A stretch of DNA of 64,000 nt from Longimicrobiales bacterium (lineage in GTDB: Bacteria; Gemmatimonadota; Gemmatimonadetes; Longimicrobiales; Gaopeijiaceae), in the NCBI GenBank assembly GCA_965202805.1, contig OZ241869.1, forward strand, positions 2,272,001 to 2,336,000, read 5' to 3'. A model generated the notes under the pieces. The model was not told the DNA's origin. It did not search any database and saw only the letters and a program-made list of their open reading frames with translations. A program made the position numbers and the translations under genes. Every line of letters begins with the position of its first letter. Within the stretch, counting starts at the first letter, position 1. Below, piece by piece: positions 1 through 64,000 of this stretch.

Positions 1-1
1 C

Positions 2-1387
2 GATGACGTGGAGGGCCTGGTCGACGGCGAACTGCGTCTGACCGGTCCCCCGGCGAACGTGCGCACGAACGGGGAGCTGTCCCTGACGGGCGGCGCCCTC
101 TCCCTTCCGGAACTCGGGGTCCGGTACACGGACGTGGAAGCCGCCCTGGGGTTTGCCGAGGACGCGCTCGTCGCCCTCTCCGCCAGCCTGCGTTCCGATG
201 GTCCCGCCCGCGTGAACGGATCGCTGCACCTGCGTCCGCTGCGGGACCCGGCCTTCGACCTCGCCATCGACGGAACCAGCTTCCGGGCCGTCAACCGCTA
301 TGACATCGAGGGGGTCGTCAGCGGGCAGCTGCGCCTGACCGGGAACTATCGCAGCCCGGTCGTGCAGGGGGCGCTGGATGTCGAACAGGGCACCCTCTAC
401 CTGGACGAATTCGCGCGCTACCAGACGATCGTGGACCTGGCGGACACCACCTTCTTCGCCGCCGTGGACACCACCCTGGCCGGAGTGCTGCCCATCATCG
501 AGGCGGGTCAGAACCCCTTCCTCGACAACCTGGTCGCGGACATCGAGCTGAGCGTCGAGAGCGACAGCTGGCTGCGCAGCCGCCAGATCGACATGGAGAT
601 CGACGGCGACCTGGAGCTGGAGTACGACCGCGGCGCACGCCGCTTCGTGGCGGTCGGGGAGCTCGCGGCCATCCGCGGATCCTACAACTACTTCGGCCGC
701 CGCTTCGTCGTGCAGGAGGGAACCCTCGAGTTCATCGGCATTCCCGGCGTGAATCCGAACCTGGACATCCAGGCGGTCGCCCGCCTTCGTGCCGGAGACA
801 GCCCGCTCAACGTGATCGCCAACGTGGGCGGCACCCTCGTGGCTCCCTCGGTGGCGCTGACCAGCGACGCGGCCGCTCCCATCGAGGAACCGGAGCTGGT
901 CAGCTACCTGGTTTTCGGCCGGCCCCCGGCACTGCTGGGCTCCGGCGAGTCGTCGCTCCTGGGCGGGGCGATCATCACCGATGGCCTGTCCCTGGGTCTG
1001 GGTCGGCTGGCAGACGAGTTCCAGGAGGCCGTCGCGCAGGAGATCGGCTTTGTGGACTACTTCGCCATCTCCAACCAGCGGGCCACGCAGCGCCTTGGCC
1101 CCAACCCCAGCCTGCTGGGCACCCTCGCCTCCACCCAGATCGAGTTTGGCCGCTACCTGTGGGACGACGTCTTCCTCTCCGTCGACCTCGCCCCGGTGGG
1201 CACCACCACCCAGACGCGCACCCGCATTCCCAACGCACGTCTGGAGTGGCGCTTCGCCGACCTGTGGGGCTTCGAGAGCTTCGCCGAGGACCCGCTCCTG
1301 CGCCGGGGCGTCCTCGGAGTCCGGCAGAGCGGCCCCACCTACGCGCACTCGCTGGGGCTCTTCATCTATCGGGAGTGGGGCAGATGA
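2..1387 (+). CDS. tamB: Translocation/assembly module TamB (DUF490) C-terminal part, 5' truncated by window edge
   Basis: Open frame from window start; beta-taco-like repeats, G-Y--FGRRF-V--G-L-F-G-P--NPNLDI-A signature and a C-terminal beta strand (LFIYREWGR). Confidence 0.8.
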
Positions 1388-4275
1388 GCGGCGACATGCT
1401 CATCATTCGAGGAGCGCGCGAGCACAACCTGCGCAACATCGACCTCGAGCTCCCCCGCGAGCGCATCGTCGTCATCACCGGTCTGTCAGGATCGGGGAAA
1501 TCCTCCCTCGCCTTCGACACCATCTATGCCGAGGGACAACGGCGTTACGTGGAATCGCTGTCCGCGTACGCCCGCCAGTTCCTGGGCCTGATGGAGAAGC
1601 CGGATGTCGACGCCATCGAGGGCCTCTCGCCGGCGATTTCCATCGAGCAGAAGACGGTGAACCGCAACCCGCGCTCGACGGTGGGCACGGTCACCGAAAT
1701 CTACGACTACCTGCGCCTGCTGTGGGCGCGCGCGGGCATCCCCCACTGCGCGGAGTGCGGCCGGCCGGTCCTGCGTCAGAGCGCCACCCAGATCGTCGAG
1801 CAGCTTCTGGAGCGGCAGCCGGGCAGCCAGGTCGAGGTCCTCGCCCCCCTGGTGCGTGGACGCAAGGGCGAGTTCCGCGAGCTGTTCGAGCGGGCGCGGC
1901 GCACCGGCTTCGTGCGCGCGCTCGTCGATGGCCAGGTATACGACCTCTCCCATCCTCCCGCGCTCAATCGGTACGAGAACCACGACATCGCCATCGTCGT
2001 AGACCGCCTCGCGGTGCGCGACTCCGACCGCGGCCGCCTCGCCGACTCGGTCGAGACCGCCCTGTCGACCGCCGAGGGCGTCGTTGGGATCCGGGTTCGC
2101 GGCGAAGACGACACCCGGCTCTTCAGCGAGCACTACGCCTGCGTGGAATGCGGCACCAGCCTGCCGGAACTGGAACCGCGCCAGTTCTCCTTCAACTCTC
2201 CGTTCGGAGCGTGCGAAGACTGCGGCGGGCTGGGCACGCGCCGGGAGGTCAACCCCCAGCTTCTGCTCGGCGACCCCAGCCTCTCGGTGATGGAGGGGGT
2301 GGTGCTCCCCTGGGGGGATCCAGCCGGGCACCTGCGCCGGTCGGTGATCCCCGGGCTGGCCGCCGCCTACGAGTTCGACCCGCGCGAGCCCTGGAACACC
2401 CTGGACCCGGAGGTCCATCAGGGCATCCTCCGGGGTTCGGCTCCCATGAAGATCCGCTTCCCCTACCGGTCGGGCGGCTCCGCGGGATACTACGAGGACG
2501 TGTGGGAGGGCGTCGTCGCGAGCATCGAGCGGCGCTACCGGGAGACCGGGTCGGACTACGTGCGCGGCCAGCTCGAGTCCTACATGTCGGTGCTGCCGTG
2601 CAAGGCGTGCGAGGGGACGCGCCTCGCCCCCCGCTCCCGCGCCGTTACCCTGGGCGGCCGCTCCATCGGCCAGGTGATCGAGCTGCCCATCTCGGAATGC
2701 CTGGCCTTCGTGCGCTCGCTCCCGGTAACCGGCCGCCTGCGCTCCGACTCCGTCGAGCAGGCCCCCGGCCCGCCGCTCCCGGCCGAAATCGCCGGACCGA
2801 TCCTGAAGGAGGTGGAAGACCGCCTGCGATTCCTGACCGCCGTGGGCCTCGACTACCTCAGCCTGGGCCGCTCGGCCGACACCCTCTCCGGGGGGGAGGC
2901 GCAGCGCATCCGCCTGGCGACCCAGATCGGCAGCGGCCTGGTGGGGGTGCTCTACATCCTGGACGAACCGTCGATCGGCCTTCATCCGCGCGACAACCGC
3001 GGCCTGCTCGCCACCCTCCGGTCGCTGCGCGACCTGGGCAACACCGTGCTGGTCGTGGAGCACGACGAAGACACCATCCTCGCCGCCGACCACGTCGTCG
3101 ACCTGGGTCCCGGGGCGGGACGCAAAGGGGGCGAGGTGGTGGCCGCGGGCACGGTGCAGGAGGTCGTCAACCATCCGCGCTCGCTCACCGGCGCGTACCT
3201 GCGCGGCGCCCGCGAGATTCCCGTGCCGCCGCGGCGGCGCCCCGCCGACCCCGAACGCCGGCTCGTGGTGGAGGGCGCACGCCAGCACAACCTCCGGGAC
3301 CTGGCGGTGGGGTTTCCCCTCGGGTGCTTCGTGGCGGTCACCGGGGTCAGCGGATCGGGCAAGTCCACCCTGGTGAACCATACCCTGTATCGCGCCCTGG
3401 CGCGCCGCTTCTACCGGTCGGTGGCCCTGCCCGGAGACCACGACCAGGTGCAGGGCGCCGAGCTGATCGACAAGGTCATCGAGGTGAACCAGGCGCCCAT
3501 CGGAAGAACGCCGCGCTCCAACCCCGCCACCTACACCGGTCTCTTCACCCCCATCCGCCAACTCTTCGCGAGCCTTCCCGAGTCGCAGGTGCGCGGCTAC
3601 GGCCCCGGCCGCTTCTCCTTCAACGTCAAGGGAGGCAGATGCGAGTCGTGCAAGGGCGACGGCCTGGTGAAGATCGAGATGCACTTCCTGCCGGACGTCT
3701 ACGTGCCCTGCGACGTATGCCGCGGCCAGCGCTACAACCGCGAGACCCTCGACATCTCCTACAGGGGCCGGAACATCGCCGAGGTTCTGGCGATGCCGGT
3801 TGCCGAGGCCCTCGAGTTCTTCGACCCCGTGCCCCGCGTTCGCAACCGCCTGCGGACGCTGGCGCAGGTGGGGCTCGGCTACGTCCGGCTGGGCCAGCCG
3901 GCGACGACCCTGTCGGGCGGCGAGGCACAGCGGGTCAAGCTGGCCACCGAGCTCTCCAAGCGCGCGACCGGAAGGACCCTGTACATCCTCGACGAACCCA
4001 CCACGGGGCTGCACTTCGAGGACGTGCGCGTCCTGCTGGAGGTGTTGCACCGCCTGGTGGACCGCGGCAACACGGTGGTGGTGATCGAGCACAACCTGCA
4101 CGTGATCAAGACCGCCGACTGGCTCATCGACCTCGGCCCGGAGGGGGGCGCGGGCGGAGGGCGGGTGGTCGCGGCCGGGACACCCGAGGAAGTCGCCGCC
4201 GACCCGACCTCCTACACGGGAGCTTTCCTGACGGATGTACTGCCGGGACGGGCCCGTGAGCGCCGGAGGGCGTAA
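1384..4275 (+). CDS. uvrA: Excinuclease ABC subunit A
   Basis: GAREHNL start, two Walker A motifs ([16 protein letters not shown]), two LSGGEAQR signatures, CxxC zinc fingers; ATG overlaps tamB stop (ATGA). Confidence 0.98.
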
Positions 4276-4511
4276 GCCGCCCGTGGACCAACTCCCCCGG
4301 CACTCGAGCGGATCCATCCACGGACCGCCGGCGCTCGCGATCCGCAGCCGAAACTGGCCCCGGCTCGTTCGCGTCTCCTATTTTGTTAGGTTATGCCATC
4401 GGATGACGCGACATCCCGGTCCATCGCGGCCGGCAGCGCCCATCCGGCGAGCAGGCTGACACCACGAGCGGGCAGAACCGCCCCGCCCCGCCCCGGAGAC
4501 GGAGTGAAGTC

Positions 4512-4931
4512 ATGGTAAGTCGAGAGGATGTCGAGGGCTTCCTGATCCGCATGGATCTGGACTATGAAGAGGTCGACGAGGGCATGTTCCTCGCACACGG
4601 CGACAACGGTGGCGCGGGCGTGGTGGTCCACCACTCGGATCCCGTGCTGGTGTTGCGCCTCAAGATGATGGATCTTCCGGCAGAGCCGGAGGACGAGCTC
4701 ACCGGGCTGTACCGGACGCTGCTGGAGCTCAACGCGACCGACATCGTGCACGGAGCCTACGGCATCGAGGAGGGAGAACTGATCCTCACCGATACCCTCG
4801 AACTCGAGAACCTCGATTTCACCGAACTGCAGGCCTCGATCGAGAGCCTCCAGCTCGCGGCGTCGAGTCACATGGGCAGGATCCGCGAGCTTGCGCAGGC
4901 AGGCAGCGTACCGCAGGCGATGGAGGGCTGA
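4512..4931 (+). CDS. YbjN/CesT-like chaperone-fold protein
   Basis: Acidic 139 aa with LYRTLLELNA-DIVHGAYGI motif typical of YbjN/T3SS-chaperone-like proteins; directly upstream of pspA. Confidence 0.7.
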   Translation: MVSREDVEGFLIRMDLDYEEVDEGMFLAHGDNGGAGVVVHHSDPVLVLRLKMMDLPAEPEDELTGLYRTLLELNATDIVHGAYGIEEGELILTDTLELENLDFTELQASIESLQLAASSHMGRIRELAQAGSVPQAMEG

Positions 4932-4935
4932 ACTC

Positions 4936-5799
4936 ATGGGAATCTTCCAGAAGCTGTCGACGCTCATCAAGTCGAACATCAACGACTTGATCGCGAAGGC
5001 GGAAAACCCGGAGAAGATGCTCAACCAGATCATCCTCGACATGCGGGACCAGCTCGCCAAGGCGAAGCGCGATGTCGCGGGGGCGATCGCGGACGAGCGG
5101 AAGCTCGGAGCTCAGCTCGATGCCGAGGTCAAACAGGCCCAGGCGTGGAAGAAGCGGGCGGAACTGGCCGTCAGGGAGGGCCGTGACGACCTCGCCATGC
5201 AGGCTCTGGGCCGACAGCAGGAACACGCCCAGCGCGCAGGGGCGCTGGAGCAGACCTGGCGCGCCCAGAAGGAAGAGACGGAGAAGCTCAAGGCGTCGCT
5301 CCGGACGCTGAACGACAAGATCGAGGAGGCGAAGCGCAAGCGGAACCTCCTGATCGCGAAGCAGAAGCGGGCTCAGGCGCAGAAGCGCATCCACGCCACG
5401 ATGTCCGGGCTCTCGGACCAGTCGGCGTTCGATGCGTTCAACCGCATGGCGGCCAAGATCGAAGAGGAGGAACGCCAGAGCCTCGCTCAGGCGGAAGTCA
5501 CCGAGGCGCTGACGGGGGATTCGCTGGAGGATGAATTCCTGAGGCTGGAATCGGGCGGCGAGGGTGCCGCGCTGGACGACCGCCTGCTGGCGCTGAAAGC
5601 ACAGATGGGGCTGCTCCCGGGAGGAACCTCCGAGGCTCCCCGGCAGCTCACCGCCGGTGAAGGGGCCGGCGACGCCCCCTCCGAGGCAGCCGCGGAAGCC
5701 GACGATGCCGACGCCGGGTCTTCCGCTCCGGTCGCGCCGATACAGGAAGCGCAGCTCCTCGAGGAGTTCGAGCGGCTGGGCAGAAACGACGGGTCGTGA
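4936..5799 (+). CDS. pspA: PspA/IM30 family protein
   Basis: MGIFQKLSTLIKSNINDLIAKAENPEKML N-terminus, long coiled coil, AFDAFNRMAAKI motif. Confidence 0.93.
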   Translation: MGIFQKLSTLIKSNINDLIAKAENPEKMLNQIILDMRDQLAKAKRDVAGAIADERKLGAQLDAEVKQAQAWKKRAELAVREGRDDLAMQALGRQQEHAQRAGALEQTWRAQKEETEKLKASLRTLNDKIEEAKRKRNLLIAKQKRAQAQKRIHATMSGLSDQSAFDAFNRMAAKIEEEERQSLAQAEVTEALTGDSLEDEFLRLESGGEGAALDDRLLALKAQMGLLPGGTSEAPRQLTAGEGAGDAPSEAAAEADDADAGSSAPVAPIQEAQLLEEFERLGRNDGS

Positions 5800-5800
5800 C

Positions 5801-6652
5801 GTGGATACGGTATACCTGAACGGCGAGTACCTGCCGAGGGATGAAGCCCGCGTGGCGGCGGATGACCGCGGTTTTCTCCTCTCCGACGGGATCTACGAGG
5901 TCACCCCCGCGTACGGGGGACGCTTCTTTCGCGGAGACCGCCACCTGGCGCGCATGGCGCGAGGCCTGGCGGCGCTGCGCATCGAGTACGACACCGGACG
6001 GCTGCCCGCCGTCAAGCGACGGCTGCTGGAGGTGAACGGCCTCGCCGACGCCGACTTCGCCTACGTCTACATGCAGGTGACGCGGGGCACGGCTCCCCGC
6101 ACCCACTACTTCCCGCCGCACGCCGTGGAGCCCACCGTGTACGCCTACGCCCGCCCGCACCAGCGGCCCCTCAGGGTGATCCGGGAGCGAGGCTTCCGGG
6201 CGGTCACCGCGCCGGACCGGCGCTGGGCCAGGGTCGACATCAAGAGCATCGCCCTGCTGCCCAACGTGCTGGCCATGCAGGCGGCCGTGGACGCCGGGGT
6301 CGACGACGTCATCCTGGTGCGGGACGGGGTCGCCATCGAGGGAGCCCACAGCAATTTCTTCGCTGTGAGCGGCGGTGCGCTGGTGACCCACCCGGCCACC
6401 CACCAGATCCTGCACGGCATCACCCGCGAGTACGTGCTCGAGCTGGCGGCCGGACTGGGGATTCCGGTCGAACTGCGCCCCCTCCCCGTCGAGGAGCTTG
6501 CGTCGGTGAGCGAGGCGTTCCTGACGGGCACCACCACGGAGGTCCATCCCATCGTGGAGATCGACGGGCGGCCGGTGGGCAAGGGAACGGTGGGGCCCGT
6601 GGCGAAGCGGCTGTCGGAGGCGTTTCGCGAGGGGTTGCCGGGCGCGGCGTAG
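5801..6652 (+). CDS. D-amino acid aminotransferase (PLP class IV)
   Basis: VYLNGEY, DRGFLLSDGIYE, DIKSIALLPNVLA (PLP Lys), ILHGITR, EAFLTGTT motifs; GTG start. Confidence 0.9.
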   Translation: MDTVYLNGEYLPRDEARVAADDRGFLLSDGIYEVTPAYGGRFFRGDRHLARMARGLAALRIEYDTGRLPAVKRRLLEVNGLADADFAYVYMQVTRGTAPRTHYFPPHAVEPTVYAYARPHQRPLRVIRERGFRAVTAPDRRWARVDIKSIALLPNVLAMQAAVDAGVDDVILVRDGVAIEGAHSNFFAVSGGALVTHPATHQILHGITREYVLELAAGLGIPVELRPLPVEELASVSEAFLTGTTTEVHPIVEIDGRPVGKGTVGPVAKRLSEAFREGLPGAA

Positions 6653-6721
6653 GAAACCCCGCCGGCGGCGTGCCGGACGGAACTCCCGCCCAGGCCTTCA
6701 GACGAGAAAGCCTCCCCGGCT

Positions 6722-7006
6722 TCAGGGCAGAGGCTCGCCCACCGCGACCACGGCGCCCTCGGGCACCAGGTGCAGGTCGTCCTCGATGAGGTGGGTGGCT
6801 TCCGCGAGCACGATGACGATTCGTTCGGGCTCGAGCCCCTGGTCGTGCCCGGGGATTGAATGGTAGTCGTCGCTCGGCAAGTGCATCACCACCCGACCGC
6901 GCCTCAGCGAGCGGTCCGCGCAGGTGCCCACGAGACGCACCGTGGCCCACCCCGGGCGGGGGCTCCATGCGACGTTGCGCGGCGTGTAGATTCGTTGCTC
7001 GTCCAT
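6722..7006 (-). CDS. Hypothetical protein
   Basis: 94-aa ORF with a plausible RBS (aggag) and normal composition. Confidence 0.5.
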   Translation of the reverse strand: MDEQRIYTPRNVAWSPRPGWATVRLVGTCADRSLRRGRVVMHLPSDDYHSIPGHDQGLEPERIVIVLAEATHLIEDDLHLVPEGAVVAVGEPLP

Positions 7007-7024
7007 GCCTGGCTCTCCTGGCTG

Positions 7025-7486
7025 CTAACCTTCCCTCAAGGTGGAACGCCCGTCAACCAGCAGGTCGCAGGTCGCCTGCTGCGCCGGGGACGGTTCGCTC
7101 GGCTGAGCCACCAGCAGGGCGCGCCCCTTCCCTCCCCGGGGCAGGTGCAGCACAAGCGCCTCGGGATCGGCCGGGGTCGAGTATTCGCGTGCCAGCCCCG
7201 TCCGGTCGATGGCGACGGTTCGTCCGTCGAAGGTGAGCCGGGCGATCGTGCGCGCGTATTCGACCCAGGCGGTGAACGGCTCTTCGCCCGCGGCGATCGC
7301 CGGGACAACCCGGTCGCGATAGTGGCCGAGCGCCTGCTCGAAGGCGGCCGCGTCGATGCCTTTCAGTTCCCTCAGGCGCTCCCTGCAGAGGCCTCGCGGG
7401 TCGCGCGCGCCCATCTTCTCGAGCGCGGCCTCCAGGCGCTGGTCCGCCACGGCCTGGGGGTCTTCGGTGTGTTCGGTGCCTGTCAT
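7025..7486 (-). CDS. Hypothetical protein
   Basis: 153-aa ORF with protein-like composition and GC3-rich codons, co-oriented with the 6722..7006 ORF. Confidence 0.6.
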   Translation of the reverse strand: MTGTEHTEDPQAVADQRLEAALEKMGARDPRGLCRERLRELKGIDAAAFEQALGHYRDRVVPAIAAGEEPFTAWVEYARTIARLTFDGRTVAIDRTGLAREYSTPADPEALVLHLPRGGKGRALLVAQPSEPSPAQQATCDLLVDGRSTLREG

Positions 7487-7688
7487 CTGCCCTCGGTGCT
7501 GCCTGGCTGTCGCGCGACCCTCCCGGTCGCAAGATGCCGGTTGCCGGGCGGGCGCGCGACACGCGGGTCGCGTGGTGGCGTGGCCCGTCGACTCTCCCTA
7601 ACTTCTTCTGCCCGGAACCGCGCCGTGACGCAATGCCGGGCGCATCCGGTCCGCATCGCACTCCCGCACTCATCCACACCAGGCTGAC

Positions 7689-8228
7689 ATGCCATCCAGA
7701 TACAACCAGCCCCGCTTTTCGGATCCGACCGGAGACTATCTGGAAGTCTCCTGGGAGATGTTCGGGGAGCTGTGCCGGGCGCTCGCGCTCAAGGTGGCGC
7801 GCGAACACAGGCCGGACCTGGTCGTCGGTATCGCGCGCGCAGGCGTCATTCCGGGGGCCATCGTCGCATCCATGCTGCGCCTCGACTTCCACTCGATGAA
7901 GATCTCGCGGCGGGGTGTCGACAACTCCGTCCGCGAGCGCCCCGAAGTGCTCGACGCGGCCCCGCGCGTCGCCGCCGGCCGCCGGGTTCTGCTCGTGGAC
8001 GAGATCACCACTTCCGGAGAAACCCTGCGGCTGGGGCTCGCGGCCGTGCGCGACGTCGGGCCCGCCGAAGTTCGTACAGCGACCTGCTTCGCGCGGCCGC
8101 GCGGCTACAAGCCCGACTACTTTGCGCTGGAGACCGGTTCCACCGTAATATTTCCGTGGGACAGGAAGATCTTTCAGGACCAGCGGTTCGTCGTGAATCC
8201 GAGGTACGAGAGCGTACTGGACGAATAG
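7689..8228 (+). CDS. Phosphoribosyltransferase (type I PRT, purine salvage-like)
   Basis: VVGIARAGVIPG and PRPP-binding VLLVDEITTSGETL motifs; C-terminal IFPW. Confidence 0.88.
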   Translation: MPSRYNQPRFSDPTGDYLEVSWEMFGELCRALALKVAREHRPDLVVGIARAGVIPGAIVASMLRLDFHSMKISRRGVDNSVRERPEVLDAAPRVAAGRRVLLVDEITTSGETLRLGLAAVRDVGPAEVRTATCFARPRGYKPDYFALETGSTVIFPWDRKIFQDQRFVVNPRYESVLDE

Positions 8229-8289
8229 AGTCGCATGCTGGCCGCTCCCCGGAGCGCCACGGCTTGACGATGCCCGACAGGAGGAAGAC

Positions 8290-9630
8290 ATGACCATCTC
8301 CCGGTACTCCGGCCGCACGCTGCTGCCTGCCCTGCTGTGCGCCGCCCTGCTGGCTCCCTGCGCGCTGGCGGCGCAGTCGACCAACGGGGACGAACCGGAA
8401 ATCACCTTCACGCGCGACATCGCCCCCATCGTGCAGGAAAACTGCCAGATCTGCCATCGGGAGTCGTCGGTGGCACCGATGTCGTTCGTGACCTACCGGG
8501 ATGTGCGCCGCTACGCCCGCCGCATCCGCGAGCAGGTGTCGCGCCGCCTCATGCCGCCCTACCACCTCGACGTGGGTGTCGGCATCCAGGACATCAAGGA
8601 CGACTGGCGCCTCGAACAGGAGGACATCGAGACCGTCGTCGCCTGGGTGGACGCGGGCGCGCCCGAGGGCGACCCGGCGGACATGCCGCCGCCAATGGAG
8701 TGGCCGAACCGGCAGATGTGGCAGCTGGAGCACATCCTCGGTCCCCCCGACCATGTCATCAAGTCCAAGCCCTTCACGGTTCCGGCCGAGGGCGGCGACA
8801 CCTGGTGGCGGCCGCGCGTCCCGACCGGGCTGGGCGAGGACCGCTGGGTGCGCGCGTTCGAGACGCGGCCCTCCTTCCCCGCCGGTCGCCAGGTGGTGCA
8901 CCACGCCATCCCCAGGCTGCTGAGGCTCAACGAGGAAGGCGAGTATCAGCGTATCGTCAGCCTCTCCGAATACGCCATGGGCAAGGTCGGCGAGATCGTT
9001 CCCGCCGACGCCGGCCGCCTCCTGCAAGCGAACGACCTCATCGAGTGGGACGCCCACTACTATCCCATGGGCTACGAGGTGCCGGACGACCAGGTCGAGC
9101 TCGGCATCTGGTTCCACGAGGAGGGATACACGCCCGAATTCGAGCAGGACCTGCGCCTCTATCCCCTGCGGGGAGACATCGCGCTGGCTCCGGGCGGCAC
9201 GGCGATGACTCAGGGGTTCAAGCGGTGGGACCACCCGGTCCGCCTGGACAGCTTCCAGCCGCACGGGCACGTGCACCTGCACGCCATGTCGATCAAGGCG
9301 ATCTATCCGGACGGCCGTGAGGAACTGATCAGCATGGTGACCGACTTCAACGCGCGCTGGCACCACAGCTACATCTACGGCGACGATGCGGCTCCCCTGC
9401 TCCCCGAGGGAACGGTCCTGGTCATGACAGGCTGGTATGACAACACCGAGGACAACCCGCTCAACCCGGACCCGGAGATCTGGTACGCGCGCGGCGACCG
9501 CACCACGGACGAGATGTCGCACGCCTGGCTCGCCATAACCCACCTGACGGATGAAGGCTACGAACGCCTCGTCGAGGAGCGTGAGGCCAGGGCGCGGGTG
9601 GTGAGCGACGGCAGCAGCGGGTCGCGTTGA
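8290..9630 (+). CDS. Secreted c-type cytochrome / copper type II monooxygenase-like protein
   Basis: RBS aggagg, signal peptide, CQICH haem motif followed by MPP, then VVHHA, DAHYY, QPHGH and DEMSHAW putative Cu ligands. Confidence 0.7.
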   Translation: MTISRYSGRTLLPALLCAALLAPCALAAQSTNGDEPEITFTRDIAPIVQENCQICHRESSVAPMSFVTYRDVRRYARRIREQVSRRLMPPYHLDVGVGIQDIKDDWRLEQEDIETVVAWVDAGAPEGDPADMPPPMEWPNRQMWQLEHILGPPDHVIKSKPFTVPAEGGDTWWRPRVPTGLGEDRWVRAFETRPSFPAGRQVVHHAIPRLLRLNEEGEYQRIVSLSEYAMGKVGEIVPADAGRLLQANDLIEWDAHYYPMGYEVPDDQVELGIWFHEEGYTPEFEQDLRLYPLRGDIALAPGGTAMTQGFKRWDHPVRLDSFQPHGHVHLHAMSIKAIYPDGREELISMVTDFNARWHHSYIYGDDAAPLLPEGTVLVMTGWYDNTEDNPLNPDPEIWYARGDRTTDEMSHAWLAITHLTDEGYERLVEEREARARVVSDGSSGSR

Positions 9631-9786
9631 CGAGATCCGGCCGACTCCGCGCCTGCCTCTCAAGGGGCGCCGGGCCCGGCGTCAGACAAAGAAGGAGCTC
9701 ACCGCGGATGTGGGGGGCTCCTTCCCCATTGTAGTGGACGGCGCACGACAGCCGACCGTGTCCAGTCGATGCTCGGAGAGTGAGAG

Positions 9787-10659
9787 ATGAAAGCCCTGCA
9801 ACCGAGACTTGGCATAGCCACGGCGCTCGCGGTCCTGGCGGCGGTTCCCCTGGGCGCGCAGCAGGTACAGCGACTCCCGCTGGCGCCCATCCCGCCGACG
9901 GGCGAGCCCGTGGCACCCTTCTTCGAGGGCTGGTATCGGAATGACGACGGTACTTTCACCTTCTCCTACGGCTTCTTCAACCTGAACACCGAGGAGATCC
10001 TGGACATCCCGCTCGGCACCGACAACTTCATCGAGCCGGCCGAGTTCGACGGAGACCAGCCCACCCACTTCCCGGTGCGGCCCCGGCGCGACCGCGGGGT
10101 CTTTTCGGTCACCGTGCCCGAGAGCTACGCGGATACCAGCCGGCGGGTGGTGTGGACGATCACGAGCAACGGCGTGACCTACTCCACGCCCGCGCGGGTG
10201 GGGATCGACGCGCTCCAGCTCGACTACGGGCCTCGGGCCATGGGTTCGGTGCCCCCGCTCGTACGGTTCGGAGACGACGGAGAGGTAGGCCAGCATATCC
10301 AGGGCGCGCATTCGGAACCACGCACCGCGACCGTGGGCGAGCCGCTCTCTGTCACCCTGTGGACATCGGAGGTATCGGAGCGCTCCCCGGACGACAACGT
10401 GAACACGGATGTCGAGGTTCGGGTCACCTGGTTCAAACACCAGGGACCGGTCGAGGAAGTGATCTTCGAGCCCCGGCAGATCACGGTTCCCGGCACCGGA
10501 GAAGCCGGCACTCTGGTAACCTTCACCGCCCCCGGCCAATACCTGCTGCGCGCCCGCGTGGACAACTTCAGCGCCAACGACAGCTCGGCAGGCAATCAGT
10601 GCTGCTGGAGCAACGGCTACGTGGCGGTGACCGTCAACGACCCCGCCGGAATGCGATGA
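9787..10659 (+). CDS. Secreted hypothetical protein with Ig-like domain
   Basis: Signal peptide (VPLGA-QQ), PFFEGWYRNDDGT motif, C-terminal CCW. Confidence 0.7.
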   Translation: MKALQPRLGIATALAVLAAVPLGAQQVQRLPLAPIPPTGEPVAPFFEGWYRNDDGTFTFSYGFFNLNTEEILDIPLGTDNFIEPAEFDGDQPTHFPVRPRRDRGVFSVTVPESYADTSRRVVWTITSNGVTYSTPARVGIDALQLDYGPRAMGSVPPLVRFGDDGEVGQHIQGAHSEPRTATVGEPLSVTLWTSEVSERSPDDNVNTDVEVRVTWFKHQGPVEEVIFEPRQITVPGTGEAGTLVTFTAPGQYLLRARVDNFSANDSSAGNQCCWSNGYVAVTVNDPAGMR

Positions 10660-11153
10660 AGCTGCTCGGCCTCCTGGCCGTGGCGGCGGTGGTCGGTCCC
10701 ACGATTACCGGCGCCACCCCGGCCGCCGCGCAGGAAGCGATGGACCTCGACCGCCTCATCGAGCGCCGGGGCGTCTATCTCGAACCGGGCACCCTCGAAC
10801 CCTACAGCGGCCCGGTGGCGCGCATGTGGACGGCGGACGTCGTGCGCGAAAGAGGCACGCTCGCCGAGGGTCGCTGGACGGGCGTACACGAGTGGTTCCA
10901 CCAGAACGGCCGCCTCTCCGGGCGGGAGACCTGGCAGGACGGCGTCCTGCACGGACCCGCGGAGATGTACTTCAAGTCCGGCGTGCTCTCGGTGCGCGAG
11001 AACTACACAGACGGCGAACTCGACGGGCCCTACGAGTCGTACTGGACGCGCGGGGCGCTGGCCGAGCGGGGCACCTGGCGGGCCGGCGCCCCGTGCGGCG
11101 AGTGGACCAGCTTCGGCCGCTCCGTCGTCTTCCCTTCCTGCGCGCGGCCGTAG
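10656..11153 (+). CDS. Secreted MORN-variant repeat (YwqK-like) protein
   Basis: Signal peptide; repeats of type W-Q-GR----ETW-DG-LHG---YF-SG------Y-DG-LDG; ATGA overlap with upstream stop. Confidence 0.75.
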   Translation: MKLLGLLAVAAVVGPTITGATPAAAQEAMDLDRLIERRGVYLEPGTLEPYSGPVARMWTADVVRERGTLAEGRWTGVHEWFHQNGRLSGRETWQDGVLHGPAEMYFKSGVLSVRENYTDGELDGPYESYWTRGALAERGTWRAGAPCGEWTSFGRSVVFPSCARP

Positions 11154-11311
11154 GGGAACGCCGAGCGCAACTCGCGGGCAACGGCCGTCCGCCGGATCCC
11201 GCCTCCCCAGTCGAATTCGCCGAGCAACGCCCTGCCGGATCCCGCGTCCGCGGTCGAACTCGCCGATTGCCGCCTTGCCGGGTTCCGCCTGGCAGCCGGT
11301 TGGGCGGCTCC

Positions 11312-12562
11312 CTACGCCGCCTGCATGGAATCCAGGAACTCCCGGTTGGTTTCCGTGCGGTTCATGCGCTCGATCAGGAACTGGATGGCCTCGGCGACCG
11401 GCATGTTGGAGAGGAAGTTGCGCAGCAGGTACACCCGGTTGCGCTCGGTTTCGGTGAGCAGCAGCTCTTCCTTGCGGGTGCCGGACCGGTTGATGTCGAT
11501 GGCCGGGAAGACGCGTTTGTCGGAGATGTTGCGGTCGAGCACCAGTTCCATGTTGCCGGTGCCCTTGAACTCCTCGAAGATCACTTCGTCCATCCGGCTT
11601 CCGGTCTCGATCAGGGCGGTGGCGATGATGGTGAACGACCCGCCCCCCTCGATGTTGCGCGCGGCTCCGAAGAACCTCTTCGGCTTGTGCAGCGCGTTGG
11701 AGTCCACGCCCCCCGACAGGATCTTCCCGGAGTGCGGCACGGTGACGTTGTAGGCACGCGCCAGGCGGGTGATCGAGTCCAGCAGGATCACGACATCCCT
11801 GCCGTGCTCGACCAGCCTCTTGGCCTTCTCCAGCACCATCTCCGCGACCTGCGTGTGACGGTCCGCCGACTCGTCGAAGGTTGAGGCGATTACCTCGGCG
11901 TCGACGTTCTCCTCCATGTCGGTGACTTCCTCCGGCCGTTCATCGATGAGCAGCACGATCAGGTGCACCTCGGGGTGATTCTCGCTGATCGAGTTGGCCA
12001 CCTTCTGCAGCAGCATGGTCTTGCCCGCTTTCGGCGGGGAGGTGATCAGCCCCCGCTGCCCCTTGCCGATGGGAGCGACGAGGTCCACCACGCGCGTGGA
12101 CATGTCACCCCTGGAGCACTCCAGCCGCAGACGTTCGTCAGGATAGCGCGGACGCAGGTTGTCGAACGTCATCCGATGTCTGGCCCTGTCGGGCGGAGCG
12201 AAGTTGACGTTCTCGACCTTGAGCAGCGCCAAGTAGCGCTCACCCTCCTTGGGGGGGCGCACCTGACCCAGGATGGTATCGCCGGTGCGCAGGTCGAATC
12301 GCTTGATCTGCGAAGGACTTACGTAGATGTCGTCAGGGCCGTAGAGGTAGTTCCAGCTCTGCGAGCGCAGGAATCCGTAGCCCTCGGGGAGGATTTCAAG
12401 CACGCCTTCGCCGCGAAGCACGACATCGCTGTCGAGGAGCTTGTGTTCGATGCGAAAGATGAGATCCTGCTTCCGCAGCCCGGAATAGTTGGGGATGCGC
12501 AGTTCGCTTGCCAGCTCATGAAGCTCGCTGACCTTCTTGCTCTTGAGTTCGGCGATGTCCAA
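11312..12562 (-). CDS. rho: Transcription termination factor Rho
   Basis: [24 protein letters not shown], Walker [34 protein letters not shown] start inferred at (M)DIAELK. Confidence 0.97.
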
Positions 12563-12750
12563 GGGGAACTCCGATCGGAAAGGCGGGGGGCGCGACCGTG
12601 AACACGGCGGCGCTGGCAGGGTGGTGTCGGGCGGGCTGTGGGCGGGAGGCGAGCGGGAGGCGTTGAGGTGCTTGGGCGGGGCTTGCATCCTCGGTGGGTC
12701 GCCGGGATGTTAAGCGGGCCAATTCAGGGGGTCAAGGGATCGGAGGCGCC

Positions 12751-13110
12751 TTGCCGAGACACAACCGGGAGGGTCGGGGACGGGATCAGCGGGGCTTCCC
12801 CTATGCGATCAGCTACCAGCCCGACTGCCTGAGGCGCATCACGGTGACCCGTTGCCTGGCGTCGGGGAGGCAGTCCACGAAGACCCTCTTCCGCAATCCC
12901 GCTTCCTTCCGTCAGGCGTCTCCGGGGAAGCGGGTTCGCACCCGGATCACCTCGCCCGAGCAGGGCATCGACCTCGAGATTGCGGTAAGCGGCGCCCGGA
13001 CCTCGGTGACGCGTGTCCAGGTCGCGTGCCACCTGCCCTCCGGACATCCGGCGACCAGAGACGACGAGGTCGTCTTCACGCTGGAAAGCGGGCTCCCCCC
13101 TCCCCCGTAG
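12751..13110 (+). CDS. Hypothetical protein
   Basis: TTG start after GGAGG RBS; only plausible frame between rho and mlaE. Confidence 0.45.
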   Translation: MPRHNREGRGRDQRGFPYAISYQPDCLRRITVTRCLASGRQSTKTLFRNPASFRQASPGKRVRTRITSPEQGIDLEIAVSGARTSVTRVQVACHLPSGHPATRDDEVVFTLESGLPPPP

Positions 13111-13197
13111 AAGGGTACGCCGGACCGGGACATTTTCGGAGGCGAACGGAGTATCCGGAGTGACACCTGGACCCCGATTTCCTCTATCTTCAAGCAT

Positions 13198-13980
13198 ATG
13201 CCGGGCAAGACGCTGGATTTCGTCGGCGCCACTGGGCGCGCAGCCGTACGTTTCGCGGCGACGGTGGGCGAGTGGGGCGTCCTCATGCAGGACACCATCC
13301 GCGGCCTGCGCGCGGTCCGGATCTGGGGGAAGCTGGTCTTCGAACAGATGATGCGCATCGGCGTCGATTCGGTGCCCATCGCGCTCTTCATCGCCGCCTT
13401 CACCGGCATCGTGCTCGCGCTTCAGGCCTCCTACACCTTCACGGGGGCTGTTCCGGTCTACCTGGTGGGCAGCCTGGTGGGAAAGACCATGATCATCGAG
13501 CTGGGACCGGTGCTGACCGGGCTGGCGCTGGCCGGTCGCGTGGGGGCGAGCATCGCCGCGGAGCTGGGGACCATGCGGGTGACCGAGCAGATCGACGCGC
13601 TCGAGACCATGGCCTACGATCCGGCGGCGTACCTGGTGCTCCCCCGGGTGCTCGCGGGCGCGGTGATGTTCCCGGCGGTGACCCTGCTGGCGTCGGCACT
13701 GGGCATCGTGGCCGGCTGGCTGACCGCCATTCAGCTGCTGGACATGTCCACGCCCGAGTTCGTGCGGGGACTCGAGACCTTCTTCGTGCCCTTCGACGTG
13801 GTCTTTTCGGTGATCAAGTCGTTCTCGTTCGGTCTGGCGGTGACATCGCTGGGGTGCTTTTTCGGCTTCCGCACCCGTGGAGGCGCCGCGGGAGTGGGGC
13901 GCGCCGCCACTTCGGCCGTGGTCGCAAGCAGCATGGTTATCCTGGTGTTCGACGCCTTCTGGGCCGCCGTACTGCTGTGA
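13198..13980 (+). CDS. mlaE: MlaE-family ABC permease
   Basis: ELGPVLTGLALAGRVGASIAAELGTMRVTEQIDALE signature; GAAGVGRAATSAVV. Confidence 0.95.
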   Translation: MPGKTLDFVGATGRAAVRFAATVGEWGVLMQDTIRGLRAVRIWGKLVFEQMMRIGVDSVPIALFIAAFTGIVLALQASYTFTGAVPVYLVGSLVGKTMIIELGPVLTGLALAGRVGASIAAELGTMRVTEQIDALETMAYDPAAYLVLPRVLAGAVMFPAVTLLASALGIVAGWLTAIQLLDMSTPEFVRGLETFFVPFDVVFSVIKSFSFGLAVTSLGCFFGFRTRGGAAGVGRAATSAVVASSMVILVFDAFWAAVLL

Positions 13981-14723
13981 TCCGCCTGCGCGGCGTGCAC
14001 AAGGCGTTCGGCAGGAAAGTCGTGCTGGACGGCTTTGACCTGGACGTTCCCGAGGGGGATACGGTAGCGCTGATCGGCGCCTCCGGGGCGGGCAAGTCGG
14101 TCGTGCTGAAGCATATCGTGGGATTGCTCGCCGCCGACAGGGGAAGCGTGACCGTCGACGGTCACGAGGTTGGCGAACTGGAACAGGAGGCGTTGTACGC
14201 ACTGCGGCGCAGGGTTGGCTACGTCTTTCAGTTCGCGGCCCTCTTCGATTCCATGACGCTCGCGCACAACGTGGAGATGGGGCTGCGCCGGATGCCCGGC
14301 CTGAGTCGCCGGGATATCCGCAGAAGGGCCGCCGAGTGCCTGGAGCTTGTGGACCTGGGAGGATTGGGAGACCGTTATCCGGCGGAGATCTCCGGGGGGC
14401 AGCGCAAGAGAGCCGGGATCGCGCGTGCGATCGCGACCCGCCCCCGTTATCTGCTCTACGACGAGCCCACCACCGGACTCGATCCGGTGACGACGACTGT
14501 GATCGCCCGCCTGATCCTCAGGTTGCGGGAAGAGATCGGGGCCACCGGACTGGTAGTCACGCACGATCTCGGGACCGCTTACGAGGTGGCCGACTCCATG
14601 GCGTTCCTGCACAACGGGCGGGTGCGGGCCCATGGCGCGCCGGGTGAAATCCGGCTCTCCCGGGATCCCGTGGTCAGGTCGTTCATCGAAGGGGCTCCGG
14701 AACTGATGGAGGCGATGGCATGA
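13977..14723 (+). CDS. mlaF: MlaF-family ABC ATPase
   Basis: GASGAGKS, FQFAALFDS, ISGGQRKRAGIARA, YDEPTTGLDP; GTGA overlap with mlaE stop. Confidence 0.93.
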   Translation: MIRLRGVHKAFGRKVVLDGFDLDVPEGDTVALIGASGAGKSVVLKHIVGLLAADRGSVTVDGHEVGELEQEALYALRRRVGYVFQFAALFDSMTLAHNVEMGLRRMPGLSRRDIRRRAAECLELVDLGGLGDRYPAEISGGQRKRAGIARAIATRPRYLLYDEPTTGLDPVTTTVIARLILRLREEIGATGLVVTHDLGTAYEVADSMAFLHNGRVRAHGAPGEIRLSRDPVVRSFIEGAPELMEAMA

Positions 14724-15706
14724 GACGCAATGAGGTGTGGGTCGGGTCCGTCATCCTGCTGAGCGTCGTGGTCGCGGTGGCGGGCAGTTTCTGGCTGCGC
14801 GGGTACCGCCTGACGCGGGGCACGACCACGGTCGAGGCGCTCTTCAGCGGCGTGGGGCAGCTCATGGACGGCGCCTCGGTGAAGCTGCGCGGCGTGACCA
14901 TCGGGCGAGTAGACGGTATCGCCGTGGAGCCGGACGGGACCGCGGTGCGGGTGGGGCTCGCCATCAACACCGACGTGGAGTTGCCCGCCGACGCCGCGGT
15001 GCTCATCGCCCCCGAATCGATGTTCGGCGACTGGGGCGCGGAGATCGTGTCGCGATCCGCCAACCCGCGCCTCGACTTCTTCGAGCCTTCGGACTCCGGC
15101 GTATTGCCCGGCTTCAGCATCCCCGACCTGTCCCGCCTCACCGCCACCGCCGACCAGATCGCCGACAACCTGGCCACCATCACCGACCGGGTCGAGGTCG
15201 CCTTTACCCAGGAGACCGCCGAGAACCTGAGGCTGGTGATCGAGAACGTCGGCAGAGTCAGCGAGCAGGTGGCGGAGCTCGCCGACGCCCAGATCGGGGC
15301 GGTGGAAGAGCTGGTCGAGAACGTTCGCACCTCCACCGGCGAGGTCCAGGAGGCGGCGGCGCTGGCGACCCGTACGCTCGCCGAGGTGGAGAGGCTGCTC
15401 ACGGGCGGCGTCGTGGATTCCATCGTGGGCGACACCCGCGTCACCGCTGCCGAGTTCCGGCAGTTGGCCACCGATCTGCGCGAGACCACGACCGGGCTCG
15501 CGACCACGCTGCAGTTCGCCGACTCCACCTTCGTCCGCTTCGAGCGCATCGGACGCGAGCTGGAGACCGGGGAGGGGACGCTGGCCCAACTCCTGGCCGA
15601 CTCCACGGTTGCCGTCCAGACGCAGTCCGTGCTCATGCAGCTCAGCCTGCTGCTCGAGGACTTCCGCGAAAACCCGGGGCGCTACGTGCGCCTGTCCATC
15701 TTCTGA
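14720..15706 (+). CDS. mlaD: MlaD/MCE domain protein
   Basis: N-terminal TM anchor, G-SVKLRGV-IGRV MCE motif, helical tail ending ENPGRYVRLSIF. Confidence 0.9.
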   Translation: MRRNEVWVGSVILLSVVVAVAGSFWLRGYRLTRGTTTVEALFSGVGQLMDGASVKLRGVTIGRVDGIAVEPDGTAVRVGLAINTDVELPADAAVLIAPESMFGDWGAEIVSRSANPRLDFFEPSDSGVLPGFSIPDLSRLTATADQIADNLATITDRVEVAFTQETAENLRLVIENVGRVSEQVAELADAQIGAVEELVENVRTSTGEVQEAAALATRTLAEVERLLTGGVVDSIVGDTRVTAAEFRQLATDLRETTTGLATTLQFADSTFVRFERIGRELETGEGTLAQLLADSTVAVQTQSVLMQLSLLLEDFRENPGRYVRLSIF

Positions 15707-15708
15707 CG

Positions 15709-16713
15709 ATGAAGGACATCGTCGACCTGACCATCATCGGCGGAGGCCCGACCGGCCTCTTCGGCGCCTTCTACGCCGGGATGCGCGGGATGACCTGCCG
15801 CATCGTCGACTCGCTGCCCGAGCTGGGAGGGCAGCTCACCGCACTCTATCCCGAAAAATTCATTTTCGACGTGGGCGGCTTCCCGAAGGTGCGCGCCAAG
15901 AACCTGGCCCGGGAGCTGGTGGACCAGGGGCTGCAGTTCGGCGCCGAAGTGGTTCTGGACGAGGAGGTGCGCGGGCTCCGGGAGGAGGACGGCGTCTTCG
16001 TGCTCGAGGGCGCCTCGGCGGAGTACCGCACCCGCACGGTGCTGATCGCCGGCGGCAAGGGCGCCTTCGAACCCATGGTGCTGAAGTGCCCCGGCTACGA
16101 GGAACTGCTGGGCCGGGGGGTCGAGTACTCGGTGCGCGATCCCGAGGTCTATCGGGGAAAGCGGGTCGTGATCGTCGGAGGAGGCGATTCCGCCCTGGAC
16201 TGGGCACTCATCCTGAAGGACATCGTCGAGCGGCTGGTCGTCGTGCACAGACGCGCCGTATTCCGGGCCCACGAGACATCCGTCGTCCACCTCCACGAGG
16301 CGGCCGAAGCGGGCGAACTGGACCTCAGGATCTTCTGGGAAGTGCGCGAGATCCGCGGCAACGGGAGGGTCGAAGGCTGCACCATCTTCGACAACCGAAG
16401 CGATGCGGAGGAGTCCTTCGAGGCGGATGCGGTGCTGACGTTCCTGGGCTTCAAACCGGACCTGGGGCCGATCAGGAGCTGGGGACTCGAAGTAGACAAG
16501 AAGCGTATTGTGGTCGGCCAGTTGATGGAGACGAGCTGGCCGGGCGTCTACGCCGCCGGGGACCTGGTCAGCTACCCGGGCAAGCTCGACCTCATCGCCA
16601 CCGGCTTTGCCGAGGCGGCAATCGCCGTGAACAACGCGATTCGCCGGGTGGACCCGAAGGCGCGCGTGAACCCCGGGCACTCGACCAACCTCAAGATCTT
16701 CAAGGACAAGTAG
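15709..16713 (+). CDS. Ferredoxin-NADP+ reductase (TrxR-type, YumC-like)
   Basis: [37 protein letters not shown], no CxxC, C-terminal PGHST. Confidence 0.88.
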
Positions 16714-16759
16714 CCGACACCCTGCTGCGGGTTTTCGGTTTTCGAATACAGGAAAAGGG

Positions 16760-17749
16760 ATGAAGATGACAGCAAAGCACGAACGGGTCGTGATCATCGG
16801 GTCCGGGCCGGCCGCATGGACGGCGGCCATCTACGCGGCGCGGGCCGCGCTTTCGCCGCTCGTCGTGGAGGGTGCCGGCAGCCGCACCATGATCCCCGGT
16901 GGACAGCTCATGTTCACGACCGATGTCGAGAACTACCCCGGGTTCCCGAAGGGCGTGACCGGCCCCGAGATGATGGACGCCTTCCGCGCGCAGGCGCTGC
17001 GCTTCGACACGCGCGTGATCACCGATGACATCGTGGAGGTGGAGCTGGTCCGTCAACCCAAGCGCCTGGTGACCGGGCGGGGCGACGAGCTCCTGACAGA
17101 CTCGGTGATCGTGGCCACCGGCGCCAACGCACGCTGGCTCGGGGTTCCCAACGAGGAGCGCCTGGCCCAGAGCGGGGGCGGCGTGTCCGCGTGCGCCGTG
17201 TGCGACGGGGCGCTTCCGTACTTCCGCGGCCAGGTCGTGGCCGTGGTCGGCGGCGGCGACAGCGCCATCGAGGACGCCACCTACATGGCGAAATTCGCGG
17301 GCCGCGTGATCGTGATTCATCGGCGCGACCGGCTGCGCGCCTCGGCGATCATGCAGCAGCGCGCCTTCGACAACGAGAAGATCGAGTTCCTGTGGAACAA
17401 GGTGGTGACCGAGGTGCTGGGCGACGAGGTGATCACCGGGCTGCGGCTGAGGGACACGGTCACGGGGGAGGAAAGCACGCTCGAGGCGGGCGGGATGTTC
17501 GTCGCCATCGGCCACATCCCCAACACGGGGTTTCTGAACGGCCAGGTTGAACTCAAGGCGAACGGCTACATCGAGCTGCCCACCGCGTGGCGGACGGAGA
17601 CCTCCCTGCCCGGCGTGTTCGCCGCCGGCGACGTCATGGACGACTACTACCGCCAGGCGGTGAGCGCCGCGGGGACGGGCTGCATGGCCGCCCTGGACGC
17701 CGAGCGCTGGCTGGCGCACGGGGGCCCGGCGGAAAACGGCGCCTCGTAG
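16760..17749 (+). CDS. trxB: Thioredoxin-disulfide reductase
   Basis: [28 protein letters not shown], redox [19 protein letters not shown]. Confidence 0.96.
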
Positions 17750-17816
17750 CGGGCGGGGCCGTGCCCGGGACCGACGGCGGCCCGGCGTTCGCCGACGCCG
17801 GATTCTCCTTTGGGCG

Positions 17817-18620
17817 TCAGGTGGCGGCGTGCGCGCCCCCGTCCACCACGACCACCTCGCCGGTCATGAAGGGCGAGCGGTCGAGAAACACCACCGTGCG
17901 TGCGACGTCCCCGGGTGATCCCCAGCCGCCCAGGGGGATGCGCGCGGCGGCGGCCCGGATGGCTTCCGGGGAGGCGTCCTCCTCGGGGAGCACGGAACCG
18001 GGCGCGATCGCGTTGACCCGCACGCGGGGGGCCAGCGCCCGGGCCGCCACCCGGGTGAGGTGGGCGAGCGCGGCCTTGGAGACCGAGTGGTGGGGGTAGC
18101 GCAACCACGGCCTCAGCGCCGACAGGTCGACGATGTTGACCACGTTGCCCCGGCTGGCTGCGAGCGCCGCCGCGGTGGCCTGGATGAGCAGGAAGGGCGC
18201 CTTCAGGTTGACCGCCATCACCTGGTCCCACTCCTCCTCGCCGACCTGGTCGAACGGCGTGGCGAAGAAGGTGGAGGCATTGTTGACCAGCAGGTCGAGG
18301 CGCCCCCACGCGGTGGTCGCGGCCGCGGCCAGCTGCCGCGTGCCGGCGCTGGTGGAAAGGTCGGCCCGGACGGCGAGGGCACGCCGCCCCCCGCCCTCCA
18401 CCTCCGCCACGACCTCGCGCGCGGCGGCGGCGGATCCGTGGTATCCGACCACCACGTCGAGGCCCGCATCCGCCAGGGCCAGGGTGATGGCGCGCCCGAC
18501 GCGCACCGCTCCGCCCGTCACCAGAGCCACCCTGTTCCCGGGGCGCGGGGCGTCGTTTTCGGTGGGCGCGCGGCCGGTCGCGGACGGCTTTGGACCGCCC
18601 GTGGAGGGGGAGTCGTTCAC
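17817..18620 (-). CDS. SDR oxidoreductase, pteridine reductase-like
   Basis: LVTGGAVRVG, LVNNAS, SKAAL, VRVNAIAPG, VDGG; start uncertain. Confidence 0.85.
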   Translation of the reverse strand: MNDSPSTGGPKPSATGRAPTENDAPRPGNRVALVTGGAVRVGRAITLALADAGLDVVVGYHGSAAAAREVVAEVEGGGRRALAVRADLSTSAGTRQLAAAATTAWGRLDLLVNNASTFFATPFDQVGEEEWDQVMAVNLKAPFLLIQATAAALAASRGNVVNIVDLSALRPWLRYPHHSVSKAALAHLTRVAARALAPRVRVNAIAPGSVLPEEDASPEAIRAAAARIPLGGWGSPGDVARTVVFLDRSPFMTGEVVVVDGGAHAAT

Positions 18621-18745
18621 CGGTGTCGGACCCCCCTTTTCCTCCGGGCCGCGCGAGGCCACCATTCGAGTCTGCGGACGCCCGCAAAGGGCGCCCTGAA
18701 GGAACCCGGAGAAGCTACAGGAGCCCGCAGCAGGCGGCAAACGAG

Positions 18746-19474
18746 ATGAGCGGAGCCAACAAACCGGCCGGAAGAGCGTGCGTCGTCACGGGGAGCACGC
18801 GCGGCATCGGCCTGAAGATCGCGCGGGCTCTCGCGCGGGACGGGGCCGACGTCGCGGTGAGCTCCAGAAGCGCCGCGGACGTGCATCGCGTGGCGGCCGA
18901 GGTGGACGCACTGGGTCACGGGCGCACGACCGGGATCGCCTGCGACGTGCGCGATGCGGAGGCCTGCGGACGGTTGATCGATTCCGCGGCCGAGCGTTTC
19001 GGGCGGCTGGACGTCCTTGTGAACAACGCCGGCTGGGGCCGCTTCGCTCCCATCGACCAGCTCTCCCTCGACGACTGGCGCCTGCAGATCGACACCAACC
19101 TCGGGGGCGTGTTCTACTGCTCCCGGGCCGCCGTGCCCCATCTGGCGGCCGGCGGCGGCGGCTGGATCATCAACATCGGCTCGCTCGCCGGGCGGCACGC
19201 CTTCGCCGGCGGAACGGGGTACAATGCCAGCAAGTTCGGCCTGCTCGGCATGACCGAGGCCATGATGCTCGACCTGCGCCACCGCAACATCCGCGTAAGC
19301 CTCATCATGCCCGGGAGCGTCAACACCGGCTTCCGCGGCCAGTCCGCCACGCACGACTGGAAGCTGGACGGGAGCGATGTCGCCCGGGCGGTGACGGACC
19401 TGCTGGCCTATCCCGGGCGCGCCCTCCCCAGCCGGATCGAGCTTAGGCCCAGCCGTCCCGGGCGGAAGCAATGA
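18746..19474 (+). CDS. SDR family oxidoreductase
   Basis: VTGSTRGIG, LVNNAG, catalytic YNASK. Confidence 0.92.
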   Translation: MSGANKPAGRACVVTGSTRGIGLKIARALARDGADVAVSSRSAADVHRVAAEVDALGHGRTTGIACDVRDAEACGRLIDSAAERFGRLDVLVNNAGWGRFAPIDQLSLDDWRLQIDTNLGGVFYCSRAAVPHLAAGGGGWIINIGSLAGRHAFAGGTGYNASKFGLLGMTEAMMLDLRHRNIRVSLIMPGSVNTGFRGQSATHDWKLDGSDVARAVTDLLAYPGRALPSRIELRPSRPGRKQ

Positions 19475-19533
19475 CGGCGGGCGGCACGGGTGAGTCACAT
19501 GGCGAGTCAGATTGAATCGCGGGGAGCCGCCGC

Positions 19534-20505
19534 ATGAAGCGGGCTCTGGTGGTCGGGGCCGGCGGCCAGGTCGGCACCGAGCTGGTTGCGGCGCTCCGCG
19601 GCCTGTACGGGCAGGAGAACGTGCTCGCGACGGACCTGCGCCGGGAAGCCGCGGCGACGCTGGGCGGACCCTGTGCGCCCCTCGACTGCACGGACGGGGA
19701 AGCCGTGCTGGCGGCGATGCGCCGCTTCCGTCCGGACATCGTCTTCCACCTCGCCGCGCTGTTGTCGGTAACGGGCGAGGCGCGCCCGAGGCTGGCGTAC
19801 CGCGTCAACCTGGGCGGGCTGCTCAACGTCCTCGAGGCCGCGCGCGGGGAGGGCCCGGCCGTCTTCTTCGCGAGCACGATCGCCAGCTTCGGCCCCTCCA
19901 TCCCGCTCGATGTGGTACCGCAGGACGCGGCCCAGCGGCCCACCACCATGTACGGCATCACCAAGGCCGCGGGAGAGATGATCTGCGACTACTACCACCT
20001 GCGCTTCGACGTCGACACCCGCGGCCTGCGCTTTCCGGGGCTGATCTCCCACATGGCCGAACCCGGAGGCGGCACCACCGACTACGCCGTGGAGGCTCTT
20101 CGGGGCGCGGTGGCGCACGGCGCCTACACCTGCCCGCTGCGCGCGGACACGCAACTGGACATGATGTACATGCCGGACGCCATCCGGGCCGCGATCGAGC
20201 TGATGCAGGCCGACCCGTCGCGGCTGACGCACCGCAACGCCTGCAACGTCACCGCCATGCAGTTCACGCCACGAGCGCTCGCGAAGGAAATCAAGCGCCA
20301 CCTGCCGCACTTCCGCATGGACTGCCGTGTGGATCCTCTGCGGCAGTCCATCGCCGACTCCTGGCCCCGGCGCATCGACGACTCCGTCGCACGGGAGGAG
20401 TGGGGCTGGAGGGAGGAGTACGATCTCGCCGCCATGACCGCCGACATGATCGCCAACCTCCGGCGGCCGGAATCCGCGTCCGCCGCATTCCCAACCACCG
20501 TCTGA
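19534..20505 (+). CDS. L-threonine 3-dehydrogenase (NAD-dependent epimerase/SDR type)
   Basis: GAGGQVG, HLAALLS, PTTMYGITK, PGGGTTDYAV; adjacent to kbl. Confidence 0.88.
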   Translation: MKRALVVGAGGQVGTELVAALRGLYGQENVLATDLRREAAATLGGPCAPLDCTDGEAVLAAMRRFRPDIVFHLAALLSVTGEARPRLAYRVNLGGLLNVLEAARGEGPAVFFASTIASFGPSIPLDVVPQDAAQRPTTMYGITKAAGEMICDYYHLRFDVDTRGLRFPGLISHMAEPGGGTTDYAVEALRGAVAHGAYTCPLRADTQLDMMYMPDAIRAAIELMQADPSRLTHRNACNVTAMQFTPRALAKEIKRHLPHFRMDCRVDPLRQSIADSWPRRIDDSVAREEWGWREEYDLAAMTADMIANLRRPESASAAFPTTV

Positions 20506-20530
20506 CCGCCCTGGACGCCCCGGAGACCCC

Positions 20531-21765
20531 ATGCCCGTCGACCGCCTGACCGACGTACTGGACGGCCACGTCCGCGAACTCGAACGGAAGGGCACCGCCA
20601 AGGGCGCGGAAGCCGTGGTCACGGCGGTGGAGATGCCGCGCGGGGAACGCGGTCCCCGGGTACGGCTCGAGGGCGAGGGCGAACGTCCCTTCATCCGCCT
20701 CAACTCCAACTCCTACCTGGGGATGGGCCTGCGGTCCGACGTCATCGCGGCGGAGGAAGCCGAGGCGCGGGCATCGGGGGCCGGTCCGGGGGCGGTGCGC
20801 TTCATCAGCGGAACCTACGCCGCGCACGTGAAACTGGAGCGCCGGCTGGCCCGCTTCCACGGGCGCCAGGAGGCCATGCTCTTCTCCTCGGCCTACGCCG
20901 CGGTGGTGGGTTGCCTGGTCCCGCTCATCGACCCGGAGACCGCGCTCATCTCCGACGAGCTGAACCACAACTCCATCATCAACGCGGTCCGGCTCGCACG
21001 TCCCCTGTCGAAGGTGGTGTACCCGCACCTCGACATGCGCGCGCTGGACCGGGCCCTCGCGCGGGCGGCCGGAAAGGCCCGCCGCGCCATCGTGGTCACC
21101 GACGGCATCTTCAGCATGCGCGGCGTGCACGCGCCCGTGGACGAGATCATGGAGATCGCCCGCGGCCACGACCGCAACTTCCCCGAGAACGTGGTGGTGG
21201 TGCTCGACGACTCCCACGGCGTGGGCGCCGTCGGCGCCACCGGGCGGGGCACGGAAGAGTACACAGGCTCCCCTCCGGTGGATGTCCTGGTGGCCACCCT
21301 GGGGAAGGCGCTCGGGGTCAACGGCGGCTACGTGGCCACCAACGCCTCGCTGGTGCGCTATCTGCGCGAGAGCGCCCCGTTCTACATCTACTCCAACCCG
21401 ATCACGCCCGGGGAGGCGAGGGCCGCGCTGAAGGCGCTCGAGATTCTCGACAGCGAGGAGGGACTGCGGTTGCTGGGGCGCCTGCGCGCGCTCACCCGGC
21501 GCTTCGAGGATGGCCTGGTGCGGCTCGGCATCGAGGTGCTGAAGGGGGAGCACCCCGTGGTTCCGCTGATGATCCGCGACACGGCGCGCACGCATGAACT
21601 CGTGCGCCATCTGCGCGACCATGGTATCCTGGCCACCGGTCTGGCCTTTCCGGTGGTGCCGCGCGGAGACGAGGAGATTCGCGCCCAGATCAACGCCGAC
21701 CACACCGGGGCCGACATCGACTACGTGCTGGAAGTGCTGGCGAATCGTCCGGGAGCGGGGGGTAG

Positions 21766-21769
<4 letters not shown>
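20531..21769 (+). CDS. kbl: Glycine C-acetyltransferase (2-amino-3-ketobutyrate CoA ligase)
   Basis: [37 protein letters not shown] Lys in TLGKALG; follows threonine dehydrogenase. Confidence 0.88.
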
Positions 21770-23625
<1,856 letters not shown>

Positions 23626-23706
23626 GGGCTTTCGGCCGTGCACCGGCGCATCAATTGGACGATACGCCCGGCACGAGGAGTACCGAAGAGCGTGTGTCCG
23701 TAAAAC

Positions 23707-23735
23707 TACTTGTGGTTCTACAAGTAATATTGTAG
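23707..23735. promoter_or_regulatory. Overlapping inverted repeats (putative operator/enhancer) upstream of the sigma54 regulator
   Basis: TACTTGT(23707-13)/ACAAGTA(23720-26) and CTACAA(23718-23)-N6-TTGTAG(23730-35) in an AT-rich patch. Confidence 0.55.
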
Positions 23736-23744
23736 TCTGGGGAG

Positions 23745-25268
23745 ATGCCGAACCTCCTGATCAGTTGGGTGGGTCAAGCTGACCTGCGCGCACCACGCGA
23801 AAGCCCTTCCGCCGGTGTGGGACCCATCGCTCAAGCTCTCACTGCGCGCTCCTATGACGCGGCGGTGTTGATCGCGGACTACCCGAAGGAAGAGGTAGCT
23901 CCGTTCCTGGATTGGCTCCGGTCTCGGAGTGAGACGGTCGTTATCGTCTGTTACGAGCCGTTGCCGGGGGGACCAACCCACTTCGGCCAGATCCACGAGG
24001 CTGTGGTCCGCGTCGTATCCGAGGCTCTCGAGCACCACGGAGAGAACGCCGGGCTCAGCTTTCATCTAAGTCCCGGGACTCCGGCCATGGCGGCCGTCTG
24101 GATCATCCTGGCGAAGACGCGCTTTCCGGCGGAACTCATCGAGTCATCGCGTGAGCATGGCGTGCGGACAGCCTCCGTCCCCTTCGACATCTCCGCCGAG
24201 TTCATCCCGGACCTCTTACGAGAGCCCGACCGGCGTCTCCAGAGCCTGACCGCCGGACTTCCGCCAGAAGCCCCGGAATTCACCGACATCATGCATCGCA
24301 GCCAGGCCATGGCCCGCGTGATCGCCAAGGCGCGTCGGGTGGCACCGCGGTCGGTTCCGGTTCTGATCGAAGGTGAATCCGGTACGGGAAAGGAGCTGCT
24401 GGCGCGGGCCATCCACCGGGCGAGCCCCAGGCGGAGCAAACCGTTCAAGGCGGTCAACTGCGGCGCGATCCCGTCGGAACTGGTTGAATCCGAACTGTTC
24501 GGCCACGAGAAGGGCGCGTTCACGGGTGCCGACAAGGCGAGAATCGGCTACTTCGAAGCCTCTCATCACGGTACGCTGTTCCTTGATGAAGTCGGCGAGC
24601 TGCCGCTTCCCGCACAGGTCAAGCTTCTTCGGACGCTTCAGGACGGGAGCGTCCTGCGTGTCGGTTCAACGACGCCGCGCCGCGTTGATGTGCGAATCAT
24701 CGCGGCCACCAATCGGATCCTCGTCGACGAGATCGTCGCCGGACGATTCAGGGAAGATCTGTTCTACCGCCTGGCGGTGGCCGGACTCCAGCTTCCGCCC
24801 CTCAGGGAGAGACAGGGTGACCTGGGCCTTCTTCTGGATCGACTGCTTGAGCGTGTCAACGAGGAGCACGGGGAGCAACCCGGATACGAGCACAAGCAAT
24901 GTTCTGTTGGCGCAAGAAATGTTCTTCTCTCCCATCCCTGGCCGGGGAACGTGCGGGAGCTGCTGAATACGCTGCATCGGCTCGCGATCTGGACTCCGGG
25001 CGCGACGATCCGTCGTGAAGACGTGCGAGAGGCGTTGCTGCCGGTGATCGGCGACGGCGAGACACGCATCCTTGACCGACCGTTGGGCAACGGCCTGAAC
25101 CTCCGGGATTTGCTGGCGGACGTGGCCAGGCACTACCTGGCACGCGCACTCAATGAGACCCGGGGCAACAAGACGCGAGCGGCTCGCTTGTTGGGCCTTT
25201 CGAGCTACCAGACGTTGACCAACTGGCTCAAGAAGTACGAGGTGGACGGCGAGTGGCACGGGTCTTGA
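23745..25268 (+). CDS. Sigma54-dependent enhancer-binding protein with RtcR/CARF-like N-terminal domain
   Basis: Walker A GESGTGKE, intact GAFTGA (24513-24530), LFLDEVGE, FREDLFYRL, WPGNVREL, Fis HTH; N-terminus (LLISWVG..DL, HLSPGTPAMAAVW) is not a receiver domain and resembles RtcR-type sensors. Confidence 0.9.
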   Translation: MPNLLISWVGQADLRAPRESPSAGVGPIAQALTARSYDAAVLIADYPKEEVAPFLDWLRSRSETVVIVCYEPLPGGPTHFGQIHEAVVRVVSEALEHHGENAGLSFHLSPGTPAMAAVWIILAKTRFPAELIESSREHGVRTASVPFDISAEFIPDLLREPDRRLQSLTAGLPPEAPEFTDIMHRSQAMARVIAKARRVAPRSVPVLIEGESGTGKELLARAIHRASPRRSKPFKAVNCGAIPSELVESELFGHEKGAFTGADKARIGYFEASHHGTLFLDEVGELPLPAQVKLLRTLQDGSVLRVGSTTPRRVDVRIIAATNRILVDEIVAGRFREDLFYRLAVAGLQLPPLRERQGDLGLLLDRLLERVNEEHGEQPGYEHKQCSVGARNVLLSHPWPGNVRELLNTLHRLAIWTPGATIRREDVREALLPVIGDGETRILDRPLGNGLNLRDLLADVARHYLARALNETRGNKTRAARLLGLSSYQTLTNWLKKYEVDGEWHGS

Positions 25269-25269
25269 A
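25254..25269 (+). promoter_or_regulatory. Putative sigma54 (-24/-12) promoter
   Basis: TGGCACG-GGTC-TTGAA versus consensus TGGCACG-N4-TTGCW; exact spacing, about 58 bp upstream of the next gene. Confidence 0.7.
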
Positions 25270-25326
25270 CATGGGGACCGCCGGAGCACACCATCGTCCA
25301 CCCACAACCGGGAGCCTTGACATCCA

Positions 25327-28300
25327 GTGAAGCGATCTGAACTCGAATCCCGGGTGTCCGCGCTGCGGGATGCACACGGGGGGCACCAAGGCGGTTCTGC
25401 CGATGATGCTTACGGACCGTTCGTTGTTCCCCTCGCGGCGGCAATCCTGCTCCGGTGGGCGGAACACGCCGTGTCTCTCTCCCCGCGCTGGCGCGACCTT
25501 CGGGGACAGGAGTTGACCCGTTTCGTGGTGCAGGCACTTGACGCCGACCTGAAGGCTGACTTGGACCAAGAGGCACTGGATTGGTGGCTATTGTACATCG
25601 TTTTCGCGACCCACTACCTACATGGATCCCTTGCCGATTTCATCATAGACTGGGCTGTGGATTTAGATCTGGAGTCAGGTCGCAGGCGTGATGCGGCGAA
25701 CAATCCACTGGAGGGACTAATCGTCGGCTCAGCCAGCCATCTTCAACCAGGCAGAATCCTCTCCCCGGCCACGCCCAAGCCCGTCGCAAGGCTCATGGTC
25801 GATCTGGCGAATCCCCGCCCTGGAGAGCGCATTTATGATCCATGTTTCGGCCGCGGCGATCTGCTAACGGCGGCAGCCGGCAGACTCGCCGAACAGACCA
25901 GTCTCGTGCCGGAGAGCCTGGGAGATTCCAAGCAATTCTCTATTGGAGCCGGAACAGATGGTCCAGCGGTCGTGGTTGGGCTTGCCCGCATGGTTCTCGC
26001 CGGCATCGACGATCTGGGCTTCCAGTCATACGACGTGTTGAATCAGGCATCCGAGAGTGCGCCGTCTCCCGAACAGTTCGACTGCATTCTCTCCGCTCCT
26101 CCAGCGGGACGGAGGACGTGGGCGGGCGCCGCGGTCGACATCGAGACACAGGCCCTCCGGCACATGATGGCTTCTCTGCGTGAGGGCGGTCGAGCGGTCG
26201 TCGCCCTTCCCGAAGGCCTGCTGTTCAGGCGCGGCTTGGACCGCAAGGTCCGCCGGAAGCTTCTGTCCGACTTTCGGGTGAAAGGCGTGGTGTCGCTGCC
26301 GGAGGGGGCGTTCCAACCGTTCTCGAAGATCAGGAGAAGCCTGGTTCTCTTTCGCCGGGAGAAGCCCGCCCGGACGGTTCGGTTCCTCCAAGTGGAAGAA
26401 TGGCCGTCCTTTCGGCCCAACGACGCGCTTGCCCGCGAGCAAGCTCTGGAGACGGCGCGCACCGTCGCCGAAACGTTCAGGAATGGATCGTCGGACGACG
26501 ACGCGTGGGAGACACCGATTGCGAAGCTTGCGGAGCGCGGATGGGAATTAGTCGCGAAGAGAACGGGCGAAGAGAGTCTCTGCTATTCGCTCTCCGCTCT
26601 CGCCAATGAGAACGAGGGGTTCGAGGCACGACCACTCGGCGAAGTGGCGGAGATCTTCCTCGGTGTGCCCAATTGGAGCGGCACAGCTACGTCGGACAAG
26701 AATGATCCTTCCGTCGTCGCCGGCATCGTGCGTGCGGCGGACGTCGGGAAGCGACGCATCCGGAATCCGTCACGCTTCGTCACCGGCTCCCATGCAGCAA
26801 GAGTCCTTCTTGAGCATCGGTTACGGGTGGGAGACGTTCTGCTGAGTGTTTCCGGCACGGTCGGCAAGACCGGAGTCGTTTTCGAATCGTCCGATCTCGT
26901 CGGTGCGTTGGCTGCCCGCGGATTAGCCGTCATACGCCCTGGGCCGCAGGTGTCGCCGCTCTTTCTGAGACGCCTGCTGGCGTCCGAGACCTATCAGAAC
27001 TGGCTCCACGGGCATGCCCGAGGCGTATCGATCCAGCACCTCTCGGTCCAGGCCATCAGGCGTCTCCCTGTGCCCGTGCCTCGTTTGTCGATCCAAGAGC
27101 GTCTCCTTCGGCATGTATCCACACGCGACAGTGATGTACTCTCCAGATTCCGCCACATTCTTGGCGATGGCAGCTATTCGATAGATGTTTGGCTGCACGG
27201 CTCCCAAGTGCGGGCGGTACGTTCAGCTACCGATGCAGCTGACCGCCTAACACTCTTGGAGAAGACCGCGGACTCCCTCCAGGCGCTGCGGAATCAGGTG
27301 GTGCACGTTGACGGAAACGCGGAGCCGGGCCTGAATCGGTGGCTTCTGGCGCTCGCGGACTCGATGAGGACGTTCCAAGGTCTTAGCCACGTTCCCACCG
27401 GACCGGAGCGTGTGGCGATCCTCGATCGCGCGCAAGCGCGCATCGAGCGCATTCTGGCGGATCTCGTCAAGTCGTCTTCGCCAAATGCAGGCCCGGCGAG
27501 GAAGGCCACCCGCAGCATCTCCCGAATCGTTCGTTTGGAACGCGAGTCCATGCTGGAAAACGTGGAGATGGAACCGTTTGTCAGGCGGAGTTCGGTCCCG
27601 GCCGGGAAAGAAGCCGAAGTCCAGGTCTCGCTCAACAACCGGTCCCGTCTTGCCCTCCGCAACGTGTCGGTCTCGACCCGTCCGAATATCGGGGCTTCGC
27701 GCGTACCCTACCTGGCTGGTGAAAGGAAACTGAGTTTCCCTGTGCAAATTCCGGCAAGCGCGCCGGTGGGCAACTATCGGTTCCAGGTCCAGTGGCGAGC
27801 CGACCGGCTCGATGGCCAGCGGGTGCTCGGCGATGCTCCGCTCGCGGTCAGGGTCAGCGTAGCTCGAGAGACGGCTCCTCCGGGCGACCTCGGAACCAGC
27901 CCCTATATTGTCGGAAGCCCGATCGACCGGGACGAAATGTTCTTCGGTCGCGAGGACATCATCAACAAGATCCGCCGACAGCTTTCCACCCGCCACCGGG
28001 CCAACGTCGTCCTGCTGGAGGGCAACCGGAGGACGGGTAAGACCTCCATTCTCGGACGGCTACAGGCACCCGACGTGCTGCCAGGCTGGATCACGGTTAA
28101 CTGCTCGCTACAGGGAGGCGAGGGTCACGAAAGCAAGCCTGGATTGTCTACCAACGAGGTGTTCCGGCTAATGGCTCGTCATATCGGGTTGGCCGCTCAC
28201 GCCGCGGGGGTCCGCGTATGGTTACCCGACATGGATCCGCCCGACTCAAGGAAGCGGTTCAAGATCGCCTTCACCAAGGCCGTGCGGCAGGCATTCTCGG

Positions 28301-29151
28301 GTTCCCGACCCTTCGAGACGTTCGAACTCTTCCTACAGACCGTGATCGACACTGCAAAGCCTCGACGCATCCTCCTGATGCTCGACGAGTTCGACAAGCT
28401 GCAGGAGGGCATCGACAACGGCGTCACGAGCCCCCAGGTTCCCGAGAACATCCGCTATCTGTTGCACACCTATCCCGGCATATCCGCTGTACTGACCGGT
28501 TCCCGCCGTCTGAAGCGCCTTCGCGAGGAATACTGGTCCGCGCTGTTCGGACTCGGGCATCGTGTTGCCGTAAGCGAGCTTCGAGGGCGAGATGCGCGCC
28601 TGCTCGTAACTCGACCAGTGGAAGGACGACTCTCCTACGTGCCGGAGGCGAGAGACCGCGTGGTCAGTCTGTGCGCCCGGCACCCGTTCCTGATCCAATC
28701 CCTGTGCAACCGCATCTTCGACCGCGCCGCCGAGTCGGGCAGACGAGTCGTGACGGTCGGTGACGCGAACCGGGCCGCCAAGGAGATGGTGAGAGACAAC
28801 GAGCACTTCCGTACATTGTGGGACTACGCCGAAACCGAGCGGAAGAGATTTATTCTCGCATGGTGCCAGAGACTCCGAAGAGGACCGGATCCCGTTACTC
28901 TGAGCTTGCTTGAAACGAAACTCGAGGAATCAGGCGTCATCGTACCTCGCGGTCACCGTCTGGGAGACGATCTGGAGTTTCTCCGCGAACTCGAGCTCGT
29001 CAGGCTCGATAACCGGACGAGCGAGTCCGCGTACATGCTGGCGGTGCCATTGATGGGGATGTGGATCAAAGGCAGTATCGACTTTGAGAACCAGCGCCGG
29101 CGGGCGGTCCGCGAAGGCGAGGAACTGGATGATGGCGGTGAGGAATCATGA
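25327..29151 (+). CDS. Fusion protein: HsdM-like N6-methyltransferase fold (degenerate) + HsdS-like TRD + beta-sandwich + STAND/AAA ATPase
   Basis: TPKPVARLMV, IYDPCFGRGDLL, GRAVVALPEGLLFR, VVSLPEGAF (MTase); PLGEVAEI, LRVGDVLLSVSGTVGK, LPVPVPRLSIQER (TRD); SPYIVGSP..FFGRED, GNRRTGKT, LLMLDEFD (ATPase). Confidence 0.85.
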   Translation: MKRSELESRVSALRDAHGGHQGGSADDAYGPFVVPLAAAILLRWAEHAVSLSPRWRDLRGQELTRFVVQALDADLKADLDQEALDWWLLYIVFATHYLHGSLADFIIDWAVDLDLESGRRRDAANNPLEGLIVGSASHLQPGRILSPATPKPVARLMVDLANPRPGERIYDPCFGRGDLLTAAAGRLAEQTSLVPESLGDSKQFSIGAGTDGPAVVVGLARMVLAGIDDLGFQSYDVLNQASESAPSPEQFDCILSAPPAGRRTWAGAAVDIETQALRHMMASLREGGRAVVALPEGLLFRRGLDRKVRRKLLSDFRVKGVVSLPEGAFQPFSKIRRSLVLFRREKPARTVRFLQVEEWPSFRPNDALAREQALETARTVAETFRNGSSDDDAWETPIAKLAERGWELVAKRTGEESLCYSLSALANENEGFEARPLGEVAEIFLGVPNWSGTATSDKNDPSVVAGIVRAADVGKRRIRNPSRFVTGSHAARVLLEHRLRVGDVLLSVSGTVGKTGVVFESSDLVGALAARGLAVIRPGPQVSPLFLRRLLASETYQNWLHGHARGVSIQHLSVQAIRRLPVPVPRLSIQERLLRHVSTRDSDVLSRFRHILGDGSYSIDVWLHGSQVRAVRSATDAADRLTLLEKTADSLQALRNQVVHVDGNAEPGLNRWLLALADSMRTFQGLSHVPTGPERVAILDRAQARIERILADLVKSSSPNAGPARKATRSISRIVRLERESMLENVEMEPFVRRSSVPAGKEAEVQVSLNNRSRLALRNVSVSTRPNIGASRVPYLAGERKLSFPVQIPASAPVGNYRFQVQWRADRLDGQRVLGDAPLAVRVSVARETAPPGDLGTSPYIVGSPIDRDEMFFGREDIINKIRRQLSTRHRANVVLLEGNRRTGKTSILGRLQAPDVLPGWITVNCSLQGGEGHESKPGLSTNEVFRLMARHIGLAAHAAGVRVWLPDMDPPDSRKRFKIAFTKAVRQAFSGSRPFETFELFLQTVIDTAKPRRILLMLDEFDKLQEGIDNGVTSPQVPENIRYLLHTYPGISAVLTGSRRLKRLREEYWSALFGLGHRVAVSELRGRDARLLVTRPVEGRLSYVPEARDRVVSLCARHPFLIQSLCNRIFDRAAESGRRVVTVGDANRAAKEMVRDNEHFRTLWDYAETERKRFILAWCQRLRRGPDPVTLSLLETKLEESGVIVPRGHRLGDDLEFLRELELVRLDNRTSESAYMLAVPLMGMWIKGSIDFENQRRRAVREGEELDDGGEES

Positions 29152-30713
29152 ACGACCGTCCGTACCAGGTCCTGGGCGATGGCGTTCCCCGGATGCTCGG
29201 TCGCAAGCGCATCTTTCGCAAGCTTCTTGGGCATTTGCTCAAAAACACACCGGATCATGTATGCGTTGTGGGGCCAACGCTATTCGGTAAATCGGTTCTT
29301 CTGCATCACCTCAGTTCGCACTTGAAGAGCGAAGACGATCATTACCTCACCTCGGTATACTGGGATCTCCGACACGGAACGCCCAGAACGGACGCCGAGT
29401 TCAGGGAGCGTCTTGCACAACGAGTCAGAGTTGCGCTGAAACCGGTGCGTGCCGACCTCGCGGAGTACCTGGATCCCGAAGATGAAGATCCCTTCGAACT
29501 GCTCGATATCGCCTTCGAGGAAATGCAAGGTGAAGGCCTCCGCCTTCTCGCCGTGCTCGACGGATTCGATCATGTTCTTGGTGGCGGGACCATTACCAGG
29601 AATTTCTGGGACAGAATGCGCGTGCTCGCCCAGCGCGGAAGTCTTCGGCTCGTGACCGGGAGCCGAGGAAGACTCCGGGAGCTTTGCAAGAGCGAAGACT
29701 CCCGGACTTCGGACTTCTGGGAGATTTTCTTCGATACGCCGCTCCAGGTCGGTTGCTTCGAAGAAGACGACTGGGATGGTTTCCTGGAGCCGTTCGCATC
29801 GAACGGCGTTGACGTTGAGGAACCCGCACGAAAAGAGCTGGCGAACTGGACCGGAGGCGTCCCGATTCTCGCCGCTTCATTGGCACAAAGGTTAATGGAG
29901 GACAGTGCGGTCACCGACTTGGTGACAAAGCCTTTCGTAGACCGAGTAGCGGGTGCGATGGCCAATGACGCTCCCGAGTCCATCCGCCAACTGTGGGATG
30001 ATTGCCCAGTCGAAGTACAGTCCCTGTTGACGGATCTTGGCAGCGGAGAGATTCCGGTCGGCGAGGTGCCGCCTGATCGTATTCGCTTCCTCAAGAGCCG
30101 GGGCTTCGTTGAGACTTCAGGCGGAAAGCTGCGATCTGCCTGCCGGCTGATGAAGGAATTTGCCCGTCAGCGCCAAAGTGAAGTCACAACCCTTCGACGC
30201 CTATTCGGCGACGAGGATCGGTTTGAAGCAAACCTTCGAGGGTTGCTCGAACTTCGTTTGGAGGGCATCAAGAATCGAGTGGATCCGACATTGGCTGGCT
30301 ACGCACTGAAGGCGATCCGGGAACTACCCGAACCTGATCATGCGATCGTGTGGATGCGAAGCTTCTCCGAGACAGCACTTGACCTGATCTGGAATGCAGA
30401 GCTCGAGCGTGACGACTCACTGCCAGAGGCCTGGGAGACCAGTGGGATTGAATTCGACGAGCACGATCAACTGCCCGTGAGTCGCGGCAAGCAGTGTGGA
30501 ATCCTCCGCAAGGCGACCGGCTCGGCGAACACCCCCCGGGTTACCAGATTTCTGACGAAGCCAGCGTTCCTGTTGCTGGACCATCTGCACGCCGTTGGGG
30601 ACTTCGGACAGCACAGGGAAGGAGCAACGATATCCGTGCCAACAGCCGCCGCCTTTTGTCTGTCGGCGATCGAGCTTTGCGAGAGGCTGGCTTGCGATCT
30701 GCCGAGGAGGTAA
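29148..30713 (+). CDS. P-loop/STAND-like ATPase with possible C-terminal HEPN-like domain
   Basis: PY..LGR, Walker A GPTLFGKS, Walker B-like LAVLDGFD, WTGGVP helix; ATGA coupling to upstream gene. Confidence 0.8.
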   Translation: MNDRPYQVLGDGVPRMLGRKRIFRKLLGHLLKNTPDHVCVVGPTLFGKSVLLHHLSSHLKSEDDHYLTSVYWDLRHGTPRTDAEFRERLAQRVRVALKPVRADLAEYLDPEDEDPFELLDIAFEEMQGEGLRLLAVLDGFDHVLGGGTITRNFWDRMRVLAQRGSLRLVTGSRGRLRELCKSEDSRTSDFWEIFFDTPLQVGCFEEDDWDGFLEPFASNGVDVEEPARKELANWTGGVPILAASLAQRLMEDSAVTDLVTKPFVDRVAGAMANDAPESIRQLWDDCPVEVQSLLTDLGSGEIPVGEVPPDRIRFLKSRGFVETSGGKLRSACRLMKEFARQRQSEVTTLRRLFGDEDRFEANLRGLLELRLEGIKNRVDPTLAGYALKAIRELPEPDHAIVWMRSFSETALDLIWNAELERDDSLPEAWETSGIEFDEHDQLPVSRGKQCGILRKATGSANTPRVTRFLTKPAFLLLDHLHAVGDFGQHREGATISVPTAAAFCLSAIELCERLACDLPRR

Positions 30714-30792
30714 GGTGTCGGCAGCGCTCCGTACGATCTTGCCGTCAGCCCGCGCAACCTCAGCCCCCCGGACGCGATGGGGAGCCGGAGGT

Positions 30793-31248
30793 TCAGGCCA
30801 GCAGCGCCTCTCCCCTCCGGAGCGGATCCCGGATGCGCAGTTCCGGGAAGAGCATGAAGTCCCGGTCCCGGGACAGGAGAACCTCGACCCCGTGCGCGAC
30901 GCAGATCGCGGCGACCCGCGCGTCGTGCACCACGCCCCCGTGCACGCGCGGGCGCCGGATGAAGGGTCTCAGCGTGGCGGGAAAGTCGTCGGTTTCGCCG
31001 ATCAGGCGATTCGATGGCGACGCGGCCCATGCTTCCAACTGTCGCCACGCCCGGTCCGAGGTGCTCGCCTCCTCCTTCCGTATTCGGCGGTTGGTGACCA
31101 CGCTCAGGAACTCGAAGCAGCAGGGCCAGGGGATGGCCCACGGGTGGCGCCCCTCCGCCAGCCTTCGCATGATCTCCCGAGCGGTCGCGTGCACCCGCGA
31201 TTCCCGGCGGTGCGCTTAGACCAGCACGCTGGTGTCTACGGCGATCAC
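30793..31248 (-). pseudogene. vapC: VapC/PIN toxin with premature TAA stop
   Basis: VIAVDTSVLV*AHRRE (TAA at 31216-31218 where Y is expected), EFLSVVTN, VHDARVAAI, LLSRDRDF. Confidence 0.85.
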
Positions 31249-31434
31249 CGGCGTCGACGGGCCGGCGCCGATGATGACGGCCTGTCCCGGTCGTCGTAGA
31301 TGATGTCGCGCAGGTCCTGCCACGAGTAGTCTTCGAGCGGATCGCGAGCACCCGCGCGGCCGACGCTCAGATCGGGAAGCTCGTAGCGAGGAGGAGGTCT
31401 TGATGCGGCAAGCGCGAGGCGGAGGCCTGCCCAT
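31245..31434 (-). pseudogene. Truncated VapB-type antitoxin remnant
   Basis: C-terminal segment AGLRLALAA..YELPDLSVG..SWQDLRDIIY with its stop overlapping the vapC GTG; no in-frame start, DNA-binding N-terminus absent. Confidence 0.6.
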
Positions 31435-31461
31435 ATCCTATAATATGGGCAACCCATATCC
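31429..31461. promoter_or_regulatory. Alternating-palindrome operator containing TATAAT
   Basis: GCCCATAT-N6-ATATGGGC and ATATGGG-CAA-CCCATAT; TATAAT at 31439-31444 (+). Confidence 0.55.
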
Positions 31462-31484
31462 CGGTAATCCAAGGAGTTGACGCC

Positions 31485-32024
31485 GTGCCAAATGGAGGTT
31501 CGGACTGCTGCGGCACCTGTTGGTTCAACCGCGCAAACGGAGGGAGGATGGGAAGCTCCCGTCATGACGATTCCATCCCGAGCCATTGCGAGATCAGGGA
31601 TCTGGCGATCGAGGATCCCTTTTATACCTACTGCTCGAATCATCCGTACCGGATGCAACGGCGGGTCCCGGTGCCCCTGGGCCCGGTGTACGTCCATGTC
31701 GATGAGTCGTTCGAGCGCGACGGAGAGACCTACTACACGCACGGGCGCGAGATCTGGGTGCATGCGCCCGACACCGACGAGGTTCGCAGCCAACTCCTTC
31801 GACTCCTGGAGGAGCCCGGCAGCGCGTCCGATCACTACCCGTTCTACGGTGACGACCTGTTGGGAGTCGTCGTTGACGAACTCGAGAGACTCCGCGAGCC
31901 GCGTGCCGTCTCCATCCTGGAGCGCGTTGCGGAAGAGGTCCGGGGGCACGAGGAGGCCTCCGAAGGCGTTCGGGACGCGCTCGCGAGGATTCGCAAGGCG
32001 GTCGAGGCGCCTCGGGGCGGATGA
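31485..32024 (+). CDS. Cys-rich (putative Zn-binding) hypothetical protein with helical tail
   Basis: AAGGAG RBS, GTG start, CCGTCWFN...C...C..H pattern. Confidence 0.7.
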   Translation: MPNGGSDCCGTCWFNRANGGRMGSSRHDDSIPSHCEIRDLAIEDPFYTYCSNHPYRMQRRVPVPLGPVYVHVDESFERDGETYYTHGREIWVHAPDTDEVRSQLLRLLEEPGSASDHYPFYGDDLLGVVVDELERLREPRAVSILERVAEEVRGHEEASEGVRDALARIRKAVEAPRGG

Positions 32025-32037
32025 CCGGGAGGACCCT

Positions 32038-34335
32038 ATGACCGGTCTCCAATCGCAAGGAGAAGCCATGCTCAAGCCGACATCCGATACATACGGCCGG
32101 TGCGAACTTCCGACGCGCGCAACCCATTCCCGAGATGAGTTCGATGGGCAATCCCGGGATTTGCCCCGCCTGCGCGGCGGACTGTTGCTCATTCCCTTCG
32201 CGGTGCTGGGGCTCGCATGCGGGAGCCCCTATCCACCGCCGCCGGAAACCGCACGGGAGCCCGTCGTCGACACCCTGCACGGCGTCGTCTTCACGGACCC
32301 GTACCGCTGGCTGGAGGACCAGGACAGCCCGGAGACGCGGGCCTGGATCGCCGGGCAGAACGCGTATGCCGAGCAGATCGTGGGCGAGTCGGAGCTGCGC
32401 ACCGGGCTGGAGGCGCGCCTGCGCGAGCTGATGGAAGCGCCCGGGCCGGTGTACCCGCAGCGACAGGGTGAATTCGAGTACTTCTCCTTCCGGCGGGCCG
32501 AGCGCGAGGTGGGCGCGATCTACCGGCGGCCAGCGCCGGAGGAGCCCGATGACGGCCCGTTTGACGCGACTGCCGACTACGAGGTGGTGATCGACCCGCT
32601 GGATCTGCGGGCGGACGGCACCACCAGCGTCGCGATTCAGGCAATGGAATCCAATTCCAGCTGGACCTGGGCACCGGGCGTCGACCCGGCCGACACTGTC
32701 GGTATTCGTCCCCCCGGGCGCGCGCTGATGGCGTACTCGATCCGGGACGGCGGCCGCGACGAGGTGGAGATCCGGATCCGCGACCTCGTCACCGGCGAAG
32801 ACCTTCCCGACCGGCTGCCGACGGCGCTCTACAGCAGCGTCTCCTTTGCCGACGGCGGAAGCGTCCTCTACTACGTCCGCCGATCCCGCCGGACGGGCCC
32901 TCGCGTCTACCGCCACGTCGTCGGCACCGACATCTCGGAGGATGTCGAGCTGTTCGGCGCGGGCATCGGGCCCACCGCCTTCGTCAACGCCTCAAGGGCG
33001 GGGGACGACCACCTCATCTACACGGTGCAGCACGGCTGGGCGCGCACCGACGTCTACCTTCACGACGTGCGGGCAGGCACGGAACCGGTTCCGCTGGTGG
33101 TCGGGGCGCCCGCCCGCTTCCGGACCCGCTGGATGGAGGGCGAGATCTACCTGCTCACCAACCTGGATGCGCCCCTGAACCGGGTGGTGGCCGTGAGGCC
33201 GGAGGCCCCGGCTCCAGGCCAGTGGCGCGAGGTCATCCCGGAGGGCGAGGATCTGCTGACGGGATATCAGTTCATCGGCGGCGACATCTTCGCCGACTAT
33301 CTGCACGACGTGAGCAGCCGCATCGTGCGGTACGGCCCGGACGGCGCGCTGAAGGGCGAGATCCCCATCCCCGAGCATCATGTGGCGTCGCTGCGCGGCC
33401 ATGGAGAGGGCGTTGCCCTGCTGTCCCTCACTTCGCTGCTCACGCCCCAGACCGTGCTCACACTCGACCTCGAGACGCTGGAGACGGAGGAATGGCGACC
33501 CTCCCCCGTGCCCTTCGACGGAAGCGCCTTCGAGATGAAGCAGGTGTGGTACACCTCCGCGGACGGGACCCAGGCGCCGATGTACCTGGCGCATCGCCGG
33601 GGACTCGAGCTGAACGGCAAGATCCCTGCCCTGCTTTACGGCTACGGCGGATTCAACGTGAGCCTGCTGCCGCGGTTCGATGCCCGCGCCGCCGTCTGGA
33701 TGGAGCAGGGCGGCGTGTATGCGATGGCGACGCTGCGCGGAGGAGGCGAGTTCGGAGAGGAGTGGCACCGGGACGGGATGCTTGAGAACAAGCCCAACGT
33801 CTTCGCCGACTTCATCGCCGCCGCCGAGTGGCTGGTCGAGAACGGCTACACCAACCCGGACAGGCTCGCCATCCGCGGCGCGAGCAACGGCGGGCTGCTG
33901 GTGGCGAGCGCCCTGACGCAGCGGCCGGATCTCTTCCGGGCCGTCTTCTGCGGCCTCCCCGACCTGGACATGGTGCGCTTCTACCAGTTCACCGAGACCA
34001 ACAACATGCCGGCGCTGCTCGAGTACGGGAACGCGGCCATCGCGGAGGAGTTCGAGGTGATCCGCACCTTCTCGCCCTACCAGAACGTGCGCGACGGGGT
34101 GGACTACCCGGCAGTGATGCTCACGCAGGGCGATCTGGACACGCGCGTGCCGCCGCTCCAGGCCCGCAAGATGGCGGCGCGGTTACAGGCGGCCACCGGT
34201 TCCGGATTGCCGGTGATCCTCGACTACGACGAGCGCACCGGCCACGCCGGCGGCCGCACCTTCAGCCGCAACGTGCGCAACGCGGCCATGGAACTGGCGT
34301 TCCTGCTGCAGCAGCTGGGGGCGGGGGAGGGATAG
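32038..34335 (+). CDS. Prolyl oligopeptidase (S9A), lipoprotein
   Basis: Lipobox LGLAC, DPYRWLED, YGYGGF, catalytic GASNGG, DTRV, GH; start uncertain. Confidence 0.92.
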   Translation: MTGLQSQGEAMLKPTSDTYGRCELPTRATHSRDEFDGQSRDLPRLRGGLLLIPFAVLGLACGSPYPPPPETAREPVVDTLHGVVFTDPYRWLEDQDSPETRAWIAGQNAYAEQIVGESELRTGLEARLRELMEAPGPVYPQRQGEFEYFSFRRAEREVGAIYRRPAPEEPDDGPFDATADYEVVIDPLDLRADGTTSVAIQAMESNSSWTWAPGVDPADTVGIRPPGRALMAYSIRDGGRDEVEIRIRDLVTGEDLPDRLPTALYSSVSFADGGSVLYYVRRSRRTGPRVYRHVVGTDISEDVELFGAGIGPTAFVNASRAGDDHLIYTVQHGWARTDVYLHDVRAGTEPVPLVVGAPARFRTRWMEGEIYLLTNLDAPLNRVVAVRPEAPAPGQWREVIPEGEDLLTGYQFIGGDIFADYLHDVSSRIVRYGPDGALKGEIPIPEHHVASLRGHGEGVALLSLTSLLTPQTVLTLDLETLETEEWRPSPVPFDGSAFEMKQVWYTSADGTQAPMYLAHRRGLELNGKIPALLYGYGGFNVSLLPRFDARAAVWMEQGGVYAMATLRGGGEFGEEWHRDGMLENKPNVFADFIAAAEWLVENGYTNPDRLAIRGASNGGLLVASALTQRPDLFRAVFCGLPDLDMVRFYQFTETNNMPALLEYGNAAIAEEFEVIRTFSPYQNVRDGVDYPAVMLTQGDLDTRVPPLQARKMAARLQAATGSGLPVILDYDERTGHAGGRTFSRNVRNAAMELAFLLQQLGAGEG

Positions 34336-34409
34336 CCATCCGAGGTTCCGCAGCCGCAGCCAGCGGCCCGCTCTCACGGTTGGTAGTGGTGGGCATACCC
34401 TGTGTCATG

Positions 34410-34665
34410 GTCATAATGCGCTCGCCGTCGATCCTGTCGAGCGGCCAGAGTTGCACGCGCTCCACGTCGAATTCGTCCGTCATCAGGCCGAGAATGTAGT
34501 CCTCGCCGATCTCGAAGACATCCAGACCGGGCGGTGTTTCGACAAATCCCTGAACGCGGCCGTCCGCGTCGAAGACGGTCCAGACGTTCCGATCCTGGCC
34601 CGGGTACCTGTATTCCTGCACCCAGAGATGCCCCAGTGGATCCGGCTGCAGTGCCTCGAAGGCGA
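34410..34665 (-). pseudogene. C-terminal fragment of a 6-bladed beta-propeller protein
   Basis: AFEALQPDPLGHLWVQEY..WTVFDADGR..G.VETPPGLDVFEIGEDYILG...DEFDVERVQLWPL with no upstream body. Confidence 0.6.
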
Positions 34666-34880
34666 CTGAGGGTTCTTTCTGGCGGTTTTCTGGCTTCGTT
34701 GGGTAGTCTTGCCGTCGCCGGCAAGGGGAACTGCCGCGCCCTGCGCCCGGGCGATGAGCGCATACATCCGCGGGTGTCGGTCAGGCGCCGGCCCCACGTC
34801 CTGGGACAGCAGCTCCGATCCCCGGAAGCAGGCGATATTCAAGTAGGCTTCGGCACTCAAGAGAAGGGTAGATCAGCCCG

Positions 34881-35354
34881 GTGTCCGACAATCCCCGTCA
34901 AACGGCTTCGGACCGCGTCTTCGCCGCCAGTCAGTGGGTGCCGACCCCGCTGGACGAGGCGTTTGCGTTCTTCGCCGACCCGTGGAACCTGGAGCGCATC
35001 ACCCCGCCCTTCCTGCGCTTCCGCATCGTCACGCCCGCGCCGATCAGGATGGGGGCGGGAACGCTGATCGACTATCGTCTGCGGCTGCGCGGGATTCCGG
35101 TCCGCTGGCGCACGGAGATCACCGCCTGGGACCCTCCCCGGGGGTTCACCGACGTGCAGTTGCGCGGCCCTTACCGGAAGTGGGTCCATCGCCATGACTT
35201 CGTGGAGGAGAACGGAGGCACCCGGGTTGATGACACCGTGATCTACGCAGTTCCGGGAGGCGCGCTGGTGGACCGGCTGATCGTTCGGCCGGACCTGGAA
35301 CGGATTTTCGGGTATCGGCGCAAGGCGATCCGGGAGCTGTTGGGAGGGCCTTAG
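34881..35354 (+). CDS. SRPBCC family protein
   Basis: FAFFADPWNLERITPP, FTDVQLRGPY..W.HRH, IFGYRR. Confidence 0.88.
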   Translation: MSDNPRQTASDRVFAASQWVPTPLDEAFAFFADPWNLERITPPFLRFRIVTPAPIRMGAGTLIDYRLRLRGIPVRWRTEITAWDPPRGFTDVQLRGPYRKWVHRHDFVEENGGTRVDDTVIYAVPGGALVDRLIVRPDLERIFGYRRKAIRELLGGP

Positions 35355-35457
35355 GCTCTGACTCAGGTCGATTGGCGTGGGAACCCGTTTCGGAGCCTGC
35401 CCGGCGGGCGTATCCTGTTTCTGTCCTCCGCCGATCCCTTCACGGCCCGGGGTGCCC

Positions 35458-36273
35458 GTGCACCAGCCGCCACCTCTCCTCGAACTCAACGATCTCACCC
35501 TGCGCTTCGGGGGCGTAACCGCGCTCTCCGGTCTCAGCATGGAGGTTCGCGAGGGAGAGTTGCTGGCTCTCATCGGCCCCAACGGCGCAGGGAAGACCAG
35601 CGTCCTCAACTGCATTTCGGGTCTCTATCGTGCGCAGGAAGGGAGCATCACCCTGACCGGCCGCGAGGGAACTCGGCACGCCCTCGACCGCCTGCCGCCG
35701 CACCGAATCGCGGCGCTGGGCGTCGCGCGCACCTTCCAGAACATCGAGCTCTTCAAGCATATGACGGTGCTCGACAACCTCATGCTGGGCCGCCACGTGC
35801 ACATGAAGGGAGGCGTGCTCAGCGGCGGGATCCACCTGGGTCGCCAGCGCCGCAGGGAAATCGAGCACCGCCGCTGCGTGGAGGAGGTCATCGACTTCAT
35901 GAACCTGGAGCCGCTGCGGAGCGCGGTGGTGGGAAGTCTGGCGTATGGCAACCAGCGGTTGGTGGAGATGGCGCGTGCGCTGGCTCTCGATCCCCATGTC
36001 CTCCTCCTGGACGAGCCCACGGCCGGCATGAACGCGGAGGAAAAGGAGTCGATGGCGCGCTTCATTCTCGACGTGCACGAGGAGCGGGGCGTCACAGTGG
36101 TGGTGATCGACCATGACATCAACGTGGTCATGGACATCGCCGACCGGGTCGTGGTGCTCGATTTCGGCAGGCGGATCGCGCAGGGGAGTCCGGAGCAGGT
36201 GAGGAATGACGCGGCGGTGATCGAAGCCTACCTGGGGCACGCGAGGGATGAGAGCGAGCCTGTGCCCCGCTGA
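35458..36273 (+). CDS. Branched-chain amino acid-type ABC ATPase (LivG-like)
   Basis: FGGVTAL, GPNGAGKT, ARTFQNIELF, LLDEPTAGM, VIEAYLG. Confidence 0.92.
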   Translation: MHQPPPLLELNDLTLRFGGVTALSGLSMEVREGELLALIGPNGAGKTSVLNCISGLYRAQEGSITLTGREGTRHALDRLPPHRIAALGVARTFQNIELFKHMTVLDNLMLGRHVHMKGGVLSGGIHLGRQRRREIEHRRCVEEVIDFMNLEPLRSAVVGSLAYGNQRLVEMARALALDPHVLLLDEPTAGMNAEEKESMARFILDVHEERGVTVVVIDHDINVVMDIADRVVVLDFGRRIAQGSPEQVRNDAAVIEAYLGHARDESEPVPR

Positions 36274-36583
36274 TTCGGGCGAACCCGGAGTGGGACCTGG
36301 CGCCGGGGGAGCTTCAGCCGCCAGGTTTTGGGCGGGCTTCGAGTGCCTTCCGAAGCTGTCCGGCGACTGCCTCGGGGGTGGCCGGCGTCCGGTGTGGTCG
36401 GCAATGTCCGGTACACCCGGCCCGCCAATTGCATCGCATCAATCGGGGCGCCGTGGCAACGGAGCCAGGTTTCGGCCGCTGGGAGTAATCCGGAACTGCC
36501 TGTTGTCGCCGTCTTGCCGCGCAATCGTCCCTGCGCGTGGACGGTTGCGCGGCAGATCGACCACGCGGAGAGGGAGCAGGACG

Positions 36584-38464
36584 ATGGACGATCACGACAA
36601 ACGCGAAAGCGTCCGGCGAGCGATGTCGATCGGCCTCGCCGCCGTAGTGCTGTTCGCCACATGCAGTGATCCGACGGGTCCAGTGGACGGGGATCCGACG
36701 GGTCCAGTGGACGGGGATCCGACGGATCAGCCCAGACCGGCACTGCCGGCAGCGCTCCTGTTTTCGGCGGACACCGTGAACCTGGTCGCCGAAGACGCCA
36801 GCTCGCTGTCCTACGCGGGGACCGTCGTCCTTTCCAACACCGGGCAGGTTGCGGTCGGCCCGGTCGTGCTCTCCGGGCGCGCGGCCACGAGCGGGGATGT
36901 GAGCGTGCCGCGCATCGTGCCGAAGGCCTCGCCGTCGGAGATTCCGACGCTCAACGTGGGGGCGCGGGCGACCGTCTCGATCACGGTCACCGTGCCTGCG
37001 ATCACGTTGGCGGGTGCGTATGAAGCCATGCTCCAGGCGGGCGCCGCCGAGGCGGGTGCGGTTCTCGGCCTGCGGTTCGATGTGCCCGAGCGAGCCGCGG
37101 CCGTTGACGGCACGCACGTCACGGTCTCGGCGGGGAGCGGGAGCGTCCGGCAGGGCGACGTGGTTCGGTACGCGGCACAGGTCCGGGACAGCGCGGGCGC
37201 GGTGGTCGAGGGGGCGGATGTCGCGTGGTCCGTGACGCCGGCGGGCGGCGGGATGTTCGACGCCGAGGGTCGGTTCGTCCCCTACGCCGCCGGCGAAGTC
37301 GAGGTCGTCGCCCGGACCGCGGTCACGAAGGACGGCACCGTGCGCATGGCTACGGCCGGCATGCCGGTCACGGTTCGCCCGCGCGGCGTTCACGGCTCGC
37401 TGCGCAAGGTGGGCGAAGGCCGCGTCGGCGCCCGCCACACCTCCGATCTCTGGGTCCACGGCGACTACGCCTACACGGGCACCTGGGGCACCCGCGAGGG
37501 GGAGGTCGGCAACCAGCTCTACGCCTGGACTCTGGACGGCCAGGGCATGCCCACGCTCTCCGACTCGATCACGGTGGACGCGCGCACGGTGAACGATGTC
37601 AAGATCCGGGCCGACGGCCGCCTGGGCGTGCTCACGCACGAGGACGGAGACGCGACCGATGGCGGGCGCAACGGGGTCACGTTCTTCGACCTGGCCGACC
37701 CGGCCCATCCGCGCGTCGTCAGCCGTTTCTCGACCGGCCTGGAGCCGGGAGTCCACAACGCGTGGCTGGAGGGCGACCATGCCTATCTGGTCGTGGACGG
37801 CGTGGGCAGCGGCCTGCGCATCCTGGACATCTCCGACCCGGCCTCCCCGCGGGTGGCCGCGAGCTTCTACGGCGGCTCCAGCTTCCTTCACGATGTCTAC
37901 GTGCGCGACGGACTCGCCTTCCTGTCGCACTGGGACGCGGGGCTCATCATCCTTGATGTGGGCAACGGCATGGCGGGCGGGTCGCCCGCCAACCCGGTCG
38001 AGGTGAGCCGCCTTTCGGACCTGGGCGGCGAGACCCACAACGTCTGGTACTGGCCCGAGGCCGGCTACGCCTTCGTGGGCGAGGAGCAGTTCGGGCACTC
38101 GAAGGGACCGTCGGGGATCATGCATGTAGTGGATCTGAGCGACATATTGCGCCCGCGCGAGGTGGCCACCTACGAGGTCCCGGGCGCCACCTCGCACAAC
38201 TACTGGCTGGACGAGGAGGCGGGCACGCTCTACCTGGCCTGGTACGAACAGGGGGTGCGGATGCTGGACGTCACGGGCGAACTGATGGGCCGGCTCGAGC
38301 GGCAGGGCCGCGAAGCCGCCTTCATCCGGTACGCGGGGGAGGCCGAGGACTGCCTGTGGGATCCCGGGGCGACCTGCGCATGGGCGCCCCAGCTGCACGG
38401 CAACGGCAAGCTGTACGCCTCGGACATGAACCACGGACTGGTCGTGCTGGAGCCCGGCCGGTGA
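36584..38464 (+). CDS. LVIVD-repeat beta-propeller lipoprotein with Ig-like domains
   Basis: Signal peptide ending FATC, Ig-like segment, repeats LRILDISDP, LIILDV, MHVVDLSD, VRMLDV. Confidence 0.8.
   Translation: MDDHDKRESVRRAMSIGLAAVVLFATCSDPTGPVDGDPTGPVDGDPTDQPRPALPAALLFSADTVNLVAEDASSLSYAGTVVLSNTGQVAVGPVVLSGRAATSGDVSVPRIVPKASPSEIPTLNVGARATVSITVTVPAITLAGAYEAMLQAGAAEAGAVLGLRFDVPERAAAVDGTHVTVSAGSGSVRQGDVVRYAAQVRDSAGAVVEGADVAWSVTPAGGGMFDAEGRFVPYAAGEVEVVARTAVTKDGTVRMATAGMPVTVRPRGVHGSLRKVGEGRVGARHTSDLWVHGDYAYTGTWGTREGEVGNQLYAWTLDGQGMPTLSDSITVDARTVNDVKIRADGRLGVLTHEDGDATDGGRNGVTFFDLADPAHPRVVSRFSTGLEPGVHNAWLEGDHAYLVVDGVGSGLRILDISDPASPRVAASFYGGSSFLHDVYVRDGLAFLSHWDAGLIILDVGNGMAGGSPANPVEVSRLSDLGGETHNVWYWPEAGYAFVGEEQFGHSKGPSGIMHVVDLSDILRPREVATYEVPGATSHNYWLDEEAGTLYLAWYEQGVRMLDVTGELMGRLERQGREAAFIRYAGEAEDCLWDPGATCAWAPQLHGNGKLYASDMNHGLVVLEPGR
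36668..36725 (+). repeat. 24-bp tandem repeat (2.4 copies) encoding DPTGPVDG linker
   Basis: GATCCGACGGGTCCAGTGGACGGG x2 plus GATCCGACGG. Confidence 0.9.
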
Positions 38465-38511
38465 GGCGGTGGCGCGGCTGGCCGGTGCCGCATGGAACCG
38501 GCGCTGGCGCC

Positions 38512-39561
38512 ATGCCGCGCCGACTCGCCACCCTCGTTCCGCTGCTGTTGACGGTCGCTTGCGGCCGTTCCCCTGATCGTCCAGACGAGGACGCCCCGCG
38601 CCTGTACGTGACGTCCGGGTTCACGGACGAGATCCACGTGCTGGACGCCCGCGACGGTACGGGCCTGCGCACGATCTCGATCGACCGCCGCCGCACCGAG
38701 ACCGACGAGCCCCACGGCGTGACCGTCTCCCGCGACGGCCGCCACTGGTACGCGACGCTCGCCCACGGCCACCCCACCCTGTGGAAGTACGAGACCGACG
38801 GCGACCGGCTGGTCGGACGCCTCGAGCTGGATATCCCGGGCGCGGCGCGGGTGGAACTCACGCCCGACGGCGGCCGCGCCTTCATTCCGGACTACTGGAG
38901 GGGCGGCCTCGGGAAGGAGAGCAGCGTGGCCGTGGTGGACGTCCACGACCTGACCGTGGCGGCCATGCCGGTCGTCTGCCCCGCTCCCCACCACGCCGCC
39001 GTCGACCCGCCCGGGACGCGGGTCGCCGTGACCTGCTCGCTGTCCGATGAGATCGTCCTGATGGACGCGGGCTCGGCAACGACGCTGACCCGTTTTCCCG
39101 CCGGACCCGCAGCCGGAACGGCGCGCTACACGCCCATGAACGCCGCGTGGAGCCCCGACGGTGCCCGCTTCCACGTCACCATGGCCGGAACCGGCGAGGT
39201 GCGGACGTTCTCCCGGACCGGAGACCCTGAAGGCGTGGTCGCGGTCGGTCGGGGCCCGGCCCAGATCGCGGGATCGGAGGATGGACGGGTGCTGGTGGTG
39301 GCCAACCGACTGGGCGGCTCGGTCTCGGTGCTCGACCCGGCCAACCTGACGGAGGTGCGCCGCATCGAGCTGCCCGGGGCGGCGTTCCCGCACGGAGTCG
39401 CCCTCGATCCCGCTGGCGAGATCGCCTACGTGACCTGGGAGGGCCGGGTGGGCGAGTCCGGTGGGGTTGCCGCCCTTCGGATCGGCACGGGGGACGTGTT
39501 GTGGAGGCGCGAGGTCGGCGTCATGACCCTCGGCGTGGCGTACCTCGCCGGCCGCCCCTGA
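38512..39561 (+). CDS. YncE/YVTN beta-propeller lipoprotein
   Basis: Lipobox LTVAC, LYVT, PHGV repeats, VANRLGGSVSVLD. Confidence 0.8.
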   Translation: MPRRLATLVPLLLTVACGRSPDRPDEDAPRLYVTSGFTDEIHVLDARDGTGLRTISIDRRRTETDEPHGVTVSRDGRHWYATLAHGHPTLWKYETDGDRLVGRLELDIPGAARVELTPDGGRAFIPDYWRGGLGKESSVAVVDVHDLTVAAMPVVCPAPHHAAVDPPGTRVAVTCSLSDEIVLMDAGSATTLTRFPAGPAAGTARYTPMNAAWSPDGARFHVTMAGTGEVRTFSRTGDPEGVVAVGRGPAQIAGSEDGRVLVVANRLGGSVSVLDPANLTEVRRIELPGAAFPHGVALDPAGEIAYVTWEGRVGESGGVAALRIGTGDVLWRREVGVMTLGVAYLAGRP

Positions 39562-39666
39562 CAATCCCGGGACTCGAGCAGAGACCCCGGTTTTCGCGGC
39601 GGGGGCGTCGTCCTTATCGTACCCCTGCCCGCCTCCGGTCCATAACGCTCGCCCCCCGGCCACGCC

Positions 39667-41634
39667 GTGCCCACAGCACACACTCCCGACACCCTCCCCG
39701 GCCTGCTCGCCCACCACGCCGCCAGGCGCCCCGGCCAGGTCGCGCTGCGCGAGAAGGAGTTCGGCATCTGGCAGGAGATCACCTGGACGGAATACCTCGG
39801 CAGGGTGAGCGCCTTCTCGCTCGGACTCTCGGAGCTGGGCGTCGAGCGGGGGGACCGGATCGCGATCGTCGGGGACAACCGGCCCGAGTGGACGATCGCC
39901 GAGCTCGCGGCCCAGGCCGGAGGCGTCCTGCCTCTCGGGCTCTACCAGGACTCGATCGCGGGCGAGCTGGCGAGGATGCTCGAGGCCGCCGAGGCGCGCG
40001 TCATCGTCGCCGAGGACCAGGAGCAGGTCGACAAGGTGCTGGAGGTCCGCGACCAGGTGCCCGGACTCGAGTACATCATCTACTACGATTCCCGGGGGAT
40101 GTACGGCTACGAGGCCCCCGGACTCATGTCCTTCGAGGAGGTCGAGGCGCTGGGCGATCGCGCGCACCGCCGTTCGCCGGAGGAATTCGGCCGCAGGGTC
40201 GCGGCCCTCAAGCCCGGCGACATCGCGCTCCTGTGCACGACGTCGGGCACCACCAGCATACCCAAGCTGGCCATGCTCTCCCACGAGAACCTGATCGCCA
40301 TGGCGGCGCAGCTGCGCACCGTGGACGCGATGAACCCGGGGGACGAGTTCGTTTCGTTTCTGCCCCTGGCCTGGATCGGGGAACAGATGATCGGCGTGGC
40401 CAGCGCGCTGCTGGCGGGGTTCACGGTCAACTTCCCCGAGGAGGCGGCCACGGCGCGCATGGACATGCGCGAGATCGGCCCGGCCTTCCTCATGTCGCCC
40501 CCGCGCATCTGGGAGAACATGGTCTCCGACGTACAGGTCATGGCCGAGGACACCACCCGCCTCAAACGGTGGTTCTACGGCTGGGCCATGAAGCAGGGCG
40601 CGGCGACCGCCGAAGCGCGGTTCCGGGGAAGGCGCATCGGTCCGGTCCGGCGCCTGGGCCACCGACTCGCGGACTGGACGGTCTTCCATCCCATCCGCGA
40701 CCAGCTCGGGCTCAGCCGGGTGCGGCGCGCGTACACGGGAGGGGCGGCCCTCGGGCCCGATGTCTTTCGATTCTACCACGCCATCGGCGTCAACCTGAAG
40801 CAGCTCTACGGCCAGACCGAGGTGTCGGGGATTTCGGTGGTGCACCGGGACGGCGACATCCGCTTCCAGACGGTGGGCCTGCCGCTGCCCCGGACCGAGA
40901 TCCGGATCTCGGACGATGGAGAGATTCTCTGTCGCGGTCCGGCGGTGTTCCAGGGGTACTTCCGCAATCCGGCGGCCACCGGGGAGGCGCTCGACGGCAG
41001 CTGGCTGCACTCGGGCGATGCCGGCTATTTCGACGACGATGGCCACCTGGTGGTGATCGACCGGCTGGCCGACGTGATGCGCCTCGCCGACGGGACCCAC
41101 TTCTCCCCGCAGTTCGTCGAGAACAAGCTCAAGTTCAGCCCCCACATCCGCGAGGCGGTTGTCTTCGGAGGCGAGGCCGGCGACGACGCCACGGGAGCGT
41201 CCGGGCCGGGCCCGCCGGGCGCGGGATCCGCGGGTGCCCGGTTCGTCACCGCGATGATCGCCATCGACATGGAGAACGCGGGGCAGTGGGCGGAGCGCCA
41301 CCGCATCGCCTACACCACCTTCACCGACCTGGCCCGGCGGCCCGAGGTGTACGCTCTCGTCCGCGCGCATGTGGCCGAGGTGAACGAGGAACTGCCCGAC
41401 GCCGCCCGCATCCACCGCTTCCTGCTGCTGCACAAGGAGCTGCACGCCGACGACGCGGAGCTGACCCGCACGCGCAAGGTCCGCCGCCGCCACATCACCG
41501 ACCGCTTCGCGGAGATCATCGAGGCCTTGCAGGGCGAAGCCGATTCGGTCACGGTGGCGACCGAGATCACCTACCAGGACGGTCGCACCGCGGCGGTCGA
41601 GCACGAACTGCGCATCGAGACGATGGACCGCTGA
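39667..41634 (+). CDS. Long-chain acyl-CoA synthetase (AMP-binding)
   Basis: TTSGTTSIPK, YGQTE, WLHSGDAG, ELTRTRKVRR. Confidence 0.92.
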   Translation: MPTAHTPDTLPGLLAHHAARRPGQVALREKEFGIWQEITWTEYLGRVSAFSLGLSELGVERGDRIAIVGDNRPEWTIAELAAQAGGVLPLGLYQDSIAGELARMLEAAEARVIVAEDQEQVDKVLEVRDQVPGLEYIIYYDSRGMYGYEAPGLMSFEEVEALGDRAHRRSPEEFGRRVAALKPGDIALLCTTSGTTSIPKLAMLSHENLIAMAAQLRTVDAMNPGDEFVSFLPLAWIGEQMIGVASALLAGFTVNFPEEAATARMDMREIGPAFLMSPPRIWENMVSDVQVMAEDTTRLKRWFYGWAMKQGAATAEARFRGRRIGPVRRLGHRLADWTVFHPIRDQLGLSRVRRAYTGGAALGPDVFRFYHAIGVNLKQLYGQTEVSGISVVHRDGDIRFQTVGLPLPRTEIRISDDGEILCRGPAVFQGYFRNPAATGEALDGSWLHSGDAGYFDDDGHLVVIDRLADVMRLADGTHFSPQFVENKLKFSPHIREAVVFGGEAGDDATGASGPGPPGAGSAGARFVTAMIAIDMENAGQWAERHRIAYTTFTDLARRPEVYALVRAHVAEVNEELPDAARIHRFLLLHKELHADDAELTRTRKVRRRHITDRFAEIIEALQGEADSVTVATEITYQDGRTAAVEHELRIETMDR

Positions 41635-41638
41635 TTCC

Positions 41639-42511
41639 ATGGACATCTTCCTGCAACTGACCGTCTCCGGACTCAGCACGGGGATGATCTACGCCCTGGC
41701 GGCGGCCGGGTTCGTGGTCATCTACAAGGCCAGCGACGTCATCAACTTCGCCCAGGGCGACCTGCTCCTGCTGGGGACCTACCTGATCTTCTTCGCCGTC
41801 GCCCAGACCGGGCTGCCGTGGAGCCTCGGGGTGTTGGTGACCGTGCTGTTGGCGGTCGCGGTGGCCCTGGCCGTCGAGCGCCTGGTGCTTCGTCCCCTTG
41901 TGGGCGAGCCCATCATCTCGATGATCATGGTGACCATCGGGCTGTCGTCGGTGCTCAGGGGAGCCATCAATGCCATCTGGGGCCCCAACCCGCGCTCGTT
42001 CGAGTCCTTCCTGTCCGCGGGCGACATCGTCATCGGGCCCGCGGTGCTCTCGGCGGCGCGCGTGCTCTCCATTCCCATCGCTCTGGCCGTGCTCGCGGCG
42101 CTCGGGCTCTTCTTCCGCCACACCCGCGACGGCATCGCCATGCGCGCCATCGCCGACGACCAGCAGGCGGCGCTCAGCATGGGAATCAGCATCCCGCGCG
42201 TGTTCGGGGTGGCCTGGGGGATGGCGGCCGCCTCAGCCGCGATCGGGGGGATCATGCTGGGCAACATCGTGGGGGTGAGCCCCAACGTGGCGGCCATCGG
42301 GCTGCGGGTCTTTCCCGTCGTCATCCTGGGCGGGCTGGACTCGATCGCGGGGGCGGTTGTCGGTGGCGCCATCATCGGGCTCCTCGAGGTCTACGTCGGC
42401 TTCTATGTCGGTCACGGGCTCAACCTGGTGGTGCCCTATCTGGTGCTCATCCTGGTGCTGATGGTCCGGCCCTACGGGCTCTTCGGGAAGGAGATCATCG
42501 AGCGCGTATGA
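41639..42511 (+). CDS. ABC permease (LivH-like)
   Basis: INFAQG, VILGGLDS, LMVRPYGLFG. Confidence 0.92.
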   Translation: MDIFLQLTVSGLSTGMIYALAAAGFVVIYKASDVINFAQGDLLLLGTYLIFFAVAQTGLPWSLGVLVTVLLAVAVALAVERLVLRPLVGEPIISMIMVTIGLSSVLRGAINAIWGPNPRSFESFLSAGDIVIGPAVLSAARVLSIPIALAVLAALGLFFRHTRDGIAMRAIADDQQAALSMGISIPRVFGVAWGMAAASAAIGGIMLGNIVGVSPNVAAIGLRVFPVVILGGLDSIAGAVVGGAIIGLLEVYVGFYVGHGLNLVVPYLVLILVLMVRPYGLFGKEIIERV

Positions 42512-42608
42512 GGACGGCACGACGGGTCGATGGGCGGGCGGCATCCATGCGATATGGGCGCGCCGGGACGGCCATCGGAGCGCGCCGCGGGGGCGAGAGG
42601 ATGTCCCG

Positions 42609-43682
42609 GTGAGCATGGAGTGCGGGGTCTTCCACACCCGCTACGAGTCGGACATGGGGCTCCGCCCGCGGCCCGCGCAGCGCATCCGGCTCGCGGTTCT
42701 CGCCCTGTTCGTACTCGTTCTTCCGTTCGTGGCCAGCAGCTACTGGCTGGACCTGGCCAACCAGGTGGCCATCGCCACCGTAGGCGCCATCGGCTTGAAC
42801 ATCCTCGTGGGCCATACCGGCCAGATCTCGCTGGGTCAGGGCGCCTTCATGGCGATCGGGGCCTACACCGCCGGGCTGTTGACCCTCAACTTCGGGGTTC
42901 CGTGGGGCGCGAGCGTGTTCTGCGCGTGCATCCTCACCGCCTTGGCGGGCACCTTCTTCGGGCTCCCTTCCCTGCGCCTCAAGGGCCTCTACCTCGCCAT
43001 CGCCACCCTGGCCGCACAGGAGATCGTGGAGTGGGGCATGACCCACTGGACGGCGGTCACGGGCGGAACCGAGGCCATCGTCCTGCCCGCCCCCCGCATC
43101 TTCGGCGTTCGCCTGAACAGCACCTTCAATTTCTACTGGGTCGCCGTGCTCACGGCGGCGGGCACCGCGCTCTTCGCCGCCAACCTCTTCCGCAGCCGGA
43201 TCGGCCGCGCCTTCGAGGCGGTGCGCGACCAGGACGTCGCGGCGAGCGTCATCGGGGTCGATGTCTTCCGCACCAAGCTGCTGGCCTTCGCCACTTCGTC
43301 GTTCTTCGTCGGGCTCGCGGGGGCGATGATCGCCTTCTACCGCAACATCATCACCTGGGAGCGATTCACGCTGAACACCAGCATCGTCTACCTGGCGATG
43401 ATCATCGTCGGGGGCCTGGGCTCGATTCGCGGATCGTTTCTGGGTGCGGCGCTGATCACGCTGCTGCCCGCCATGATCACGAACGTGGGGCGGGCGATCC
43501 AGGATACCGCTCCCCAGGCGGCTTCCCTTCTCCCCTACGCGCAGCAGGCGGTGTTCGGGATCGTGATCATCCTCTTCCTCATCTTCGAGCCCCGGGGACT
43601 GTCCAAACTATGGGAGAACGTGAAAGACTACTTTCATGTGTGGCCGTTTGCGTACCGGCGCGGCGAGAGTCGGGCCAGCTGA
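42609..43682 (+). CDS. ABC permease (LivM-like)
   Basis: GHTGQISLGQGAF, GLYLAIATLA, IIVGGLGS, EPRGL. Confidence 0.92.
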   Translation: MSMECGVFHTRYESDMGLRPRPAQRIRLAVLALFVLVLPFVASSYWLDLANQVAIATVGAIGLNILVGHTGQISLGQGAFMAIGAYTAGLLTLNFGVPWGASVFCACILTALAGTFFGLPSLRLKGLYLAIATLAAQEIVEWGMTHWTAVTGGTEAIVLPAPRIFGVRLNSTFNFYWVAVLTAAGTALFAANLFRSRIGRAFEAVRDQDVAASVIGVDVFRTKLLAFATSSFFVGLAGAMIAFYRNIITWERFTLNTSIVYLAMIIVGGLGSIRGSFLGAALITLLPAMITNVGRAIQDTAPQAASLLPYAQQAVFGIVIILFLIFEPRGLSKLWENVKDYFHVWPFAYRRGESRAS

Positions 43683-43694
43683 AGGACGGAGATC

Positions 43695-45038
43695 ATGAGA
43701 AAGATGAGCGGGATAAAAGGGGTACAGGTCGGGATTGGACGATGGGCGGCGGGATTGGCCGACGTGCTGGCGGGCGAGCGGACGAAAACACCGATGACGG
43801 AACGGGCGAAGGCGTTGGCCATGGGACCGGGGAAGGCATGGACGACGCAGCGGGCGAAGGCGTCAGCAAGGGCGTTGGCCGCGGGCGCTGCGATGCTCGT
43901 GTGCGTCGCCTGCGGGGGCGCCGGCGCCGACACGGACGACAACAGCATCAAGGTGGGGGCCATCTTCGACCTCACCGGACCCACGGCCGACGTGGGCACC
44001 GACTACGGTGACGGGGTGCGCGGCTTCGCCGACTGGACCAACGCGCGGGGCGGCATCGAGGGGCGTCCCATCGACCTCATCTTCCAGGACTACGGATACC
44101 AGGTCGACCGCGCCGAGCAGCTCTACAGCCAGTTCGTTAACGAGGGCGCCGTGATCTTCATGGGATGGGGCACGGGCGACACCGAGGCCCTGCGCATGCG
44201 CATCGCCGAGGACGAGATCCCGTTCAGCTCCGCGTCCCTCTCGCATCGCCTGGGGGATCCGGCGGAGGCCCCGTACAACTTCCTGCTGGCCACGACCTAC
44301 AGCGACCAGTTCCGCATCGCCCTCGACTGGATCGCCCGGAACCACGGCGAGGGAACGCCCATCGTCGCGCTGATGCACAACGCGAGCCCCTTCGGGCTGT
44401 CCCCGGCGAATCAGGGCGGGATCGAGTTCGCCCGGGCGCGGGGCATCGACCTCACGCTCTACGAGATGCCGCGCGGGGCGGTGGACTTCACCGCCGAGTT
44501 CTCGCGCATCCGCCAGAGCGGCGCCCATTACGTCGTGTTCCAGAATACCTCCGGACCGGCCGCGGTGGCGCTCCAGAACGCGCGCAGCCTGGGGCTGGAC
44601 GTCACCTTCTTCTGCCTGAACTGGTGCTCGAACGCCCAGGTGGTGCAGTTGGCGGGAGACGCGGCGGAGGGCCTGATGGGGACGATGCCGTACGCGCCGC
44701 TGAGCGTGGATGTACCCGGCACGCGCGTCATCCGGGAGTACCTGGAGTCGAAGGGTGAGTCCGCCGAGGAGAAGACGAACGCGTACACGCAGGGCTGGTG
44801 GACGTTCGCGGCGTTCGCCGAGGGGATGCGGCGGGTGCTCGCGGCTGGCCGGGAACTCACCGGCGCGAACATCAAGGCTGCCCTGGAGACGCTGTCCGAC
44901 TACGACATGGGCGGGGTGACCGCGCCCGTGACCCTCACGCCCACGGACCACCGCGGGTCCAGGGGACTGCGCATCTTCCGGGTCGAGGACGGGGCCTGGG
45001 TTCCGTTCACGGACTTCGTCCAGGCGCCGGCGTCCTGA
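43695..45038 (+). CDS. ABC substrate-binding lipoprotein (LivK-like)
   Basis: Lipobox CVAC, IKVGAIFDLTGPTA, GWGTGDTEAL; true start may be downstream. Confidence 0.88.
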   Translation: MRKMSGIKGVQVGIGRWAAGLADVLAGERTKTPMTERAKALAMGPGKAWTTQRAKASARALAAGAAMLVCVACGGAGADTDDNSIKVGAIFDLTGPTADVGTDYGDGVRGFADWTNARGGIEGRPIDLIFQDYGYQVDRAEQLYSQFVNEGAVIFMGWGTGDTEALRMRIAEDEIPFSSASLSHRLGDPAEAPYNFLLATTYSDQFRIALDWIARNHGEGTPIVALMHNASPFGLSPANQGGIEFARARGIDLTLYEMPRGAVDFTAEFSRIRQSGAHYVVFQNTSGPAAVALQNARSLGLDVTFFCLNWCSNAQVVQLAGDAAEGLMGTMPYAPLSVDVPGTRVIREYLESKGESAEEKTNAYTQGWWTFAAFAEGMRRVLAAGRELTGANIKAALETLSDYDMGGVTAPVTLTPTDHRGSRGLRIFRVEDGAWVPFTDFVQAPAS

Positions 45039-45048
45039 GGGCGCCGGG

Positions 45049-45936
45049 ATGACGGATTCGGCCGCTGGACGCGGAGCCGCGTCGTCGTCGAATGGCCGGT
45101 CGGACGCGGCTCGTTCCTCGGCGCACCGCGCGGGCGCGGACGCGCCGCTCCTCGGTCTCAACAACATCGAGGTCCTCTACGACGACGTGATCCTCGTGCT
45201 GCGGGGGTTGTCGCTGGAGGTGGCCGAGGGGCGCATCGCGGCCCTTCTGGGATCCAACGGCGCGGGCAAGACCACGACCCTGAAGGCCATCTCGGGGCTG
45301 CTGTATGTGGAGGACGGCGAGGTCAGCGACGGGACCATCGTCTTCGACGGCGAGGAAATCCAGGGGATGGACGCCCACCGCATCGTGGAAAAGGGCGTCT
45401 TCCAGGTGCTCGAGGGGCGGCGGGTGTTCGAACACCTCACCGTGCGCGAGAACCTGCTGGCCGGGGGTTACACGCGCGGGACGCGCGGGCTGAACGCCGA
45501 GGCGGACAAGGTCTACCACTACTTCCCGGCGCTTGCGGAGCGGCGCGGGCAGCTCGCGGGCCATCTCTCGGGCGGCGAGCAGCAGATGCTGGCGCTGGGA
45601 CGGGCGCTCATGGCTTCGCCGCGCATGATGCTGCTCGACGAGCCCTCGCTCGGGCTGGCTCCGATGCTGGTCGAGAGCATCTTCGAGATCGTGCAGCGCA
45701 TCAATCGCGAGGAAGGGACCACGATTCTGCTGGTGGAGCAGAACGCGCGCATCGCGCTTTCGGTCGCCGACTACGGCTACATCATGGAGGGGGGACGGGT
45801 GGTGCTCGAAGGCGCCGCGGAGGAACTGCGCACCAATGAGGACGTCAAGGAGTTCTACCTGGGGCTGGGCGAGGGCGGGCGGCGGTCGTACCGGGACGTG
45901 AAGCACTACCGGCGGCGGAAGCGGTGGCTTTCGTGA
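45049..45936 (+). CDS. ABC ATPase (LivF-like)
   Basis: GSNGAGKT, LSGGEQQM, DEPSLGLAP, DVKEFYLG..YRRRKRW. Confidence 0.92.
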   Translation: MTDSAAGRGAASSSNGRSDAARSSAHRAGADAPLLGLNNIEVLYDDVILVLRGLSLEVAEGRIAALLGSNGAGKTTTLKAISGLLYVEDGEVSDGTIVFDGEEIQGMDAHRIVEKGVFQVLEGRRVFEHLTVRENLLAGGYTRGTRGLNAEADKVYHYFPALAERRGQLAGHLSGGEQQMLALGRALMASPRMMLLDEPSLGLAPMLVESIFEIVQRINREEGTTILLVEQNARIALSVADYGYIMEGGRVVLEGAAEELRTNEDVKEFYLGLGEGGRRSYRDVKHYRRRKRWLS

Positions 45937-46026
45937 GAGCGCGGGCGTCGTGACCGGCGCACCCGGCTCGCGCCGGAGCGACGAGCGTCTTGACCGAGGC
46001 GGCGACCCTCGCCTTCCCACTGCAGC

Positions 46027-47262
46027 ATGGAGGCGCCCATCGTGACGGGCAGACCGACGGACTGGGACGCGCTACAGGACCGGCTGGCGGCGCGCGCCGT
46101 TGCCTGGGGGACCGAGCGGAGCAGGGAAATCCGGCGGCGGCTGAAGGGCGCCGGGATGTCGGCAGGGGACGTCGCGGGGTTGGCGGACCTGCGGGCGATT
46201 CCGGTTCTGGCCAAGGACGACCTGCCCGCCCTGCAGGCCGCCGATCCGCCTTTCGCGGGGATGCTCGCGGTGGCATCCGGCTCGCTCGCGCGCATCTACC
46301 GCTCGCCGGGGCCGATCAACGACCCGCAGGGGGCCGGCAACGACTTCTGGCGGTTCGCTCCGGCCTTGCGGGCCGCCGGCTTCCGCCCCGGCGATGTGGT
46401 GTTGAACAGCTTCTCGTACCACCTGACGCCGGGCGGTCTGATGCTCGACGGGGGACTGCGCGCAGCCGGATGCGCGGTGATTCCGGGTGGCGTGGCGGCC
46501 ACGACCGCCCAGATCGAGGCGGCGCGCGCGGCGGGCGCGACCGGCTACACCGGCACGCCCCAGTTCCTGCTTGCCCTGCTCGAGCGGGCCGCGGAGTCGG
46601 GCGGACCGCTCGGGTTCGAGCGCGCACTGGTGACGGGCGCACCCCTGCCGCCCTCGTTGCGCGCCCGCCTCCAGGACGGCTTCGGCGTGGACGTCTACCA
46701 GGCCTACGCCGCCGCGGACACCGGGCTGATCGGCTACGAGTGCGCGGAGAAGGACGGGTGGCACGTGGCCCCCAGGGTGGTGGTCGAGGTGCTGGTCCCC
46801 GGGGACGACCGCCCGGCCGCGGAGGGGGAGGCGGGGCAGGTGGTGGTCACCAGCCCGAACGAGGTCTACCCGCTGGTGCGGTTCGGCACCGGCGACCTGT
46901 CCGCGTGGAAGCGCGCGCCCTGTCCGTCCGGCCGCCCCGGCCCCCGCCTGACGGGCTTCCTGGGCAGGGTGGGCGAGGGGGTCAAGGTGCGGGGGATGTT
47001 CGTGCACCCCCGCGAACTGGCCGCGGTGCTGGGGTCCGATCCGGCGGTGACGCGCCACCAGGCGGTGGTGTCCGCCGACGGCGCGCAGGACGTGTTCACC
47101 GTGCGGGTCGAGGCGGCACCCGGGGCCGTGGTCGAGGCCACCACGCTGGCCGCCCGCATCCGCGAGGCCGTGAAGATCCGCCCGGTCGTGGAGGTGGTGG
47201 GGCCGGGGGGCATCCCGGACGACGCGCGGCCGCTGGTGGACGCCCGAAGGGAACAGGGTTGA
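46027..47262 (+). CDS. Phenylacetate-CoA ligase family protein
   Basis: SPGPINDP, FSYHLTPGG, YPLVRFGTGDLS, KVRGMFVHP. Confidence 0.85.
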   Translation: MEAPIVTGRPTDWDALQDRLAARAVAWGTERSREIRRRLKGAGMSAGDVAGLADLRAIPVLAKDDLPALQAADPPFAGMLAVASGSLARIYRSPGPINDPQGAGNDFWRFAPALRAAGFRPGDVVLNSFSYHLTPGGLMLDGGLRAAGCAVIPGGVAATTAQIEAARAAGATGYTGTPQFLLALLERAAESGGPLGFERALVTGAPLPPSLRARLQDGFGVDVYQAYAAADTGLIGYECAEKDGWHVAPRVVVEVLVPGDDRPAAEGEAGQVVVTSPNEVYPLVRFGTGDLSAWKRAPCPSGRPGPRLTGFLGRVGEGVKVRGMFVHPRELAAVLGSDPAVTRHQAVVSADGAQDVFTVRVEAAPGAVVEATTLAARIREAVKIRPVVEVVGPGGIPDDARPLVDARREQG

Positions 47263-47465
47263 GGCTGCCATCCGGCTTGCGCGGTTCGGCCATACCGGCC
47301 AAGAGTTGGAGGTCGCCAAGCCGAACGGGAACCAGTGCGGACTTCCGATCCAGACCCTCCCGGCAGCCGGCTTCGCCCTCTCCTGAGTGTTGGCACCGGG
47401 ATGCAGGGGTGGCCGGTCAACGGCCTGCCCCCACCGGGCGGTTTCCCATGCATGGAGTCGCTTCC

Positions 47466-49739
47466 ATGACGGTTCGTGCGCCTCTCGACGGCATCCGCCG
47501 GCATCCGCTGGCGCTCGTACTGTGTCTTGCGGTCGCCCCCGCGCTCGCCATCCCCCAGGTCTACGCGCAGGAGCCGGAGCAAGCGACCGTGTTCGAGGGC
47601 GATGTGCGCGACGCGGGCACCGGTGAACCCCTGTCAGGAGCGCACGTGTCGGTGGTCGGCAGGGAAACCAGGGCGGTCACCCGCGGGGACGGGACCTTCC
47701 ACCTGACCGGGCTGCCCGCGGGTGTGCACATCCTGCGAGCCGATCGTCTGGGGTACCGGGGCGTGACCGTGGTGGTAACCGTGGGGAGCGTGCGCGCGCG
47801 CCGGGCGGTGGCAGAGTCGGCGGAGGTCGTGATCGAGTTGGTGCCGTCTCCCATTGCGGTGGAGGGCCTGGTGGTGACGGCGACGATCAGCGAGCGCGCC
47901 GCGGCCGAGGCGCTCCGACCGGTCAGCGTCATGGCGGGCGATGTCCTGCAGCGCCAGATGACGGCGACCGTGGCGGGCACCCTGGCGTCAATTCCGGGGA
48001 TAGCCGCCGCCAGGACGGGTCCGTCGGTCGCGCAACCGGTGATCCGGGGACTGGGCGGGGACAGGGTGCTGATGCTCGAGGACGGGACCGCAGTCGGGGA
48101 TGCCTCCAACTCGGGCTCGGACCACGCCACCGCACTCGATCCGTCGTCGGCTCGGCGCATCGAGGTCGTGCGGGGTCCCGGGGCGCTTCTCTACGGGGGC
48201 AACGCGCTGGGCGGCGTCATCAACGTCATCCGCGACGAGATCCCGTCTGCCGCGCCGCACAACCTGACGGGCGCGGCGACACTGCAGACCCAGACGGCAA
48301 CCGGCTCGCTGGCCGGCAGCGCGTCAGCCGTAGTTGCCATCGCGGAGAGCGTGCCGCTGCGCGTGGAGGCGACCGCCCGGACGGCGGGAGACCTGAAGAC
48401 CCCCGGCGGCACGCTTCTCAATACCGACGGCGAACTGTGGATCGGGGGTGCGGGGACGGCCTACGTGGCCGATTGGGGTCGCCTGGGGGCGTCCTCTCGC
48501 GGCTACCGCAACTACTACGGCATCCCGGGCGGCTTCGTGGGCGGGCACGGCGAGGGGGTGCGGATCGAAATGGAGCGGGTCGCATCGAAGTTCCGGACCG
48601 TGGTCGACGAGCCAATCGGGCCCTTCCACAATCTCCGCTTCGACGCGACCCACAACTGGTACACGCACCGCGAACTCGAAGCACCGGACATTGTGGGCAC
48701 GGTCTTCGACCAACAAGGCGCGAGCGCGGACATCCTGGGTCGGCATGGGAGGTGGGGACCGTTCACGGGGGGCGCGATGGGCGGCCGGGCGTCCTGGGAG
48801 GACTTCGGATACGGGGGCTCCCTGTACACGCCGGACACGCGTCGGCTCAAGGCGGCGCTGTACCTGCTCGAGGAGATCGACCTGGGCTCCTTCCAGATCG
48901 AGTCGGGGCTGCGCTACGACTGGACCCTGACCGATCCGGGGGAAGACCGGGTTTCGGACATCGGTGAGATCCGCGACCGCCGATTCCCCTCCCTGTCAGG
49001 GTCGTTGGGTGTCCTTCACAAGTCCGCCTCGGGGCTGGTGCTCGGCGCCAGCGTTGTCCGGGCGTTCCGCGCACCCGACGTCACCGAACTCTATTCGGAA
49101 GGACCGCATCTTGCGGCCTACGTCTTCGAAGTCGGCAACCCGTCTCTGGAGGGCGAGGTCGGAAGGGGGATCGATGTCTTCGCCCGTTTCGAGTCCGACC
49201 GGATCAGGGCCGAGGTGACCGGCTTCCACAACGACATCACGAACCACATCTACGGGGAGGCCACGGGCCGCCTGAGCCGCGTGCGCCTTCCCATTTACCA
49301 ATTCCATGGCAACGACGCCGTGTTCAGCGGCTTCGAGGCCGGCGTCGACGTTGACGCCGGGCGGGGGCTGGCGCTGGAGGGAGTGGCCTCGGCGGTGAAC
49401 GGCCGTCTAAAGGGGACCGGTCAGCCTCTGCCTCTCATTCCTCCACTCAAGGGACATTTGGCCGTGAAGTACGAGAAGCCGTCATGGTATCTCCGGGCGG
49501 AGGCCGAGATGGCGGACCTGCAGGACAGGGTTGGTGAATTCGAGACGCCGACGCGTGGGTACACCGTCTTCAACGCCGCAGCGGGGATGCGGGTTACGCT
49601 CGGCGGACGTCTGAACGTCCTGACCGTCAACCTCGTCAACGCCATGAATGCCGAGTACCGCAACCACCTTTCCCGGGTGAAAGAGATCATGCCGGAGGCC
49701 GGACGGAGTCTGAACGTCAGCTATCGGGTGGTGTTCTGA
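47466..49739 (+). CDS. TonB-dependent receptor (ZnuD-like) with N-terminal CarboxypepD_reg domain
   Basis: Signal peptide, PVIRGLGGDRV plug, IEVVRGPGALLYG, YGIPG, GNPSL.E, YRNHLSR..PEAGR, terminal F. Confidence 0.92.
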   Translation: MTVRAPLDGIRRHPLALVLCLAVAPALAIPQVYAQEPEQATVFEGDVRDAGTGEPLSGAHVSVVGRETRAVTRGDGTFHLTGLPAGVHILRADRLGYRGVTVVVTVGSVRARRAVAESAEVVIELVPSPIAVEGLVVTATISERAAAEALRPVSVMAGDVLQRQMTATVAGTLASIPGIAAARTGPSVAQPVIRGLGGDRVLMLEDGTAVGDASNSGSDHATALDPSSARRIEVVRGPGALLYGGNALGGVINVIRDEIPSAAPHNLTGAATLQTQTATGSLAGSASAVVAIAESVPLRVEATARTAGDLKTPGGTLLNTDGELWIGGAGTAYVADWGRLGASSRGYRNYYGIPGGFVGGHGEGVRIEMERVASKFRTVVDEPIGPFHNLRFDATHNWYTHRELEAPDIVGTVFDQQGASADILGRHGRWGPFTGGAMGGRASWEDFGYGGSLYTPDTRRLKAALYLLEEIDLGSFQIESGLRYDWTLTDPGEDRVSDIGEIRDRRFPSLSGSLGVLHKSASGLVLGASVVRAFRAPDVTELYSEGPHLAAYVFEVGNPSLEGEVGRGIDVFARFESDRIRAEVTGFHNDITNHIYGEATGRLSRVRLPIYQFHGNDAVFSGFEAGVDVDAGRGLALEGVASAVNGRLKGTGQPLPLIPPLKGHLAVKYEKPSWYLRAEAEMADLQDRVGEFETPTRGYTVFNAAAGMRVTLGGRLNVLTVNLVNAMNAEYRNHLSRVKEIMPEAGRSLNVSYRVVF

Positions 49740-49761
49740 CGCGCGCATACGCGAGCTTCAG

Positions 49762-50868
49762 CTAACGCGCCAGCCAGGCACTGAAGCGCTCGTTGAGTTC
49801 GTCCTGGCTGTCGACCCAGAACGCCCAATCGTAACGAAGCGCACGATCCACGTTGCCCGCACTGGCCGGCATGTGGGGCGCCATGTCAACCCCTGCGACT
49901 ACATGGGTCGTCACCAGCGGCATGCCGGATCTGCGCGCCGGGGAATAGGAGATGCGGCGGCCGATCCGCGCCAGAGACTCGGCGCTGGTGCTGAAGGCCA
50001 CGTATTCAAGTGCCTCTTCCAGCCTCGGTGTACCCGCGACGATCCCGGTCTGACCCACGTCCAGCAACTGCCCGTCCCAAACGATCACGAACGGTTGGTC
50101 CTCCAGGATCTGGGCATTGAAGATGCGGCCGTTGTACGCCGTGCTCATGACCACTTCCCCGTCAGCCAGCAACTGCGGTGGCTGGGCGCCCGCCTGCCAC
50201 CACACCACCTCGTCCTTGATCGTTTCGAGCCTGGCAAAGGCCCGGTCCAGGCCCCCCGCGGTCCTCAACGTGGCGTACACCTCGTCGAGCGGCACGCCAT
50301 CGGCAATCAGGGCGAACTCCAGGTTCACCTGCGGCACCCGCCGCATCCCGCGGCGGCCCGGGAACCTCTCCAGGTCGAAGAAATCCGCCATGGTGGCGGG
50401 CTTCCCGCCCGGGAAGTTCTCATCGTTGTACGCATACACGGTCGACCAGTACAGATTGCTCACCCCGCACTCGGTCTGGCTCTCGGCCACGAAGTCGTCG
50501 GCCGCGAGAGTCCCGTCGGGTCCGGGAGGCAGATCGTCGATGTCGATCGGCTCGAGCAGCCCCTCGTCGCAACCGCGCACGGCATCCGCGATTTCCAGGT
50601 CGACCACATCCCAGTGGATGTTGTCGATGTCCACCTGGGCCCGGATCTCGGCCAGACCGCCGTTGTAGGTCGCCATGCTGACACGGATGCCGGTCGCCTC
50701 GGTGAAGGGAATGTTGGCGCCCTCGTTGACGGCACGACCGTAGGAGCCTCCCCAGGACACGACGGTGATCGACTGCCCGGCGACGGTGACGAGCGGGACG
50801 CCGGAAAGGAGCGCAGCGAGCGCCGGGATGGTCACCGCCAGACAACGTCTCCCGAACCCCTGTCTCAT
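49762..50868 (-). CDS. Polyamine-type ABC substrate-binding protein (PotD/PotF-like), orphan
   Basis: VVSWGGSY, WDVVD, FFDLERFPGRRGMR, LEFALIADGV, AYNGR. Confidence 0.88.
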   Translation of the reverse strand: MRQGFGRRCLAVTIPALAALLSGVPLVTVAGQSITVVSWGGSYGRAVNEGANIPFTEATGIRVSMATYNGGLAEIRAQVDIDNIHWDVVDLEIADAVRGCDEGLLEPIDIDDLPPGPDGTLAADDFVAESQTECGVSNLYWSTVYAYNDENFPGGKPATMADFFDLERFPGRRGMRRVPQVNLEFALIADGVPLDEVYATLRTAGGLDRAFARLETIKDEVVWWQAGAQPPQLLADGEVVMSTAYNGRIFNAQILEDQPFVIVWDGQLLDVGQTGIVAGTPRLEEALEYVAFSTSAESLARIGRRISYSPARRSGMPLVTTHVVAGVDMAPHMPASAGNVDRALRYDWAFWVDSQDELNERFSAWLAR

Positions 50869-51043
50869 TCCGCTTCTCCTTGGTGGGTGAGTGCACGGCA
50901 ATCGTCGGCGACCACGGGAAGATACCATGTCGCGCGGGCTTGCGGCGACCGCGGTCCCCGGCGCGGCTCGGCAACGGGTATGGACCGCCGCGGGCACCAC
51001 GCCGTACCTTGAGCCCAGATTGGTCCGAACCCCGGAGGTTGCG

Positions 51044-52135
51044 ATGAAACGCCGTATCCCACCCCGCGCGCATCCGGCTCTCAGGTTGATCGCCGCGGGC
51101 TTCCTCGCTCTGGCTCTCTCGTTCCCCCTGGCCGCGGTCGCCCCCGCGGCGGCCCAGTCGGGCGAGGTTCGCATCGTCCAGACGAATTCGGCGGGCGACA
51201 ACGTGCACATCATCGACCCGGTCACGAACGAGGTCGTGCACATCCTCGAGGGGATCCCGAAGGCGCACGGCGTCGCGGCGCAGCCGGACGGGAGCGTCCT
51301 CTATTTCAGCAACGAGATCCACCGCACGCTGGAGATCGTGCCGACGGACGTCATGAAGGTCACGGAGCGCATCCCGCTCTCCGGACGGCCGCACAACGTC
51401 GCGATCAGCAACGACGGCCGGAAGGTCTACGTCGCGATCATCCAGGATTGCAGTTGCGTCGATGTCGTGGACCTCGCGAAGGGCGAGGTCGTCAAGTCGA
51501 TCGCTACGCTGGGGACGGTGCACAACGTGTTCATGTCGCCCGACGGGCGGCACGTCGCGGCGGGGATGATCGGCGCGCGCACCCTGACCATCATCGACAC
51601 CTCGATCGACGAGGCCATCTGGTCGCTCCATTTCAGCGGTCGCACCACGGGCGGCTACGCGGACGGGGGCGTGCGGCCCATGGCGTTCGAGACCCATCCG
51701 GACGGCTCGACGAAGCGCCTGTTCATCCAGATCTCCAACTTCCACGGCGTCTACGTGGTGGACTTCGCGCAGCGGAAGGTCGTCGAGAAGCTGGACATGC
51801 CGAGCCTCCCGATCTCGCGCGTGACCAACGACGCGCTCCAGGGATCGCCGGGCCACGGGCTCGCGGTCTCGCCGGACGGACGCCAGCTCTGGTCGACGAG
51901 CAAGCCCAACGGGCACGTCTATGCGTGGTCGCTGCCGGATCTCGAATACCTCGGGGGCGTCGAGGTCGGCTACATCCCCGACTGGCTGACGATGACACCC
52001 GACAGCCGCTACCTGTACGTGGCGAACGCCGGCTCGAACGACGTTTCGGTCGTCGATACGCAGGAGATGAAGGAGATCGCCCGCATTCCGGTGGGCCAGG
52101 TGCCGAAGCGCAACAAGACGGTGGTGTTCCCGTGA
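51044..52135 (+). CDS. Secreted YVTN beta-propeller protein
   Basis: GGAGG RBS, signal peptide, LYVANAGSNDVSVVD, HG/HN blade starts. Confidence 0.85.
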   Translation: MKRRIPPRAHPALRLIAAGFLALALSFPLAAVAPAAAQSGEVRIVQTNSAGDNVHIIDPVTNEVVHILEGIPKAHGVAAQPDGSVLYFSNEIHRTLEIVPTDVMKVTERIPLSGRPHNVAISNDGRKVYVAIIQDCSCVDVVDLAKGEVVKSIATLGTVHNVFMSPDGRHVAAGMIGARTLTIIDTSIDEAIWSLHFSGRTTGGYADGGVRPMAFETHPDGSTKRLFIQISNFHGVYVVDFAQRKVVEKLDMPSLPISRVTNDALQGSPGHGLAVSPDGRQLWSTSKPNGHVYAWSLPDLEYLGGVEVGYIPDWLTMTPDSRYLYVANAGSNDVSVVDTQEMKEIARIPVGQVPKRNKTVVFP

Positions 52136-53073
52136 GCCGCGCGCCCGCACGGTTCGTGACGGAGCGGTCCGGCCCGGACGCATCGCCCGCTGAATGTGGC
52201 GGGAGTCCGGTTCGGAGACTGCCGGCGGGTGCGACCCTCGGGCGGTCCGGCCTCGCGGTTGCCATCGCGCTGATCGCGTCGATCCCCGGTGCCGGCGAGG
52301 CCACGGGCCAGACGCCGCTGAGCTTCGAGGACTACCGCGAAACGGTCGAGCCGATCTTCCTGGCCGACCGGGGCGGATGGGGTCCCGGACGTGCGCCCTG
52401 CGCCACCTGCCACGCCGAGCAGGGCACGCCCCTGCGCCTGCAGCGGCTCCGCGAGACCGCCGAGGGAGAGGTCTTCTGGTCGGAAGAGGATTCCCGCAGA
52501 AACTTCGAGGTCGTCTCCCGCCTGGTCACGCCCGGGGATCCGGACCGCAGCCGGCTCCTGAGGCAGCCCCTCGTGGAGTCGGCCGGCGGTTCGCCACTCC
52601 ACGTGGGCGGGAAGTTCTTCGAATCGAAGGAGGACCCGGAATGGCGCGCGATGGCCGACTGGGTCGCAGCGGCGGATCCCGTCGATCCTTCCTTCGGACC
52701 GCGTCTGGACGCCGACTTCTTCCGTGACTGCGTGCAGCGGGTCTTCCTCGACAAGCGCCCCGGCGACGTGGAGTGCGTGCACTGTCACGCGTCCGGCGTG
52801 CGCGGCTTCGCCCCGCCCGTCCCCGAGGGCCGCGACTTCTGGAACGAGGAGGAGACACGGCGCAACTACGCGATCGCACGCCGCTACGTGGAGCCCGGCG
52901 AGCCGATGATGAGCCGTCTCCTGACGCATCCGCTCGCGCCCGCGGCAGGAGGCGACTACTTCCACGGCGGCCCCCGGCGCTGGGCATCGACCGAGGACCC
53001 CGAGTGGCAGATGCTGGCCGCCTGGGTCCGCGGCGAGACCCCCGCATGTGTGGTCGGCGAGGGCGATCGCTGA
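52132..53073 (+). CDS. Secreted di-haem c-type cytochrome with internal duplication
   Basis: CATCH and CVHCH; two homologous halves (W.EE.SRRNF..PG.P..SRLL..PL...AGG...H.GG..DPEW..W); GTGA overlap. Confidence 0.75.
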   Translation: MSRAPARFVTERSGPDASPAECGGSPVRRLPAGATLGRSGLAVAIALIASIPGAGEATGQTPLSFEDYRETVEPIFLADRGGWGPGRAPCATCHAEQGTPLRLQRLRETAEGEVFWSEEDSRRNFEVVSRLVTPGDPDRSRLLRQPLVESAGGSPLHVGGKFFESKEDPEWRAMADWVAAADPVDPSFGPRLDADFFRDCVQRVFLDKRPGDVECVHCHASGVRGFAPPVPEGRDFWNEEETRRNYAIARRYVEPGEPMMSRLLTHPLAPAAGGDYFHGGPRRWASTEDPEWQMLAAWVRGETPACVVGEGDR

Positions 53074-53250
53074 CGCAACTGGCTAACGCAACCCTGACGT
53101 AACGTCAGTCTTGCAAAAGCCGCCCCGTTTGCATTGCAAAATAGGGCACAGTGATGTTGTTTTCCTGATCATAACACCGTTGCCAACTTGGACTCGACGG
53201 CATAGCATACAAGAGATCCATCTCCATCATGCCTTGCTCGCCCCGATGAC

Positions 53251-54591
53251 ATGCAACGTGATTTCGAAGACTCCAGGTACTCTGAACCCGCCGGCGGCGA
53301 GGAAACCCTGGCGTCCCGCGCCAGGGGGGAGGCCGGCCCTGGAAGCTACCGGCCACGGATCGCGGATCGAGAACTGAGTGCGCGCCTGGCATCGGCGGGG
53401 GCGGTGGTCGTCGAGGGCCCCAGAGCTTGTGGCAAGACATGGACCGCTCGCCAGATTGCGCGCAGCGAAGTGCTTCTCGATGTGGACGACGAAGCTCGCC
53501 GCCTGGCGAGGCTCGAGCCTGCCGAACTCCTGGCAGGTCGAACGCCCCGCCTGATCGACGAATGGCAGTTGGAGCCCCACCTCTGGAACCATGTGCGCCG
53601 GGCAGTGGACGATCGCCAGGCCAAGTCACAGTTCATCCTCACCGGTTCCGCGGTGCCACCTGATGCCATAACGCGCCATACCGGCGCGGGTCGTTTCAGC
53701 CGGCTGCGCCTGAGGCCCATGTCCCTGGCCGAACTGGGATACGCCACAGGCGCGATATCGCTGGGCGCCGCTCTCAGGGGTGAGCGCGTCAGAAGTCCGG
53801 CAGCTCACTTCTCCGCCCGTGAAGTGGCGGAGCTCCTCTGTGTCGGTGGCTGGCCGGGACACCTCCTCTCCCCGGCCAATGAAGCCCGGCTCGCCAACCG
53901 GGATTACCTGGCCAAAGTGTGCCGGGTCGATGTCGCCCGCGCCAACGGCGTGCGGCACGATCCCGAGAACGTGGACCGGGTGCTGCAGTCCCTGGCTCGC
54001 AACACTGCAACCTGCGCATCTCTCGCTACGATCGCGTCCGATGTCGCCGGACCCGATCCCCGGCCGGCCCACCGCACGGCTCGAAGCTATCTGACGGCCC
54101 TCGAGCGCCTCATGCTGGTGGAGGATCAGCCGCCCTGGGCACCCCACCTGCGTTCCCGCTCACGGCTCAGATCCGCGCCGAAGCGCCATTTCGTGGATCC
54201 GTCACTGGCGGTGGCTGCGCTGCGCGCGGACGCGGATCATCTGATGAAGGACATCGGCTGGTTCGGATTCCTGTTCGAATCGATGGTCGTGCGGGACCTG
54301 CGCGTTTATGCGCAGGCGGTCGACGCGCGGGTCTACCATTATCGGGACAACACCGGCCTGGAGGTGGATGCGATCGTCGACGCGGGCATGGGCCGCTGGT
54401 CGGCCTTCGAAGTCAAGCTGGGCACCACCCGCGTCGATGCGGCCGCCCGGACCCTCCTCAAGTTCGCGAACCGGGTGGACACGGATCGCTGTGGCAAGCC
54501 TTCCGCGCTGGGCGTCATCGTCCACAGCGGCTACGGGTACACGCGCAGTGACGGGGTGGCCGTGATCCCAATCGGAGCCCTTGGACCGTAA
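53251..54591 (+). CDS. AAA_14 ATPase + DUF4143 protein
   Basis: YRPRIAD, GPRACGKT, LIDEWQ, FILTGS, PKRHFVDPSL, GFLFES, EVD..FEVKLG. Confidence 0.9.
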   Translation: MQRDFEDSRYSEPAGGEETLASRARGEAGPGSYRPRIADRELSARLASAGAVVVEGPRACGKTWTARQIARSEVLLDVDDEARRLARLEPAELLAGRTPRLIDEWQLEPHLWNHVRRAVDDRQAKSQFILTGSAVPPDAITRHTGAGRFSRLRLRPMSLAELGYATGAISLGAALRGERVRSPAAHFSAREVAELLCVGGWPGHLLSPANEARLANRDYLAKVCRVDVARANGVRHDPENVDRVLQSLARNTATCASLATIASDVAGPDPRPAHRTARSYLTALERLMLVEDQPPWAPHLRSRSRLRSAPKRHFVDPSLAVAALRADADHLMKDIGWFGFLFESMVVRDLRVYAQAVDARVYHYRDNTGLEVDAIVDAGMGRWSAFEVKLGTTRVDAAARTLLKFANRVDTDRCGKPSALGVIVHSGYGYTRSDGVAVIPIGALGP

Positions 54592-54726
54592 CCGGCCAGG
54601 GGGGGTCGCGGCGCACCACCCTGAAGGGCGGACTGCACGCTCGTCCGTGTGCCGGATCGCTTGCGTCCGGCACGGGGACCGGATCAATTCCGGTTCCGCA
54701 CCGACATGCACCCGATGGAACGGTGA

Positions 54727-55875
54727 ATGGCGTCTCTCCACGATGAGCTGCGGGCCGGCGTCCGGTCGCTCTGCGCCCGCTTCGACAACGACTACTGGCG
54801 CGCCTCGGACGAAGCCCGCGCCTACCCGCACGAGTTCGTCGACGCGCTGACCGAGGCGGGCTACCTGGCGTGCCTCATCCCCGAGGAGTACGGGGGGATG
54901 GGGCTGGGCATCCGGGAAGCCAGCGTCATCCTGGAGGAGATCAATCGCTCCGGTGCGAACTCCGCCGCCTGTCACGCGCAGATGTACACGATGGGCACCG
55001 TGCTCCGGCACGGCTCGGAGGAGCAGAAGCGACGCTACCTCCCCGGCATCGCCGCCGGCGAACTCCGGCTGCAGGCCTTCGCGGTGACCGAACCCGACGC
55101 CGGCTCCGACACCACCCGCATCCGCACCTTCGCCGAGAGACGCGGGCGCCGGTATGTCGTCACGGGACAGAAGGTCTTCATCTCCCGCGTGCGCCAGTCC
55201 GATCTCATGATCCTGCTGGCGCGCACCACGCCGCTGGCCGAGGTGGAGAAGCGTACCGGCGGGCTCTCGGTGTTCATCGTGGACCTGCGCGATGCCGGCG
55301 ATGCCGTCCGCGCAAATCCCATCGACACCATGATCAATCACGAGAGCTGCGAGGTCTTCTTCGACGGCCTCGAGGTGCCGGCCGGGAATCGGATCGGAGA
55401 GGAGGGGCGCGGCTTCCGCTACATCATGTCGGGGATGAACGCGGAACGCATTCTGCTGGCTTCGGAGTCGGTGGGGGACGGGCTCTACTTCGTGGACCGG
55501 GCATCCGAGTACGCCCGCTCCCGGCGCGTCTTCGACCGGCCCATCGGAGCCAACCAGGGCGTGCAGTTCCCGATCGCCGACGCTTACATGGATGTGCGCG
55601 CGGCAGCTGCGGTGCGGGACGAGGCGGCGCGGGCCTTCGACGCGGGCGAGACCCGCGGAGAAGGTCCCAACATGGCCAAGTACCTGGCGTCGCGCGCGGC
55701 CTGGAAGGCGGCCAACACCGCCATGGACGCCTTCGGCGGCTGGGGAATGGCCGCCGAATACGGAATCGAGCGCAAGTTCCGCGAAGCCCGCCTGTACCTG
55801 ATCGCCCCGGTCGCGAACAACCTCGTGCTCAGCCATGTGGCCACGCATGTGCTGGGCATGCCGAGATCCTTCTAG
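54727..55875 (+). CDS. Acyl-CoA dehydrogenase
   Basis: IPEEYGGMG, AFAVTEPDAGSD, GQKVFIS, FDRPIGANQGVQFP, GGWGMAAEY. Confidence 0.93.
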   Translation: MASLHDELRAGVRSLCARFDNDYWRASDEARAYPHEFVDALTEAGYLACLIPEEYGGMGLGIREASVILEEINRSGANSAACHAQMYTMGTVLRHGSEEQKRRYLPGIAAGELRLQAFAVTEPDAGSDTTRIRTFAERRGRRYVVTGQKVFISRVRQSDLMILLARTTPLAEVEKRTGGLSVFIVDLRDAGDAVRANPIDTMINHESCEVFFDGLEVPAGNRIGEEGRGFRYIMSGMNAERILLASESVGDGLYFVDRASEYARSRRVFDRPIGANQGVQFPIADAYMDVRAAAAVRDEAARAFDAGETRGEGPNMAKYLASRAAWKAANTAMDAFGGWGMAAEYGIERKFREARLYLIAPVANNLVLSHVATHVLGMPRSF

Positions 55876-55887
55876 GGGCGGCGAACG

Positions 55888-56808
55888 ATGAATGACGGGG
55901 CACGTTCAGCGGAAGGGGCGGGGGCGGCCGGGCACTCCCATGCGCGGCTGGGCTGCCGTTCGATCCTGTTCGTTCCGGGATACCGTCCGGACCGCTTCGG
56001 CAAGGCGCTGGCGGCCGGGGCGGACGCCGTGTGCATCGACCTGGAGGACGCGGTGCCTCCGCCTCGGAAGGTGGTGGCGCGTGAAGCGGCCGTGCGGTTC
56101 CTGGCAGAGCGGCGGGCCGAGGGGCCCCGGAACGCCGCCGGCCCGCCCCACCTCATCATTCGCATCAACGACCCCGAGACGGACCTGGGACGAGCGGACG
56201 CGGAAGCGCTCGGCGGCACTCGCCAGCCCGACGCGTTCATGATCCCCAAGGTCAGGACCGCTGCCGGGCTGCGCCGCGCGGCCCGGCTTCTCAGCGACGG
56301 TGCGCCGCTCTTTGCCCTCATCGAGACGGCGCTCGGACTGGAAAACGCGGTCGCCATCGGGCAGGCGTCACCAGCCGTCGCCGGGCTGGTTTTCGGCGGC
56401 TTCGATCTGGCCATCGAGTTGCGCGCCGACCCCAGTTGGGAACCGCTGCTCTACGCGCGCTCGCGCGTGGTCCATGCCGCCGCGCTGAGCGGACTCGACG
56501 CCATCGACATGCCGTCCGTCGATTTCGGTGAGATGAGCGGCCTGCGCGAGGAGGCCGGCAGGGTCCGTCTCCTGGGATTTGCCGGAAAGATGGCCATCCA
56601 TCCGGCGCAGCTTCCGGTCATCCACGAGGTGTTTACCCCGTCGGAGCTTGAGGTCGAGCGAGCCCGCCGCATTCTGGACGCCGACAGGGAGGCCGGAGGC
56701 GGCGCGGTCGCACTTGAGGGCCGCATGGTGGACCGGCCGGTCGCCGAGGTGGCGAGGCGCGTGCTGGCCCGGGCGCGCGCGGCCGCCGACCGGGGCGCGG
56801 CCAGGTGA
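55888..56808 (+). CDS. CitE/HpcH family CoA ester lyase (citramalyl-CoA lyase-like)
   Basis: SILFVPG, IDLEDAV, LIETALG, GKMAIHPAQ, GRMVDRP. Confidence 0.9.
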   Translation: MNDGARSAEGAGAAGHSHARLGCRSILFVPGYRPDRFGKALAAGADAVCIDLEDAVPPPRKVVAREAAVRFLAERRAEGPRNAAGPPHLIIRINDPETDLGRADAEALGGTRQPDAFMIPKVRTAAGLRRAARLLSDGAPLFALIETALGLENAVAIGQASPAVAGLVFGGFDLAIELRADPSWEPLLYARSRVVHAAALSGLDAIDMPSVDFGEMSGLREEAGRVRLLGFAGKMAIHPAQLPVIHEVFTPSELEVERARRILDADREAGGGAVALEGRMVDRPVAEVARRVLARARAAADRGAAR

Positions 56809-56857
56809 GGGACACATCCATCCCGGTCCGGGACCGCATCAACCGCGGAGTGTGCGC

Positions 56858-57844
56858 GTGAGCAACGCACCGAACCCGGCCGGGAAGCCCCCGCACACCA
56901 GGGTCCGCACGGATGGGCTGACGCCCGGGCCCGCCCAGGCCATGCTCGGTCTGCTCGACCGCGATCCGCTGGGCATCGCGGAGGGCGACACCCTCCCGCT
57001 GGGATGGCACTGGCTCTACTTCAGACAGCCCCGCCGCGCTTCCCGCCTAGCGCGCGACGGACACGAGGTGCGCGGGGACTTCATGCCCGACGTCGACCTG
57101 CCCCGCCGCATGTGGGCGGGGGGAACGCTCCGGTCGCTCCATCCGGTTTCGCTCGGTGAGTCGGCGCAACTCAGGTCGAGGATCGTGAGCGTCGCCGAGA
57201 AGCACGGTAGGAGCGGCCGGCTCGTATTCGTGACCGTGGGCCACGCGGTCCTGCAGGGGGATCGCCGGTGCGTGGAGGAGGAGCAGGTGATCGTCTACCG
57301 GGAACCCGCGCCGCGCGCGGCCGCTGCGACCACCGGGCAGAAGTCCGCCCCGCAGAAGGCCACAACGTCCGGCCAGGGCGGCGGCGCAGCCCATCCGGCG
57401 GGCGCGGACGGGGTGGCGAGCAGCGGCGGCGGGGACGCGAGAGGGACCCGCAAGTCCGGTGGCCGCCGCGAACCCGCGCCGGAATGGTCCGAGACCTTCC
57501 TCCCCACCACGGTCACCCTCTTCCAGTTCTCGGCCCTGACCTACAACGGCCACCGCATCCACTACGACCATCCCTACGTCACGCAGCAGGAAGGCTATCC
57601 CGGCCTCCTGGTGCACGGGCCGCTGACCGCGCTTCTCCTCCTGGATGCCGCCCAGCGATACGCACCCGCCCCGGTGTCGTGCTTCCGCTACCGGGCGCTG
57701 GCACCGCTCTTCGTGGACCAGCCGATCACGCTCGCCGGCCAGGCGGCTCCGGCTCCTGCGGCCGAATCCGGATCGCCGAAAGAGCGCGTCGTTCAGGCGC
57801 TGGGGCCATCCGGCGCGGTGGCGATGCGCGGGTGGGTGAGCTGA
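56858..57844 (+). CDS. Double hot-dog hydratase (itaconyl-CoA/mesaconyl-C4-CoA hydratase-like)
   Basis: LPLGWHWLYF, PRRMWAGG, KHGRSGRLVFV, FSALTYNGHRIHYD, LLVHGPL. Confidence 0.85.
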   Translation: MSNAPNPAGKPPHTRVRTDGLTPGPAQAMLGLLDRDPLGIAEGDTLPLGWHWLYFRQPRRASRLARDGHEVRGDFMPDVDLPRRMWAGGTLRSLHPVSLGESAQLRSRIVSVAEKHGRSGRLVFVTVGHAVLQGDRRCVEEEQVIVYREPAPRAAAATTGQKSAPQKATTSGQGGGAAHPAGADGVASSGGGDARGTRKSGGRREPAPEWSETFLPTTVTLFQFSALTYNGHRIHYDHPYVTQQEGYPGLLVHGPLTALLLLDAAQRYAPAPVSCFRYRALAPLFVDQPITLAGQAAPAPAAESGSPKERVVQALGPSGAVAMRGWVS

Positions 57845-57853
57845 CAGGCATCG

Positions 57854-58810
57854 TCAGCTCCCGGCTACCTCCTTCGCCCGTGCGATCAGCGCCTCGGCGG
57901 AGTCGCACTCAATGACCGCATCGGCGACGGCCTCGATGCGGGCGGGGTCGGAAATGCCTTCGAGGATCGGGCGCAGCCGCGCCTCGGCGCCGATTCCAAA
58001 CCTGCGGCCGACCAAGCGGTGCACCAGCCGCCGCTGTCCCTGGTCCACCTTCCCCTCTATCCACTGGTCAATGCGGTCGAGCATCGTCGTCATGTTCTCT
58101 CCCTTCGGAGACCCGGTCCAGATTCTTATTGGCGGTCCGGTCAAGCCGAGCCGGCGCCGCACGTCCAGGTTGATCCAGGCCTCCAGACGCGCCGCAAGCT
58201 CGGGCTCTCCCGACTGGTCCGCCCACTGCCCGAGCGCCCGCACCGCCTCGCCGAGGTCGCCCTCGGAGCTCGCCCGCTCGAATCTCGCCAGCGCGGCGAT
58301 CATGTTGTCGGTCGACATCCCGACCGGATCGAGCCGCTGCAGATCCACCAGAAGATACCGATGGCTCGGAACCACGCCAACCAGCGGATCGGGGACCGGG
58401 CCCATAAGCCCCCGGATGTCGGTGGGTGCGGTCCAGGGCCGGGCGCCGTTGTAGACCACGACGGGTATCGTGAGCGGGTACTCGCCCCGTGGACCGAGCG
58501 CGTCGCTTCCGAGCGCGTTCATGATGCGCACCCAGTAGTCCACCATGCGTAGCGCCATGCGCCGGTCCACAGTGGACTGGAATTCGAGCAGCACGAACAG
58601 ATAGACCCAGCCCTTCCCGGCGGCGTGGACGCGCCAGAGCATGTCGGCGTGGCGCTGGTCCAGGTGCTCGGTGACGAAGCTGGCGGGCAGCCGCTCCAGC
58701 GTGGCGAGGTCGAGATGGCGCGTGGCGCCCCGGACGAGCGCCCGCAGCGTGTCGGCCACCGCGCGCTTCTCGGCGAAGAAGCTCTTGTAGGCGGCGTCGT
58801 GTTTCGGCGC
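57854..58810 (-). CDS. Rpn family recombination-promoting nuclease / YhgA-like putative transposase
   Basis: PKHDAAYKSFF, LPASFV, DMLW, LLEFQSTVDRRMALRM, PVVVYNG..W; the canonical start codon appears lost. Confidence 0.85.
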   Translation of the reverse strand, partial: APKHDAAYKSFFAEKRAVADTLRALVRGATRHLDLATLERLPASFVTEHLDQRHADMLWRVHAAGKGWVYLFVLLEFQSTVDRRMALRMVDYWVRIMNALGSDALGPRGEYPLTIPVVVYNGARPWTAPTDIRGLMGPVPDPLVGVVPSHRYLLVDLQRLDPVGMSTDNMIAALARFERASSEGDLGEAVRALGQWADQSGEPELAARLEAWINLDVRRRLGLTGPPIRIWTGSPKGENMTTMLDRIDQWIEGKVDQGQRRLVHRLVGRRFGIGAEARLRPILEGISDPARIEAVADAVIECDSAEALIARAKEVAGS

Positions 58811-58878
58811 CTCCCACCGGCGCGGTCGCGGTGAGGGGGTGGATGACCTGACGGCCCCCGCGCGGGCTCTCCGCTACC

Positions 58879-59277
58879 TCATCCTCCCCGGGCCATCCCC
58901 ACCTGAACGATCCGGGGCTGATCCACCCCCGCGACCCCCACATACCGGAAGACCGCCGCGTCGAGTTCACGGGACCGGGGCTGCTGAACGACGACCGACT
59001 CGGTGCCCAGCAGGAGCGACGCGAACGGCGCCGCCTGGCTGTCAGCCCCGGGTTCGTCCGGAAACGTGAACTCCAGGTCGCCGCTCCCGAACACGATCCG
59101 TCCGTGCTCGTCGGTGACCCAGATCTCCGAGATCCCCGAATCGCGCGCGACCTGCGCGAGCGCGCCGTCGATCTCCTTCTTTCCCATCCCTGATCGGAGC
59201 GCGGCGTCAAGGTAGCGGGCCGCGAGCATTGCAGCGGCCACCATCGCCTTCTCCTGATCACTGCGGCCTTCAGCCAT
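58879..59277 (-). CDS. Stand-alone Cache/PAS-like sensor domain protein
   Basis: ISEIWVTDEHG, QAAPFASLL, FRYVGVAGVDQPRIVQVG; GGAG RBS. Confidence 0.6.
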   Translation of the reverse strand: MAEGRSDQEKAMVAAAMLAARYLDAALRSGMGKKEIDGALAQVARDSGISEIWVTDEHGRIVFGSGDLEFTFPDEPGADSQAAPFASLLLGTESVVVQQPRSRELDAAVFRYVGVAGVDQPRIVQVGMARGG

Positions 59278-59425
59278 GGATCGATCTCCAGTAGTCGGTG
59301 GTGTGAGGGGAGCAAATGAGCATCCGCTGAAGTGCGTACGCCAACTTTGCATTGTCGAACGCCAGCTCTTGCACTGCAACCCTTCAAGATATCTATTGTA
59401 TATCCCTTTCGCAGAGGAGGACACC

Positions 59426-59665
59426 ATGGGTTCCCGCTCACACATCGCCAGGTGGGGGAGCAGCCTGGCCATCCGCATTCCCAAGCCGGTCGCAGAGCAA
59501 TGGGGCGTCCGCGAGGGTTCGAGGATCGAAATGGTGCCCCGGGGCGATCAGCTCGTGATGAGCAAGAGAGCCTATGATCTGACCGACTTGCTGGCCCGGA
59601 TGTCGCCGGAGACACTCCACGGCGAGATCGACACCGGACCCGCGCAGGGTAGAGAGGAGTGGTAG
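59426..59665 (+). CDS. mazE: AbrB/MazE antitoxin
   Basis: GAGGAGG RBS, RWGSSLAIRIPK, LTDLLA, HGEIDTGP..GREEW. Confidence 0.9.
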   Translation: MGSRSHIARWGSSLAIRIPKPVAEQWGVREGSRIEMVPRGDQLVMSKRAYDLTDLLARMSPETLHGEIDTGPAQGREEW

Positions 59666-60006
59666 AGGGTCCAAACCCGCCGGACACCGGGCACATCGTC
59701 TGGATGGCCTTCACGCCCCAGGCTGGTCACGAGCAGGCCGGGCGCCGTCCCGCGCTGGTGCTCAGCCCCGAGGAGTACAACAGCAGGAGTGGCCTGGCGC
59801 TTTTCTGTCCGATTACATCCAGCCGGAAGGGCTATCCGTTCGAAGTGGTGCTGCCGGCGACGGGCAGGGTCACCGGCGTAGTCCTGGCCGACCAGATCAA
59901 GAGCCTGGACTGGCGGGCCAGACGAGCTCGATTCGCGTGCAAGGCCCCATCAACGGCCGTCAGCGAAGTCCTGGCCAAGGTCTCGGTGCTTCTGGGCCAC
60001 CCGTAA
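59659..60006 (+). CDS. mazF: MazF endoribonuclease toxin
   Basis: FTPQAGHEQAGRRPALVLSP, CPITS..KGYPFEV, DQIKSLDWRAR. Confidence 0.93.
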   Translation: MVEGPNPPDTGHIVWMAFTPQAGHEQAGRRPALVLSPEEYNSRSGLALFCPITSSRKGYPFEVVLPATGRVTGVVLADQIKSLDWRARRARFACKAPSTAVSEVLAKVSVLLGHP

Positions 60007-60019
60007 GCATGTCACCCCC

Positions 60020-61360
60020 TCACTCCAGCCCCATCGCCAGCGCCACCCAGATGGCCACCATCCCGATCGCCACCAGCCCCAGGTAGAGCGGGAAGGTGTG
60101 GCGGATCCAGTCCTCGTAGCGGATCTTCGCCGACGCCAGGATCGCCATCAGCGCGCCGTTGGTGGGGGTCAGCAGCTCGCACAGCCCCGCCCCGTACTGG
60201 TACGCCAGCACGGTGACCTGGCGCGACATGCCGAGCAGGTCGGAGAGGGGCACCAGTACCGGCATGGTCAGCACCGCCTGCCCGCTCACGCTGGGGACGG
60301 GCACGTGGATCGCCACCTGGGCCGCCACCATCCCGAAGGCGGAAGCCAGCACGGGGAGGCCCTCCAGGGGCGTGAACAGCCCGTGCACGATGGTATCCAC
60401 CACCCGGCCGTCCTGGAGCACCACGTAGATCGCCCGTGCGAACCCGATCAGCAGGGCGGCGAAGGTCATCTCGCGGAAGCCGCGCAGGTAGGCCTCGGTC
60501 GTGCCGCCCAGGCGCAGCCCGGCCAGAAGGCCCACGATCACCCCCATGATGAAGAAGGCACCGGAGAGTTCGTTGAACCCCCAGCCCCATTGCGTCATCC
60601 CCACCACGGCCAGGACGAAGGTCGCTCCCACCAGGCCCAGGATCCCCCAGTCGGACGGGCGCATGCCCTCGGCCCCTTCTTCGGCCACCGCCTCGGCGGG
60701 TCCGCGCGTGCGCCGCGCATAGCGCATGGTCATCCCGACCCAGAAGGTCAGCGCGAGCAGCAGGAACACGATCCGGAACGCCGCGCCCGACGCCAGCGGC
60801 AGTTCGGCGAGCCGTTGCGCGATCTGCACCTGGAAGGGGTTGATGGGGCTGAAGGCGGAGCCCACGAACGCCGCACCCGCGCTCATCGCCACCGCGACCA
60901 TCGCGTTGAAGCCGATCCTGCGGGTGAGGATCAGCAGCACGGGGATCAGCGGGATGATCTCCTCCTGCAGGTTCTGGACGACACCGCCGACGGCGAAGGG
61001 GACCGACACCACCGGGATGATGAGCAGATCCCGCCCGTGCAGCGCCCGGGTCAGCGACGTCACTCCCCGCCGGAGCGCGCCGGTCGCGTCCACAACGGTG
61101 AAGGCGCCCCCGATCAGGAAGACGAGGAAGATGATCTCGGCCGCGTCCGCCATCCCGCGCGGCAGCGCAACCATGGCGTCGAACAGGTTCACCGGGTTGG
61201 GCTCCACCTCCTCGTAGGTGCCCGCGACCACCACGACGCGCCCGGTCGCCTCGTCGTCGCGGCGCTCGTACTCGCCGGCGGGGAGCAGGTAGCTGGCGGC
61301 CGCAGCGAGAATCACGCCGGCCATCAGCAGGACCAGTGGATGCGGAACCCGAAGCTTCAT
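60020..61360 (-). CDS. YfcC/DcuC-like membrane transporter
   Basis: PHPLVLL, LPAGEYER, PINPF, VPSVSGQAVLTMP, YQYGAG, PTNG; many TM segments. Confidence 0.88.
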   Translation of the reverse strand: MKLRVPHPLVLLMAGVILAAAASYLLPAGEYERRDDEATGRVVVVAGTYEEVEPNPVNLFDAMVALPRGMADAAEIIFLVFLIGGAFTVVDATGALRRGVTSLTRALHGRDLLIIPVVSVPFAVGGVVQNLQEEIIPLIPVLLILTRRIGFNAMVAVAMSAGAAFVGSAFSPINPFQVQIAQRLAELPLASGAAFRIVFLLLALTFWVGMTMRYARRTRGPAEAVAEEGAEGMRPSDWGILGLVGATFVLAVVGMTQWGWGFNELSGAFFIMGVIVGLLAGLRLGGTTEAYLRGFREMTFAALLIGFARAIYVVLQDGRVVDTIVHGLFTPLEGLPVLASAFGMVAAQVAIHVPVPSVSGQAVLTMPVLVPLSDLLGMSRQVTVLAYQYGAGLCELLTPTNGALMAILASAKIRYEDWIRHTFPLYLGLVAIGMVAIWVALAMGLE

Positions 61361-62085
61361 GGCGTCTGCCTCCTCTCCATCCACTGAACCAGCTCGGCCT
61401 GCGCGACGATCAGCACATGGCCCTGTCCCGGAAGGATCTCGAGCGTGACGTCCGCCCCGGCATCCCGCAGGCGCTCCGCCGTGGATTCCGAGCCGTCGAC
61501 CCAGCGGGTGTCGCCCTCGCCCACCATCATCCAGACGGACATCCCGGAGAGCGGCTCGAGCGACTCCTCGCCCGCGTAGCGGCCCGGCATGGCGATGATG
61601 CCTCCGACCCGGTCCGGCACCGCGAGCGCCGCGTGGAAGACCCCGATCCCGCCCGCGGACGCGCCCGTCATGACGATATCATCCGCCGCACCGGCGAAGT
61701 TCTCGTCGATCCAGCCCATCACGGCGGACATCACGGCTGCGGCATCCTCCTCCAGGCCCGGCCCGTAGGTCTCCACGCCGACGACCGCGTATCCCGCCGC
61801 CGGCGCCGCCTGGTCCCAGTAGGAGTCGATCAGCCCCAGCAGGAGGCTCGCGTCCCCCGCGCCCCACGGGAACGCCACTACGACGCCCCTGGGCGTGGCC
61901 TCCGGGCGCACGACGGCGATGCTCACGCCGGCCCCCGACTCCATCGGCAGCCGGATCCACTCCGGGCCCTGCGGCAGGTCGGGTCCGGCGCCGCCCTCGG
62001 CCGCGCAGGCGAGCGCGAGCGTCACCAGGGAGGCCGCAAGCGCACCGCCGGGAGGCACCGTCCGGGTCTGGCACGTTCTGGTCAT
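61357..62085 (-). CDS. Alpha/beta-hydrolase fold lipoprotein
   Basis: Lipobox ALAC, nucleophile elbow GASAG, GEGD, PGQGH. Confidence 0.75.
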   Translation of the reverse strand: MTRTCQTRTVPPGGALAASLVTLALACAAEGGAGPDLPQGPEWIRLPMESGAGVSIAVVRPEATPRGVVVAFPWGAGDASLLLGLIDSYWDQAAPAAGYAVVGVETYGPGLEEDAAAVMSAVMGWIDENFAGAADDIVMTGASAGGIGVFHAALAVPDRVGGIIAMPGRYAGEESLEPLSGMSVWMMVGEGDTRWVDGSESTAERLRDAGADVTLEILPGQGHVLIVAQAELVQWMERRQTP

Positions 62086-62237
62086 CGGTTTCCGCTTCCG
62101 CGCTGTTGTTCCGGGGTGCCCGGGGCGGTTGTTCCGGCGTGCCCGGGATGGCACCTCTGGAGATAGGGCGCGGGCAGCTTGCCGAGCAAGGTCGATCCAT
62201 GCGTCCCGCGACGCAGCCCGACGTTCCCGCGCTGCGC

Positions 62238-63293
62238 CTACTCCCGGCCGCGCCGGCGCCGGAGCGACTCCCGCCGCTGGCGATAGCTCGCGTATGCCCG
62301 GGGATGGTCCTCGTTGGCGCGCGTGGGCTCGGAGAAGGCGGTCAGGTGCACGGCGGTCTCCCGATGGACGAGGGCCCCTGCGATCGCGCCCCTCGCCACG
62401 ACCCCCACGTCATGCCCCAGCGCGACGGCCGGGTGGACATCGAACGCCCCCTCCCGCAGACGGTCGACGAAGGCGCGCGCGTGCTTCCGCCGGGGCGCCC
62501 GGTCGCGGGCGGTCGGCCGCTCCATCGCGTCGATCGCGTAGCTGCGCACCAGCTTGGGAAGGAAGGCCGCGAAGGTCTCGTGCCTGTCGAAGAGATCCAT
62601 GCCGAACTGCCGGGCGCCGGTAACGAAGATGGCGCCGATCTGACCGTCAATCAGGGACAGCTTCTCGACGTAGTCGTCCAGCGTGGCCCCGTGGCGCTCG
62701 TAGATCGCGCTCATCGCCTGGGTCGGGGAGTGCACCTCCATGCGGGCGGCCTTCTCGCTCAGGGCATCCCAGACCGCGCCCTGGTCGGAGCGCCGGGTCC
62801 CCGTGGTGCGGATCGATGCCTGCACGCTGTGGAGTCGGGCCGCGCGCCCGCGGCTGTTCTGCACTCGCTCGGTCACGTCGAAGTCGGGCTGGCTGTAGCC
62901 CCAGCGCCCGGCCTCCACGCACGACACCGGGATGGTCGTGGTGCGCTCGGCCGGAACCAGCAGGGTGAGGTTGGCGATCCGGTTCTGCTTGGCGCCCACC
63001 AGCTCCTCGCCATCGACGATGAGCACGTCGGCATCGGACCGGTTCTTGACCAGGAGATTGGGCACGCTGCCCCCCTTGTCCACTTCCCGGACCGACACCA
63101 GCCCGGTGCGCAGGCCCTCCTCAAGGAGCAGGTAGCGGACGGAACTCACCAGATCCGACGTCAGCGGGAAGACGGTCAGGCCGGCGAAGTGCGCGGGCGC
63201 TCCGATCGAGAGGCTGGAGAGCGCGGTCCTGGCGCTGTCGATGGGGGTTTCGGTGGTGTGGGCGTCGGATTCGGCAGGGGGCGGATGGCGCAT
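62238..63293 (-). CDS. ARPP-1 (DUF6569) domain protein
   Basis: LLEEGL..VREVDKGGSVPNL..N...VLIVDGEELVGAKQNR, IPVSCVEAGRW, DQGAVW, KLVRSYAIDA; AAAGGAG RBS. Confidence 0.8.
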   Translation of the reverse strand: MRHPPPAESDAHTTETPIDSARTALSSLSIGAPAHFAGLTVFPLTSDLVSSVRYLLLEEGLRTGLVSVREVDKGGSVPNLLVKNRSDADVLIVDGEELVGAKQNRIANLTLLVPAERTTTIPVSCVEAGRWGYSQPDFDVTERVQNSRGRAARLHSVQASIRTTGTRRSDQGAVWDALSEKAARMEVHSPTQAMSAIYERHGATLDDYVEKLSLIDGQIGAIFVTGARQFGMDLFDRHETFAAFLPKLVRSYAIDAMERPTARDRAPRRKHARAFVDRLREGAFDVHPAVALGHDVGVVARGAIAGALVHRETAVHLTAFSEPTRANEDHPRAYASYRQRRESLRRRRGRE

Positions 63294-63310
63294 GATCGTC
63301 TCTCCTTTTA

Positions 63311-63400
63311 TGTTGTCAGTAATCACCAGTTGATATCAGTATAAGAGACCAGCTGGCGCATGTCAACAGTAGTCATCAGCTAATAGCAGTAAACGACAGC
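63311..63400. repeat. 10-bp phased direct-repeat array (CAGT/CAGC)
   Basis: CAG(T/C) starts at 63317, 63327, 63337, 63367, 63377, 63387 and 63397. Confidence 0.8.
63338..63366 (-). promoter_or_regulatory. Sigma70 promoter for the ARPP-1 gene
   Basis: Minus strand TTGACA (63366-63361), 17-bp spacer, TATACT (63343-63338). Confidence 0.75.
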
Positions 63401-63443
63401 ACAAGGCGGAAACCAGGGACGCCACCGGCCTGAGAGGCAGAGA

Positions 63444-64000
63444 ATGGGCAGCTACACCACGAACGAGCTGGAGCGCGACACCGGCTTCGGGCGGAGGACC
63501 ATCGCCTACTACGTACAGGAGGGCCTGCTGCCCCGGGTCGGCCGGCGCGGGCCGCGCACCCGCTATCCCGAACTGGTGCGGGATCGCCTGCTCTTCATGC
63601 GGCGCGTACGCGAGGCGGAGGCCGAGAGCGAGATCCGGCCCGTTTCCCTGAGCAGCCTGCGCGAGCTGTTCCAGGCCCTGCCCCGCGGGCTGGTCGCAAG
63701 CGTCGCCGCCGGGGAAACCCCGATCACCCCCGACATCGTTTCGCTCTCATCCGTCGAGCAACGTTCCATGGTAGACCGCGTGGCCGCGCTCAGGGCACGG
63801 CTCCTGGACGCGCGGCCCGGGCCGGCCGCCAAGTCCCCGATTGCCCGCGTCTACGAGGGCGAGAGGCTGGAACTCCGGGCGCCAGCGCTCCCGGACTGGG
63901 CGGGCGAGGAATCTGACGCGTACCCGGCAGCCCCGCAGGCACCGCGATTCGGGTTGGAGGACGATGCCGTGGACGAGGCCGTGCGCCGGCCCCGGAGCGC
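63444..64000 (+). CDS. MerR-like HTH DNA-binding protein, 3' truncated by window edge
   Basis: Not in the ORF track because it has no stop in the window; translates MGSYTTNELERDTGFGRRTIAYYVQEGLLPRVGRRGPRTRYPELVRDRLLFMRR; GAGG RBS. Confidence 0.85.
   Translation, partial: MGSYTTNELERDTGFGRRTIAYYVQEGLLPRVGRRGPRTRYPELVRDRLLFMRRVREAEAESEIRPVSLSSLRELFQALPRGLVASVAAGETPITPDIVSLSSVEQRSMVDRVAALRARLLDARPGPAAKSPIARVYEGERLELRAPALPDWAGEESDAYPAAPQAPRFGLEDDAVDEAVRRPRS

Follow-up and report, generated by a model that had tools for sequence, protein, structure and literature searches.

A three-gene island behind glnS

The window, a 64-kb stretch of DNA from a Longimicrobiales genome, encodes three genes at positions 23745 to 30713, as delineated by ORF and profile analysis. 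For the sake of brevity, we refer to them as the regulator, F, and A. They come right after glnS (21766 to 23625) and form a block of 57 to 65% G+C between housekeeping flanks of ~67 to 75%, in agreement with the first-pass annotation of this DNA, which had pointed to an AT-richer three-gene block here. All three genes are missing at the same site in the congeneric genome G140, where the 3' end of glnS is followed by ~50 bp, then by sequence matching the window from 30768 onward, and then by a peptidase gene. The block is an indel relative to this congener, and the comparison and the lower G+C content place the approximate limits of an accessory island of ~7.1 kb, with no strand assigned, at 23607 to 30768. 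We found no flanking direct repeats, target duplication, or integrase at the island edges. Among 301 genomes sampled from the phylum, 3 encode A, the source genome included; within the genus, one of nine other species does. This patchily distributed block may be a mobile module, with the same likelihood as the wider reading proposed below. Profile searches with Pfam, PADLOC, and NCBIfam recovered neither HsdR nor a recognizable nuclease from the block, as the annotation had noted, and a separate type I restriction-modification (R-M) locus lies elsewhere in the same genome.

The first gene (23745 to 25268, forward strand) encodes a 507-aa RtcR-like sigma-54 activator with a CARF domain (~aa 1 to 165), an AAA+ domain (182 to 348) containing Walker A (210 to 217) and GAFTGA (257 to 262) motifs, a lid (354 to 431), and a Fis-type HTH (457 to 498). 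Pfam identifies Sigma54_activat (PF00158; E = 1.1e-68), HTH_8 (2.1e-8), and AAA_lid_14. The PADLOC model RtcR_PspF2--CARF_AAA_HTH aligns over residues 3 to 500 (E = 1.8e-196), and residues 56 to 126 match the PADLOC models CARF4 and CARF1. By these profile matches, the non-receiver domain at the N terminus is a CARF domain, which bears out the earlier description of a complete enhancer-binding protein with an RtcR-like sensor. The protein is the genome's only CARF-bearing enhancer-binding protein; the other five matches align from residue 165 or later. The GAFTGA-bearing Sigma54_activat domain, the C-terminal HTH, the presence of rpoN in the genome, and a -24/-12 element (see below) are the attributes of a sigma-54 enhancer-binding protein. 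Its nearest curated family is NCBIfam RtcR (NF038308; E = 4.6e-99), but the score of 332.7 bits is below the 650-bit cut-off. The regulator shares with the RtcR-RtcBA systems of E. coli and Salmonella the CARF domain, the NtrC-type AAA+ domain, the HTH, and a predicted dependence on sigma-54. It differs from them in its unrelated cargo, in the lack of any RtcB match in this 98%-complete genome, and in being co-directional with its target, as E. coli rtcR is divergent from its target operon.

Two short elements border the regulator gene. An inverted repeat, CTTGT-N6-ACAAG (23709 to 23724, forward strand), lies ~20 bp 5' of its start codon and is conserved in three Longimicrobiales loci whose sequences diverge on either side of it. 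Exact copies occur 20 to 24 bp 5' of RtcR-like starts in six loci (L001, L002, L004, L008, L019, and L020), and the 64-kb window holds two matches with at most one mismatch (one exact, at 23709) against 0.52 expected. The repeat is a candidate operator or activator-binding site, a function suggested by its position and conservation. At the other end, a sigma-54 type -24/-12 element, TGGCACGGGTCTTGAA (TGGCAC-N5-TTGAA; 25254 to 25269, forward strand), overlaps the last codons and stop of the regulator gene with a single consensus mismatch, GA rather than GC at -12. Within the window alone such a pattern is not significant (25 matches at two or fewer mismatches versus 19.3 expected). However, 23 of 34 related loci, or 24 of 35 with the window counted, carry the strict pattern where the regulator gene ends, against a background of 48 matches in 2.64 Mb (0.011 per 600 nt), and 9 of the 11 loci missing it have near-matches at the same place. 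These counts indicate that the promoter position is conserved across phyla. The predicted promoter, already suspected in the first-pass annotation, reads into F and A.

Architecture of the F-A pair

F (25327 to 29151, forward strand) is a 1274-aa protein with a GTG start. Relatives share homology with its N terminus, which backs this start; the public call gives a shorter protein of 1118 aa. Pfam, PADLOC, alignments, and structure delimit an N-terminal region (aa 1 to 110), an HsdM-like Rossmann domain (140 to 415), a single TRD (430 to 600), a four-helix bundle (635 to 745), an Ig-like sandwich (746 to 846), and a STAND ATPase (860 to 1274) with Walker A (899 to 907) and Walker B (1016 to 1023) motifs. 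Matches to N6_Mtase (E = 1.5e-23; aa 149 to 399), PADLOC Specificity_I (1.4e-14; 437 to 599), and AAA_16 (872 to 1027), with a weak Pfam match to nSTAND6, agree with the HsdM/HsdS/ATPase fusion first read from the sequence. The chain ends after the STAND and winged-helix module, and Pfam and PADLOC detect no repeat domain or known effector in it. No PADLOC model matched F beyond the generic MTase_I and Specificity_I; the MADS methylase mad2 (41.6 bits versus a cut-off of 720) and the MADS S subunit mad5 (27.4 versus 400) are matched weakly, and the other genes of the mad1-mad8 set are absent here. An LRNQVxH motif in the helical bundle resembles that of HEPN proteins but is not conserved in the wider family.

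Like the HsdM2-HsdS1 core of type I enzymes such as EcoKI, F has an N6_Mtase fold with motif I, a SAM-binding loop of the FxGxG type (DPCFGRG, aa 171 to 177), followed by a TRD, but it carries M and a single TRD in one chain and adds the C-terminal bundle, Ig-like domain, and STAND ATPase. Motif IV also sets it apart, being NPPF/Y in the type I core, (A/V)PPW in the F family, and a degenerate SAPPAG (256 to 261) in the window. Of 56 family members, 45 have A or V in place of the catalytic N, D, or S at position 257, and ~7 to 9 keep N, D, or S. Conservation is otherwise high, with W260, the PPW stacking residue, in 47 of 56, G175 and D171 of motif I in 55 and 52, and E209 of motif II in 51. 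Judged from this alignment, the SAM-binding motifs and the stacking residue are kept in most members and the catalytic residue is lost, while genuine HsdM proteins encoded nearby keep NPPY in 19 of 23 cases. The methylase head is thus probably catalytically dead, as the term pseudo-methylase in the first-pass annotation implied, although, given its retained SAM motifs, it could instead catalyze another reaction. The TRD also departs from the arrangement of a type I HsdS, which has two hypervariable TRDs with conserved helices between them. Mean identity over 91 locus pairs is 0.69 for HsdM, 0.29 for HsdS, 0.50 for the F methylase, and 0.42 for the F TRD, which shows that the F TRD is not hypervariable and that its divergence tracks the rest of F.

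The start of A (29148 to 30713, forward strand; 521 aa) overlaps the stop of F as ATGA, and by this arrangement A is predicted to be translationally coupled to F, as had been proposed. A consists of a STAND ATPase (aa 1 to 350) with Walker A (42 to 49), Walker B (136 to 141), and GGVP (236 to 239) motifs, and of a helical C-terminal domain (379 to 521) with a G[DN]FGQH motif (484 to 489). The window protein gives only weak AAA_22, AAA_16, and NACHT matches in Pfam and matches no PADLOC model or NCBIfam family; among 47 homologs, NACHT (39/47), NB-ARC (25/47), and nSTAND2 (22/47) appear at E ≤ 1. Its structure model (pLDDT 89.6) aligns with 2qen_A (Z = 18.5, rmsd 4.6, 307 aligned) and also with NLRs and Avs3. 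The Walker A/B and GxP-type motifs, winged helix, and ORC/Cdc6-NB-ARC-NACHT-like fold are those of a STAND NTPase, so that the expectation of STAND-type ATPases held. The proposed analogy to Avs holds for the STAND/NB-ARC-like core with its winged helix and the modular sensor head, but is otherwise loose. Avs is one protein with a C-terminal TPR-like sensor and an N-terminal effector, whereas F and A are two paralogous ATPases with an N-terminal R-M-derived sensor, a putative output on the partner A, and neither a repeat sensor nor a known effector.

That putative output is the C-terminal domain of A. Residues 379 to 521 align with the HEPN protein 2hsb_A (Z = 11.9, rmsd 2.5, 115 of 126 aligned), but helical bundles can reach such Z scores by chance, and no Pfam family, HEPN included, matches this domain even at E ≤ 1 across the 47 homologs. 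All 54 sequences compared keep R404 and H489, which lie on different helices. The Rx4-6H motif of HEPN RNases is absent; the corresponding segment reads G[DN]FGQH, in which G484 stands where the Arg would be in 52 of 54. By sequence, we recognized neither a nuclease nor any other effector in F or A.

F and A form a widespread pair. Of 8000 candidates scored, 990 match F at E ≤ 1e-3, and the best 120 of these are mostly full-length fusions of ~1200 to 1430 aa, with some of 825 to 1118 aa; the STAND module alone finds 1323 proteins at E ≤ 1e-20. We surveyed the neighborhoods of 66 related loci, drawn from about a dozen phyla. A lies directly 3' of F in 64 of them and the other two end at contig edges, which substantiates the idea of a conserved, coupled gene pair. 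The ATPase modules of F and A match each other (BLASTP E = 8e-6) and are paralogs. A model of the complex supports binding between them, with an ipSAE of 0.81 versus 0.00 for the best control, at least 95% of contacts shared between runs, and a partner pLDDT of at least 81. Of 157 solved complexes, 116 attain the ipSAE mark, as do 2 of 215 mismatched pairs; these counts are only rough here because different alignments, our own, were used. Solved structures include many AAA+ interfaces, and the model may therefore owe part of this score to having learned them. The pair is also modular. In L054 and L056, a DEAD-box helicase replaces the HsdM-TRD head on the same STAND module and A still follows, while protein P0225 fuses FHA, N6_Mtase, and TRD straight to the C-terminal domain of A with no STAND match in Pfam.

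Genomic context and precedents

Of the 66 loci, 31 have a co-oriented RtcR-like gene 5' of the pair; roughly half of the loci with F and A lack such a gene in the DNA examined, and induction by an RtcR-like regulator is therefore not universal. hsdM stands between the regulator and the pair in 22 of the 66 loci, mostly within a full, co-directional hsdR-hsdM-hsdS set, indicating that the pair is often an add-on to type I R-M rather than a replacement. The view that R-M parts had been repurposed, rather than retained as a classical type I system, is thus incomplete. At least 17 loci, the window included, encode regulator, F, and A without hsdR, hsdM, or hsdS in the string, about a dozen encode F and A alone, and many lack a type I system within 10 kb. 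We picked 43 flanking ORFs by hand, without a matched control set, and 19 of them match PADLOC models at E ≤ 1e-10, including TmtA, IetS, LmuB, MkoA, AbiEii, Cas12k, and PD-Lambda-3_B, although one of the 19 is just the Specificity_I of the locus's own R-M system. The suggested defense context is accordingly found around many relatives, while the window's own flanks are housekeeping genes.

PspF-like or RtcR-like CARF regulators adjoining R-M systems are already described in the accessible portion of Makarova 2014 (PMC4012209), and that of Bell 2024 (PMC11090510) discusses defense superoperons headed by RtcR homologs; both share with our loci the regulator family and the CARF-driven sigma-54 logic for downstream R-M or defense genes. 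The superoperons carry CoCoNuT (McrBC-like) cargo, which is absent here. Supplementary File 4 of PMC4012209 includes, for Desulfococcus oleovorans, a PspF-like gene, HsdR, HsdM, and HsdS followed by a 4089-nt gene annotated pfam02384+pfam01420+pfam13191, which is the F fusion. The accessible portions of the two papers contain no analysis of the F-A pair, and our literature search found no paper on it. The label "undescribed" therefore applies to the F-A cargo pair, and not to the regulator's place beside R-M or to the fusion gene as such. Described here are the cargo pair, a promoter sited where the regulator gene ends, and a minimal form of the locus with just three genes.

Predicted function of the module

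Our preferred reading, to which sequence comparison lends roughly an even chance, is a mobile, inducible conflict module, probably anti-phage, whose constant core is a two-protein STAND switch. An unlikely alternative is an integrated decoy, or guard, in which the dead HsdM-TRD head is bait imitating the DNA-binding core of a type I methylase. DNA-mimic anti-restriction proteins of the Ocr/ArdA type, made by phages or plasmids, would bind the head and trigger abortive infection through the F-A switch. The position of the pair directly behind hsdM in a third of the loci, the separate type I locus in this genome, and the loss of the catalytic residue from an otherwise kept methylase and TRD framework are all in line with bait. 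So is the F TRD, which, unlike the neighboring HsdS, is not diversifying; this suits a ligand that does not vary and disposes of the self/non-self problem. The closest likenesses are PrrC-EcoprrI and Ronin, in which R-M parts likewise do the sensing on behalf of a suicide effector, as predicted for F and A, where the wiring would run through NLR-like ATPases. PrrC is an ATPase linked to an RNase and held by a type I enzyme; we saw no PrrC-type ABC ATPase here, the F methylase being fused to a STAND switch instead. In Ronin, according to the accessible portion of Silas 2023 (bioRxiv 10.1101/2023.04.06.535777), HsdMS with the small membrane protein RonA senses ArdA/Ocr independently of methylation, whereas no RonA-like small membrane protein was noticed here and the window has no annotated ORF between or after F and A. 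Against bait, many loci have no type I system near them, the F methylase is just ~28 to 31% identical to the adjacent HsdM, and a DEAD-box helicase can take the place of the head, which points to nucleic-acid sensing over mimic-baiting.

It is rather improbable that F and A are type I accessory subunits without an immune output of their own, with F replacing or joining the M2S core and recruiting or modulating HsdR (to alleviate restriction, add a further fixed specificity, or guard against autoimmunity) and A acting as loader or regulator. Some loci do have tightly packed, co-directional hsdR-hsdM-hsdS-F-A strings under one predicted sigma-54 promoter, HsdR and HsdM in such loci have unusually high mean identities across phyla (0.74 and 0.69), as would be expected of a cassette that moves as a unit, and the HsdM-like body of F could contact HsdR. 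However, the regulator, F, and A occur in at least 17 loci with no hsd gene in the string, F and A occur alone in about a dozen, and the helicase-headed variants and the STAND-less P0225 suit a sensor-output system rather than an HsdR adaptor.

Nuclease-free exclusion resembling BREX is very unlikely. On this account F, as a methylase-like protein with an ORC/Cdc6-like ATPase, and A would load on foreign DNA and keep it from being replicated or transcribed, the C-terminal domain of A being structural. The absence of a recognized nuclease agrees with it, as does the resemblance of the A ATPase to ORC/Cdc6 and BrxC (9zdx_A; Z = 13.6, rmsd 4.5, 260 aligned), but the BrxC similarity is no better than that to many other AAA+ proteins. 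PglX of BREX is an active methylase, whereas the F methylase is degenerate. BREX, in the accessible portion of PMC12839542, pairs the methylase-TRD protein PglX with STAND/ORC-like ATPases (BrxC/BrxB), a combination that F and A recall. The phosphatase PglZ, BrxL, and BrxA are absent from conserved neighbors and flank scans of our loci, and one BrxH/DrmD-like helicase occurs, in L053 only. Finally, a role outside immunity, in which the module responds to stress from RNA or DNA damage or reads epigenetic marks, under an RtcR-like sensor and in place of the missing Rtc repair operon, is highly improbable: RtcR is the regulator's nearest curated family, RtcB is missing, an RNA ligase gene adjoins the pair in 6 loci, and the window's neighbors are housekeeping genes, but the patchy distribution, the indel between congeners, the frequent linkage to R-M and other defense genes, and the STAND architecture argue otherwise.

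Under the preferred reading of an inducible STAND switch, an RNA-damage-type signal, by analogy with RtcR perhaps RNA ends with a 2',3'-cyclic phosphate, would bind the CARF domain and turn on sigma-54 transcription. The non-methylating HsdM-TRD head of F would then read a fixed nucleic-acid feature of the invader, in keeping with a TRD that is not hypervariable. The most likely target is DNA that is modified or foreign in some other way, since the minimal loci have no cognate active methylase with which self DNA could be protected. Ligand binding would drive the ATP-dependent assembly of F with A. The output would be the HEPN-like helical C-terminal domain of A, which would most likely act as an RNase and bring the cell to a halt; its products could in turn act on the CARF sensor. 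The three-gene island is probably an inducible anti-phage module that is present in many bacterial phyla, and where hsdRMS shares the operon, the pair would provide a second layer behind classical restriction.

A three-gene island with a predicted sigma-54 promoter

Between glnS (21766-23625) and a prolyl-oligopeptidase gene stand three co-directional genes with a G+C content of 57-65%, compared with ~70% for the window. Gene 1 (23745-25268) encodes a sigma-54 enhancer-binding protein with Sigma54_activat, AAA lid and Fis-type HTH domains and a GAFTGA loop. Gene 2 (25327-29151), here called F, encodes a 1274-aa fusion in which an HsdM-like N6_Mtase domain and a single TRD of the HsdS type precede an AAA_16/STAND ATPase at the C-terminus. 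Gene 3 (29148-30713), here called A, encodes a second P-loop ATPase of 521 aa and overlaps the stop codon of F through an ATGA. The first-pass annotation had described these three genes, their domains, the sigma-54-like promoter, the translational coupling and the lower G+C content, all correctly. The genes immediately adjoining the block are housekeeping genes. In the congeneric genome G140, sequence matching the window from about 30768 stands ~50 bp or less after glnS, so the three genes constitute a 7.1-kb indel; its ends show no convincing target-site duplication or terminal repeats. Among 301 genomes sampled from the phylum, three (this genome counted) carry the A gene, and within the genus it was found in one of nine further species.

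F is annotated publicly as a protein of 1118 aa (P0004); similarity to the N termini of relatives favors the longer ORF from the GTG at 25327, and a GGGAG Shine-Dalgarno-like site lies 10-16 nt 5' of that codon. Small ORFs 3' of A in the window and six relatives are mutually dissimilar, and a fourth gene was rejected. The stretch separating A from the peptidase domains (30713-32200) yielded no assignable gene; it is 88% identical to the relative locus L002, with partial conservation in G140. In the peptidase ORF (31477-34335, 952 aa) the Pfam domains do not begin before residue 414, which makes a start codon further 3' probable. The window's only tRNA, tRNA-Arg (CCG) on the minus strand at 3447-3535, is far from the island.

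Gene 1 matches the PADLOC model RtcR_PspF2--CARF_AAA_HTH over its full length (E 1.8e-196), which identifies the sensor at its N-terminus as a CARF domain; the model name probably derives from the CARF classification reportedly made by Makarova et al. in 2020. The protein scores under the NCBIfam cut-off for true RtcR, and its CARF region matched no PDB sequence. It is the sole CARF-bearing activator in its genome, where rpoN is present and RtcB found no match.

A -24/-12 sigma-54 element, TGGCACGGGTCTTGAA, occupies 25254-25269 and is unremarkable as a pattern match judged within the window alone. Across loci, 24 of 35 (window counted) carry the strict pattern at the extreme 3' end of the regulator gene, against a background of 48 matches per 2.64 Mb, and 9 of the 11 loci without it show near-matches at the same spot. 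In several loci the whole element is placed 3' of the regulator stop codon, and coding constraint therefore cannot be its only explanation. From this comparison of sequences we judge the predicted sigma-54 promoter to be real. An inverted repeat, CTTGT-N6-ACAAG, is placed ~20 bp 5' of the regulator start and recurs at six further loci, which represent three phyla, making it a candidate operator; a sigma-70 promoter scan of 23500-31600 returned no sites. The same genome contains a separate type I restriction-modification locus outside the window (G000:C1:620433-629300), with N6_Mtase at 620433, Methylase_S at 625405 and HSDR_N at 626498. The exact repeat also occurs once inside that locus (L074:3138-3153), possibly by chance.

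Family and genomic setting of the pair

F belongs to a large family whose members are labeled merely "N-6 DNA methylase" in public sources, a label that is misleading. Its STAND module alone matches 1323 proteins at E<=1e-20 (clusters at 90% identity). We fetched 66 loci from about a dozen phyla, with sources among the Gemmatimonadota, Acidobacteriota, Planctomycetota, Latescibacterota, Binatia, Gammaproteobacteria, Spirochaetia, Cyanobacteria, Myxococcota, Verrucomicrobiota, Chloroflexota and others. A homolog of A lies directly 3' of F in 64 of the 66, and both exceptions stop at a contig edge. A co-oriented RtcR-like gene precedes the pair in 31/66 loci, either adjacent, as in the window, or ~5.5 kb off. 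Between regulator and pair, 22/66 loci carry hsdM, mostly within a full hsdR-hsdM-hsdS set; the remaining loci show hsdRMS-F-A without a regulator, or F-A alone.

Among 43 hand-picked flanking ORFs from relatives, with no matched control, 19 match PADLOC models at E<=1e-10. One of these is merely the Specificity_I of the locus's own restriction-modification system, and the others include TmtA, IetS, LmuB, MkoA, AbiEii, Cas12k and PD-Lambda-3_B. Giant TmtA (Tiamat)-like proteins are encoded directly 3' of A in four loci (L007:15612-20933, L017:16266-20813, L018:16401-20354 and L064:13597-18045), the L007 match being full-length with an E value of 0. A cyanobacterial pair (L025:4094-17813) has genes for IetS, a GmrSD_N protein and Cas12k at its flanks, a dense defense/CAST neighborhood, and L050:2514-15107 carries the pair twice in tandem, in the order RtcR-like, F, A, F, A. 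In six loci, mostly from Spirochaetia (L022:18257-19309 on the minus strand, L043, L045, L046, L048 and L049), a gene for an RNA ligase (PF09414 with a PHA02142 OB fold) is found immediately 3' of the pair on the opposite strand, an adjacency that may tie the pair to RNA breakage and repair.

The F head, the ATPase partners and the A tail

Across 56 aligned F proteins, methylase motifs I and II are retained (G175 in 55, E209 in 51), and motif IV keeps its two prolines and the aromatic residue (W260 in 47/56). The catalytic N/D/S position of motif IV is A or V in 45 of the 56. The clade of the window's F is further degenerate, with SAPPAG at motif IV and E209 replaced by G, and the genuine HsdM adjoining F in relatives has NPPY in 19 of 23 cases. 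The F methylase is thus probably dead, judging by its motifs. In 91 locus pairs, the adjacent HsdS is hypervariable (identity 0.29 versus 0.69 for HsdM), while the TRD of F tracks its own methylase domain (0.42 versus 0.50). This divergence pattern fits a fixed ligand and suggests that the TRD is not a specificity dial.

The structure predicted for residues 600-870 of F (pLDDT 85) is a four-helix bundle and then an Ig-like sandwich, with only generic structural matches, the best being 4kty_A (Z 10.3, rmsd 2.4, 91 aligned) and 2rld_A (Z 9.2, rmsd 3.2, 105 aligned). An LRNQVVH stretch at residues 654-660 resembled the HEPN motif Rx4H and was rejected as unconserved in a 49-sequence alignment.

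The ATPase modules of F and A are paralogous (E 8e-6). A modeled complex of F residues 856-1270 with A reached an ipSAE of 0.81, against 0.00 for the best control, a mark that 116 of 157 solved complexes attain, as do 2 of 215 mismatched pairs; these counts are rough because our own alignments were used. At least 95% of contacts are shared between runs, with partner pLDDT of at least 81, and the modeled interface joins both nucleotide-binding faces. Since AAA+ interfaces are common among solved structures, this pass may partly reflect likeness. The model supports a working partnership of F and A through binding.

Natural variants bear on the order of the parts. Two loci (L054:7391-11227 and L056:7337-11224) have a DEAD/Helicase_C (SF2 helicase) module in place of the HsdM-TRD head, with the same STAND ATPase and then an A homolog. 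P0225, a single polypeptide of 1205 aa, carries FHA, N6_Mtase (motif IV SPPF), TRD and the C-terminal domain of A, and has no STAND Pfam match; by its domain content, we read it as a Rosetta-stone link from F head to A tail. Together these variants suggest a path from head (sensor) through STAND pair (switch) to the A C-terminal domain (output). Two proteins of about 1700 aa, P0138 and P0140, were rejected as F-A fusions and instead carry the F-type STAND module twice in tandem.

The model of A (pLDDT 89.6) has a STAND/ORC-Cdc6-like part at residues 1-350, matching 2qen_A (Z 18.5, rmsd 4.6, 307 aligned) and also plant NLRs and Avs3. Residues 379-521 are helical; the one specific match they gave, to the HEPN protein 2hsb_A (Z 11.9, rmsd 2.5, 115/126 aligned), is at a level that helical bundles can reach by chance. 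In this C-terminal domain R404 and H489 are invariant and a G[DN]FGQH motif is present; an Rx4-6H motif is absent, and no Pfam match was found among 47 members. We take DUF4145 (pfam13643) to be HEPN-like, with a GNxxxH-type motif resembling that of A. According to Supplementary File 4 of PMC4012209, this domain forms the N-terminus of HsdR in several type I loci headed by RtcR-like genes.

A profile of the A C-terminal domain retrieved 412 representatives from 1.84 billion proteins. Among the 150 listed, 86 are ~495-560 aa long with the domain C-terminal, 63 are shorter and probably fragments, and one has 1205 aa. Searches for likenesses of the domain in the ESM Atlas gave uninformative, unnamed clusters (best score 0.79); for A itself, its profile against PDB sequences yielded P-loop noise alone (best E 0.0012), and Foldseek against viral structures only generic AAA+ matches.

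Candidate mechanism and significance

The reading we favor, with about even confidence, is an inducible immune switch built on two STAND proteins. An RNA-damage-type signal would be sensed by the CARF regulator, the non-methylating head of F would read a fixed nucleic-acid feature, F and A would then assemble, and the output would come from the helical domain of A, which may be an RNase. Because a cognate active methylase is lacking from minimal loci, self-protection logic disfavors the sensing of plain unmodified DNA, which leaves either modified or foreign DNA or a decoy as the explanation of the head. The decoy, by analogy with Ronin, is the main rival; here the head would attract DNA-mimic anti-restriction proteins, which we consider unlikely. 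A fuller version is, as one joint claim, if anything less likely: F would be a bacterial "NLR with an integrated decoy," its dead type I methylase/specificity core mounted on a STAND switch as bait for such proteins. Any attempt at disarming restriction would then trigger a resistosome-like F-A pair with RNase output, and the resulting RNA ends would act through the RtcR-like CARF sensor to raise expression of the linked type I system as well as of the pair. Lesser rivals to the immune switch are that the pair serves type I restriction, whose genes accompany it in part of the loci, as an accessory, that it brings about BREX-like exclusion, or that it belongs to a non-immune stress response.

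The operon had been proposed as undescribed. This holds for the F-A pair, of which we found no description in full-text literature searches and no model in PADLOC 2.0 or NCBIfam. It does not hold for the surroundings: RtcR-like regulators adjoining restriction-modification systems (PMC4012209) and RtcR-headed defense superoperons (PMC11090510) are already published, and the F-type fusion gene is listed in a 2014 supplementary table (PMC4012209).

Should the favored reading hold, the known candidate immune modules would gain a widespread member (>1300 clusters match its STAND module, and the fetched loci span about a dozen phyla) that unites three themes usually studied separately: a CARF/sigma-54 sensor inducing defense transcription, a restriction enzyme part turned pseudo-enzyme reader or bait, and a hetero-paired STAND switch. 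The module would then be a tractable system for asking how an abortive response is layered behind type I restriction in bacteria, how a dead methylase can act as a pattern-recognition head, and which ligand the restriction-modification-associated RtcR-like CARF domains sense.
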